A stretch of 64,000 bases of DNA from Lama guanicoe (Eukaryota): NCBI GenBank assembly GCA_013239625.1, contig MU057354.1, positions 27,676,459-27,740,458 on the forward strand, in the 5' to 3' direction. Positions 1 to 64,000 of the stretch are shown one piece after another (position 1 is the stretch's first letter; each line of letters starts with the position of its first letter). The notes below the pieces were generated by a model. The model was not told the origin of the DNA. It worked only from the letters and a program-made list of their open reading frames with translations, and searched no databases. The translations under genes were made by a program, and so were the position numbers.

Positions 1-984
1 TTGTTACTGTCGTATATTATCAGTATGGTATTGGGAGTGGCATGTCTTCAAGTTTTAATGGCATTTTATAACTAATTTTGAGCAAGCAGTTAATATTTGG
101 TGTTACTTCTCTGGGTACATGTCCCACCCTGGGAGACTGAGGATTTGTCAGTCTTACCTCTGATTTGCACAGTTTTCTCTAAGCACTGAGAAACGTAGAA
201 TTAAGCATAACAAAAGAGAAATGTGTGGGCTCCTTTAAAACTGGAGGATTGGGTAGGATTATTAAATTCATTTCCATTTTGTTTTTGACATGGACTACTG
301 TTGTCACACTGAGAGCCTCACACACAAGTGTGACATTGCAGGTACTTATGACCAATGAGTCACTTGTTGGGTACGATTTCAAGAGTCAGTTTGTATTATC
401 CTGTGTTTGGGAAGTTCTTTGAATTATTGAGTTAAGACAAGGTTTATGGCCTTTCTATTTGCTGTCTAGCAAGGAGTTTTGAATAATGAACTACATTTTT
501 AATCAAAGATTTCCTTTTACTTGAATCCTTTATTTCCCAGTAGGCCTAACCCAATTTATTATGCTAAGTTCTCCAGGAGGAGTCTGTATAACCTTGGCTT
601 TCTTCTGAGAGGAGATGAACTTTGACTTGGGGGAGCAGCAAGGGAAATAACAGTGTTGACTCTGCGAAGTACTTGAGTTTGGAGTTAGCCATTCGTTTAT
701 CTATCTCTTTATCTCTCCATCAAATACTTTATTTATGGAAATACAAAGCACAAAAGGATTTACAGAGACCTTTCTCATCACTGTAATTTCTTGATAGGGA
801 CAGATGGAAACAGAATCAACTAAAGCTACAACAGAGCTCTGGGAACAGTGCCTGGGATGTTGTAGGTACTCAAGAGATATTTGTCAAATGAATGAATAGA
901 GATACAAAGTGCAACAGGGGCGACAAATAGGGAGTGAGGAATTCTCTTCCGGAATCTGGATTATTGGTCCTCCCTCCTTGCATC

Positions 985-1301
985 CAGATCTTGGCTCAAA
1001 TGTGACATCCTTTTAAAATCCTCTCCCAGCCCACCTGCCCCTGCCAACCCTGCACACAACTTAAATCTATCTTTATCTCCTTACCTCACTATATTTTTCT
1101 TCTTAGGACTTGTCACTATCTGAAAACGTATCAAATATTTATTTGTTTACTGATTTGTCTGTTTCTACCACTAGACAGGGAGCTCCTGAGTGTAGGAATC
1201 TTGCCTGGTTTGCTGCTGTATCCCCAAAGCCTTAGTGCCCAGCCTCTGTACTTGCTCACCAAATACTTGTTGAAAGGATGAGGAAATGAATGAATGAATG
1301 A
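985..1301 (+). mobile_element. LINE-2 3' end
   Basis: L2-like ctcaaatgtgac...tagacagggagctcctgag...aaatacttgttgaa ending in (gaat)n. Confidence 0.75.
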
Positions 1302-2306
1302 TGGCTTCTGGGAACACCATTTGCCACCACAGAAGCCTGAGGACTTCTTTACAGTTCTTTACTGGTTTTCTTTTTGAACATGTGTGAGTGTTTACATATA
1401 CGTAAGACATACATATTTATATTTGTGAATTAGGTGTATGTTTTATTTCCCAACTCACCATGAGGGATGATTGTTTTTGATGAGGTTGTGAAGTAGATAT
1501 CTGTATTAATTCCATTACTGGAAAACTTGCTCCCATGTGCTGGAGTCTAGTGTGTCTGTACTTTGTCGGTTGATCTTTCTACAGGCAGAAATCTCCAGGC
1601 CTCTGGAAACACTGCAGAATTTGTTTGAAGGTTGCTTCTGCTTGGAAGACTTCTGTATTAAAGCATAGATTATTAATTCTCTCCCTGCTGACATCAGTGC
1701 ATCAGTGATACAGTCTTTGCCAAAGATGATCTCATGAATCTGAGGACAAAGGAAATGGTACAACTTGAATTTAACCCAAATCTTGTAGCACTCTTGTGTT
1801 CCTTGATACGAGCCTTGTCTGTCTGTCAGGGTGAAAGATGGGGGCTTTGATTCTTGGCTGTTGTGTGTTGTTCAAGTCATTTTCCTCAAGACTAGTTGCT
1901 ATCAAAAAGAAAAGTTGATATTAAACTTAAGTATTAAAGATGGCTTGCATTCTATTTCGAAACCATTTCACACATTCAATTCCATATTTAAGTCAAAAAA
2001 ACTTAAAGCTTGTTGTTGAAATTTACCTTCAAGCATATTTTTTGGTGGGGAGGAAAAATTTAGATTTATTTCCACCGTTGTTCAGGAAATACCTGTTAAT
2101 TTTTGCATGAAAACTGAGTGAGAAACATAACTCGTTGAAAGGCTGCTTCTATATTCTACCTGTGTGGAAGAAATAAATTTCCAGTCCACAGCTGCCTTGT
2201 ATACCAAATACTGTGTGTGTGTGTGTACTTTTGTTCGTTTTCCTCCGTATAAAGCTTGTATTAGATATTCAGAGGGGTTTGTGATCCCAGAAGTTAAGGT
2301 CACAGT

Positions 2307-2384
2307 CCTAGAGCGTTCCACCCTAGAGCGTTCCACCCTAGCGCGTTCCACCCTAGAGCGTTCCACCCTAGCGCGTTCCACCCT
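2307..2384. repeat. 15-bp minisatellite (CCTAG[A/C]GCGTTCCAC), about 5.2 copies
   Basis: Units start at 2307, 2322, 2337, 2352 and 2367. Confidence 0.95.
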
Positions 2385-2479
2385 TGCACAGATGTCTACT
2401 GTACTGCTTTCAGAGCATTCATTTCCCTCTTCTGGTAACTGTCTCTGATGTCTTTGACTACACTTAGTACATAATATGG

Positions 2480-2860
2480 GAGGCCTGTGGCCTAGCTCTA
2501 ACTGACTTAATTACACTAGGGTATCCATCCTCTGGATGTCCATGACCTTAGTGGTCCAATTGGAGCCAGTTTCAAGTTTTGTTTTGTTTTGTTGTTTGAG
2601 ATATTGAGGAAGGAAGCAATATTCTACTGGACTTGGAGCTACAAAGATAGAAGCCTGGAAGTGCTGCTGCCACCTGAAGGGGAGCCCTACTGAACCTGAC
2701 CGTGAAGCCCACACAGTTGATAGCAGAGCCAAGGGGTCAAGAACTACTTCCTGACACTGTCTAATCATGTCTGATTTTAAGTTATGTGAAACAACCTGTT
2801 GTTTTGCTTAAAGCTACTTGAGTTTTTTTTTGGGGGGGGGTCACTTGCAAAGAAGAGTCA
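2480..2860 (+). mobile_element. Old MaLR solo LTR (MLT1J/K/L-like)
   Basis: Degenerate MLT1-like motifs (gaagcctggaagtgctgctgccac; gcagagccaag; ttgcttaaagctacttgagtt...tcacttgcaa). Boundaries are approximate. Confidence 0.5.
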
Positions 2861-3319
2861 GGACTACTATGTGACAAGGCTTCCCTAATTATAAATAAAC
2901 ATAGAACTATAAATTATAAGCAATAATAAAGTAGGGAACTTTTTAGTCTTAGTAACTGAAGCTTTGGCACCGAGGGATTGTCAGACTGATATGTATCACC
3001 AGTCATTATGTCATTATTGACAAAGGTCGAGTTTGCTGTTTTGCTGCAAACACACTTTTGTCTCTGAATTAGCCAGTGGCATGCTGGTAAGACAGGTCTG
3101 GGAGATTGGAGTAGTCAATCAGGTGGGGAAGATACAGCAGCTACCCAGAACAACCCTGGGAGTAGGAACCATTTACTGCAGAAAGGCTGACCTAAAGGTA
3201 AGCTAGCTGATGGTGATGTCCAAGAACCCCTGGATGAAAAGAGAATGAAGAGGGGGGAACACAGAATATGGGGGGGAGGTCCAAGGAAAAATAAAAAATC
3301 AGGTGTCTAGTCATAAGAG

Positions 3320-3640
3320 GATGGAGCAGATAAATTATGGTATATTCTTATATGAAATACCTAGTAGCCTTCAAGAATTGTATTTTAAATGTTTATTTAT
3401 ATTTATGGAAAGATTCATAATATATTGCCTGGCAAGAAAAGCATGACATTTTAGAAGAGTATGGTTCCTTTTTTCCCCTAATATATGAATATGTATAAAT
3501 ATTAATAAAACATTCTTAAAAATACCTCTGAGAATGCAAAAAGATTATCTCTGGGGGTAGGATTAGAATGATTTACCTTTTTAAAAATTTGGCTTGTTCA
3601 TGTTCTAATTTTTCTATAATGAATATGAATTACTGGCATA
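3320..3640 (+). mobile_element. Ancient L1M 3' UTR remnant
   Basis: ataaattatggtatattc...gattatctctgggggtaggattag...ttttctataatgaatatg. Confidence 0.55.
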
Positions 3641-4170
3641 AAAAGCAGAAGCAAAAGGTAGCTCCCAAGACAGAAAATTATTAGTATTGCAGGCAGGCAG
3701 ACAAGGCATTTCTTGGTGTCAGAGAAATGTAGAGGAGGGAATTAAGACTTATAAAAACATTTTTCTAACTTTTGGAAGTAATAAAAGACCAAACTCAACA
3801 TATGAGGAATAATCATAAAAGAAAAGGCAGATCGTGGGGTGCAGTTTTAAAGGTTCAGCATGACAAAGGTTGACCACGATTTTAACCTTCCCTTGGCAGT
3901 AGTTTATAATTCAGCTTTTTAGGTAGGTTTTTCTTCAATGGGGATGTATCTTAGTGTTGCTGAAATAAATATGTTCCATTGTCCCATAAAGAGACCTCCT
4001 TGTCCATCTGATAGAAATGTGTTGATAATCACAGAGCAGGTAAACAGCAGATGCTCAGAAAAACACCGCTTTCTTTCCTATCTTGTTCCCATTTTCTAAG
4101 ACAGACGTTCATCCTTTCTCCTCTGTTCTAATGCAACAGCCTCCTAGTTGTGTTTTCTGATTCCAATCTT

Positions 4171-6055
4171 AAAAAAAAAATAAGTTACAGGTGTACAACA
4201 TAGTGACTCACATTTTTAAAGGTTGTACTCCATTGAAAGTTATTATAAAATACTGGCTATATTCCCTGTGCTGTACAATGTATCCTTGTAGCTTATTTAT
4301 TTTATACATAATAGTTAACACCTCTTAATCTCTCACCCCATCTTGCCCCTCCCTTCCTTCCCTCTCCCCACTGGTAACCACTAGTTTGTCCTCTGTATCT
4401 GTGAGTCTTTCTTTTTTGTTACATTTACTACTNNNNNNNNNNNNNNNNNNNNNNNNNNNNNNNNNNNNNNNNNNNNNNNNNNNNNNNNNNNNNNNNNNNN
4501 NNNNNNNNNNNNNNNNNNNNNNNNNNNNNNNNNNNNNNNNNNNNNNNNNNNNNNNNNNNNNNNNNNNNNNNNNNNNNNNNNNNNNNNNNNNNNNNNNNNN
4601 NNNNNNNNNNNNNNNNNNNNNNNNNNNNNNNNNNNNNNNNNNNNNNNNNNNNNNNNNNNNNNNNNNNNNNNNNNNNNNNNNNNNNNNNNNNNNNNNNNNN
4701 ACTGCTATGAACATTGGGGTGCATGTATTTTTTCAAATTAGTGATTTTTTCCCAATATATACCCAGGAGTGGAATTACTGGGTCATGTGGTAGTTCCATT
4801 TTAGTTTTCTGAGAAACCTCCATACTGTTTTCCACAGTGGTTGCACCTGTTTATANNNNNNNNNNNNNNNNNNNNNNNNNNNNNNNNNNNNNNNNNNNNN
4901 NNNNNNNNNNNNNNNNNNNNNNNNNNNNNNNNNNNNNNNNNNNNNNNNNNNNNNNNNNNNNNNNNNNNNNNNNNNNNNNNNNNNNNNTTTTTTATGTGCA
5001 AAAGCTTTTAAGTTTAATTAGGTCCCATTAGTTTATTTTTGCTTTTATTTCCCTTGCTTTAGGGGACAGAGCCAAAAAATATTGCTGTGTTTTATGTCAA
5101 AGAGTGTTATGCCTGTGTTTTTTCCTAGGAGTTTTATGGTTCTGGTCTTACATTTAGGTCTTTAATCTATTCTGAGTTTTTGTATATGGTGTTAGAGAAT
5201 GTTCTAATTTCATTTTTTTTTCTTACATGTAGCTGTCTGGTTTTTCAGCTCTGCTTATAGAAGAAACTGTCTTTTCCCCATTGTATATTCTTTCCTCCTT
5301 TAGTATAGATTACACTTGATCTTAGCCAAAAGGCTGAGGAAGCTATCTTTTAGTATNNNNNNNNNNNNNNNNNNNNNNNNNNNNNNNNNNNNNNNNNNNN
5401 NNNNNNNNNNNNNNNNNNNNNNNNNNNNNNNNNNNNNNNNNNNNNNNNNNNNNNNNNNNNNNNNNNNNNNNNNNNNNNNNNNNNNGCACGTGATTCCTCC
5501 AGCTCTGTTCTTCTTTTTTCAAGATTGTTTTGGTGATTTGGGGTTGTTTGTGTTTACATACAAATTTTAAAATTATTCTACTTNNNNNNNNNNNNNNNNN
5601 NNNNNNNNNNNNNNNNNNNNNNNNNNNNNNNNNNNNNNNNNNNNNNNNNNNNNNNNNNNNNNNNNNNNNNNNNNNNNNNNNNNNNNNNNNNNNNNNNNNN
5701 NNNNNNNNNNNNNNNNNNNTTTAATTTCTCGCATCAGTGTCTTATAGTTTTTGGAGTGCAGGTCTTTTACNNNNNNNNNNNNNNNNNNNNNNNNNNNNNN
5801 NNNNNNNNNNNNNNNNNNNNNNNNNNNNNNNNNNNNNNNNNNNNNNNNNNNNNNNNNNNNNNNNNNNNNNNNNNNNNNNNNNNNNNNNNNNNNNNNNNNN
5901 NNNNNNNNNNNNNNNNNNNNNNNNNNNNNNNNNNNNNNNNNNTCTGGTGGCATCTTTAGGATTTTCTATGAATAGTATCATGTCATCTGCAAACAGTGAC
6001 AGTTTTACTTCTTTCCAATTTGGATCCCTTTTATTTATTTTTTTTTCTTGTCTTC
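4171..6055 (-). mobile_element. 5'-truncated, gapped LINE-1 with ORF2 remnants
   Basis: Minus-strand ORF2-like peptides MILFIENPKDATR, VKDLHSKNYKTLMREIK and MENSMEVSQKTKMELPHDPVIPLLGIY, plus an L1 3' UTR. Probable TSD tctgattccaatctt (4156-4170) / tctggttccattctt (6056-6070), 13/15 identical. Confidence 0.92.
5311..5346 (-). pseudogene. 3'-truncated U2 snRNA retrocopy (about nt 1-35)
   Basis: Reverse complement ATAGCTTCCTCAGCCTTTTGGCTAAGATCAAGTGTA versus the U2 5' end ATCGCTTCTCGGCCTTTTGGCTAAGATCAAGTGTA. Confidence 0.9.
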
Positions 6056-6088
6056 TCTGGTTCCATTCTTTTTACTTCTTAAGGACAT

Positions 6089-6541
6089 CATATTAGTTTC
6101 TTCTCACTGCTGTAAGAAATTACAACAAACTTGCTGGCTTTAACATACACAGATATGTTATCATTCAATAGTCTGAAACATGTCTCCCTGAGTATCTTTC
6201 TGGAGGCTCCAGGGGAGAAATTTGTTGCCTTTTACAGCCTTTGGAGGCAGCCCACATTCCTTGGCTCATGGATCTCTTCCTTCATCATCCAGACAACAAA
6301 AAATGGTTGAGTTCTTCTCATGCTACCATTTTCCTGATTCTCTCTTCTGTTTTGCTCTTCCATTTCTAAGGCCCTTGTGATTACATTAGATCCATCTGGA
6401 TAATCTAGAATAGTCTGTTTTCAGGTCATTTATTTAGCAACTTTAATTCCACCTGCAACCTTGATGCCCCTTTGCCATGCACACAGGCTCCAGGGATTAG
6501 GACAGAGACATCTTTGAGGGGGCATTATTCTGCCTCCCATA
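6089..6541 (-). mobile_element. MLT1 (MLT1D-like) solo LTR
   Basis: tattagtttc...ggggcattattctgcctcccata, with a perfect 5-bp TSD GACAT at 6084-6088 and 6542-6546. Confidence 0.85.
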
Positions 6542-6989
6542 GACATCATCCATATAGCTACCAGAATTAGCTGTCTAGTGTACACACCTGGCTAGAACTC
6601 TATCCTGATTAAAACCCCTCTGAGCCTTTTAATCGTCTTTATATACAAGGTTTATTACCCTCTGGCTTTATTTTTATCTCAGTCTTCATCTCCCCCTTGC
6701 CTGTCAGTTTATGTATGCTTAGGTGGTACTAAACTTATCATCATTTCTCCCCTTACCTTGTATGTGCGCATGTGCACGCGTGCACACACACACACACAAA
6801 CACATGCACATTGCTGTTTCACAACCCTGTGTGTTTGCTGATGCTGGTTCCTTTGCTGTTTATTCATCTAGTTCCCATTCATCTGTCTTCCTCCTACTTT
6901 ACTTTGCTGGCTCCTCTTCATCTCCTGATTTCTAAAAGTTTGAGCTGTTCACTACTTGTTCATAACCTTCATCTCTGTCCTCCATCTGT

Positions 6990-7220
6990 CATCTTAGATG
7001 ATCTCATCCATTCTCATGACTTCAAGCACCTGGTGATTCTCAAATTTATACGTCCAGCACCAGATCTGTCCCTTGACTTGCATATACAACTGGCTACCAA
7101 ACACCTTTACTTGGGGGTCCTATATTCACTGTAGACATTTGATGTTTAAGTTAGATTTCCTCTTGATTCTACATCACCCCAAATTGTTGAATTCATTCAC
7201 TTATTTGTTGAATGAATGTC
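6990..7220 (+). mobile_element. LINE-2 fragment
   Basis: gatctcatccattctcatgacttcaa...gattctcaaatttatacgtccagc...catatacaactggctacc. Confidence 0.55.
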
Positions 7221-7324
7221 CATTACTCTGTTCAGCAATACAACCAGGTAACTTATGGATTGATGACTACATGCCAGAAAAACTTGGAAAAGTTTTCATC
7301 TTCAGGACCTCCTCACAAAGTCGA

Positions 7325-7470
7325 TAGTATTCTTATTTCCATTTTACAGATGAAGAAATTGAAGCCCAGAAAGGTTATGACATCTGCCTCATTTACAGAG
7401 CAGGGAGTGGTTGAGCTGGGATTTGAACTTTTACAGTCTGACTGCAGATTTCCTGCTCTCAGCTATTAGG
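7325..7470 (-). mobile_element. MIR SINE
   Basis: MIR core ccattttacagatgaagaaattgaagcccagaaaggtta...gagctgggatttgaac. Confidence 0.8.
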
Positions 7471-10279
7471 TTAGACAGCTAACCAGTCTCAGACTTGTTT
7501 CTAGTAAACTCCTCTCAGACCTCCAGGCTGAGTTAGGAGCACTTCCTCTGGGTTCCCTCAGCCCTCTGTGCTGACTTCCAGCTTGGTAGTTCATATGTGG
7601 TATTTAAATCTGTGTTTTTCTCCTGTCTCCCTCTGGAGAACATACACGGACGTACTCATTTTTGTTCCCTCAGCATCCAGTACAGAGCCTGGCACCATAA
7701 GCGTTGTACACCTTGTTGTTGGACCAAATGCTTCTGGTTTGCTTCATTCTCATTGCATAACTCATGTTCCCGTAGCAGTGGGCTCTCTCAGAATCTTCTG
7801 CTCAAGGTGTCACTCTGCCCTTTGTTCAGGCGCAGTGTCATCACTCTTTATTGCCAAGGTCACTAGCAACGTCCTTATTCTGACAGCACCTGAAATTCTC
7901 CTCTGAGAAGCCGTCCATCCGTAACTAATCACAAGAAGCAAAGGGACCATTTTCCTAGTTCCATACTCGCTAACAGGAAACTTCTGTGTTTCTGCTTTAT
8001 TCATAACCTCTGCTCTGTAGGCAGTGTCAATATTTAATTTCTTGTCTGTCCTATTTATATATTCATTCTCGGTTCTCTCCTTAGCTATCTGTGTTCCATA
8101 TTGAGTAGTGTCACCTTAGGTTGTGAGCTGCTTCTCTGAGCCCTGGTAGCTTTGTTGATTAGAGTAAGGAGGTCAGAGCCATAAAAGAAGCGTTTTGCTT
8201 GGCCTCATCTGTTTTAACATTATCTGTCTAACCTAAGCCAGCTACTCTGCAAGTTATTAGCCACATGGGGACCGAGCAAGAGAGAGATACTAGTCTCTCA
8301 CCTATGAGGCGACAACCTCAAAGCACATATCCTGTTGGAAGTGAGATGAAAGAGTCAGTAGAGTGGTTACGAGAAAGGACTTTGGAAGATGGAGGCCTGA
8401 TTTCAAGTCTTAGCTTCAATAAAATACTAGCTGCTTTACCCAAAGCAGATACTTCAATGAATTTTTTCCCTTGGCTTTAAAGTTGGCCAAGGGTTCTTAA
8501 TGTTCAAAATGAGAATATTTAGCATATATTTAATAGTCATACACAGTTTCAAAAGAAAGAGCGTGCCCAGGGCCCTACCTAGTGCCATGTGTAGAGAAGT
8601 ACAGAAATGCTTTATAAATTCTTACTGGTGGTGACAAAACTAATGTTAGAAAAAAGTGGACTAATTATTTATATTCTGTTCTTTCTACTCATTCTGGCAT
8701 GCTGGTAGAGAATGGCCCTTGTGAGTTTTTAATTATGTAGAAAGTTATTAGGATAACAAGGGAATATTCCAACTAGTTGGGCCACAAATTGTGGGAACTA
8801 TGGTACCAAACTCATTCATAGGCACATAGGCAATGTATCAAGAAACTCAAACCACTGTCTTATTACCTTTCTCTTTTTAAATAATGCCACGTGGCTTGAA
8901 TTGCACTTTGTAGTAAGCTGTATTGATTTCCACTGCTCTGGTTGATGGCACAGAGTCAAGCAACCATTCCAGGGATCCAAAACCTCTCTTCCCCAAATCT
9001 CTTACTTCTGGACCTTACCACTAGATGACAGTTCCTTTCTGTGTTTTGGCTAATGAGTGAGGGTAACACCTTGAGTTAATTGTGCAGTTTTCTCCTTCTA
9101 GGCATCCTAGTAAGATCGAGAGGGAATTTATTTATAGCTTCTGAACACCCTAACGCAATTATTGGGATGCATGCAGTTAAATGCTTGTGCCAAACAAATG
9201 GAAAAGAAGTTTCAGTTGAAGCATTTAACTGTCACAACTTAATTATCTAGTATTTGGTATGTTTTCTAAAGTTCTTGAAAATCAAGCTGTCACTTCTTTA
9301 TAAAGATTCAAAATTAACACATTAATAGGAATTTGACCTTCCTTGAAAACCATGTTGACAAAAATGATTATAAGACTACATTCTTCATTAAGACTACAAT
9401 TAATACATTTTTGAACTGCTATCAGTCTTTTTGTTTGTAGAAATGAATAATTTCTCTTAAAAGTTAAATCTCACTCAAGCAAAGTTAATCCTTACACAGT
9501 GCTGTCTGTCCACACTGTATAGGATAGATGGGAAGGGCAGGAAGACACTGAAGTTATTTTGACACAAAAATTGAGATGGTGATTCTTGCATGTTATCCAG
9601 TTCCTTCAAACGATTTTTTCTTTTTGATGACCTTAGTTATACCTGTCATGGTGCTAGGGCCGTGGAGAGATAGAAAAGAGGAATATATACTGAAGACAGA
9701 GGGTAGAGGGTGGGGTCATTTGGGTGAAGCTTATCTACTGAGATGATGAAACCAAAGCACCATGGGACTCCTAATAATTTGTGGGTCTTTGAGAATATTC
9801 AAGGGCATTTTGAGACCTTTAAGCCAAGGTAATGCCTGGGTCGCACCACATATAGAAAATTTACCTATGATATGTAAGGCTTAGAGTTGTCATTTGGATG
9901 AAATTCTAGAGCAAGACTCAAACATTGCAATTTAACCTAAGAGTGAAAATGTTAGTGGGAGCAGTAGTGGCAATTTGGTCATGCATTTGGTGTTGCCTTT
10001 TTAGTATTTCCATTCTCGTATAAAATCACATGCTTGAATTAAATCTTGGTCTGGGTGTTAAGCCTCAAAATGCTTTATAAGAAACTTCCACAACAATCTA
10101 GTTAGCGCCATTGTCTGTGTTTTGCACCAGAATGTGTTGCTTGCTTCTCACGCTGCCATGCTTTCTTTTGTGTGTGTGATTCTCATGCTTCTAAGGGTCT
10201 GAGCAGATAGTCTTCAGTTGCTTACTGTGTAAAATGGTGATGATAAGATCTACCTAATAGAAGTATTATATGGATTAAA

Positions 10280-10655
10280 AAAGCTTGCTGTCTCCTAAAT
10301 TTAGCTTCAAGTGACAGTGCCTTAAACAGGTTAGAAGTTCATTTCTCTTTCGCCTAAGCAAGGTCCACAGATGGTTGAGTTTGGGGCCATTGTGTTGGCT
10401 TCTCCATCATCAGGGATTCAAGTTTCTTCTGTTCTACTGCATCACCATCCTCAGTGCAACTTCAAAGCTGCCCATAATACTTGCACTTCGTCTCCTTGGC
10501 CAGTCCACTCTTAATCACGTGGTCTCATCTGCTTGTTGGGGGTGCTGAGAAACGCCATCCTTCTTCTGGGACAGCCAGTTGCCTGACTAATAATTGGTGG
10601 TTCTACTCCTAAGGGAGAAGGAGAGAATAGATGCTGGGGGCAGCTAGCCGTAGGT
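10280..10655 (-). mobile_element. MLT1J-like solo LTR
   Basis: cagtgccttaaacaggttagaagttcatttctc...gggagaaggagagaatagatgctgggggcagctagc. Confidence 0.6.
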
Positions 10656-12171
10656 CTGATCTCAGATGTTCAATTGCTTATTCCCATCCCGTCCTCTTCT
10701 CTTTTCCCTCCTTTCAGCTTTTTATACCTGGAATGAGTCTTCATGTTTAGACTGGAAAGGGTTAAGACCAAGAAGAGCGCTTTTTGGCAGTAAGGGAGGA
10801 ATTCCTGTGGCCAGTTTCAGCTGATTGGTGGTTGTGGAAGAAAATCTTGGCATAGATTAGTATCAAATCATGTGTTGTGCAAAGAATGTTCTCTGTGGAC
10901 ACAAACTGATGTATTAGCATTTGCATTTAAGTACCTAATTATATTCTCAGCACTGAAACATGTGGAAAACAAACACTTTCCAAAATTACTTCAGAAACTA
11001 TTTAGCACTGCATAGACCCATTGTAATTAATAGACGAAAAAGGGATTCTTCTCCAGGATATTTGAGTGTGTAATTATAGTTTTCCTGTGCACATATGTTT
11101 TGTGTTCTCTTCTTAGGGAAATTTCAAGGTTAGGCTTATGGCTTCCTTTCTTGGTTTTGCTTTATTTTCTTCTAACGTCCTATGATGCAATGGTTATGTT
11201 CCCTTCTCTTTACTTGAAGTGAATGAGTCAGAATGTCTCACCTTGAAGATAAAGAAGAATTATCTGAAAGCTCTGTTAGGCTTACACAATAATTGGTGTT
11301 TTATCCTGTATTCTTGTGAGCCTTTTGCAATAATGGAAAATCATGGGAAAAGTCGGACATTCTATGACCAGAGTCATGATTCAGAGTCTGTAAGACCACT
11401 GTGGAAACTCTATGGGTGCAGGGACTTTTTCTGCCTCAATCCTGGCTGTATTTCTAGAATGTGCTTGGTACGTGGTAGGCTGTCAATACACATATATTGT
11501 CTAAATGAGCCAGTCAAACAATTGAATTGCCAACGGTAGTGGGTGATGTGACTTAGCAGCCCATGGATAAAAGATACAGGGGTTTTCATCTTCTAGAACT
11601 TAATAGGAGTCAAGTTGTGACTTTCAAAAAGTTAATGACACATTTAATGCTAGAAGGAATTTGCTGATTTTGGGGGGTAAAGTGAGGTTAAGAACTAAAG
11701 TAGAGTATGTGCTCTGCCTGGTTGAATCTCACAGGAAGCACAGGATTTAGTTCTCAGTACCATCCCTGTGAGGGACATTGACACACAGGCATCGGAGTAC
11801 AACTTAATTATGAATCTCATATTGAAGTGGACTTCACAGGCTATTCCAGTTCTCCTCCCCATTCTTGGATCCTCTCAGCAACACCCCTAATAGGTGAGAG
11901 TCCAACCTCTGTATGTTCCCACAGTGATGGGCAGCTCAGTTCAGTTTGAGAACACCCCTCCATTTTCCAGAACATTCTTCCTTCATGCTTTGGGAAAAGG
12001 TGAGTGTGACTGGGAGAATAAATGAGTGTCAAAATAATGTCTAATCAGGGCCAACTTTAAGGAGAGCACCTTCTACTCTTTTGAAGCGCTGTCATGTGAA
12101 AGAGCAGTTGTTTTTCGTATGAGCTTAGTGGAAGAACTGGACTGAGACATTGGCCAGATACCACTGCTGAA

Positions 12172-12367
12172 GTAGAAATTCTTAACCTCGAGTTTGAGGA
12201 CCTCAGAGGTGGATTTTGGGGTGGATTATAAGGAAACATCAGTACATTCTATGAATGTATTTACAAGACTTTGTGCTTTTTTTTTTTTTTTACCTCTGGG
12301 AGAGAATTCAAAGCTTTCATCAGTTTCAAAGGAAGTTCTTAGTCCCAGAGATACGAAAGTCTTCTAT
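12172..12367. mobile_element. hAT-Charlie-type MITE remnant
   Basis: ttcttaacct...ctctgggagagaattcaaagctttcatcagtttcaaagg. Subfamily not determined. Confidence 0.45.
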
Positions 12368-14954
12368 AACTCTGGGTTTCCATGCTTTTTTTTTTTTTAA
12401 AAAAAGTATGCACAAAAATAAAATACCAGTTCTCTTGCTGTCCATAGGGGAAATAGACTAATTAGACATTCTATTACGATTTTTCTGCTGTAACTATATG
12501 ACTCTTCTTGTATGAAGCAGGAGTATTTAAAAATCCGTTACAACTCAGCAGCAATGGTCCTTCATGCCATATAACTGCACATTTTTAGTTTTCAAAGAGT
12601 AACAGCTTAGCTATTGCCTCTGGCTTCACAGTTTTACCTGTGACCTTCCGTGACCCTCCAGATTTTAAATTCCATGAACTGTGGCTTCACTTTAGCTTGA
12701 AGCTCTGTAGAGCTATGCAATGAGGAGATAAGTGATCAATGCTTGGGTAATACTGTATTTTTATCCCAGGTTATAATATTTATGGGAGACGATACATTTT
12801 GTCTCTGTTAGAATCCCAGCTGTGATCTTGTACTTGCTTTTTATCATAGGGGCTGTGTAGGCACAAATAAGAGAAACAAAGCACTTTTATGATTAACCAA
12901 AATATTTACAACCAGAGTCTGAGTTTAGCCAGGGTGGAAAATTACATCTGTTCCCCAAAGGGAATAATTACTTACAGTTTGATAGCAAATGAATAACAAT
13001 TTGTAGCAAATTTAGCAGGAAGATAATTTTGCCCAGAAAGAGAGAACTAATAATGCCGCTGAACAGGTGGTTATATATTCACAAAAAAATGGAATTATTA
13101 AGGCAGAAGTTTCTGGGAGCTATCATGGTGAGTCAGACCAGTTTCACTGCCTCCTCTTTAGCAAACATTCCTTTGGTGGTTCTCACACTTAAGTAAGCCA
13201 CTAGCTTTCCTTTACCCCTTTTAGATGGGAACTGTGATCTTACATAGTTGGACTGCATTTTATTAACTCTAGGGAGGGTATAAAAAGTCATTGTGACCTG
13301 GAGTTAAGAGAAAAATTAAGAACTAGAATTTCGAGAGGAGGGGGAAGTGGAGGTGCTTTTTCAGGCAGTATTTAGGTAGCCACGAAGCAATTATTGAGTC
13401 AGCTTTCTCAAGGAAATACCATGGTTTAGTTGGCTTTTCAGCTGTGAACGTCCCACAGAGTCAGGTAAGTCAGTTTTGAACAATTCTTGGGCTCATGTGG
13501 GTACTCTCAGGGAAGGGGGCAGTTTTTGAAAATAGTATAAGAACCACAAGGAGTACAAATTTGGTATTTAATCTATTAAAACTTTGTGTCATTTTAAATT
13601 AATCTGAGCATCTGTAGTGCTGGGATTTTAAATCCCGTATGCATCTGTGTCATATGAGTTCATCTGACCATGACCAGAAACGGAGGGAGGTTGAGTCGGA
13701 GGTGGACAGAAGTTGGAGGTGGTGCAGGTGCCTGGAAAGGAGGAGAGGGGTGCCGACCAGAGGTGGGATGGAACTGCTTAGCTTTTTCCTCCCGTCACCA
13801 GAGATAAGAGTGGGCATTTAGGGCCCTCAGGGAAGTAAGTGTAGAAAGCAGTTCACTGAGTAGCAATTGCCAGGAAAAGAAGGATGTAACTGAAGTTTAC
13901 TCTCTTCTGCTTGTGTCAGTTTTTAAACTAGTTTTGACCTTGGCACAGAGCTTCGACCTGAGGGAGCCGGTGTACAGCTTCTCCTCTGTTTGCCTAAATA
14001 CCTAGCTGGGAGGGGTTGTATCTGAGCATCTGTAGTCGTCAACAATCCCACGGCAACATGGTCTGGCGTGTGGGGACCTCTGATTCCTTTATGTCCAGTG
14101 AGAAGCGCAGTCTTCTGGGGATTGTCAGTAGCAGGTGATGGGAATTACATTTTGTCCTCATTCACAAAGCTTTTCTTTTGCTGTAAGATTAGCTGATGTC
14201 TGTAGATACGAGCTACTCCCTTTTTCAAAGGCACACGGGAGGCATCTGGTTATTTTTTAACAACCTGAGTTAAAAACTGAGCCTAACTTCCTTCAGGGGC
14301 TAGAGCATAGTACACAGCTTGTTATCAGGAACATGAGAATGATAATAAGAACATAAATAAGGGTAAAAGCACATCCCAAAGCACCGGCTCTTGCGGGAAG
14401 AAAGGTGATTTAGTAGACAGACGTAAGCCTGACACTTCCTGTGTGCACAGTCATTAGTGACAAACCTGTGAACAAGAGGGGAAGTTCGCTTTGTACCATG
14501 GAGCAAGCACGTTGCTAAATGTCTATGAAAAGTCCTCATGCTAAACACGTTTTTGCTACTTTGCCTCTCTAGCATTGGCTTAGTTCTGCCTTCCTATCCA
14601 TTCTGAGACCCAAAGGAACAGTGATCCAGGGGCTTCTGGAAAGAGACTTCTGGTTGTTATTTATGTAGTCCATTCTTCCAGTAGTGCTCAGTGCAGCTCT
14701 GAAAGAACGGATGGAACAGGGTCTGTGAAGTTCGCTAAACAAACCTGCTCATTAACCTCTCAGGTCTGGCCAAAACACTTTTGGAGCCACTGGAAGTTTG
14801 AGTGGTGGGCATGAAATGAAGAAAGAAATGATCAATTCTAGGCATTTATGATTTCATAGAGAGATGGACAGGAGCAGAGAAAGGGTGTATGTTACATGTA
14901 GGGAAGAATTCATACTAGGCAGGTGAGGAAGAGAGATTCAGAAAGGGCCCTGTG

Positions 14955-15535
14955 ACATACATCTGGAGAAAACTCTAATTCGAAAAGATACATGCACCTC
15001 AGTGCTCATAGCAGCACTGTTTACAATAGGCAAGACATGGAAGCAACCTAAATGTCCATCAACAGATGATTGGATAAAGATGTGGCACACGCACACATGC
15101 GCGCGTGTGCACACGCACTGTGGAATACTACTCAGCCATAAAAAGAATGAAATAATGCTATTTGCAGAACATGGATGGACCTAGAGATTATCATCCTAAA
15201 TGAAGTTAAGTCAGACAGAAAGACATATCATATGATGTCACTTATATGTGGAATCTAAAAAAAAGGACACAAATGAACTTGTTTACAAAACAAACAGACT
15301 CATAGACATAGAAAACTTATGGTTACCAAAGGGGAAAGGTGGGGGAGGGATAAATTAGGAGTTTAGGATTAGCAGGTATGAGCTGTTATATATGAAATAG
15401 ATAAACAACAAGGTCCTACTGTATACTGAATACAGGGAACTACATTCAGTATCTTCTAATCTATAATGAAAAAGAATATATGTATAACTGAATCACTCTG
15501 CTGTAGAAACTAACACTACATTGTAAATCAGCTCA
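14955..15535 (+). mobile_element. LINE-1 3' end (ORF2 C-terminus plus 3' UTR)
   Basis: ORF2-like LIAALFTIGKTWKQPKCPSTDDWIK followed by a typical cetartiodactyl L1 3' UTR. Confidence 0.92.
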
Positions 15536-16790
15536 GCTTCCTCTGGTGAGGAGCAGTAGCCTGGGAGTTGGGCTTAGCATCCTGGGTCTGACTCTGTCAC
15601 TGGTAAAGTGGCCTTGAGGAAATCACTGACTTTCTTTGTTCCTCAGTGGCCTCATATTGAAGAGGAGGTTAAATTCACTAGGTTATCTCTTAGGACCCTT
15701 CTGGATCTCACTGTTACCTTCATCCCTCTTTCTGAACTTTAAATGTTTCAGGGGAAAGAAAATATTTGCTTCAGCAGTAACTGGACCAAACCAAAATTGA
15801 TACAACCAATAATACTTTTTTCTTTTGCCTTTGGTCCCTGAATTTATAGTTGAAGGCATGTCTCACATATCCTAGGTTTATGTGACTGTTTCATTGCTAG
15901 AGCAGTTGTATCCTTGGAGAAGATGTGTTGTGAGAAGCTCGAATGTGACTTCGGGTGATCAAATAAGTTTTCTTATTTTTCTCCATGAGTGCTTCTGAAA
16001 AGTACCCCAGCAAAGGAATTCCCAAAATTAGCTTGAAGAGGAACTGAAAACTTCTGCTTACATATGTGTTTAAGTGTTGTTCAGTTGCTTTTTTTAACTG
16101 CAAAAGTAAAGACTATTGGAAATACACTGTAGCCTCTGTATAACACAGCTTGTCAGATTGAATCATATATAAGGCAGTTATGTGGTACAGTTAACACAGA
16201 GAAGTACTTTAGAAATTCTGGAAACATTAAACACTTTTTTTTTCCTGTGGCTTTAATTGAGCAGGGAAGGGGCCAGCTTGGTTAATCCACCTTGAGAGTA
16301 ATCCTTCCTGTTCCTTGTAGCGCTCACATCTTATCTATGGCTTTTCCGCCTATGGATGCCGAGTACAAAATGAGGATACCTGTAAAGAAAGGCTTTTCTG
16401 TTCTTTCCATATGACTCAAGACAGCTTGGTCTGCTCATCTCTTCTGCTTCCCCCAGGAGCTCTATGTCTCTGTCTCCCACTTTTTCTCCAGTCTGCACCT
16501 CCCTGCAGATCTCCTGCTCACACAGACAGGACATGTCTACCCAGATGTCTCATGGGTGCCTCAAGTTCTACATGTATACCATGTTATTATCCTTCTCCCC
16601 AAGCTGGTTCCTTGTCTGTGTGAGTGGTACCACCTGGCACCTAGCTCCAACTTACTGCCCACATCTGATCAGCCAGCAATTCCTAGAGGTCTCCACCTAA
16701 TGCCTGATGGAACTGCCTTCTTCCCCCCATCCCCATTGCTGCTATTCTTCAGGCTCTCCTTTGCATCACTGTCAGGCCTTGCTAACTGGT

Positions 16791-17296
16791 TCTAGTAGGC
16801 AGAATGATGGCCCCCAAAGATGTTCATATCCTAATCCTCAGAAGGTGTGGATATGTTGGGTTATATGACAGAGGGTAATTAAGGTTGCAGATGGATTAAG
16901 GTGGTTTATCAATGAAATGACCTTACAACAGGGAGAGGAGCCTGGATTATCCAGGTGGGACCAATACAGTCATCAGAGTCCATGCAAGTGGAGGAGGTAA
17001 GCAGAAATGGAGGTCAGAGGTGATGAGAGAAGGGCTCTGCCAGCTGTTGCTGCTTTGACATGGTGGAAGGGGCCAGGAAGCCAGGAATTTGAGCTGCTTC
17101 TAGAAGAAGGAAAAGGCAAGGCAATGATTCTTCACTAAAACCTCCAGAAAGAAATGCAGCCCTGCTGATACCTTGATTTTACTCCATTGAGACCCATTTC
17201 GATCTTTGAAAGTACAGAACTATAAGGTAATACAGTGTTGTTTTAAGCCACTAAGCTTCTGATAACTTGTTGCAGCAGCAATAAAAAAGTAGTGCA
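16791..17296 (+). mobile_element. MLT1D-like solo LTR
   Basis: gtaggcagaatgatggcccccaaagatg...ttgttttaagccactaag...gcagcagcaata; TSD ctggt/ctggc. Confidence 0.88.
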
Positions 17297-17880
17297 CTGG
17301 CCTTTCTACCTCTGGTGTGCTGCCATCCCGAGCCACATGCAGACCTGTTCTTTGTCCTTAAAACGTTTCAGTCAGTCCCCCACCACACTGTGTGTCTTTT
17401 TTGACTCAACACCTCAATGCTTTATACATAGGAGCCACTGAATAAATTTGGAAAGAATAAAGAAGACAGCCCATTTTCCAGCATCTTGTCCAATTAATGG
17501 CTTTTAATTTGAGGAGATAAATTAAAAGTCAGTTGGTTACATTATATTTTATATATCACTTTCCCGAAACAAGATGAAGTCCAAATATACTCTGTCCTTT
17601 CTTCTCCTTCCTCTTCTTCTTCCTTCTATTGTTTAAAAATTATATAATAGCATTTTATGGTAGCCAATTTAATAATTGAAAAAACCCACAGTGAAGCCAC
17701 TCAGAGATGACCATTGTTGTTATTTTGATGTGTAGCTTCTTAGTTACTTATTGTTAAAATACTAGTGATCAAAATAATATATGGAAGATACTTCTTTTAA
17801 AATTATATAGATATATAAAATGTATAAGTATAAAACTTTTTACTTAGGAAGGTGTGAACATATATATATTTCTATAGCTT

Positions 17881-18005
17881 TTTTTGTGGTGGGGGAGGTA
17901 ATTAGATTTACTTATGTATTTACTTTTGATGGAGGTACTGGGAATCAAACCTAGGACTTCATGCATGTTAGGCATGCACTCTACCACTGAACTATACCCT
18001 CCCCC
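17881..18005 (-). mobile_element. tRNA-derived SINE, Vic-1-like (camelid)
   Basis: Reverse complement ggggagggtatagttcagtggtagagtgcatgcctaacatgcatgaagtcctaggtttgattcccagtacctcc has A and B boxes and a ...taattacctccccc tail. Flanked by the repeat atagctttttt at 17874 and 18009. Confidence 0.85.
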
Positions 18006-18013
18006 ACCATAGC

Positions 18014-18600
18014 TTTTTTTAAATTGAAGTATAGTTGGTTACAATATGCCAGTTTCTGGTTGTACAGCACAGTGTCCTAGTCTTGCATATACATACATAT
18101 ATTTGTTTTCATATTCTTTTTCATTAAAGGTTATTACAAGATATTGAATGTAGTTCCCTGTTCTATACAGAAGAAACTTGTTTTTTTTAATCTGTTTTTA
18201 TATATAGTAGCTAACATTTGCAAATCTCAAATTCCCAAATATATCTCTTCCTACCCCCTTTCCCTGGTAACCATAAGACTGTTTACTATGTCTGTGAGTC
18301 TATTTCTGTTTTGTAGATGAGTTCATAGTGTCCTTTTNNNNNNNNNNNNNNNNNNNNNNNNNNNNNNNNNNNNNNNNNNNNNNNNNNNNNNNNNNNNNNN
18401 NNNNNNNNNNNNNNNNNNNNNNNNNNNNNNNNNNNNNNNNNNNNNNNNNNNNNNNNNNNNNNNNNNNNNNNNNNNNNNNNNNNNNNNNNNNNNNNNNNNN
18501 NNNNNNNNNNNNNNNNNNNNNNNNNNNNNNNNNNNNNNNNNNNNNNNNNNNNNNNNNNNNNNNNNNNNNNNNNNNNNNNNNNNNNNNNNNNNNNNNNNNN
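18014..18600 (-). mobile_element. LINE-1 3' end, running into an assembly gap
   Basis: ttttaaattgaagtatagttggtttacaat...ggtaaccataagactgtttactatgtctgtgagtc. Confidence 0.88.
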
Positions 18601-18601
18601 N

Positions 18602-18890
18602 AAAGGCTGCACAGAATTCCTGTGGGTGGCTGTACTAAAATTTTATTTTGAATACCCTTCTCACATTATTAAACTTTTATATTGTTTCCAATTTTTCTTT
18701 ATTATGAAGAACACTGCAGTTAGTATCTTTGCAGCATCTTTGTGCGTGTCTCTGGTTATTTCCTTAGGATACATTTTTTAAGTGTAATAGCTGGGTCACA
18801 GACTCTGGAATTTTTGTGGTGTTTGGTATGTATCACCAAACTGCCCTCCAGGAGTACTGTGCCAGTTTGCACTCCCGTCAGCATTGTCCT
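18602..18890 (-). mobile_element. Older L1M remnant
   Basis: ttgtttccaatttttc...tctggttatttccttaggata...ccaaactgccctccagg...tttgcactcccgtcagca. Confidence 0.65.
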
Positions 18891-19019
18891 TTCATCAAGT
18901 TGACCTTCATGCTCTTGCCATCTTCTGAATACATGGGAGGACTAGAGAGTGTGACATCAAAGGTGACGGGAGGGTAATTTTACATGGAAAGTGGGCACCG
19001 CTTTAATGGGTTGAACACA

Positions 19020-19040
19020 GACAGCACCATGGTCAGCAAC
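19020..19040 (+). promoter_or_regulatory. Candidate RE1/NRSE (REST site)
   Basis: GACAGCACCATGGTCAGCAAC versus consensus TTCAGCACCAYGGACAGCGCC; canonical 2-bp spacer and one mismatch in the core. Confidence 0.55.
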
Positions 19041-19645
19041 CAGCATACCCAGCTCCTTTGTAACTGAGACAGCCTCCTATTGTCCCTCCAAAGGATTGGT
19101 ATCATTACTACTCAGAAAAGTCTGTGGCTTAGCCTCGTCCTTCACACCAGCAAATATCAGAAACAATCATAGAATCGTAGCCCTCTCCAGTTTTCTGTTG
19201 GCTTCTGATTTCTGGGAAGAGTCTGTAAAGGAAATTTGGTATGGGGGCACCCAGACAGACTCTCTTATCTCCTTGGCCTCCCTCTACCTCCATCTTTACT
19301 CCAGACCTTGTTTACTCATATAGTTGAGCTACTCAAGCCTCATGTAGATAGGTGCTGCATGTTATGTAGTGTAGAAGCCTCCCTGAGTGATGGGGTGAGT
19401 CCCATAAATGTCTCCTGAGCTGACCAGCCTGACACCTCTGCTCACGCAATGCTAACTGCTAAAGCCTCCTGCTAGACTTCCAAGTCCAGGTCAGCTTTGA
19501 CATGGTAGTTAGCCTTGGCTGTGGCTGTTTTAGAAACATTGATCTGGCATGTCCAGAAGCATTAATAAAATGTCAGGGTTATTAGTTACATTGTCTCTTT
19601 TTGGTGGAATAGTCTTTCCCCTATGAGTTTAAGAAAGCCAGGCTA

Positions 19646-19659
19646 GTTGCCATAGCAAC
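19646..19659. promoter_or_regulatory. Candidate RFX X-box
   Basis: GTTGCCATAGCAAC is a 13/14 match to the palindromic X-box GTTGCCATGGCAAC and lies in non-repeat DNA. Confidence 0.6.
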
Positions 19660-21259
19660 ACAAAAGCTTTCAGGCACTTGTTTGTTTGTTATATTCCTTT
19701 GTCGGTGTATGGAGTGGTCTGTGGAGCCTCTTGAAAGAAGATGTGCTGCTTAGTGTTTGACAGTTAAATCACGGTGCTGCCTGTCAAAGATGAGAGCTGG
19801 GAGGAAGTGAAGGGCAGCTGCAAAGCTCTTTGCTCATTGCCTGCTTTCACAAAGGTGCTGGCTTTGGAGAGGAAGTCGCTGAATCTGGAGCAAGAGCTTT
19901 CACTCAGCGTCTCTAAAATGACAAAGGAAAACTGTTGAGAGTTGGAACCACCACCCTAGTCTTTTTCATCCTGTTTCCCCACCCCTCTGCTGCCATCCGT
20001 CCATGTGGGAACAGATCGTGTGGTTGTGTTGTTTTCTCTTGAAAGTCTGAGGGTGCCGGAGTTGTTCTGGTCAATCGTGGGCTTGGAAACAAAACAGGTT
20101 GTGGGAAAAACAAAGTTAGCCTTTTCAGGGTGGACGGTACCACCTTTACCTTTCTGGCATGTGCTCTGAGGAGAGTGTGTACTGGGAATGTGGTCCTCCC
20201 CAACAAAAGCAGGGGGTTGTGTGCAGGGACCAGCGTGGTCCTCTGACCCGGGGGGCCTTGTGCCTCTTCGGTTCTGATGGGCTTGTGTGGATAGTGAGGC
20301 TTGGGTTATCTGACATGTCTAGGATTGCCTAAAACAATCCTAAAAAATACAACTTACAAAGTAGAAAAAAATTACAAATTTCTTTAAAATAGAAAAAAAT
20401 TTCCTTAACTAGGGGTAAGGAAAAAATAAATTTTGATGTACAAATACAAAATATGGAGAAACTTTAAAATTCAATTTTAATTGCTAAAAACTATATTATA
20501 TAATTATTATATATTACATATTATATAGATTATGTAATTATTATAAAAGATTGTTTCACTCCCCTACACTCCCAGTCAACGTTTTGGTACAAATTTTATA
20601 TGTGTGTATGTGTACAGATACATGTATATGCATGTATATACGTGTATGTTCATATATGCGGGCATGTATACATAAACACATGCGTATCTGTACATATATA
20701 TATGCTTTGCTATTGCTTTTGTAGAAACAGGGAATTTTGCTGCATATACTTTTCCTGCCTAAAGTTTTCATCCAACTATGTATCATGAGCTATTTTCCTG
20801 CCTGTAACTAATGATCATACACTCTTTTAAAATCCGATAAGGATAGAATGGTTAGATTCAACCCGTCCTTCAAGGCTTGACATTTAGGTTGTGTTTTGGT
20901 TTCTGTTTTTTTTTTTAAACAATCCTGGGTTTACATTCTCATGCACCTATATAGAAACGGCTTAAAGAAAGCATCCAGTGTATCAGAAAGTGCCTGTTAA
21001 ATGTTAGTCATCTGAATTTTCTTTTTTTGAGTCGGTAATCATCCTGAGAAAAACTCTCTGACTGAGAATGTAAAGTGCTTTATGAATGTTGAAATCCTAA
21101 TGTTGCCATGTTAGCTGTAGAACTGAGGCGTGGTTCCGCAAAGGAAGCTTCAGGAAGACATGATTCGGTTTGGGATTACACTGGTGGGTGACAAGGAGAT
21201 GACCAAGTTCTTTTACTGCATGGAGACTTCATTGTGATGGCCTTAGAGCATGTGATGCA

Positions 21260-21430
21260 GCATTGTGGATAGAGGCTGGCCTGAGGCCAAGGCCAGCTCA
21301 GTTCTCTTGATTCTGCCACTAACTAGCTCATAGAACCTTGCACAAGTCCCTGGGTTCCTTATCCGCACGGTGATAGAACTGTTCTAGTTTACCTCTGAGA
21401 TTCCTTTCAGATCTAGAACTCAGTGGTTTG
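21260..21430 (+). mobile_element. MIR SINE
   Basis: ttctgccactaactagct...ccttgcacaagtc...ctctgagattcctttcagatcta. Confidence 0.6.
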
Positions 21431-24400
21431 AAGCTGACTCCACTCTGTTTAATTCATTTGTAGTAACCTGTGGAGCAAAGAGTGTGGACTTTTAATATAC
21501 CTGCAAGAGTTTAAAACTCTTTATGGCCTGGGAAAATTACAGCAGTTTTATTGTAATGGACTCGATACTGTTTAGAGAAAGGATATTTTTGCTTGCAGTG
21601 TCCGTTTCCTCTTCCCTCCCAGTTTTGCCTGGGGGAGCCACCACTCCTTATCGCAGGCAGTTTGGGTTGTACTGTCAGTCAGGCAGCTTTGCCCCTCCAG
21701 CCAGGAGGACTGCATGTCCTTTCAGCAGGGACTCAGGGCCCTGCGTTAATCAAAGCTGATTCATGTTGACAGTGGCTCCCATTCATTCCCCATCCAGGTG
21801 CCCGAACTGTCCTCATTTTGGCTCTTTTCTAGTCTCACTTGTTCTTTTTCTCTGATCTCCAAACTCTGCATATCTTTTCATCAAATTTGGGTTTTACTTC
21901 TGAGCTAGAATTGGATTCTGCCATCTGCTACAGAAAAACCCTAACTCTCATTGCGGGGCTGGCCTGGTCCTGGCTCTCTAGCTGACCAGGGCTTTGTGAC
22001 CAGCAGGCACATCACTCCATCGCTCTAAGCCTGTGTGTCCTGATCTATATCAGTGGGGTTATCCCACTGTGCCCCCAAGGGAACCTCCTGGTTCAACAGA
22101 ATTACCATCTTCCACTCGTTGTCCTGAGACAGAGTGGTACTTGTCCACTTCTATGCCTCTGGGCCTGTAATCCAAACCCCTCCCCAAGAATGCCTGTGGA
22201 GTCCAGTGCTACTCTGGGTCCCCTCTGACATGACTGTTTCCCCACCAACTCAAAAGCTGAACCTACAGCATTTCTGCACCACTTAGCTGGTAAACGGTTA
22301 GTACTTGGCAAGCTTGGCAAATTTTTATAGCTGGTTTTTCTGCATTGTGAAGACGTTGAAGGTGAACATCTAATATTCCTTTACCCTGCCCCACCCTCAG
22401 TCTCTTACAGCGTCTGCTATGGTATTTGGCAACAGAAACATTGACTGAACACCAGGGAAGTGGGGAGAGGGGGAAATACATGAAGAGAGAGCCTCTGGCA
22501 GCCTCTGCCCTGTTTCAGCATCTTGTTTCTTTAAAGTTTCCTTATCCTCAGATAATTGAAAATTTAAATTAAACTTACAATCTCAGTGTGTGTGACCTCT
22601 TCCTTTAAACCTTCCTCTTTGAAACACTGTATGTGTGTGTTTGTGTGTGTGTGTGTGTGCACACCTGTGTGCAGGCAGGGTGCAGAAGAGGCATCAGAGA
22701 AAAGTTGGAGTGGGCGTTCCTCCCTGGACCAAAGCTCCTTGAAAGCAAGATACGTGTGTGTCATGCTTACCTATCTGCTTCCTGTACGAGGGGGTCTTCC
22801 TTCGATATATGTTGGATGGAGGCAGAATGAATGAATGGATTCTAAGTCTGACCACAGTCATCTAACTCTCTGGGATGTCACACTGTCACAGCAGGGAGAT
22901 GGTCCCATTCTTCTTCTCTCCTTCAGCTCTCTGACCCAGCACACCCCAAAGTCATATCATATCTTGGAAGTCTTGTACCTAATATGGACCTTCATTTCTG
23001 CCATAGAATGATGGTAACAACACTTGTGCTCTCATTGGAAACTGTTCCAAATACTCCCTGTGTCTGCGTGGAAAGGAGAGTGAGGGCTCCCTGCCCATCT
23101 GAAGTAGCTGTGGCCAGGAGAGTTACCTTGGCTGGCTCTGAGGTCATCAGAGATTTGTTGGCAAATGCTTCAGTGATTTTAACCAAAAGGGCAGAGAGGT
23201 GGAGCACAGGTAGGAGTTGACAACTGGAAATAAAGCTTAAAAGCTAAGTTAAGTCTTAAGCTCTTATGTCTCTTATGTTCAAGGGACTTCCCTTTATGAT
23301 GGGCAAGATAAGAAAGCTAGTCTTCTATAAAGCACAGGATCACCTTGACTTTTCTAGAACTTATACTAAATCACTTAACTCTGTTAAATAAGCAGAGAAA
23401 AAATTTCATACTTCTAGGTACGGTTGCTGTTAACACTGTGCATGCTCTGGCGATTAGGAATAATCACCAGCTTTAAAAATCATGATGGAATTCTATTTCA
23501 AAGCAAAATCAGTTTAAAGCAGATGGCAACTTTGAAGCTCCTGCAAATGGAATCACAGAGATCTCACCACCCACTGGGAAGTCCCTTCCTAACCACCGCT
23601 GGGGTGGGTGATAACAGCGTTCCTGACACAGTCCTTTCTGCTGGCTTTGTTGTCTGTAAGACAAGTCCTCGGTTACACTGGACAGCTGCTGAGGAGGCTT
23701 TTTTAGTTACTCTAAATAAACCAACGAGAACAATTTGTTCAGATTTAGCAAAACAAAGATGCGCAGGTACACCTTGTGACATCCGGTAAAATGCTGCTAT
23801 TTAAAAGCAACAACCCTGAAAGCAGGCTGAATAGTTACAAGGAAGGGAACGTGCCTGGCCCAGCAGCCCCAGGGTGATGGAAAGATTCCCGGGAACATGA
23901 CCTCCTCCCGGGGCTGAGGGTGCGCTGCGCTCCTTCCACATCCTGTGCCACTCTCCTCTGTCTTCAGGACAGCTGAACCCGCAGCTGGAAGAGCAGACAT
24001 GCAATGGAGCAGGAGAGAGGCGGGGCAAGGTCGGGGGAGGAGGGAAAATGAGAAGTGAGGAGAGAGAAGGAAGAGGGAGAAGATGGAGGAGGTGCAGCAA
24101 TGTCAGTATTTTCTAAAGTGCAGGGTCTCTTGTGAATTCCAGGGCAATAGGGCAGGACCCCACCTGTCTCATGCCTGGTCAAGATGCCTAGAATTTCTTT
24201 GACACTGCTGCTGGAAACTCAGTAAATGCATTATTTGCCTTGTGGAGCTGGGAGTCAGTCACCTTCACTCGATAGTACAATGCTCCGTCCCACCCATCCC
24301 CCACAGCCAGAACAGATTTAGAATGATCTACTCTCAACTTTTATAGTTACCAATGCTCTTCTCTTTGCTGGGAAATTGTGGCAGAAAATAGTGACTCCTT

Positions 24401-25585
24401 ATGCATTACTATGGAAACCCTAAGACTTCCTCTAGAAACTATCAAAAAAGGCAACACATAACCCTACTCTAACTTTCAATCACGATTCTCTCCAAGGAAG
24501 AAAACTGAAAATTAGATGGATTCATTCCGAGTTCCCTTTTCCAATCAAACAGATGGGATTTAGATAAGCTCTTAAAGCAAATTGTGATTCATATAATAAT
24601 ACGTAAACTTATCTCAAATCTCAGAGGATTTTTCTAAAGAAGATTCTGATAATTAAAACGTTCCCATACAACTCAAATTCCATTAAAGCAGTATAGTTCA
24701 ATCAAGGCTCTCTCAGCTTGAATATCTCCAAGCCCTGGCCAAAGGACCAGAGCATTTGTACTTTTTGCTCAGTTTGTTAAAACCCTGATGATGATGATGA
24801 AAAGTGTAATACTAAAACCCCCGATGACACTGATTTTCCTATGTCCTTGTTGAATAGTATTGAGAAGTCATTCAAAAGAATTCGTATTTAGAAAGCACCT
24901 ACTATGTGCCTGCTGCAGTGCAAAGACAGATCAAGAACAAACTGAACACAATTATTATCAGAAACATCCTTCTAAGTCTGTTGATTTGAAGTCCATGGGT
25001 GACTCATCCAGAAGGAAGGTTCTAAATTCACCGGCCAACCACTTTTCCCGTGAAACGTGATGTTGGGGAGAAACTAGCGTTCATCGTGCTCTAAGCGTGT
25101 GCTTAGTTCCTTGCAAACAACTTTGCTGGGCTGGTTTTGTTATTTTCCTTGGGAAGACTGCTAGAGGTTGGACCCCCTCATAGCCTTCTGAGACAAGTAA
25201 AGGAGTTTGGGCTTTTTCTTACAGCTGGTGAGACACCATTAATACCAGTTGAGGGAGAGTGACGTGGTAAAAACAGTACTCGTGAAGATGAACTTGGTGT
25301 AATGCTAGAGAGGATGAATTTGGGGGCCTGAGAGCATAGAAACAGAATCTGCAGAGGCTTTGTGGTAGTTCATCGTGGATACAAAAAGGACGTGAACCGA
25401 TGGGCTGTGGTGCTTGGATACTTAGCTGCAGAAGTCTGGAGGACTTGAATCGCTCTGTCCCCACAAGTATGTAATCCCCTCTAAGAACCAATTGTCAGTC
25501 TCTTTTAGGGTCAGGAAACGCACATGTTTATTCAGTGGGATGCCTAAGAATTCTCTGATGTACACTGTAGTTCAGGGAGGGCACC

Positions 25586-25928
25586 TGAATTAATCTGTTC
25601 AGGCTACCATAACAAGTACTACGAACGGGGAGGCTTAAACAACAGAATTGTATTTTCTGACCATTCTGGAGGCTGGAAGTCTCAGATCCACGTGTCTGCA
25701 GGGTTGCTTTCATTCTGAGGCTTCTCTTCTTGGCTTCTAGATGGCTGTGTTCTCCTCATATCTTCACATGGTCTTTTCTTTGTGCAGACAAGCGCCTGTG
25801 TCTATGTTTCCTTCACCTGTAAAGGCACCAGTCCTACCCAGAAGACCTCATCTCCAAATATGGCCACATCCTGAGGTACTGGGGTTAGGACTTCAACATG
25901 TGAATTTATGGGGGTGGGGTCTGTAACA
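25586..25928 (-). mobile_element. MLT1A/B-like solo LTR
   Basis: caggctaccataacaa...ggcttaaacaacagaa...ctgaggtactggggttaggacttcaacatgtgaattt; TSD gcacc/gaacc. Confidence 0.85.
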
Positions 25929-26599
25929 GAACCCAAGGAGGAAGAAGAGGAGAGGCAGCAGGAGGACATGGGTCAGGCATTGCCCCGACCCCTTGTCCCA
26001 GACCCTTGCTCTGTGCCCTTGCGGTGAAATGGGCCCTCCCCAAAGAGAGGAGGGCCCTGAGCTAGCTGTCTGTCACTCTTCTAGGACAATGTAGGCTGAT
26101 GTCATCTTGGGGGCTTTTCAACTCCCAATTTTAGGGTTAGAAATTTTTCTCCCTTTTCTTTTTTCCTTTGAACTTCTCTGCTCGGTTCTTATCATATTTA
26201 TTGCTGTCGTCTGTCTATGTGCATGCTAATTTTTATAATGATGGGAGGGAATCTCTGAAAGTGAACAGAATATGTAGAACAAACAGATGACAGCTGACAG
26301 CCACACAGGCTTCATTTTTGTCCTCCTTACAGGGTCGGCACTTGTTTTTCTTACCTCTTTTACCTCAGCCTCAGAGGGAGCACCCTCGTTTCTCAGGTTC
26401 TCTGTGTCCAACAGCTGGCTCAGACTGAGGCCCCAGGTCCTCAGGTCCTCACTTTTAAATTCTCGTTCCACTCTGGACTTCGGGCTCAAACCGCTTTCCT
26501 TACAGTCACCTGAACCCCTAATGACAGCACCTGTTGCATCCTAGACTGAAAAGAAAAAAAAAAACCCTGACAAGGCAGGACAGCAGAATGATTCAAATA

Positions 26600-26790
26600 G
26601 GGGACTCCAGCTGTCCTGCCTGTCAAATCCTGCCTCAGCCACTTAACTACCCTACAACTTTGGATAAGTCACTCTCCAAACCTCGAGATTTTTCGCATCA
26701 GTTAAAGATGAGAGGACTAATGTGAGACTTAAATGAGTATAAAATGCCTAACACAGAGTAAGTGCCACGTAAGCTTAAAATGAGAATCGT
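26600..26790 (+). mobile_element. MIR SINE
   Basis: tcaaatcctgcctcagccacttaactacc...ggataagtcact...ttaaatgagtataaaatgcctaacacag. Confidence 0.65.
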
Positions 26791-27370
26791 TTGTTTTCCA
26801 CTTACCTTTGTTCCGAGTAGCTTCCCTGGAGATTCAGGTCTTGCTTGGCTCCTTGTGCATTTCTGCCCTACCAGGCTGCCCTTCTGTACCCCATGCAGGG
26901 GTGGGCAGGCTTTCCTGGAATCCTTCTCTGACCAGCTGTGCATATATCCAACCAATAACCAGAAGGAGCTGACAAGGTCTGTGAGTTATGCTGGCCTTGG
27001 GGGCCGTTCTATTGAGGCATCCACAAAGGCTGTGCTGGAGCCTTGCTTGCTCCTCCAGCCAGTGCCTGGAGAACAGTTCCCTGTTCAGCCACCACGGGCC
27101 CTCGAAGTTTCCGCAGGAAGGTGGGGCTGCCCAGGCCTTGGCAGACGTTTGCTCTTTGCTCTTGCACAAGTACCTCCTTTTTGGAGCCAGGAGCCTGTTA
27201 TGATGCAAGGGGAAGTTTGGGATGGTCTGTCACCCTGGGGAGGGTTAGTACCTCTTCTTGTTATCTTGGTTGGGATGTACAGGATGCAGGCATCCCTGTT
27301 GGTTTTGAAGGTTAGGTTCCCCGCCTCTGTCTTAGGCTGGCCACTGCTGGGGACCTTATAAGTCACAAAC

Positions 27371-27387
27371 TGGCCCCCTGGTGGCCC
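27371..27387 (-). promoter_or_regulatory. Candidate CTCF site
   Basis: Reverse complement GGGCCACCAGGGGGCCA versus the CTCF core TGGCCACCAGGGGGCGC. Confidence 0.6.
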
Positions 27388-29989
27388 CTAGTGAGATGCT
27401 CCATTGTCACAGGACCTCCAAGAGTGCTGGGATTCATAGCTTCACCATTAGGGCACTGACTCATAAATAAAGTAGTAATTCAGGTCTACTCCAAGATTAG
27501 TCTTTGCCTTGGGGAAGGAGTGACAGGTTTCATTATTATTATTTTTCAATATTTGAAATCTCCATTCTTAACCCTCCACTTCTTCCCTGCAGTCTGGGAT
27601 TCTTCTTGCTATCCTTAGTGACTTTGTGAGAAATTCTTGACCCTTCTCTCTTTCTCCAGGACACTCTGTCCTCCATGAGACAGAGCCTCTTGCTCAGCCC
27701 CTCTCACTGTGTCTCCCTCTGGCTCCAGCCTGCTGTTTCCCCTGACCTAGTCAGACACAAGCCCCCTCTTGTCTTCTCAGCTCTGGAGCTCCCTTCAGAG
27801 CCCCCTCCCCAGTCTCCAGCCTTCCCTTAGATGGACAGGGCCCGTCACCCAGGCTGCAAATGTACCTCTTCTCCAACAGCAATTACGCATCATTCTGCCT
27901 CAGTGAAGTGTAGGGGAGGTGCTTAATTTCTAGTTTGTGGACAAATGAAATGATTTATCCTAAAGACAATATCTAAAGACAAGTCAGCAAGCATTTCAGA
28001 AAGCATATGGAGCCAGATGAAATTCATGCAAGGGAGGAAGAGGTTCTTTGCCTCTTTTGGGTAAGGCTTCTTTGGCCATATCTACAAAAATATTACTCAT
28101 CAATCAAACAAATTTGTTTATCAGTTTTTAAGATGTTCAAAAAATTGGCAGAGTATACTACCTTCCTGCAGTTAGATAAAGTATATTATATACATTACAA
28201 GCTTCAGACATTGGTCTTATCTTTATTTCAGAACTATTACTAAGATAAGGCATTGCAGACTGATGTCGATAAAGGAATGTTTTTAAATTAAGTTGTTGGG
28301 GTGCTTCTTGTTAAATCACTCAACCTCCTTTAAAATTTCTCTTATTTTACAACAATTGATCCTTAAATCCACTTCTCCAAGTTTTGTTTTGTGGGGAATA
28401 AATTTTTCATGTATGAAGCTGTCCTTGAAAATCTTCATTAAATTTCCTAGAGTTAGGAATCAAGTCCAGCCATGAGCGGGTGCTCACTGAACAGTTGAAT
28501 TATTGAAGGGATAATCTCAGGTGGGCTTTCCACATGGCAGAACAGGCTGTGTTCAATCTTGATTCTCTCCAGTGGAGGTATCAGTGGTGTTAGCACAACT
28601 GCTCCACCAGGTTTAAATAATGAAAGTTTAGTGGGAAGAGATGTTAGACAAACCGAGAGAGAAATTTCTTCTTCTGTTTTTCGACTCCCAGTGGGATTCT
28701 GAAACAATCTCTGCAGGAGTTGAGATGGCTGTGATCGTATCAGAAATCTGTATAGAATATTTTTGGTTTTGAATTGATATTTCAGTGAGTGCTTTCTAAA
28801 CTTGGGATGGGCGTTAAAAGGAGAAAAATGGGAGAGAATATCTTGAGATGTTTTAATTCATTCTGAAAAATTTTAGTTTGATTTGTTATGTTCTAGGATA
28901 TTGTGGACCTGAATAATTTTTTTTGGATACTTGCATAATGCATGTAGTTTTGCCTCCTTAGGTCTCTACCAAGTGTAAACTGGTTCAGAAACAGCATTTT
29001 CAGGTAATGTTTTCTGTTGATGGGTCTGGCATATTGCTGTTCAGACACCCTATAGAGCTGATAGAAATGGCAATTCTGCGTTAAAAAAATTAGGCACTAA
29101 AGGACATTTTTTTCAAAGGCTTTATTTCTGTTCTCTTCAAAGACATGAACTGTTTGGGGCTAGGTCATATTCTGTGCGGCAGGGAAGGGAAACCAGTGAA
29201 ATTGTGGAGTCACAACCATATGTTGTGAGGAACAGTTGAAGAAATTACAGTTGTTTAGAGAAAAAAAATGGGGAGGCGTGATTGTTGTCTTCAGCTGTTG
29301 GCAGGGTTGAGACTGGCTTTCTCTGTGAGGAATGTATACCAAGAAGATATGGACAAGAAGGAATGGCAGAGTGGTGAGCTCCCCAGCATCTAGAAGTGTT
29401 CAAATAGATGTCAGTCAGGGTAGTTTATACTGGACTGCTTCATTTACAGAGCTGTTGGAAGTTCTTGGTGGAGAGGAGGGCTCTATTCCAAAGATGCTCT
29501 GCTTCTCCGAGAGGATTTCAGGGAGAAGCAGTGGAGAGTGGTGAAATCACACTGTCAGAATGCATGGGGACACCTGGGCTCTGGTCTTGGCTCTGCCATC
29601 ATAGTGTTGGGTATTTTGGGCAGGTCTCTTGGCCTCTTTGGCCTTTGGTCTCTATTTTTGTAAGGTGAAGGGTTGAATCAGTGTCCTCTAGGGTTCCTTG
29701 TAAATCAACAGTTTTAGGATAATCATTATCCCAGCCTGTACTTTTGATAGTTGACTGCAGGCCCTGAAACATGAATGGATCTAAACCCTAAAGCTAGAGC
29801 AGCAGAACCATATGCTTGTTGAAGACAACAAGGACACACCATACATGGGATTCGTTTTCAGAAGGAACCTGAGACTTCTCTCATTCCATACTCTGATTCA
29901 TGATGGTTTATATGCATTAACCCCATCAGTAAACTAATTTAAAATAAACTATCATATTGGAGATTGTGATTTTTAATTGAATTAAAACT

Positions 29990-31250
29990 GACACGCATTA
30001 TGGATCTGTTATGAGCAAGGCATCAGGACTATAAAGGTGAGTAAGAACACACCATCTCTGGTTTCAGCAAATGTACAGTCTAGTGGGGATTACAGCGAAT
30101 TAAAGTAGCAGCAATGCCTTGTCATGAGTTAAGTGTAAAGATACAGGCACTGTGCAAAGGGCATAGATGCTGCCTGGTAGGACAGGGATAGGCTTTGCGG
30201 AGGAGCTGGCTTTTCAGTGGGTTCTTAGACGATAAGCAGGACTTTGTTGGCAAAGGTCATTCTAGGGAGAGGGATTCCTATGAGGAAATACACAGAGGTT
30301 TGAAAGTAGATGACATGTTGAGGAGAAACAGTAAGTATCTGGTAGGGCTAAGCGCAGAGGACCTGGGACGTGTGCTTGGTGATCAGGCTGGGAAGGCAGT
30401 TTGGGGGTGATTTGGAGAGGGGCTCATATGTTAAGGTACGAGTTTGAGCTTTAATCTTTAGCTGGTGGAGAATCCTAGAAGCTTTTATACGTGACTGTGG
30501 CCTGTGGTGTACATGGCTAATCTGTTAGGGGTTAGTAGGATGGATTGGAGTTATGGGGGATCTGGCGGTATCCAGCATAAGTGAGTGTGGGCTGGAGACA
30601 GTCAGTGTTCAACCGTGTTTATGAAATGATCTCTGTCTGAATGTCACTTTCCTCTAAGTTTATTAAAGTAGGTTAGCCCAGCTACGTCCTTTCCACCAGA
30701 GACCCAAATAATACACTTAAGAAATTAAACAGTTGAAAACCTGATCTAGGCTTAAAAAATAAGTAAAAGGGAGAGGGGATGGAAGGCAGCATCAGTTTGG
30801 AGGCTTTTGTAGTGGTCTGGCCTCAGGATGGTAAGGGTCTCACTAGAGCACTGTACTAAGACCGGAGTGGTGGAGGTTTGGAGGTTTCAGAGGACTTTTG
30901 AAGAGGATAATGAGTTGAAGTCCTGGGCTAGGTGATTTTGGGAATGCCTGCAGGACGTCCTGGTAGAGATCTGTGTCAGATTAGAGTTTCAGCTTGTAGA
31001 CACATACTTGATGGCCCTCCATAATGGCTGAAACCACAAGAATATATAAAAAACCTGAAGGAATTATTGTTAATGTGGGAATGGGACACAAACACGGAAT
31101 CTTTGAGAATGTAAAAACTCTGAGAGGTGAGCAGAGAAGTGGAGCTTTGAGAGAGAGGTTGGGGTGGTAGGAGGAGTACTTTATCAGAGGATTCTGGTGA
31201 TGTGTTAGGCATAGAGAAAGAAAACTTGAACCATAATAGTGTGTGATATG
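29990..31250 (-). mobile_element. Fragmented LINE-2
   Basis: L2 antisense motifs (caaatgtacagtctagtgggga; ggtcattctagggagagg; gagtttgagctttaatct). Boundaries are approximate. Confidence 0.6.
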
Positions 31251-34200
31251 GGGCCATTCTGGGACCTCAGTGAGAGAGTCCTGTGAAAAGATGGTTGAAT
31301 CATCTCTCCGGTAGATGGTTGGAAATGGGCCCCAAGAAGATCCAACTGTCCTTGCTTTTATTCATTGCTCACTACTCAACCCTCGGAACTGTAATTCCAT
31401 CTTGAATGGAGCCATCCCCAACTACAAGGTGGGTTGTAGTTCTGTGGGTACAAGGTTGGTTTCCTGGACCAGCAATAACCATTTTAGTATAAAAATTGGT
31501 GTCTGATTTATCACATGTATTGTTGTTGGGAAAGTACACAGATGTAATGCAGTCAAGGCACAGCCCTGCCCTCAGGACCTCACATCACCCTGGGTTGTAG
31601 CGTTAGGCGGTACAGTGCTGAACTTGAACTTCCTAACTTGTGGCCAAGTGCTCTTTTTGTGTTTCCTCTGCCTCTCTGCCTTTTAGCCTCTGGCTGGTTT
31701 AATTAGAGTGAAATAGTCCTCAAGAGTCTGTGCATCTCTCAGTAAACTTTGACTATCATATTCTTAAACCTCAAAGCCCTGAAATAGGATTTGGACTGTG
31801 GTGGCCTCACCAATAAGTGAGTCTCAGCTTGAAGCCATCATCCTATCTCTTCTGTGTTTCACAGCATCCAGTGATCCTAGTTAGCCCATAAAGGTAAGTT
31901 AGCTTCCTGTGACTCTCCTCTGGTGAGGGCAGCTCTGTACCCTGAGAGGATGTGCCTGGAGGAGGCTCAGGTGTCTCAGGAGGCACAAATTTCTGGTAAA
32001 CGTGATCAGCACATAGCATGCTCTGAGATCAGAGCTTTATTCCACAAGATGTTGCAACCTGGTGCCCACAAAGCACATGAATAAAAACACCACCTTCTGT
32101 GCCTCCAAGCTCCATTTTCATAGTCGCTGTCTGCTTCACTAATTAAGAGACTTGCACAACTCCCTCTTGACCTAAATGTGTAAAATGTTGCATGTTGTTC
32201 TGGCTCTCCTAATAGCTTTTGTTTGGCACATTCTGAATTGATAAGATCAAATGTAATTAGCTCCAGATATCCAAGTCTCCATTAGGAATAATTTTAAGGA
32301 GCAGTACATCTCAAAATCTACTCTCAAGTCTCCAGCTTCTTTGCATCTTTCAAAAATGTTTAAATCTCTAAATTGGCCTTGATTCTGGAAAGATAAGTGG
32401 GGAGAAGTTTGAGGGAGTAATTGTACTGAGTCAGGTACTTGTGCTCAAGTCTGGGACATTAGGAAAAAAAAACCCTTTAAACAGACCTGTCATAGCTGTG
32501 TTTTAAGATCAATACTCATGCCTGCCATATGGAGCCAGACCTCTGGCTCTCACGCCTGCAATGGTTTGGCCCCGTGTAATCTTCCCTCGATATGTGATGA
32601 TAATCACCAAGTGGATGCCTATTGCAGATGGCCTCCCATGCTTCGGCACACAGCCCCTCCGGTGTGGCTGCTGTGCCGCAGAGTGATGTGGGCATATAAG
32701 TGGGTGGAAATTTTCTCATGTGTCCCAATAATAACAATGCAGAATCCTATTGCTGTTCAGTTTCCCCTGGAACTTCAGCCCACTCAGCANNNNNNNNNNN
32801 NNNNNNNNNNNNNNNNNNNNNNNNNNNNNNNNNNNNNNNNNNNNNNNNNNNNNNNNNNNNNNNNNNNNNNNNNNNNNNNNNNNNNNNNNNNNNNNNNNNN
32901 NNNNNNNNNNNNNNNNNNNNNNNNNNNNNNNNNNNNNNNNNNNNNNNNNNNNNNNNNNNNNNNNNNNNNNNNNNNNNNNNNNNNNNNNNNNNNNNNNNNN
33001 NNNNNNNNNNNNNNNNNNNNNNNNNNNNNNNNNNNNTCAGGAATTAATTCTAGAGATGCTTCTTAATGTCTACTAAGGAACTAGAATAGGTAAAAGATGC
33101 CAATTTTTTTGGATACGATGATAATTCTGTTCCATCGTTGTTACCTAAATGGTTGTCATGTGATCTGAACTTTAGAAAGGGACACTAACCCTAGATGATA
33201 GATCTTATCAGGGCTCTACATTCTGCTCTTCACTGATGTCAGTAGATTTTGAGTTTTCCCAATGAATTCTTAGTAACAGAGTGAACTTGTGTCTCAGTGG
33301 ATGGATAACTTTCCGAACACAAGAAAGTATATTGTCTGAGAAACTGGGGATTTAAATGGCCCTTCAATCTTCTTTTTTCTAGATGTCCCATATGTTGCTT
33401 AGTCCTTGAGCACAAAGATCTACACACTACTTTTTAGGGTCAAAACTTAAATTTGAAGTGTCTTTATAATAATCTTTTAAAAATAGTTTATTGTTTTAGA
33501 TTGCAAAAATGATTTTTTTTGGAAGATATTGGATTAATGGAAAACAGTTCTGTTAAAATTTCAGTCTCACTATGTGGGCAGTTCTGTGAGTTGAAAAATA
33601 AAGAAGTTATAAACAAATGAAAATTACATTTCACTCCAAATGTTCTCCAAATGTATTTGTTTCGGAGAGTTGAAGAAATTTGGACATCTTTCTCCTAAGA
33701 CATTTTGTCTGTCTGAAGTAAACTTGTCTCAGTTTCTCTCATTTATAAAAATATTCTCTTTTTACTTAAAAGATAAATTGCCACATTGATTTAACAACCA
33801 CTCCACAAAATCATACAAGTGTATGTTCTCTGATATTTCTATGTGACATGCTTTTATTGGAGCACATGTTCCTAATTTTATCATATAGTTAAGTTCAGTA
33901 ACGTTCAAGTTACAATAAATGATATCTGTGCTAATTGATTAATTTTTTTGGCAAATGATGTATAATTTGTACAAGGCCCATATATTGCTCAATTGAATTC
34001 AGCAACATAAACATGCCATTAAAAAGCCAACAATCCAAAAATGTTGACTGTAGCCTCATAAACCATCAGTACCATCTCATCACTTTCACTTCTTTTTCTA
34101 TTCTCTTCCCCACCTGGGAAGATGCAGGGAAATGGAGAGGCTGTGGACAGTGGAGAACAGCTGAAGTGTTCATGGAAACTCAGACAAGTGAAGAATGTCT

Positions 34201-34737
34201 CAGAGGTTCCCTTTGTGGACCTATTGGATCATCTCAAGCATTTTCATCATTAAATGCTGCTTCTGAGCTAACCATCTGAGTATTAAGGAAAAGTAGAGCA
34301 AGCTCACTGATAATTCTTGGCTACTCGAAATGTGTGAGTGTGTGCGTATGCCTATGTGTGTGTGTTCGTGTTCATGCTAAAGGGGGATTTACATTTTAAA
34401 CACATAAAGCAGGCAAGTTAGGTTACTTAATTCTCAGAAGAAGATGGACACATTTCAACACACATATATTACTCTATTAAAGATAGCACCCCACGTATAC
34501 CCCCAAATGCTGTGTTCTCAAGNNNNNNNNNNNNNNNNNNNNNNNNNNNNNNNNNNNNNNNNNNNNNNNNNNNNNNNNNNNNNNNNNNNNNNNNNNNNNN
34601 NNNNNNNNNNNNNNNNNNNNNNNNNNNNNNNNNNNNNNNNNNNNNNNNNNNNNNNNNNNNNNNNNNNNNNNNNNNNNTAACAAAATATCCTTGTTAGCTA
34701 TTACTAGGGAGAAAATTTAAGTAGAACTACCCATTTT

Positions 34738-34739
<2 letters not shown>

Positions 34740-34767
<28 letters not shown>
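34740..34767. repeat. (TG)n microsatellite, about 14 units
   Basis: Perfect TG run. Confidence 0.95.
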
Positions 34768-34770
<3 letters not shown>

Positions 34771-35465
34771 TTTGTAGCCCTAGAAATACTTAGAGAAATA
34801 GTTGACTGTCCCTGATGGTTGTTCAGGTTATAATGCCTACCTAGCCCTAAATTTAGTACACTGGCAAAATAATATGCTGCTAAGTGTTTAAGGCTTTGTT
34901 CTTTTTTTTTAGTTCCAAAAGCATCACTGTAGGAAAAAAGGAATATTAAAGCCCTCAGTTTAACTTGTTCTGTACTGATTTTTTAAATGACTTATTTAAT
35001 TTCATAGTTGGTTGTAAAAAGACAGCTAATGGTATAAATGAGTGTAATTGTACAGAGATTCTGAATTTGTGCACTGAAGTGGCTGTATATGGAGTTGGCA
35101 CACTGGTGTTCAGCTCTTAAAAGTTTCTCGTTTCTTGCTTTCTGTTCTTTCTGCAAAGAAAGTCTAAGCATCAACTCTAGGTCAAAGGCCTCAACTCTTA
35201 CTGTGCTACTATTGCCTTTGAAAACATCTTGTTTTGCAAAAGCTGCCGATATCTAATGCTATAGCTTCTGTTGTCATCTCCTTGTCACCTCCTTGCCCTG
35301 GGGCCAAAACGAGTCTGTACCTGGGTTGACCTGAGTGGTAGATGCCTGTGTTGCACTCAGGCCACCTCTGCTCTGACCTTGTTCACTGTCCTTCCTGGGA
35401 GTGAACATCCTCCTTGGTCCTCAGGTGGATGGATCCCATAGACATGCCCAGGCGATCCTGAATTC

Positions 35466-35750
35466 TTTTTTAAAATTTGTTTTTCTTAAGATAAAATTGA
35501 CATATGACATATAATATTGTGTAAGTTTAAGGTGTACAGTTGGTTTCATACATTTATGTACTGTGATATGATTGCTATCAGCATTTGTGAGCACCTCCAT
35601 CTTGCTGCTTAGTTGATTTTTTGTCATACAATTCACGTCATATAATTTTTTTTTCTTTGTGATGGGAACAATTAAGATTTAGTCTCTTAGCAGCTTTGAA
35701 GTTTGTAATACAGTATTGCTGTCTGCAACCACTGTGCTGTGCCTTAGATC
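35466..35750 (-). mobile_element. Older L1 (L1MA-like) 3' end
   Basis: aagataaaattgacatatgacatataatattgtgtaagtttaaggtgtaca...gtctcttagcagcttt...tgctgtgccttagatc. Confidence 0.8.
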
Positions 35751-35760
35751 AAGTCTGGAA

Positions 35761-36453
35761 TTTTTTTTATTGGAATATAATTGATTTACAATGTTTGGTT
35801 AGTTTCTGGTGTACAGCATAGTGATTTAGTTGTGTGTATATATATATCTATATATTCTTTTTCAAATCTTTTTTATTTTAGATTATTGTAAGCTATTGAA
35901 TATAGTTCCTTGTGCTATACAGTAGGACCTTGTTTATCAATTTCATATATAGTAGTTTGTATCTTCTAATCCCAAATTCCTAATTTATTCCTCCCCCTCT
36001 TTTCCCCTTTTGTAACCATAAATTTGTTTTCTGTGTCTGTGAGTATCTTTCTGTTTTATAAATAAGTTCATTTGTGTCATTTTTAAAGCTTCCACATATA
36101 AGTGATATATGATATTTGTCCTTTTCTGTCTCACTTTCTTCACTTAGTATCATAGTCTCTAGGTCTATCTGTGTTGCTGCAAACGGCATCCATTCTTTTT
36201 TATGACTGAGTAGTATTCCATTATATATGTATATATATTTATCACAAATTCTTTATCCATTCATCTGTCAATGGACATTTAGTTTGTTTCCATGTCTTGG
36301 CTATTATAAATAGTGCTGCTAGAAACATTGGGGTGCATGTATCTTTTCAAAGTAAAGTTTCCTCCAGATATATGCCCGGGAGTGGGGTTGCTTGATCATA
36401 TGGTAAGTCTGTTTTTTGTTTTTTAAGGAATCTCCTTACTGTTTTCCATAGTG
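35761..36453 (-). mobile_element. Younger LINE-1 3' end
   Basis: Minus-strand MPFAATQIDLETMILSEESETEKDKYHISLICGS (ORF2 C-terminus), 3' UTR and poly-T. Confidence 0.92.
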
Positions 36454-37579
36454 AGCCTCGAATTCTAAGGTGAAGAAACTTAAGCTTAAGTCAGGAGCTT
36501 CTGCTGCATGACCACGCTTGAGAACCTCATAGAATCATTACAAAATCATGCTACTTTTTAAAGGCATGAATGAAGTTGAAACTATATCCTGAAAAAGAGG
36601 ACTCTCAGGCTGATGGATACTCAGGAATGGCAGAGATACATATGTGGATTGAGTTTTAGATTTACTTCAGGCTTTCCTTGTGTTTTTAATGAGATTCCTC
36701 AAAGTCCTGAGGGTGATGCCAAGAATGTTTATTGCTGAGAAATTATAATTTTACTTTTTTATTATTTCTATTGTCATTGCTCAGTTACTTCTGATTTTCT
36801 CTCCTTATTATTTTGTTAAATAAAATTTCAGCTTCCTCTCATCTTATTTCTAGTTCTTGTGAGTCAGGTGGCTGCAATTGGCTAGACTTTTTTTTTTTTA
36901 ACCTCTTCATTCTGTTTGGAATGAAATTTACAAACATCTGGTGGCTGTGACATGGAGAAGCCTCTCTGTTTATGTCATTGTATGCTCTGTCTCTCCTTGA
37001 GCCACTGCTTGAAAACCAACAGATGGAGACTCTCCAGTGGAACATGAGAGAGATACTTAACTTTGAGGAAGTTTTCAATATGAACTATGTGACTGAACTT
37101 CACAGCCATCTGATTTCCAATTTAGTAATTACTGGAATAATGAGATGAGTTACTCTGCAGATGGCATTGAAGTTTCTTGACATATGTGCCCTTGTCATCT
37201 GTAGCAGATGATACATGTAATGCTTGTTCTTCACTATAGCATTTGTATATATGAGATGCAAAATGACTTTAAGCTTCCCTGCCAAAGACTCTAATTTTGT
37301 TTAGACTCAAACGCAGCAGCATCAAACCCTCTTTGGCTTTTACCCATAGAACTGTTGGCTTGCTGTGTTCAGTGTTACATGTTGATGGTACGGCTGTGCT
37401 GACAATTCTCATAATCTACAGTATTTAAACTTTATTTTTAATTCTAAATATTGGATAATAAAATTACAGGATGTCTAAACATGAAGAAAATCACTTTCAA
37501 ACTAAATATAAGAAAACAATTATAATATTTCTTGTGTTTCTTTCCAGTCTTTATTAAAGTGATGTGCTTGGAATTTAAA

Positions 37580-38160
37580 CATTTTTTTGAGATGAAATTC
37601 AAATGCATTTCAAATGATAAAGTTCATTTCCATAAAATTCACACCCTCTTAAAGTGTACAATTCTGTGGTTTCTGGTATGTTCAGAAAGTTGCACAAGCA
37701 TCGTCACCATCGAATTCCAAAATAATTTCATTACCTCAAAAAGCAAACCCATACCCATTTGCAGTCACTCCTTATTTCTCCCTCTCCCCAGTCCCTGGGA
37801 AGNNNNNNNNNNNNNNNNNNNNNNNNNNNNNNNNNNNNNNNNNNNNNNNNNNNNNNNNNNNNNNNNNNNNNNNNNNNNNNNNNNNNNNNNNNNNNNNNNN
37901 NNNNNNNNNNNNNNNNNNNNNNNNNNNNNNNNNNNNNNNNNNNNNNNNNNNNNNNNNNNNNNNNNNNNNNNNNNNNNNNNNNNNNNNNNNNNNNNNNNNN
38001 NNNNNNNNNNNNNNNNNNNNNNNNNNNNNTTTAGGCTCTTTCCACTTTTGGGCTATTATGAATAACGTTATGAACATTCATGCTCACATTTTTGTGGGAA
38101 TGTATATTTTCAATTCTCTTGGATATATGCCTAGAAGTGAAATTGCTGGGTTATGTTTGT
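37580..38160 (-). mobile_element. L1MB-like 3' region (gapped)
   Basis: aaattcacaccctcttaaagtgtacaattctgtgg...; minus-strand MFITLFIIAQKWKEPK. Confidence 0.85.
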
Positions 38161-38699
38161 AATTTTGAACCATTTTTAAAGAGTATAATTTGGGTGCAAC
38201 CCTGGTTAAGCAATTCTTATAAGTTTGGGGTCACTGCCAACTTAGCCATTTCTATGATACTCTATTCATGCAGAAAGTGTATAAGCTAATCTACAGTTTA
38301 GCACTTGCCTAGCAGCGTCTCATGCATCTCTTCAGACTTCCAACCAAGTACCCACAAATACACAGAAAAAGATGAAATTGGAATCGATAGATTCTGAGAG
38401 AAACATGAGGTATGATGGAGCAACCAAACTTGCCAAACTAAGCTTTCTGTCTCATTTAGCTAAATTTGCACTTGTTCGTAGTGTTCTCCACCATCCAACT
38501 CAAAAGACTGTCTTCTCTCACTGCCTGCCACTGACTCAGAGATTCAGACTTTAGAGTAGTGAGTGTGGTGTAGTAGTTAACAGCACACTTTCACCTGTTT
38601 TGTTGAGTGAAAAGTGTAGGCTGTGTTTAAGAAGATTGGTCAGAATGCAGGAAAAAAAAAAAAGAAAACCCTGAAAGTTGGTAACTAAAGAAATAGTAA

Positions 38700-39070
38700 T
38701 CCAGTTTAAGATAGAAACAAGAACATTGGCACAGAAGAAATTACCAAAGACATAATTGAAGAAAACTCTCCTAAGCTTTAAAAAAGCCATGTGTATGTTG
38801 AAAAGTCTGGGTTCCAGGAAAAATCAACAAAAATACCCACAAAAAGACACATTCTGATAACATTTTTGTAATAAAAGAAAAAGATTCCGGAAGCATTCAG
38901 ACCAAAAAATACCATTGCCCATATGATAACAAAAAGTGAGACTGCATCATCCCACTCATTTATGAAGCACTAAAGATGAAGAGGTAATGGAGTGATATCT
39001 CCAGTTTGAAGGAGAAGAAAATGTCAGTAACTACCTAGGAATTTTATGCCCACCCATAGTTATGTCACTG
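38700..39070 (+). mobile_element. Ancient L1 ORF1-region remnant
   Basis: A-rich decayed ORF1-like text (ataattgaagaaaactctcctaa; aaagacacattctgataa; cctaggaattttatgccca). Confidence 0.5.
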
Positions 39071-39829
39071 CTACAAAAATTATTACTAACAAAAATATTT
39101 TAATCTCCAAAAAGCCAGAGTTATTTTGGAAAACATAAGGTCTTCCTACCCCCATACCCATTTTTTATTGCATCTTTGGAGATTATATGGAATCTCTTTA
39201 TATTGTCTTCAACCTGGAATCTGTGAACATTTTTGTATTAAGTGCATTAATATTAGCATATGAAATAGTATCTCAGTGATGGTAAAAATAGTTAAGAAAA
39301 AATTATAAGAGAAAAGTGGTAGGTGGTGAGATTTAGCATGATCATTAAAAAAACATTTTCTAGTATTTTCAAAATACTCTACTAAATGCATGAATTACTT
39401 ATTTTTTCTTTGAATCTCTAAAAAATAATAGAAGATTTTTTATCTAATAAAACTATTTTATAAGCCAATAAAGGTAAAATCAATACAATTTACTTGCCCA
39501 ACAGTTGAAATGACTAGAAGTACACAAAGTCTTTACAGTTATTGTCTTCATCTTTTTATATAGTTTCCCAACTTTATGTTATAAGCTTCACATTGCTTTA
39601 TAATGGAAAAATATAGCTTATTCAAAAATACTTAGTTTCATTAATGAATGGCAGTATTAAGTGCAAATGTTTCTGCCTATGAAAGATAGATGAACCTTTT
39701 TTTCCCTAAGCCCAGATCTTACCTAAATCATACCCTGTGTTTTTAATGGTATTGACCCACTTGAGGTGTATCTTTTCTTTCCAGAAGTTTTCTTTTATCA
39801 ACATGTCGTAACACAGAAGAGTCCAACAT

Positions 39830-41000
39830 TTATTCCAGCATCAGTATGTATTGAGTGGCTACCCTACACTAGCTGCTGAGAGTACAGGGGGTAAGTGAGG
39901 CATAGTCTCTGTTCTTATGTAGTTGAAAATTTAACATTTGAAAACTGTTGAAAATGCTATTGAGGGCTTGGTGGGTGGAATACACAGTAGACATATCCAG
40001 CCTGGATGGGAACAAGCGGAACAAGAAAGGCTGTCAGAGGAAATACAGTATCAGAGTTAGACAGTAGAGGGGTGACCAGTTGTCCCATGGACTTGAAATA
40101 GCCTATTCAAAGGTCTGGAGATGAGCTATGTTTGGGGAACCAGAAATAGATAAATACACTGGTAACAAAGAGTTTGATGCTAGGGAGTGATGAGTGATAG
40201 AGGCTGGAATGGGTAGCTGGGTCATGAAAGGCCTTATACACCAAGTTAAGGAATTCAAGTTTTGTCCTATGGGTAATGGGAAGCCGTTAGAGGGTAAATT
40301 AGTTTCCTAGAGTTACTGTGACAAATTACCACACACTTGATGGCTGGAAAAAACAAATTTATTCTGTCACAGTTTTGGATGCTAGAAGTCCAAAATCAAG
40401 GTGGCAGGCAGGGTTGGTTCCTCTGGAATCTCCGAGGGAGTATCTGTTCCACGGCTCTCTCCCAGCCCCTGGTGGTGCTTGGCAACCCTTGGCATTCCTC
40501 AGCTGGTGGCTTCATAACTCCAGTCTCTGCCCCTGTCTTCATATGGTTTTTTTTCTCGCTGTATCTTTTTCTTTTCAGTGTCTTTTAGGGACACTTATTC
40601 ATTGAATTAAGGGCCACTCTAATCCAGGATAATTTTCTCTCAAGACCCTACCTTAATTACATTGCAAAGACCTTTATTTTTAACAAGGTCACATTCTGAG
40701 ATTCAGGATGGAGGTCTTTTTGGAGGGCCACAATTCAACCCACTGCAGAGGGTTTTAGGAGGGCAGCTGAACAAATCAGACTTACGTTTCAGAAGGATTG
40801 CTCTGGCTACTGTGTGGAGAAGAGGTTTGAGGATAAGGCTGGGCCCCTGGAGATCAGTAGGAAGCTGAGTAAAGGATGCTAGAGGCTTTGGAATTAAGAA
40901 AGTGGAGGTGAACATAGGATACTCTGCAGATAGTTGGTTTGTGAAGGTGAAAAGAGAGGGCTATGGTTGAAGAGAGCATATGGTGGTGAGGAGGGGCTTT
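39830..41000 (-). mobile_element. LINE-2 interrupted by an MLT1 LTR
   Basis: The L2 text gggtaatgggaagccgttagaggg|ttttagga...aggattgctctggctactgtgtggag is continuous once the LTR is removed. Confidence 0.7.
40295..40747 (-). mobile_element. MLT1C-like solo LTR
   Basis: attagtttcctagagttactgtgacaaattaccacacac...gggccacaattcaacccactgca; perfect TSD GAGGG at 40290-40294 and 40748-40752. Confidence 0.9.
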
Positions 41001-41259
41001 TAAAGGATGGAACATACGTAGTGCATTTTTAATACGGGTGGGAATGATACTGTATCTACTAAGGGAAGTATTTGAAAATACAGGAATCAAGGTGGGGAGG
41101 TAGAGGTAATTGTTTTGATGAAAGGGAGGGAAATGGGGTCTGGAGCACAGCCTGTGCACAAAGCAGTACATCCATCTCATATCTGACTGCTCCTGGGTAT
41201 CTTAAAAGCTCCATGAATTTGATAATGGTGATGTTGAGGAAGACGGTTACTCCTGTTTG

Positions 41260-41455
41260 AGAACTCCCTATGTGCCAGGTGCCACACTGGTTATTTTCCA
41301 TGTGTTGCCTCATTTAATCTTTAATGTAGCTGTATTTTTTATCTCTTTTTACTGCTTAGGAAACTGAAGAGCAGAGAGGTTAAATAATTTGCCCAAGGCC
41401 ACACAAATAATAAGAGATAGAGTGTGATTTCCTTCCAGGCAGTGTGACTGCTGAA
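41260..41455 (-). mobile_element. MIR SINE
   Basis: ctatgtgccagg...catttaatc...aggaaactgaagagcagagaggttaaataatttgcccaaggccacaca. Confidence 0.75.
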
Positions 41456-41917
41456 CTCATGCCAGTAAACACGGCTACCTGTCCGGCTTCTGAAGGGAGA
41501 CGGAATAACCGACGTGTGTATACTTTTGTTCCATGATATGTGTTGGCTTTGATAAGCAGGCGCTATTATCATTTTGCAGATTACAAAGCTATTATCTTGC
41601 CTGTATTTTTTGTTTTGTTTGTTCTTTCACTCGCTTGCTACTAGATGGATTCAGTGAGGCAGTACCATTTATTTTCTTTATCTTTTCACGGGATTGGGGC
41701 TGGTTTGAGTCATCCTTTCTCTGTTTGTCTGGATGATAGGAAGAGGTGACTATTATCCCTTCGTATTAGTAATCCACATATTGAACCTGCCCAAGGACTA
41801 AAGCTGCTCTTAGGAGATTCATTTTCATAAGCATTTGCATAGACCCAACTGCCTTGAATAACTCTTACTGAGACCCGCTCTGAGACTGATTCCTTTATAC
41901 AACTTGATTTCTGAATT

Positions 41918-42524
41918 TCTTTCTTTCTTTTTTTGTTTTATTGAAGTATAGTCAATTTACAATGTTGTATTAATTTCTGGTGTATAGCATAGTGATTCAT
42001 TTATACATACATTATATTCATATTTCTTTTCATATTATTTTTCATTATAGGCCATTACAAGGGAATGGATATAGTTCCTTGTGCTATGCATTGGGACCTT
42101 ACTGTTTATCTATTTGATATACAGTAGTTAGTATCTACAAATCCTGAACTCCCAATTTATCCCTTCCCACCCCCTTTCCCCCTAGTTACCATAAATTTGT
42201 TTTCTATATCTGTAAGTTTCTGTTTTGTAAATAAGTTCATTTGTGTCTTTGTTTTGAGATGCCACATATAAGTAATATCATATGGTATTTATCTTTCTCT
42301 TTCTTACTTACTTCACTTAGTATGATGATCTCCAGGTCCATCCATGTTGCTTCACGTGGCATTATTTTATTCATTTTTATGGCTGGGGAGTATTCCATTG
42401 TATAGGCAGTTAGGTTGTTTCCATGTCTTGGCTAGTGTGTATAGTGCTGCTGTGAACATTGGGGTGCATGTATCTTTTTGAATTAGAGTTTCCTCTGGAT
42501 ATATGCCCAGTAGTAGGATTGCTG
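41918..42524 (-). mobile_element. LINE-1 3' end
   Basis: T-rich tail, 3' UTR and ORF2 end; possible TSD gatttctgaatt / gatttcttaact. Confidence 0.9.
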
Positions 42525-43359
42525 GATTTCTTAACTGAGTGTTGTCTTGGCTCAGATGTCATTTCCTTAAAGGAATTGTCCCTCAACCCAGAACTAGCTC
42601 TGACCTCTCTGTTACGTGTACCTACAGTTGAGCTCTGTGATTGGGACTCTTTAAAGCATACTGGGTAGCACTTAACCAGAGTCTTTGAAGCCCATTTTTT
42701 TTTTTGATGAGGAAGAAGTAGAGAAAGATGGAATTTCATCTTCTAAAATTCTAAAATATTAGCTGTCAAAATATAATTCTAATTTATTATACACTTGGCA
42801 TGGATTAAGAATTTTCTTGTCACTACTGATCATCATCATCATCATCATATTGCATAGTTGAGTTTGCAAAACTGTATCCAGGAAAACGACTTTCCTTCAT
42901 TTGCTAATGTTGATAGATGTTTATGTCTGAAAGTTCATCCCAAGTGATTATTTTTTTAAGCTTTAGGCAGCTGTATTTTTAAAAGACTTGCTTTGATAAT
43001 ACTGGTTAACCATTTTCGGCTCAACCTATCTGACTAATATCTCTCTAACAGCTAGCATGCTTGAAGTTGAATACTAGGGGCTGAGGATAGGGGCAAAGGG
43101 AGTTACATCCAGACAGAAGAAATCACACATGCAAAGAGCTGGAGGTTTGTCCTTTAGGAACTAGCCCAGCAGGGTGTACCTAGCAATAGTCCTCTTCCTT
43201 TCCCCTGTACACAGTTCTGGGGATGCCACCAAGCCAGGACTTGTAGAGTATCTGCCACTCAAAATAATAAGTGTAAAGATTCCAAATAACTTTGATCAGT
43301 TGTTAGAACTAAAAGTTGGTTCACTTGGTAATGTTTTTTCCTTTGTGTTCTTTTGCCAG

Positions 43360-43539
43360 TCCCTCCTGAAGCCATCAGCTTCTTGTCTGCAGTCGGGGTC
43401 CTTATTGTCCTTCTGGTTGTCCTCTTCCTCTTCATCAATAAGAAGCTGTGTTTGGAAACCCCAGGAGGCCTTTCATGCCTGGAGCAACGAGGGAAAAGAA
43501 AGCACTCTAAAGACAAGACCCGGATTCCTGAAGGGCTGG
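43360..43539 (+). CDS. SYT16: Internal coding exon (180 bp, phase 1/1) encoding the N-terminal transmembrane anchor of a SYT14/SYT16-subfamily synaptotagmin, most likely SYT16
   Basis: Polypyrimidine acceptor ttttttcctttgtgttcttttgccag|TC and donor CTGG|gtaagc. The frame is open: (x)PPEAISFLSAVGVLIVLLVVLFLFINKKLCLETPGGLSCLEQRGKRKHSKDKTRIPEGL. It is about 24/40 identical to the recalled human SYT14 segment SPEAVGFLSAVGVFIILMLLLFLYINKKFCFENVGGFPDL. That is too divergent for a mammalian SYT14 orthologue and fits its paralogue SYT16. The exon has no in-frame ATG, so the start codon must lie in an upstream exon. Confidence 0.85.
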
Positions 43540-44501
43540 GTAAGCAGTGCACTACACAGTCTCCCGAGCTTGGCATCTTGCTGTTGTCCGGGTCAGGAAG
43601 GGGGTGTCACCATTTCCAGGTTGGGCCCCATTAAGAAATCACACCTGAGCTGCTTAGCAGCCACTGTGGTGGATGTGATGAATGGACATGACTGAAGAAT
43701 GCATTAGCTTTAGGAAAGTCATGCTTTCTTTAGGGTCCGAAGAGCAGATGGGAAAAGGCTGACCACTGCTTCCTGTCTTCTTAGCTTCTTAGCTTTTTAG
43801 ATGTCTGTGTCGAGTTTCTTTCTGACTAATGCTTAAAGAAAAAAACGGATTTTGATTGACAAGAGCCTTGATGTGTTTAGTCTCACATGTTGAAACAGAG
43901 TTGGCATTTCCCTTCAGTTAGCTGTTTCTGAGATTTTTCAGGGCTCGGGGCCTCTCCCCACCTCATATGGCAACAGTCACTTTTCCAAGGGAGGTTTTTA
44001 CTCTTTAAGTTCACTGACTCTCGTACATCGTTTACTAACTTCCTTCAATTTGATGGGGAAAAATAACACATTGAAAGAAAAATTGGCTTCTTGCTCTTAA
44101 AGAACGTATTCTATTTTCAATTGTGGAAGTATAGAACTTTGTGGTACAGGATGTTATCACAGGGTGATGATTACCATCACATGGAAGATGGACATTTAAA
44201 GGCAGTGCTCTTTTCTCACAGGTAACAACTTTGCTTTTTTAAAATCAGTCTGATTCTCACCCTCTTCTCCCATGTCCCATGTGGGGCATGACAGAACTGG
44301 TGGAGAGACAGTCTTACATTACTTTTTGAGCCGAGGCAAGACCTGGAGAAGAACACCCCTGAGCCATTCCACCTCCTGGGCATAGTCTAGGTGAGCCAGC
44401 CAGAACCACAAAGAATATTTGGTTTATTCGTATGGCACCATATGTAGCCATGATTTAACTTTTTTGCTTTGATATAAGAAAAGGCATATTTTGGAAATAC
44501 A

Positions 44502-44975
44502 TGTGTATTAATTAACTATTGCTTTTACAAATTACCCCAAAACTTAAGTTCTTAAAAATGACAAATATTTATCTCACAGTTTCCAAATTCATGAATATGG
44601 GATTAGCTTAGTTGGGTGGTTATAGCTCAGGGTTTTTCATGAGGTTGCAATTCAGATGTCAGTTGTGGTCATCTGAAGGCTTGACTGGGGCTGACAGACT
44701 CACTTCCATGAGGGCAGAAAGTTTTAGTTCCTATGTGAACCCTCCACAGAGGTGCTTGAGTGTATTTATGGCTTGGCAGCTGGCTTCCCCCAGAGCGAGC
44801 AAGCCAAGAGAAGAGAGCGAGAGGAAGCCACAGTTGCTTTTATGACCTAGTCTGGGGAAGTCACACACTGTCACTTCTGCCACTTTCTGGTCATTTACTC
44901 AGTACAGCCTGTGCTCAAGGAAAGGGGAATTAGGCTTCACTTTTTGAAGGGAACAGTATCAAAGAGTGTCAGAGT
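44502..44975 (-). mobile_element. MLT1 (G/H-like) solo LTR
   Basis: acaaattaccccaaaacttaag...catctgaaggcttgactggggctg...tggcagctggcttcccccagagcgagc...ttttatgacctagtct. Confidence 0.8.
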
Positions 44976-46059
44976 ATATGAATGTATAGGAAAGAATAAT
45001 GGAAGGGGTATGTGTAAACTGCAGAGCTGGCGGTGGATCTGGCATTGCTCCTGTGGCAGGGGCCTTATTTTTTGAACTCCATTTGGGACATCTGGCTCAT
45101 GTTCTGAAAACAGAGTGGAATATTTAAAATAGAATTTGTTATGTGAAATCTGGGACTTACAAATGGTTTAGCCACTCGTGTCTCAGCTGGGACATAGGTA
45201 AGCGGGGCGAATAGACTTATGCTTGGTCCTGGGGTGATAAGGAGGTGGGGTTCATAGTGACTCTACTTTTATCCTTTCAGCAGCTGACTGTCACTAGTTG
45301 TGTGATGGAGGGAAATTACGGAGCCATTGTGAATGTGTTTCCTTATCTGTATATTGGGGTTATCAAAACATCCCTTGCAGGGTTGATCTAGAGTAAATGA
45401 CTAATTTTGTAAAGATACCAGCATGGTACCTATGGTAAAAGTCCTCATAGAACTTCAACCGTAGCTGTGTATTATTAACAAAATTCTAGTCACCATAATG
45501 GCTTCTAGGAATGACATCACACACGAACACATTGTGTTCATTACTTAAATTGGAAGATTAAAGCGGGTGATTTCTCCTTTTTAAGCTATAATGGCTACAA
45601 AGAGCTAAGGTTAGAGCCATTTAAGATATTTTCTCTTGTCTTGTTTGACATGTTATCGGAGTAATTTGGAGACAATTATGAATTATACTTGCAAATAAAT
45701 TGAGGTTTGAAGAGAATGTTGGAACAATAACAATAAAGCAGGAACCAGAAGCTGTTAGCTCGAGAAACACTGAAATCCGTGTCTCCAACTCAGAGTGGGG
45801 TCACGAGAAGGGAGCTTTAAGAATAGTTTAATCAGGAGAATCTACAAATTACAATGTCGAAGAAGCCAACACCTTCATTTTGACATTTCTCCTTTCAAGG
45901 TTTAATTATCATTGATCGAGAGTCTTTGAAAAATGTGCTTCTATCTGAGATTTTATCTAACTTTTGATGTTTGCCTTAATTATCCTCCTCAGAGCACTGA
46001 TTTCTCGGTGAAGATGGGATGTTCTTCACTTATTTTGACAAATGTAAAGAAGGCAGGCA

Positions 46060-46230
46060 GGCAGGCAGCCTGGTGTGGTGGAGAAAAGTGCAGTGCAGGC
46101 AGCTGGAGCTGGGTTTTGCCACTAATTGGCTCTGATATTTTGGGAAGCTCACCTCACCTCTCTGGGTCTCAAGTCCTCATCTGCGAATTGATGAGTCTGG
46201 ATGAGGTTTCTCCCAGTTGCTGTTGTGCCA
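46060..46230 (+). mobile_element. MIR SINE
   Basis: ttttgccactaattggctctg...cacctctctgggtctcaagtcctcatctg. Confidence 0.65.
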
Positions 46231-48419
46231 TCCTAGTTGGTCCTTAGGGTTACTATAGCAGTTTCTTCTCCAGGTCTCAGTCTATGAATGGAAAAGTTCT
46301 CATAAAAATGATTTAAAAAGCACCTAGACCATCCTACTCTTAGACTGAACCCATTTTAAATCGTCATTTTTATAGATCAAAAAACCAGCTGAACATCAGC
46401 GTCCCAATCATTATAATCTAATATATGTGAGGCTTTGAAGAACAGAATAGTTCTTTTCATTTGGGTGGTAATATCAGAGAGGCAGGAGTGACAATTTGTT
46501 TTTCTGAACCGGCTGTGCAGAATAACTTATCTCACAAAAATACCTTGCCTTTTAGGCTATATATTTTTTCAAAGTTCAGAAAGTTTACATATATCATGTT
46601 ATTTGGCTTTAAGTAAGGGAAGAAAGGAACAGAAACTATTTCTTCCCAATAATACAAGCAATAATAATAATTAGGTAATGATAATTGGTGGCTATCATTT
46701 ATTGAGCATTTACTATTGCCATATACCTGCTAGGTGTGTTACATGGATTTATTTGATTTCTTTATGCAAATTTCTTGTGGTGTTTGTTGGTAGTGATTGC
46801 TTTGAGGGAAGGGTGCATATGGCTTGCAATAAGGAAGCCATTGTTCAGCTTTGAGATTAAAAAAATGAATAAAAATAGAAACCCCATGGTGAGATAATGG
46901 TTTTAAAAGAAGCTTAGCTTTAAAGAGAGAGAGAAGAATTCTATTTTTCTGCTTTTTTTCCCCTCAAAAATCTTGCTTTCTGTATCAAAGGCCACATTTA
47001 GAAGTTGGAGCACAGAGCTTCATTTTCAGAGACAGTGTAGAAAGGACAGAGGATATGACACAATGGTGGTCCCTCCCAGGCAGAGAGGGAAGAAGGAAGG
47101 CTTTCCACCACTGGAGAGGGCAGCCCATGGCCTGGAAGGATGACAGGGAGAGAGATCTTGAGGCCTGGAGAGTTGCCTGGACCCTGAGAAGGGGGCGGAT
47201 GTGGGGCAGGGTCACAGTGGTTGTGATGCAGAGATCAGAGCCCAGCATGGCCTGAGGAGAAGGCAGAAAGCAGAGTACTGTGTGCATCCCACTCGGAAGG
47301 GTGGCAGGGGACTGCCCCACACCTGTCCCGTGTGGGCCTAGCGTGGCAGCAAGGGTAGCGCATACTGGCGGGAATCGGAGAGAGAACTGGAAAAGACACC
47401 TCCTGCAGTTCCTCAGGCCAGCAGTTCATGTCACACAGGGGTTTAGAAGTTCTTGCACGGCCCCATGGGGAGAAGAAGACAGGGGAGTAAGAGCCACTGT
47501 GCTCCTGCCAGGAGCTGTTGCACCTTGCGGTGGGGTGGGCCTGTATCGGAGGCTGGAGAGTAAACCACGTGAGGCCTGAGGGAACCAGGGCTGGCCTCAT
47601 GGGCATGCAGGCTGTGCAGCTGCACAAGCCCCATGCCTGGAAGGGATCCTGCTCTTAGTTCAGTGCTCTGCTGATGCCTTCTTGAAATTCTGAATGATTT
47701 TCGAACCAAGGGCCCTCTATTTTCTTTTTGCCCTGGGGCTTCAAATTACGCACTTGTCTTGCCTGGAAGATCACCGGGAGGTACTGCAGGTGTGGCCACT
47801 TCCTGGGGGATGCTATGGGGGCAGAGTCTGATTCGTCTGGAGGTCAGGGGAGCCAGCAGGGCGGAAGAGCCGTAGTGGTAAAGAAGCTCACATCTGTGCC
47901 CCGTGCTCCCTGGTGAGCAGGAGCATGGGGTGGTAGTGGAAATCCTCCAGACTGAGGATTTATCCCAAATGAAACTGACTGAATGACTTTGAAGGGGCAA
48001 GTTGAAGTTTAGTTTCTCAACACTGCGCATGGTGGTGGCAGGGTTGGGAGGTGATGGAGAGAGACAGAGCATGGTGGCAGCTCTTGTATCTTTAGGAAAA
48101 GCTGGTGCTCAGCTAGTGCTCAGCAAGTGCTCAGCAGTAAGGCTGTGCCAGCTGGAGCTTGGGAGTAAGGTGGTTAAAATGTGACAATCTCTTCCTACCT
48201 GGTACGTTAAAAGGCCCAGCTGCTGGGCTCCTCCTCAGGACCACCCCCACCTCTTCACTTACAACTGCATTGTGGCTTCTGGTCCAGCAGGGGCTCCAGC
48301 CTGCCCCAGTTCCCTCTGCTTGGGCTATGATGACTGCTGTGGTCAGGTATTTTTTATTTCAGTTCTGCTTTTAGATCAGAATATGTCCAAGGACAGCTTT
48401 CCCGTTACACAGTTTACTA

Positions 48420-48560
48420 AGGGGGTACCATTATCAGCTCCATTTTATAGATGAGGCAACTAAGGCTTCGAGAGATGAAATTTTTTCCAGGCTCTTAAGT
48501 GGCAGAGCTGGGACTTATTTCCCAAACAGCCTGATGTCAGAAGCCAGGTCTTCATTGCAC
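48420..48560 (-). mobile_element. MIR SINE
   Basis: ccattttatagatgaggcaactaaggct...aagtggcagagctgggactt. Confidence 0.75.
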
Positions 48561-48656
48561 TATTTTTCTGCATAACTAATTGTCCTAACTCAAGCCACTG
48601 TTTCATGCTTTTGAACTTCTGGGGAGGGAGAATGTAGGGGAGGAGTGTTCAGAGGA

Positions 48657-49067
48657 TGGTTTGGTTTCCTGCGGCTGCCATGCAAATCACCACAAACTTG
48701 GTGTCTTAAAACAACATAAACTGATTTTCTGCACAGTTCCAGAGACCAGAAGTCTGAAATCAAGGTGTTGGCAGATCCCTCTCTCCCCCAGCTTCGTGTG
48801 GCTGCCAATCATCCTTGGCATCCTTTGGCTTGTGGCTGCATCACTCCAATCCCTGCCTCCATCCTCACATTGCTACGTTCTGTGTGTGTCTGTCGACTCC
48901 GTGCCCCTTGTCACTGGATTTAGGTCTCACCCTGATAATCCAGGAAGATCTTCTTATCTCAAGATCCTTAACTTCATCACGTCTGCAAATACCCTTCCAA
49001 CATTCCCAGGTTCCAGGGATTAGGACATCAGCATATCTTTTGGGGGGCCACCATTCAGCCCATTATA
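48657..49067 (-). mobile_element. MLT1C-like solo LTR
   Basis: ggctgccatgcaaatcaccacaaacttgg...ggggggccaccattcagcccattata; TSD gagga/gaggg. Confidence 0.9.
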
Positions 49068-49983
49068 GAGGGAGAGGAGGTGGAAATGTCACTTGAGAGT
49101 TCTTATGAATTAAATATCTTTAGAAGGTTGAAATCTTCTACCCACCCCCCACCATCCCCTCATTGTGCTTTTTTCGTTCTGAAATAGTGGGATGAATGGA
49201 ATAGCCCCTCTTTACTTCTTGTGTCACCCTTCAGGAATGACTTTGAAGGGGCAAGTTGAAGTTTAGTTTCTTAACACCCATCTTGAAGGGTGGTACCTTC
49301 ACTACATACTTCACTTCAAGTATGTACCCCACTTGTTAATAGTCTAAATTGAAAATTGTCTTCTCTTCTGATCTTAATTTGCATAGACATGCATTTCTGT
49401 AAGTATGTGTTATATCAGGTTGAACTCTACAAAGTTAACTGTCTTTGTAGGTGGGGTTGAGTTTTGTCGGTTCAAGATAATACATGAGATGAAAAACTGA
49501 GGAGCTGTGAGAGTTTGAACATCCGGACAAGCTTTGATATATTTCATTGTGGTGTCTAGTGACTTGTTTCGGTGACTTGATTAAGACACAGATAATGGCG
49601 AATACCCTTAATGAACCTGTCCAAGTATAACTGATTGAACCCTGTTTTATGGGTACAAATTCCAAAGAACCCAGCTGAGAAGTTACTGGTTTGAGAATAT
49701 TCATTTGTTCATGCAGTATTATTCATTAGGAATTTATGTTACGCTGCACAGTGTGCTAAGTCCTGGAAATAAAGTGGTGAAAAAGAGAGATGTAGCTTCT
49801 ACTCTGGTGGAAATTCCGTTTTTTGGATAATGACAAAGAAACGAACAAAATGAAAAGTAAAGAGGCAAATAAAATAGTTATAGATTGTTATAAATGGTAT
49901 AAGGGTAAAAATAAAGACTAATTGACAGGCTGGAGAGATTTACTTTAGTTGGAGTTGAACACATCTTGCTTATTGCTGGGTAG

Positions 49984-50534
49984 AGAGAGAGAGAAAGATA
50001 CACAAATGCAGTATACTTGTTCTGTTTTTCTGGAGAACTCTCACTAATACAACTCCCAATGGCTAGTACAGACTTTTAGTTGTCCTACCTGTCTATTTAT
50101 GTGTGTGTGTGTATATACATATATATGTATATATTTATTTATATTTCTCTCTCTCATGTAAAATGTAAGGAATTAGTTTAAGTCTTTTAGAAATTATCTT
50201 GTTATATTATGGAGACTGGCAAGTCCAAAATATGCAGGTCTGGCCTATAGGCTACATAACCAGGAGAAAGCTAATGCTGCAGTTGAAGTTTGAAGATCAC
50301 TTGCTGGCAGAATTCCTTCTTGCTCAGGGGAGGTCAGTCTTTGTTAAGGTCATCAACTGATTGGATTCGGCCCACCCACATTATGGAAGAAAATCTGCTT
50401 TACCCAAAGTCCCCTATTTTAAGTGTTAATCTCATCCACAAAAAGCACCCTCACAGAAATATCCAGAGTAACATTTGAGCAAACACCTGGACACTGAGGA
50501 GCAACCAAGTTGATACATAAAATTAGCCATCACG
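49984..50534 (-). mobile_element. MLT2 (ERVL) solo LTR with one terminus inverted
   Basis: The minus-strand body (ggagactggcaagtccaaaat...aagttgatacataaaattagccatcac) ends at 50534. The other terminus (ttctgtttttctggagaactctcactaataca, ending at 50051) is in the opposite orientation. Confidence 0.85.
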
Positions 50535-53500
50535 GGAGCTTACTTAACATCTCTGTTTGTGTTCTTGTTTCCTTCAGTGTGTTATGGTAGGGAGGCTGGG
50601 GAGAGATCGTCATTATCAAAAAAAACAAAACAAAACCCAAAAAAACCCCTATTTTTATTATGGAAATTTTCAAACATACAGGAAAGTAGAGAGAGAATGG
50701 TATAATGAACCCCACATGTCCATCACCCAGCTTCACCAATTGTTAACAAAGACAATTTATTTCTCAATTATACTCTATTGTCTCCATCTCCTTGTTTTCC
50801 TTGCTCAAGAGGGAATAGATCTGTCCCTTCAAATTTTCCATCCTTTACTATTTTGTCTTGTGACTTAGATGATGGGTCATTGTCCCCTGCTCAAGATTGT
50901 GACCCATTACATGAACATGTTCCACAGCTAGCTGATTGCTGGGGTTGGGAGACAATCTGATGCAAGGCTGAGAAGATCTGAAAGTCCTTTGACAGCTCTG
51001 AGCACATTTACAGTGGGAATATGAGCAGTTCTGTTTCCTGAGCTATTTACATAAGGGTGCATAGTGAATTACCTTAGAAACAGATTCTTCTGGTGGCATT
51101 TGAGCTTCTTCTGTGATGCTAGGATATTAATAAAAAAACAAATCTGAAGCTCTCGGTGAGTACGAATTGCTGTGGAAATGCTTAACATTTAAGTCTGAGA
51201 ACTCCCTAAATCCACATCACTATTTCAAAAACTGCAGAGAATTTCCTTCATGATTTTTCACCTTACCGGTGACTCTATAACATATGGGTGTATCTATATC
51301 TATATAACTATACCTGACATATATAGATATATGTCCCAAGTCAGCGTTTGGCAGAAACTCTGAGCCTTTTTGTTTCTGGACAAGCCAAAGCATGGAATTT
51401 CATGACTGAGTTCTGGTAGAGCTCAGTAGACCTTGGTGGTCCATGTAGAAGCACCCGCTGGATGTTGACTGCTTGGTGGATTGAAATCCTTTCTCTGCTC
51501 CTTCAGCCTGGGTCCCCACGATGATCTGAGGGGGCCTTCAACACACATCCTTTTGCTGGAGATAATGAAACTATTTCACCACCTTTATGGGCAGTTTTGA
51601 GGGATTTTGATGTATTGGAGATGAACGTGTCACTTTCATTTATAGACGAGGAAACTGTATGTTGGCATCATTAACAACATGTTCACTCTGTGATATCTTC
51701 CAGAAATACATTGTCTGGAGGATACCGTGGGCGGCGTGAGTTACAGTTCTCACAGGATGCTGGGTTTTTGTGCTTCTCTTGTCAGCAATGCTCATTATAC
51801 TTTAAGAAGACACATGATTTAAATTAAAAAAAATCAGTTGATGAGTGCATAGCAGGGAAAAAGGATTATTGTTTGTGTAGAGTAGTTGGGAGCACAGGTC
51901 ACTGTTTCTGCCTTGAAGTGGGTGTCCGTGAGTATATGCTTAACTAGCTACTTGAGTAATTGGTTCTAAGCTAGTTATTGGAGTAACAGGTTTAAAAATG
52001 TCATCATTTTTAACATTTCCATTAAAATATCTACATGTCTCTAAAACCTACTTAAAGGAGCCTATGCCTTATTCACAAACTCTCCCATAATCATTGCAAG
52101 CTTATATTATTCAGGCTTTATGACTGAGGTTTAATGACAAGGTGACAGGTACTATTTGAAACGTATGCATTTAGGAATCCCAAAAACATTTTGAATCTTA
52201 TTTTCTTAGTTTCTCTACTCTAGATTTTCAAAACAGCTCTTATTACTTAAGAACAATTAACGTCAGTTTTATAGAATGAAATTGCTGTCTGCTTAAAAAC
52301 TGCTTTTCTTTTTCGTTTTTCCCTAGTGAGCATTAACCACAGAGTGGTAATTTATAGTTGTCATTCCACACAAGTGTGGGCCGCTTGATGAGAGAGGGGG
52401 TGATGGAGAAAACCTTACCTTTAGGGCTTTAGCTCTTTGAATATTTCTTTTTACGTTATCTTGAAGCAAAATAGAAATCATGGCATTCCTACGGCACATT
52501 GTAGAAAGTACGATGAAGCTGTCACTGTCTTACTTGGACACTTGAGCAGAATGCTTTTTGTTGCTGTTGTTGTTAAGTCGGTCTTTGATCTTCCTAAACT
52601 CCTCCCTCACTCTTCTGCCCCTAAAAAGTAATGCTTATTAAAGATGTACTGTGTGGCTCATCTTTCTTTGTTGAAACGGTGTCAGAGTCCTTTTCAATTT
52701 TTGTTTTTCCCATGGGTAGGCTTTGTAGTCAAAGACCTACCTGGGATTAGTTTTAAGAACATTTTAGGGTAAGAGTTCCATTGCGAATTTCCTCCTCCAA
52801 ATCTGAAACTCACCCCAAACCTGTATTTTTGTGAGACTCTGTTGAGAAATGGGACACCAGTGTGAAATGTCATTTTCCATATCAGTTAGAGGAATTTCCT
52901 TTCCATTTGCTGTTCTTTTGCAGGAATCGTATTCATACTGGTATGCTTTTTGGAATGAAATGTTGGTATTTTGCTACTGGAAAGCAGGATCCGTTTATGA
53001 GTGGTGGTAGTAAATCCTAGTGGAACTGAACTGTGCTAACAGAAGACTGCAAAGGTATTTGTTATTCCTCAGCAAGCAGGCTTTCACATCTTTTAGTGAG
53101 AAATTGGAAGGATTAAAAAAGAAAGAGAAGAAAAAAGGAAAAGACAGGCATTGTTGGCTTTAAATAGAAATATAACTAGCATTTTGGTTTAACTGAATAG
53201 ATGCAGTCTGTATAACTATATATAATGCTATAAAATAGGTCACATATGCACGGAGAGTTAATTAAAAATGTTTGAATCTACTATCATGCTTTGAAAACAG
53301 TGCTCCCAGTTCTTATTTGAAATTCCCTGCCAGTGGAAAGGAAAATGTAAAAGGAATGTTTTCCAATGTTCTGTGCTTGGGGCCACTTTGCATTGGTAGA
53401 CCTGAGAGACATCCGTGTACCACTCACCTAGCCTACTTGTTTGCAGCCACAAAGATCCCATTAAGGCTGTTGCTTTTGAAGGGGATCCCAGGGGGATCTG

Positions 53501-54574
53501 ATTATTAATGTTTGCCAGACACAGTAGTATTGACATTGTCGTGTTATTAGCATTACTATTCTAAGAGCCCTGTCATCAAGGACCCCAGGAGACCTAATGA
53601 AGGAGATAAAATGTGTAGCAATCGTCATTTTAGTAATGAACAGTTTTACTACCTGCTTAATTTGTAGCTTGTATAAACAAATGAAAGGAAAACATAAGGA
53701 AAAATATTGAACATTCGTTAACATTGATTTAGGTTGAGAGTTTCAACTTCAGAGTATTGACGTGTTCATTCATAGACAGAAGGGGGCCAGTGGAAATAAG
53801 AATGTGAGGCCAGGTTCTAGGACCTGGCAGAAACGTGTGCAATGGATTAATAATTTGTGCCAGAATGGTTTTCTGGCTATAAATGAAAATCTCATTAGAT
53901 GAAAAATTGCGTTTCCCTCATCACCATCGTGGGGACCAGATTAGAACTCGTGTAAGTGTTGATTGCAGGGTGTCTTTCAGAGACAGACTAACCTCACTAG
54001 TCTGTGCTGTTTATGGAAGTTGACAGTGGGGGAGAGGGGGCACTTTTAAGATTCTGAGAAAGATAGGAACATCATATCCAGGGCAAAGCCAACATTTGCA
54101 TCATCCAGTATTTTGCAAATAGTTTTAATATTTGTAAAAACCATTCCTAGATCTGACAGGATTAAGCAAACCTAATTTGCAGAGGCCAGTGAAATTCAAT
54201 TAATTCAGTAAATATTTCTTGAATGCCTTCTATATGTTTGATATGGTTGCTTGAGTCTTGAATTTGTGATGTCTGTATCAAATTTATGTTTGAGGCGACA
54301 AGAATTTCATGTGTCTTGGATACGAACAGTAGCACAAAGTCTAAAGGAGGGTAGCTAAGGGGAGATCCCCAAGATCCTGATTCATAATGTTATCTGAAGG
54401 GAATAGTGACAACTTTCCAAGTGCACTTCTGTCATTTTGCAGGTGGGGAAATGGAAGTCTACGGAATTAAACATCTTTCACAATATCATAGCTAGTTGCA
54501 GAAGTGGAACTGGCCGATGGTGTCTCGTGTCTATTTGATTGTTATTTTCACTGTCTCTCATAATCTTTTTCTTT

Positions 54575-54855
54575 ATTGTATGATTCCATTTATATGGAAT
54601 GCCCAGAAAAGGCAAATTACAAACACAGAAAGTAGATTAGTGGTTTCCTGGGGTGGGAGTTGGGAATGGAGATTAATTGTGTAAGGTCATAAGGGGTCTT
54701 ATAGAGGTAATGAAAATGTTCTCACACTGGGCTATAATGATGGTTGCATGACTTGATAATTTACTAAAAATACTGAACCTTTTATGATTAGAATGTAATG
54801 GTATGCTTAGAAAAGGTGAATTTTGTGACCTGTTAATCATACCTTAATAAAACTT
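54575..54855 (+). mobile_element. L1M (MB/ME-like) 3' end
   Basis: tatgattccatttatatggaatgcccagaaaaggcaaa...agtagattagtggtt...ataccttaataaa. Confidence 0.8.
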
Positions 54856-55409
54856 TGCTGTTCAACAGGTGTCAATGGACATTATACATGAGCATTAATT
54901 ACCTGGGACCTGATTAGAGAAGAAAAACCTTAGGGCCTTCTCCCAGCCTCTTAATGGGGGGAAAAAAGCAGCATTGTAAGGTAAATTGTCCCCTGAAATA
55001 TTCTGATGATGATGATGATGCTGATGACGATCTCGTTTAGCCAGTTCACTTTTATTGTTTTAATTTAATAGAAAATATAGAAGTAAGCTTTACCCTATCT
55101 TCCTGTCAAAGCCCTTATAAATGTCAAGTTATGATGTCTGAATTAATATAATTTAACTATATTCTCATTCCAGTGGAGAATACTGGATATTTTTTCTTGA
55201 CATGTAAAAGATTGCATATTGTTATGAACATAGGTACTTACACAGATTTTAATTTGGAAAAAGGTATTCATTCAGGTTTTAATTGAAAATTTAGCTCTTA
55301 AAATATTAAATCTTTAAAATGGTCAATACAAAACACTGTGAAAATGTGCAAAATGCCTTAAAATGTTAAATGAGAGAAGTAGGATATAATATTGTATGTG
55401 TGTGTTCAG

Positions 55410-56075
55410 ATATTCAAAACTATTGATTGCCTATACTATGGTAGTCACTCAACTAGATGCCCACAACAGGCCAAAGACAAAAATTAACACACTACCTGGT
55501 CTCATGGAGCTTCTAGTTTACTGAGGAAGACAGATGTTAAAAGAAATAATTACAGAAGTCATCAGTATGCTGTCATTACAGTAAGTGTTAATAAGAAGAA
55601 GGAAGAGGTACTAGAAGAGAATATTTCAGGGGGACATAATTGAGTCTGGATTATAGGGGTTAGTTGTCAGGCAAAGCATGCTGAAAAAGCCAAGTGTAAG
55701 CTGAGTCCTGAAAGGAGGTGAATGGACTTTGGGGAACAGGAGAAGGAATCCTGGAGGGAGGAGAACTTTCTCAGCCAGTGGGAGGAGCCTGGTGAAGTAA
55801 GATGCTGAGAGGAGGAGGTGAGATGCTCAAAAACAGAGATCATATAGAGTGGTTAAAGACAAGAAGGAGTCAAACCATGCATGGCCTTCTAAGTCCTGTG
55901 GAGGATTTTGAGGGATAGGAGAGCAAACAAGGGGTCACTTAAGAGGCTGTGGAAGTGGTTCAGATGGGAAATAATGGTGACTTGGATTTGGGTGTTACCT
56001 GTGCAGGTGGGATAAGGCAGGAAGATTCAAGAGATGGGAGAATGGGTAGGCCTTGCAGATGAATTCTAGATGAAA
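55410..56075 (-). mobile_element. LINE-2
   Basis: tattgattgcctatactatgg...ctcatggagcttctagttta...ggaaataatggtgacttggat. Confidence 0.7.
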
Positions 56076-57199
56076 GATAGGGAATAAAGATAACTATTAG
56101 GTTCCTATGGAGTATGATTACCATTCTGTGCAAATTACAGGGAAAAATGATAGAAGAAATATGCAAAAATCATCAGAGTTGGGTTAAGGTGGAGGGATTA
56201 TACATTATTTTTCTGTCTTTTTTATAACAAATTTTCATAAAGTTGATATTCTATAATTAATGAAAAAACTTTAACACTAAATGATTGCTGACATTTAGAG
56301 AATTGTTTAATCTATCTCCAGAGGGCTGCAATTACCTTAGTTCCATGATTTTCCCTTATCTTTGAGTCTACTGCATTTTCAAATGATATTTCTTTCTCTT
56401 CTCTTGGGACAAAATCAATAATCTGGTACATCTCCTAGCCTGAGAGTAATTCCTATTAATTGTGCCTGCGTTTTGCCATTCTCAGTTTCATTACATCACC
56501 TTCTAATTACATTCCTTTGTACTGTGGATGCTATTTGAGATTTCAGAATCTCCTTTATTGGGGCCAGTTGATAGGTGCCAGTGGCCTTGGAACACAGGTG
56601 CACTCTTGTCGGGAGTTGATTGTGATCGCTTTATAGCTAGGATTATGCAGATTCTTCATTTTGATTGGGTCTTTAAAAAGGTAAATATTAATTAAATATA
56701 TTCATTCTTAAATTCCCTATAAAAACTTTACTATGTGTGAGTCTGATAATGGGTTTCTGTGCAAGGGCAGTGACAGTCTCTTAAGAAAGCTGTATCATTA
56801 AAACCATGTTAAATTGTCCCTCTGGAAATGCTGAAGACCTTATGTGTTTATATAACAACTGAGTATTTGTGGAGCATATTTAAGTCTCTGCTTTGAATAT
56901 AATAGATGCTGCAAAATGCTCAATGGGCTTATTAAATTTGGAGAATGCTTAAACGATGCTGCTGTTACAGTGGCAAAAAAAACCCTCGAGCAATTAAAAA
57001 TTCTCAAGCTGACCCAAGTCTTTTTCAGATCATCATGCTCATATACAAAGCGTTCTGTGCATGGAGTTTGAAAAATATATTTTAAAATAAGACTTCCTTG
57101 ACTTCGGTAGTAGTTTAGTTTTTGTTTTTGTTTTTGTTTCTGTTTTTGTTTTTTTACTTTACCAAACTTGTTTTGGAAAAATTGAGAAGTTTTTAAGAG

Positions 57200-57585
57200 A
57201 CAGCCGAGGTGGAGTAGAAACAGGATAAGAACAGTCTTTGGAGTCAGATAAACCTGAATTTGAACCCTACACTGGCCACTTATTAGGAAAATACTTTTAC
57301 GTTTTTGATTTCTAGTGTCTTCACTGTCTTACTGGCGTTTTGTGAAGATGTGGAATAGCGGATAAAGCAAGAATTTGGAATTCAGCAAAGGAGAATTGAA
57401 ATACCAGTTCCACTCTTTATCATAGGTATGAATCTTGGAGCAAGTCACTTACTCTTTCTGAGCCTCAGTTTTTTCAGCTGCAAAATAGGAAGGCTAAAAT
57501 TTTTCGCCAAGAGTTTTTATTCATGTATGTTGTCAAAAAGTATTGCGTACTGTCAACTGTTTGGCAAATATTAGTTATAATGATA
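57200..57585 (+). mobile_element. Two adjacent MIR SINEs
   Basis: tttggagtcagataaacctgaatttgaaccc...; caagtcacttactctttctgagcctcagttttttcagctgcaaaatagg. Confidence 0.7.
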
Positions 57586-60067
57586 GGGTCCTTTTTCTGA
57601 GGTCTTCTTACCACATTAAGGAAAAGGTTACAAGAGCTTAATACATTTTTACCTTTAAAACTATCAGAAATTTTGGCTTAGTACTGAATAATTGATACTA
57701 AGTGCCTATTATGTACTATCCTCTGTTCTAGATGCTTTGGAAACACTGTGTAATCTAATTTCCATAGTGAACTGCAAGACAGAGGGGGTGCTCCCCATAG
57801 GACAGATTAAGACAGGGGCACCCAGGTAACAAGATTTGCCCTGTGCTCTGCCGTGACTGAGAGAAGATCCAGCAAAGCCTTGTTTTGTGTGACTCTGAAG
57901 CCATTGCTAGTTTTTTAATTTTTTTCTCATTTTTCTGACTCATTTTTCTTAATGTCCACTGATGAAAGTATAGTTTGATTATAGGGCAGTTTCACCCTTT
58001 GCTTTATATTAATTGCTCCCCGCCAAAGGGTCTGTTGGATTGCCCATGCCTCAGCAATGATAATATGGCTGTATTGTATCCATATTGTTGACATCTAGAG
58101 TTCTCAATAGTCCATTTTTACATTTGTTAAGATTCCAGCACTTAGAACACATTTTGGACAAATGGTACAAAAGATATTTCATCTCAGTGGCACATTTTCC
58201 TACCCACACAACAAATTTGCTCTTAACAGAAAACACCTGTAGACTCTTTTGAATCATGTTCAGGATGGATTGCAGCCCATTTTGTAGTTCTTATTTTGAC
58301 TCCATGCATTATTCATCTTTCTAAGCCTTCTCGTTCACGCTAGGTAATACAAAAATGCCTTTCTCCTCAAGGCATGGTAATTGTCCTAAAAATTATAGGC
58401 TTAATTAGCCTCATGACCACTCTGGGAAACCAGTAATAAATAACCCTGTGACAGATGGTTATCTAATCTAATAGATGACACAAGAAAGTTAACTGATGGC
58501 TGTGAGAAGGCACTTTAAATAAGCCTAGTATTCCTGCCTTTTACTTATGATTGCCCTACAGATCTTGGTAGAGAATAAGAAGAGTAGATTTTCCAAACTG
58601 ATTTCTCCTTTAGAAAATGCTAAACATTAACACACTTCAGTAGATGAACTTGTATAAGATTTTGATTTGGGGTTTGGTTACCTGGGGACCACCTCATTGG
58701 AAACATTTTCTTTTCTCTCAGAATGTATCTATCTGACTCTCTCCCAAAGCTGATCATCCTTTAACAACTACACGTGCTTACAGGAGTCCACTTGCGCTTT
58801 CAGCAAAATGACATAGACTTTGAAGGCATGGCCCCTAGAAATTGGTTTTTTTCTTAGGTTGTAACTCTCCTCCATCCAAGCATCTGTCATCAGATAGGAA
58901 ATGAGGTCAGAAAGATTTACCTAACAGCCTTTAAAAGACTGTGAGTATTATTATTCTGAGTACGGCAGGCTTCTTTTCTGTTCCATTTGCACTTGATGAG
59001 GATGATCAAAATATGTGATAAAGCACATGGCTCAGGTAGTTGATAGCTTTTCTCTTATATAAACACATATCTTTACTGTTTAGTCATTTCCTATCTTTAA
59101 AATGACCTTAATTAAACACTTTTATAATTAAAATGGAATTCTAATTAAAATGAAATTTAAAGAAATGTAGCCCTTAGGAATTTGTCAGTGGCTTTGCTTT
59201 CATCTTTATTTATCAATTGTTAGTAATTCTTTATTAGATTGCTAGTGTATTCTGAGTATTTCAGAAGGCCCTGGTCATGTCTGTGGTAGGAGCCTGTATG
59301 TTAAACACACACACACACAGACATGTTTTTTGTTGTTTTGTTTTATACTTCTCATAGTAATGAAATCTCATGAACTATTTTAATTCAAATAATGGATCCT
59401 CTCAGCTACCCCAGACTTTATATGTATTCCTTCTAATCCAGGGACCTGGACTGTCTTCTCTTTTCTTTTCTCATATAGGTTTTTTTTTTCAATTAAAAAA
59501 ATTATTATCACACCAGAATCAACTTTGTCTTCTAAGCAGTGAGAAAGCCTCCAAAAACTAGGGTACCAGGTACCTATCTGATACTATCCTTGGCATGCTC
59601 CACCAATTAAGCTGAAATTTACCTAAGCAGCAAAGATATCTCCATGGTTACTCTGCCAGCTCATAGCCCTTTTGGCTTCAGACTGCTTTAATATGAAATG
59701 AAAGTTTCCTAGTACTGCTAACTAGGTAATTTTTTAGATTCTAGGTGTAGGTGCTCTTCTGTTTAAGTACTTTGGAATTTAACAGCTGACACCCTTTCAT
59801 ACATGGACTGGGATTTGATCTCTTTCCAGTCATTCTGAGATCATCTGACAGTGCTTACTGACGAAAGTAAAGAATCAGTCTTGAAAAGGCAACTTAGTGC
59901 TGAATATATTCAGCCTCAGTATTAAAAGGTTTTTGGCCCACACTGGTAAATTCTTGGGTTTCAAAGCAGAAAGGAACTGTTAGAGGTCTTCTAGTGAGTT
60001 AACTTTACAGATGAAGAAAAATGAAGGAATTAGGGCTACTTGGCTTTAAAATTTTTTATTAGTAACT

Positions 60068-60450
60068 TTCATTCATTCATACATTCATTCATTCACTCAT
60101 TCAGCAAACTTCTATGGTGTCCCTACCCTGTTTGGGTCCTGGAGCTGTAGAGCATAAACACAGTCCCAGCACATATGGTCTCATAGTCCATTGGAAGAGG
60201 AAGATTGGCAAATAACTATCACAAGTCAAACCTTATATCATAAAGGCACACTCAAAGCACTCTGAGGTCACACCTTTGACTGCCGATGAGAAGTTAACAT
60301 AGGGGTTTCATTTTAAAGAATAAGTGAGTATTTACCAGTCAAGGTAGGGAGAGAAGGCATCCTGGGCAGAGCAAACCGAAGTCAGGAAAAAGCCAGTCAC
60401 TTTGGAAAATGATAAGTGTGTTAGTATGATGGGTACATGGAACTCTACAA
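60068..60450 (-). mobile_element. LINE-2 3' end
   Basis: (ttca)n tail followed by cagcaaacttctatggtgtccctac...ctcatagtcca...aaggcatcctgggcagag. Confidence 0.7.
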
Positions 60451-60809
60451 GGAGGGGTGGTGAGCAGTGGCTGAGTCCCCACTGTGGGTTGGGATTAGTG
60501 GGGACAGCTCACACAACTGGACATTCAGTTAGGACAGAAGGTAGGGCTCTGTGAGTTGTGAAAGTACTGAAATAGTTCCAGGCTGGTTGATAAATATCCA
60601 TTGACCTGAGACCCCCTCCACTATCTTATTGCACCCACCCCCAACCTCCTCACAGCTAGTGATTGAACAGGTAAAGAGCTGACACTCCGCAGGAGGCCTT
60701 TAGGGATCCCTTTAGCACTAAGGGCAGTTTCCCAGTGCTGATTTTAACATTTTTTGAGCATCTCTCCTCTTGTTTGCTATGGTAAAAAATGTAAACTTTC
60801 TCCTATAGG

Positions 60810-60975
60810 GTAGGACTTGAAAACCAATTGCCTCCAGGGGTCAGACAGGCTACAAAGAAATGAGCTAAGCAAGTGGGTAAAAACAGCAAGGATTGGTGAG
60901 GACTGTAGTGCATTGGAGGCATTCAAATTAATTCTTTAGTAAACTCTGTGTCACGGAACATGAATTAACATTTGC
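60810..60975. mobile_element. MER102-like hAT remnant
   Basis: aattgcctccaggggtcagacagg...aatgagctaagc...gggattggtgaggactgtagtg resembles my recollection of MER102. Confidence 0.45.
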
Positions 60976-62107
60976 CAGTGCTCAAATTTTACAGTAGAAG
61001 AAATAGGGAGCTCTCGTGGGGTTTTTTTGGCTGTTGTTTTGTTTTTAAACTGAGGGGCTGATGCAAGATTTATTTTTAAAAATATTGCCATGAGGGTTTG
61101 ATGAACAGAGATTACAGAAGACATGGAGATACGAGACCGAGAACATGAGTTGTTACTAGTTTCAAGATTGGATAAGAAAATGCTGGTGTAAATTCAAAGA
61201 TTTGGGGTTGTATATGAAAGCAAAGTTTTCTCTGCATAATAGAACAATAAAAAGGACTATTGAAATATGAAGGAGGAAATGTCATTTCTATCTTTACGAA
61301 GTTCATATACCTAAAACATAGTGGTAGAAGCTAAACCCAGCAATTTTTCAGGGAACTTTCTAGATCTGTGATGCCTTGAAGCATATTAAATTAAGCAAAA
61401 TACTTGTGGAGAAAAAGCAAACAAACAGACAAAAACTGTGGGTAGTGAAATGGGGTGGAACAAATTCTGAAAGGACTTTTCAGTATTACCAAGCAGGGGA
61501 TTTGGGTGGTGACATTAAGATGTTTTCCACAGCTCTGAGTAGGTTTTATTCATCAGTTTAACATACTATGAATACATACTTTGAGTCCATACTATATACT
61601 AGACACTGTTCTATGCACAATTGCAAATAGGATTTGTTAATTCATCTACTGAGGATTTTCTGTCTTCTTAGCATGATTGTAGGCACTGAGAATAAACTAG
61701 AGAACAAAACAGACAATCCCTGCTTTCGATAGAACTTGCGTTCTATGGGAGGAGACAGGCAATAAACCTGATACAAGGTCAGGTATGGTCAACAAACCTA
61801 GAGGATGGATAGAAGCTGGGGAAGACTAGAGACTGAAACCAGGTATGTAATAGCTGAAGAAATCAGAGTGTAGGGAAAGGTGGTCACTATACAAAATGTA
61901 ATGGAAGAGTCTTCACAGACCCCAAACTAGCAGAACTTGGGATGGATGGAATGGAAAGGAAGGTTGAAGAGAGAAATTCTCAACCACTAGAATGTTGTTA
62001 GTCTAGAGGATTGAACACTTGTTGTAGCAAAAGTGATGTGCTGGGTTTTGATGCACCGAAGTTGAGATTTTAGTGAGACATCCAAGTGTAGCTATTTTCT
62101 TAGATGA

Positions 62108-62477
62108 GCATTTCTCAAATGTTGGTGAATGTCACAGTCACCCTGGGAACCTGACAAAAATACGAAGGTCCAGATGCTATTCCTTCAACCAGCCTGTGTT
62201 TTTTGTTTTGTTTTGTTTTTTTAATTTTTAAATTGAAGTATAGTTGATTTTCAATGTTGTGTTAGTTCCTGGTGTACAGCATAGTGATTCAGCTATACAT
62301 ATATATACAGATACGTACATATATATATTCCTTTTCCTATTATTTTTCATTATAGGCTATTACAAGATACTGAATATAGTTCCCTGTGCTGTATAGTAGG
62401 ACCTTGCTGTTTATCTCCTCTGTGTTCTTTATTCGTTCACCAGGTGATTCTGACACAGCAAAGTTTGAGAACAACTG
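62108..62477. mobile_element. MER5-like hAT MITE interrupted by an L1 tail
   Basis: ttctcaaa...caccctgggaacct... and caggtgattctgacacagcaaagtttgagaacaactg. Confidence 0.75.
62201..62417 (-). mobile_element. Short 5'-truncated L1 3' end
   Basis: T-rich tail then aaattgaagtatagttgatt...tagtaggaccttgctgtttatc; TSD ctgtgttttt (62194) / ctgtgttctt (62420). Confidence 0.88.
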
Positions 62478-63944
62478 GCTTAGATAATCAGAGATGCAAG
62501 CCTGGAAAGAGGGATTGAACTAAGGGCTGGAGATGTATATTTGGGAATTTTTTTAAAAAGTGTTGAGACTTATGGATGGGGTCAACTCTCCCAACTGATG
62601 AGTGTATAGGAGGAAAAGGAGAAACTATAGGATAATGAATGATTGCATATATGTAGTTGATGAGAAGACATGGAAGAGTCTTAAAGACAGACACATGAAT
62701 TATTCAGCATAAGGAAAGTGTAGGGAGCTTAGCTTCCCTTTAACTGGAATGTGGGCTCCATGGGAACAGAGACCTCAGGGTTACCTTATACCTGGCATTG
62801 TGCCCAGCACTTAATAGGCCCTTAATCAATATTTGTTTATTGAATGAATCAATGCACCGATGAATGGCTGTCATGAAATCTAAAGAGAAATGTTTAAGAG
62901 GATGTAGGCAATCATGTCAAATGGAGGAGTCTGAGGTCAGAAGGGGTGAAATTTACAGAATTGCTGATAGATTTGGTCAGAAGGAAGCTATATTACTATA
63001 AAAGATGGTGTAATTAAGTGCAAGCAGTGAATTTAGGCTCTGCTGTCATTTATAACATTGATCCAGGGCTTTAGATGAGCAGTGTAAAGGCAGTAAGATG
63101 TGTATGTACATACATAATACACACACATATGCTTCTGTGTACATGGGTATGTGTATGTGTTTGTATGCATGTATATCTGTGAAAGTATAGATATTTATCC
63201 TGAGTCTTCATTGTGTCCTGCTGCTCTGTTGAGTTCTTGTAGCTGCCTCCTTCCAGCGGTAAATCTTGTGGGAAGAAGTATTTCTCAGCAGTCTCGCAGG
63301 TTGTGAAGGGCCATCTTTGGGAAATTGGAACACAGACAAAAGCAACTTCCGAATGCTTGGGTCATGTGTCTGATACGCTGCATAACCCACTTGCCACTTT
63401 CAGTCTTTCAGAGGTTGATTGTTCCCCAAGAATAGGTTTAATTTCTAGAAGATGCATACAAAGTCCTGCTTTAAGATTTGTTCAAAGATTTTTAATTCCA
63501 GGCACACCTTTCCTTTGAAAGGATAAATCTTTGTGTCACAAAGCAGAGATGCTTATTAGCCTGCTCTCTAGGATCTGCAGATTCATAGATGAAGCATCCA
63601 ACCTTTGGTGTATTTTGAAATGTCATGTCTAACTGCCTCTTAATGAAGATTCATTTATCCTTTTCCCACTGTTAAGGATGGTCTAAGGTGATAGACTTCT
63701 CTTGGTCCGCATGAATAGAGCCTGTTACTGCTAATGGAAGTTTTGCATGTGTCTTCAGAGGTCAATAGGCATTGAAATAATCTACTTCTGGACTTTCACA
63801 GTCATTTTTATTTAGCTGCCATAAAGTTTTCAATGATGATCCCTTTCTGTCCCCAAATACTGTGCAATACTGATTGTAAGAATTTGGTGATGGGCCAGAG
63901 GTTGTAACTTTAACAGGTGTAAGTATTTCTTTCCTCTATTTCAG

Positions 63945-64000
63945 CTGAGAAGTTTTGAGAGTGAACTATTCACAGCCATTAAGAGACCTCCAATTTAATG
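63945..64000 (+). other. SYT16: Probable start of the next SYT16 exon (the exon carrying the ATG of the TM-less isoform), cut off by the window end
   Basis: Acceptor tatttctttcctctatttcag|CTGAGAAG with a TTAAC branch-point candidate at 63910-63914. The sequence resembles my recollection of the human SYT16 5' leader, and the ~20 kb spacing from the TM exon is plausible. Confidence 0.55.

What the first reader, a model, noticed from the sequence alone, without database searches (positions are those of the whole stretch)
63945..63958. Splicing the TM exon to the next exon gives an immediate stop: possible TM micropeptide/uORF switch
Seen: joining donor 43539 to acceptor 63945 reads CTG G|CT GAG AAG TTT TGA, i.e. 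L-A-E-K-F-stop. Inference: transcripts with both exons would encode a single-pass micropeptide of roughly 65-70 aa as a uORF ahead of the soluble SYT16 start codon, which lies beyond the window. One cassette choice could then toggle between anchored SYT16 and micropeptide plus soluble SYT16 or NMD. The micropeptide retains the TM and cysteine region through which synaptotagmins are known to oligomerise, so it could act as a modulator; that part is speculative.
Basis: partly seen in the sequence, partly recalled or inferred. Interest (0 to 1): 0.75.

Follow-up and report, generated by a model that had tools for sequence, protein, structure and literature searches.

The report
SYT16 anchor exon meets early stop
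In this mammal's synaptotagmin-16 gene the membrane-anchor exon either splices in frame to make the known anchored protein or runs into a stop a few codons later; the short membrane peptide this would give is most likely a by-product of known alternative splicing, not a purpose-built regulator.

Summary
The arithmetic is right: exon 43360-43539 joined to 63945 reads L-A-E-K-F-stop. The stop itself is unsurprising: 887 of 4411 AG sites in the window give one within five codons, and all three frames close within 54 nt. RNA contigs of close relatives showed the exon spliced in 3 of 4 runs, but to 63945 in 0 of 4. Upstream, 2 of the 3 spliced runs carry an exon that closes the TM frame. Other TM-only records have unrelated tails of 2-42 aa, so nothing beyond the anchored isoform looks conserved. 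Anchored and TM-less Syt16 are published (Craxton 2010); C2-less Syt7 variants are a precedent. No paper on a SYT16 uORF turned up. The scan noted alternative Syt16 5' exons in a sea urchin earlier. Verdict: plausible uORF/poison by-product; functional micropeptide about 10%.

The parts
43360..43539 (+). SYT16 transmembrane exon, 180 nt, phase 1-1; one hydrophobic helix (Kyte-Doolittle 19-mer 3.25), two Cys, basic linker
   Evidence: covered edge to edge by spliced contigs in 3 of 4 runs; 85% identical to whale and bat SYT16
63945..64000 (+). 5' end of the exon that likely carries the downstream start of TM-less SYT16 (runs off the window); all three frames close within 54 nt
   Evidence: bat models end in the same AEKF; a sheep model places the soluble-start segment 3' of 62515; no RNA laid on it
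63956..63958 (+). TGA that ends the TM frame if 43539 is joined directly to 63945 (the finding)
54869..54980 (+).
   Evidence: loose ends in runs X8 and X9 match 54871-54897 exactly
39785..39890 (+). Upstream cassette exon U1 (106 nt); TAA at 39809-39811 closes the TM frame and a phase-1 start exon is shifted out of frame
   Evidence: loose ends in runs X8 and X12 match 39860-39889; 5' edge inferred from acceptor rank 35 of 4412 and contig length 30+106+180+29=345
41580..41745 (+). Upstream exon U2 (5' edge uncertain); in-frame ATG at 41733 in weak context, overlapped by an out-of-frame ORF from 41645
   Evidence: loose end in run X9 matches 41714-41743 with 1 mismatch

Best explanation
The stop at 63956 is likely an unselected by-product: the TM exon is a true coding exon of membrane-anchored SYT16, and whenever splicing carries it into a non-coding exon instead of the in-frame V-N-S-F exon, its frame ends within a few codons. 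Shown: the TM exon is spliced; it joins the V-N-S-F exon in frame (anchored form) or the 54869 exon (stop after 7 codons); upstream exons vary. Inferred: 63945 is the untranslated leader of the exon with the downstream start for TM-less SYT16; transcripts that include it, directly or through 54869, turn the TM frame into a 68-71 codon upstream ORF if an in-frame start exon is present, which would lower soluble SYT16 output or expose the RNA to NMD (general knowledge, recalled). With exon U1 the TM frame has no start at all. The peptide, if made, would be incidental.
For: Stop frequency by chance 20% within five codons, 91% within 48; three stops in 18 codons of the TM frame and all frames closed. 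RNA: anchored join in X9, 54869 join in X8 and X9; in X9 the two out-paths have depth 3.0 and 3.1 against 6.76 for the exon. 62 of 93 relatives go TM to V-N-S and 9 more skip on to the next in-frame exon (recounted by eye). Of 27 short records, 15 read into the intron, 2 diverge inside the exon, 10 have spliced-type tails of 2-42 aa that do not align except the bat pair (sorted by eye). Different lineages use different extra exons that map inside this window. Craxton 2010 lists TM and TM-less Syt16, the latter from an 'alternative downstream start'.
Against: The AEKF tail is identical in two horseshoe-bat models and this genome. TM-only models with the natural start recur in fishes (P0096, P0098, P0108). 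Only 4 contig runs of unknown tissue were laid; contigs drop rare variants and give no junction counts; the X12 contig ends one letter past the donor with a letter that is not G, which leaves 63945 open. The runs are from close relatives, not shown to be this species. The start exon and the soluble start lie outside the window, so the uORF geometry is not shown.
Confidence: 0.55

Rival explanations
1. In this lineage the direct 43539-63945 junction is hardly made: 63945 is reached through the 54869 exon or from a promoter of its own, so the TGA at 63956 is never read and the finding describes a transcript that does not exist here.
For: 0 of 4 runs show it; in X8 (depth 22.2) the contig passes into 54869 without a branch at the donor. 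2 of 3 spliced runs carry U1, which closes the TM frame.
Against: Acceptor 63945 scores far above 54869 (rank 18 against 296 of 4412); bat models use the direct join; contigs show presence, not absence. From memory, unverified (one search found nothing on it): the human reference transcript also joins a 180-nt '5' UTR' exon directly to the start-codon exon.
Confidence: 0.2
2. The arrangement is a selected regulatory switch: including a stop-bearing exon after the TM exon (63945 ancestrally, 54869 in this lineage) shuts off anchored SYT16 and throttles soluble SYT16 through a long uORF or NMD. The act of translation matters, not the peptide.
For: TM and TM-less forms coexist from frog to mouse; every spliced short record ends soon after the TM exon whatever its tail; the 54889 stop lies 89 nt upstream of the inferred 54981 donor, past the 50-55 nt rule (rule recalled).
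Against: Early stops are expected by chance; the exons used differ between lineages; no tissue-specific or UPF1 data.
Confidence: 0.15
3. The TM-only product is a functional micropeptide that inserts in membranes and modulates synaptotagmins through its helix and cysteines.
For: The helix and juxtamembrane region are intact and conserved; identical AEKF end in two bat models; C2-less Syt7 variants alter vesicle recycling and insulin secretion (PMC5987875 passages).
Against: Exon conservation is fully explained by the anchored isoform; tails are not conserved; Cys kept in 65 and 77 of 93, mouse lacks the second and ruminants the first; junction unseen in 4 runs; start codon absent with U1 and weak with U2.
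Confidence: 0.1

Closest known systems
Vertebrate Syt16 TM and TM-less isoforms (Craxton 2010, PMC2823689, additional files 3, 31, 32)
   Same: Same TM exon, same in-frame V-N-S exon, TM-less form from an alternative downstream start.
   Different: The passages and files I saw list coding variants only and say nothing of a uORF or TM-only peptide; human was listed without a TM form, whereas databases now hold primate TM forms (P0039, P0049).
Rhinolophus gene models mRhiFer1_016482 (69 aa) and 'synaptotagmin-14-like' of R. sinicus (103 aa)
   Same: TM exon followed by AEKF and stop: the very product proposed.
   Different: Predicted models with other, unrelated N-termini; no evidence of translation; accessions could not be listed.
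C2-less truncated splice variants of synaptotagmin-7 (Sugita 2001, Virmani 2003, Gauthier 2008, as reviewed in PMC5987875)
   Same: Synaptotagmin splice forms that keep the N-terminal part and lose the C2 domains.
   Different: Those start at 122 aa, were cloned and showed effects on over-expression; here 68-71 aa, untested, and a downstream ORF likely follows on the same RNA.
Upstream ORFs and poison cassette exons (AS-NMD); general class, recalled
   Same: Inclusion of an exon ends the upstream frame before further junctions.
   Different: The uORF here is made of a real coding exon of the same gene; the stop-bearing exon differs by lineage.

Membership tests
TM-anchored Syt14/16 synaptotagmin isoform | Single N-terminal TM exon homologous to Syt16 | tested here: met
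   84 longer relatives, nearly all named synaptotagmin-16, best 85%; matches additional file 31
TM-anchored Syt14/16 synaptotagmin isoform | TM exon spliced in frame to the V-N-S-F exon leading to C2 domains | tested here: met
   Run X9 loose end reads into that exon; it lies outside the window; bat isoform P0015 has a C2 hit
Translated uORF microprotein | Junction 43539>63945 present in transcripts | tested here: inconclusive
   0 of 4 contig runs; present in 2 bat gene models
Translated uORF microprotein | In-frame AUG upstream of the TM exon | tested here: inconclusive
   Conserved start exon not found in the window; U2 supplies a weak ATG at 41733; U1 closes the frame
Translated uORF microprotein | Stop lies upstream of the main start on the same RNA | tested here: inconclusive
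   Stop shown; the soluble start is beyond 64000 (no match)
Translated uORF microprotein | Conservation of the ORF as a unit (length, C-terminus) beyond what the main protein explains | tested here: not met
   10 spliced-type tails of 2-42 aa, alike only in the bat pair and this genome
Translated uORF microprotein | Ribosome footprints or peptide evidence | not testable with these tools
   No Ribo-seq or proteomics tool; no paper with SYT16 and Ribo-seq or uORF
Poison exon / AS-NMD | Premature stop more than 50-55 nt upstream of a later junction | tested here: inconclusive
   89 nt for the 54869 exon if donor 54981 is used (inferred); the 63945 exon's end is outside the window
Poison exon / AS-NMD | UPF1-dependent decay | not testable with these tools
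   needs knockdown data
Poison exon / AS-NMD | Strong nucleotide conservation of the exon and flanks | not testable with these tools
   no mammalian genomes held
Syt7-type functional C2-less variant | TM kept, C2 domains lost | tested here: met
   no Pfam family in the 59-aa exon peptide or the bat 69-aa model
Syt7-type functional C2-less variant | Protein detected and an effect on trafficking shown | not testable with these tools
   bench work

The most novel reading that the evidence does not exclude
SYT16, widely described as lacking a TM domain, is a bicistronic synaptotagmin: its own TM exon is translated as a 68-71 aa upstream membrane micropeptide ahead of soluble SYT16, one splice choice re-fuses the two, lineages have re-recruited different stop exons to keep this switch, and the peptide itself modulates anchored SYT14/16.
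Probability: 0.1. Interest if true: 0.62.

Novelty: new member of a known kind. Interest (0 to 1): 0.27.

Why it matters
If the uORF reading holds, it would explain why SYT16 is called TM-less in reviews (PMC9393329) although anchored forms are annotated across vertebrates, and would give a simple handle on the anchored-to-soluble ratio of a poorly understood synaptotagmin. A functional peptide would add a split-and-rejoin design to the family. As it stands it is an annotation-level point: anchored and soluble forms are known, and the early stop is what chance predicts.

Tried and rejected
No whole genome is held for this window, so the start exon, the soluble start and the V-N-S-F exon could not be located. 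Donor and acceptor are 20,405 nt apart, beyond the 20,000-base limit of the single read-laying run, so I laid the TM exon only; whether 54869 splices on to 63945 is untested. Absence of the direct junction in contigs is not proof of absence. Cluster members and accessions of the bat and primate records could not be listed. A pattern search for the conserved 13-nt start exon found none. A competing donor-like site at 63919 scores low (1.99) and was dropped. Eight database models that fuse the TM exon in frame to the soluble-start exon use eight-way inconsistent linkers and were treated as prediction artefacts, untested. Literature: SYT16+uORF 0 papers, SYT16+Ribo-seq 0, 'synaptotagmin 16'+lacks+transmembrane domain+isoform 0, recalled human transcript accessions 1 irrelevant paper, microprotein/uORF/exon-skipping 1 listing on nested ORFs, cysteine-cluster oligomer search seen as listing only. 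The library lacks most subscription journals, and supplementary ORF catalogues were not searched, so a SYT16 uORF may be listed there. That the 54869 exon sits at a repeat boundary is a resemblance from memory; no repeat library was available.

Full report
Observation. The window is part of a mammalian SYT16 gene: the peptide of 43362-43538 finds 84 longer relatives, nearly all named synaptotagmin-16, best 85% in whales and horseshoe bats. The TM exon is 43360-43539, 180 nt, phase 1 at both ends. Joined to 63945 it reads L-A-E-K-F and stops at 63956-63958, 68 aa with a 13-nt start exon. That much of the finding is exact. On a crude splice matrix of my own, 63945 ranks 18 of 4412 AGs.

Is the stop surprising? 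No. A stop within five codons of a phase-1 junction follows 887 of 4411 AGs and 42 of the 220 best; 91% stop within 48 codons. In the 56 nt of the exon inside the window all three frames close, and the TM frame has three stops in 18 codons. This is what a non-coding leader looks like.

RNA. Of 24 runs listed, 19 hold the stretch; I laid 4 contig runs from 4 studies, two on record as RNA and two guessed, from close relatives rather than the best DNA holder. The exon is spliced at both edges or at its 5' edge in X8, X9 and X12; X10 runs on into the intron. Behind the donor, X8 and X9 continue into a sequence that maps exactly to 54871-54897, an exon starting at 54869 with a strong donor at 54981; the TM frame ends there after G-V-N-G-H-Y-T. 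X9 also continues in frame into the V-N-S-F exon, which is outside the window: anchored SYT16. In X9 the two paths have depth 3.1 and 3.0 against 6.76 for the exon. X12 ends one letter past the donor; that letter is not G, so it is compatible with the V-N-S-F exon or with 63945. The direct junction appears in 0 of 4; contigs drop rare variants, so this is not absence. Upstream, X8 and X12 come from exon U1, 39785-39890, whose TAA at 39809 closes the TM frame and whose length shifts a phase-1 start exon out of frame at each of three candidate acceptors. X9 comes from exon U2 ending 41745, with an in-frame ATG at 41733 in weak context, overlapped by an out-of-frame ORF. The conserved start exon was not found in the window. 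So the locus is not a one-cassette toggle, and the only start shown here is a weak one.

Relatives. Among 93 records: 62 go from the TM exon to the V-N-S exon, 9 skip to the next in-frame exon, 2 have in-frame inserts, 8 are models fused to the soluble-start exon, 7 read into the intron, 3 have other tails with stops, and 2 end in AEKF (script classes corrected by eye for six rows). A search with the bat peptide raised the short records to 27: 15 read into the intron, 2 diverge within the exon, 10 have spliced-type tails of 2 to 42 aa that align only within the bat pair (sorted by eye). Three of these are fish models with the natural start, so TM-only transcripts may recur, but without a shared end. 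The two cysteines are kept in 65 and 77 of 93. Alternative N-termini and tails of other mammals' models map to at least seven other places in this window: long introns with lineage-specific cassettes. A sheep model puts the soluble-start segment 3' of 62515 and that segment has no match in the window, which fits, but does not prove, that 63945 opens the soluble-start exon.

Mechanism. Shown: spliced TM exon, in-frame anchored join, a stop-bearing join at 54869, variable upstream exons. Inferred: inclusion of 63945 (directly or via 54869) makes the TM frame a 68-71 codon uORF ahead of TM-less SYT16 when a start exon is in frame; by general knowledge (recalled) a uORF this long lowers re-initiation and can trigger NMD. 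I put 0.55 on an unselected by-product, 0.2 on the direct junction being unused here, 0.15 on a selected uORF/NMD switch, 0.1 on a functional peptide.

What is known. Craxton 2010 (PMC2823689; passages, additional files 31 and 32 part 1, and rows and part 21 of additional file 3, cells cut at 400 characters) lists vertebrate Syt16 with and without TM, the latter by an 'alternative downstream start'; human only without. A review still calls SYT16 TM-less (PMC9393329, passages). C2-less Syt7 variants with effects on recycling and secretion are reviewed in PMC5987875 (passages). PMC1976326 and PMC3338438 (passages) added nothing. From memory and unverified, the human reference transcript joins a 180-nt leader exon directly to the start-codon exon, which would be this junction. 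Searches for SYT16 with uORF or Ribo-seq found 0 papers; subscription journals and ORF catalogues in supplements were not seen. The scan's own notes hold nothing near this place or like this sequence and one sea-urchin note on alternative Syt16 5' exons, whose source I saw.

Verdict. Observation partly confirmed; interpretation partly supported. A likely uORF/poison by-product of known SYT16 splicing, apparently not spelled out in the papers I could search: new member of a known kind, interest 0.27.

Noticed in passing
window 40224-40293 and 21108-21183 (+): Two more ATG-initiated open stretches that end at a phase-1 GT donor; their orthologues are the first coding exons of ruminant and seal SYT16 models. 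They could supply other in-frame starts for the TM exon; not seen in the 4 runs.
   Followed up: partly
window 8595-8651, 27274-27310, 32615-32720 (+): Segments matching alternative N-termini of felid, sheep, Pteronotus and gundi SYT16 models; the 32615 one has a stop in the frame read from 32615.
   Followed up: partly
window 57312-57383 and 62438-62515 (+): Segments matching exons placed after the TM exon in an assembly-derived record (P0033) and a sheep model (P0032): further lineage-specific cassettes between the TM exon and 63945.
   Followed up: partly
window 17930-18001 (-): tRNA-Val(AAC)-like sequence, 50.1 bits in Rfam, also called by ARAGORN; gene or pseudogene not decided.
   Followed up: no
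window 2307-2384: 15-nt tandem repeat, 5.2 copies, 95% matches.
   Followed up: no
window 41905-42111 and 62197-62416: Two copies of a dispersed repeat, 79-84% alike; they look like L1 3' ends (label recalled).
   Followed up: no
window 4433-5942, 18338-18601, 32790-33036, 34523-34677, 37803-38029: Nine runs of N, 1730 bases in all; a small exon could hide in them.
   Followed up: no
window 41736: Run X9 differs from the window at one letter just after the ATG at 41733, which changes the +4 start context.
   Followed up: no
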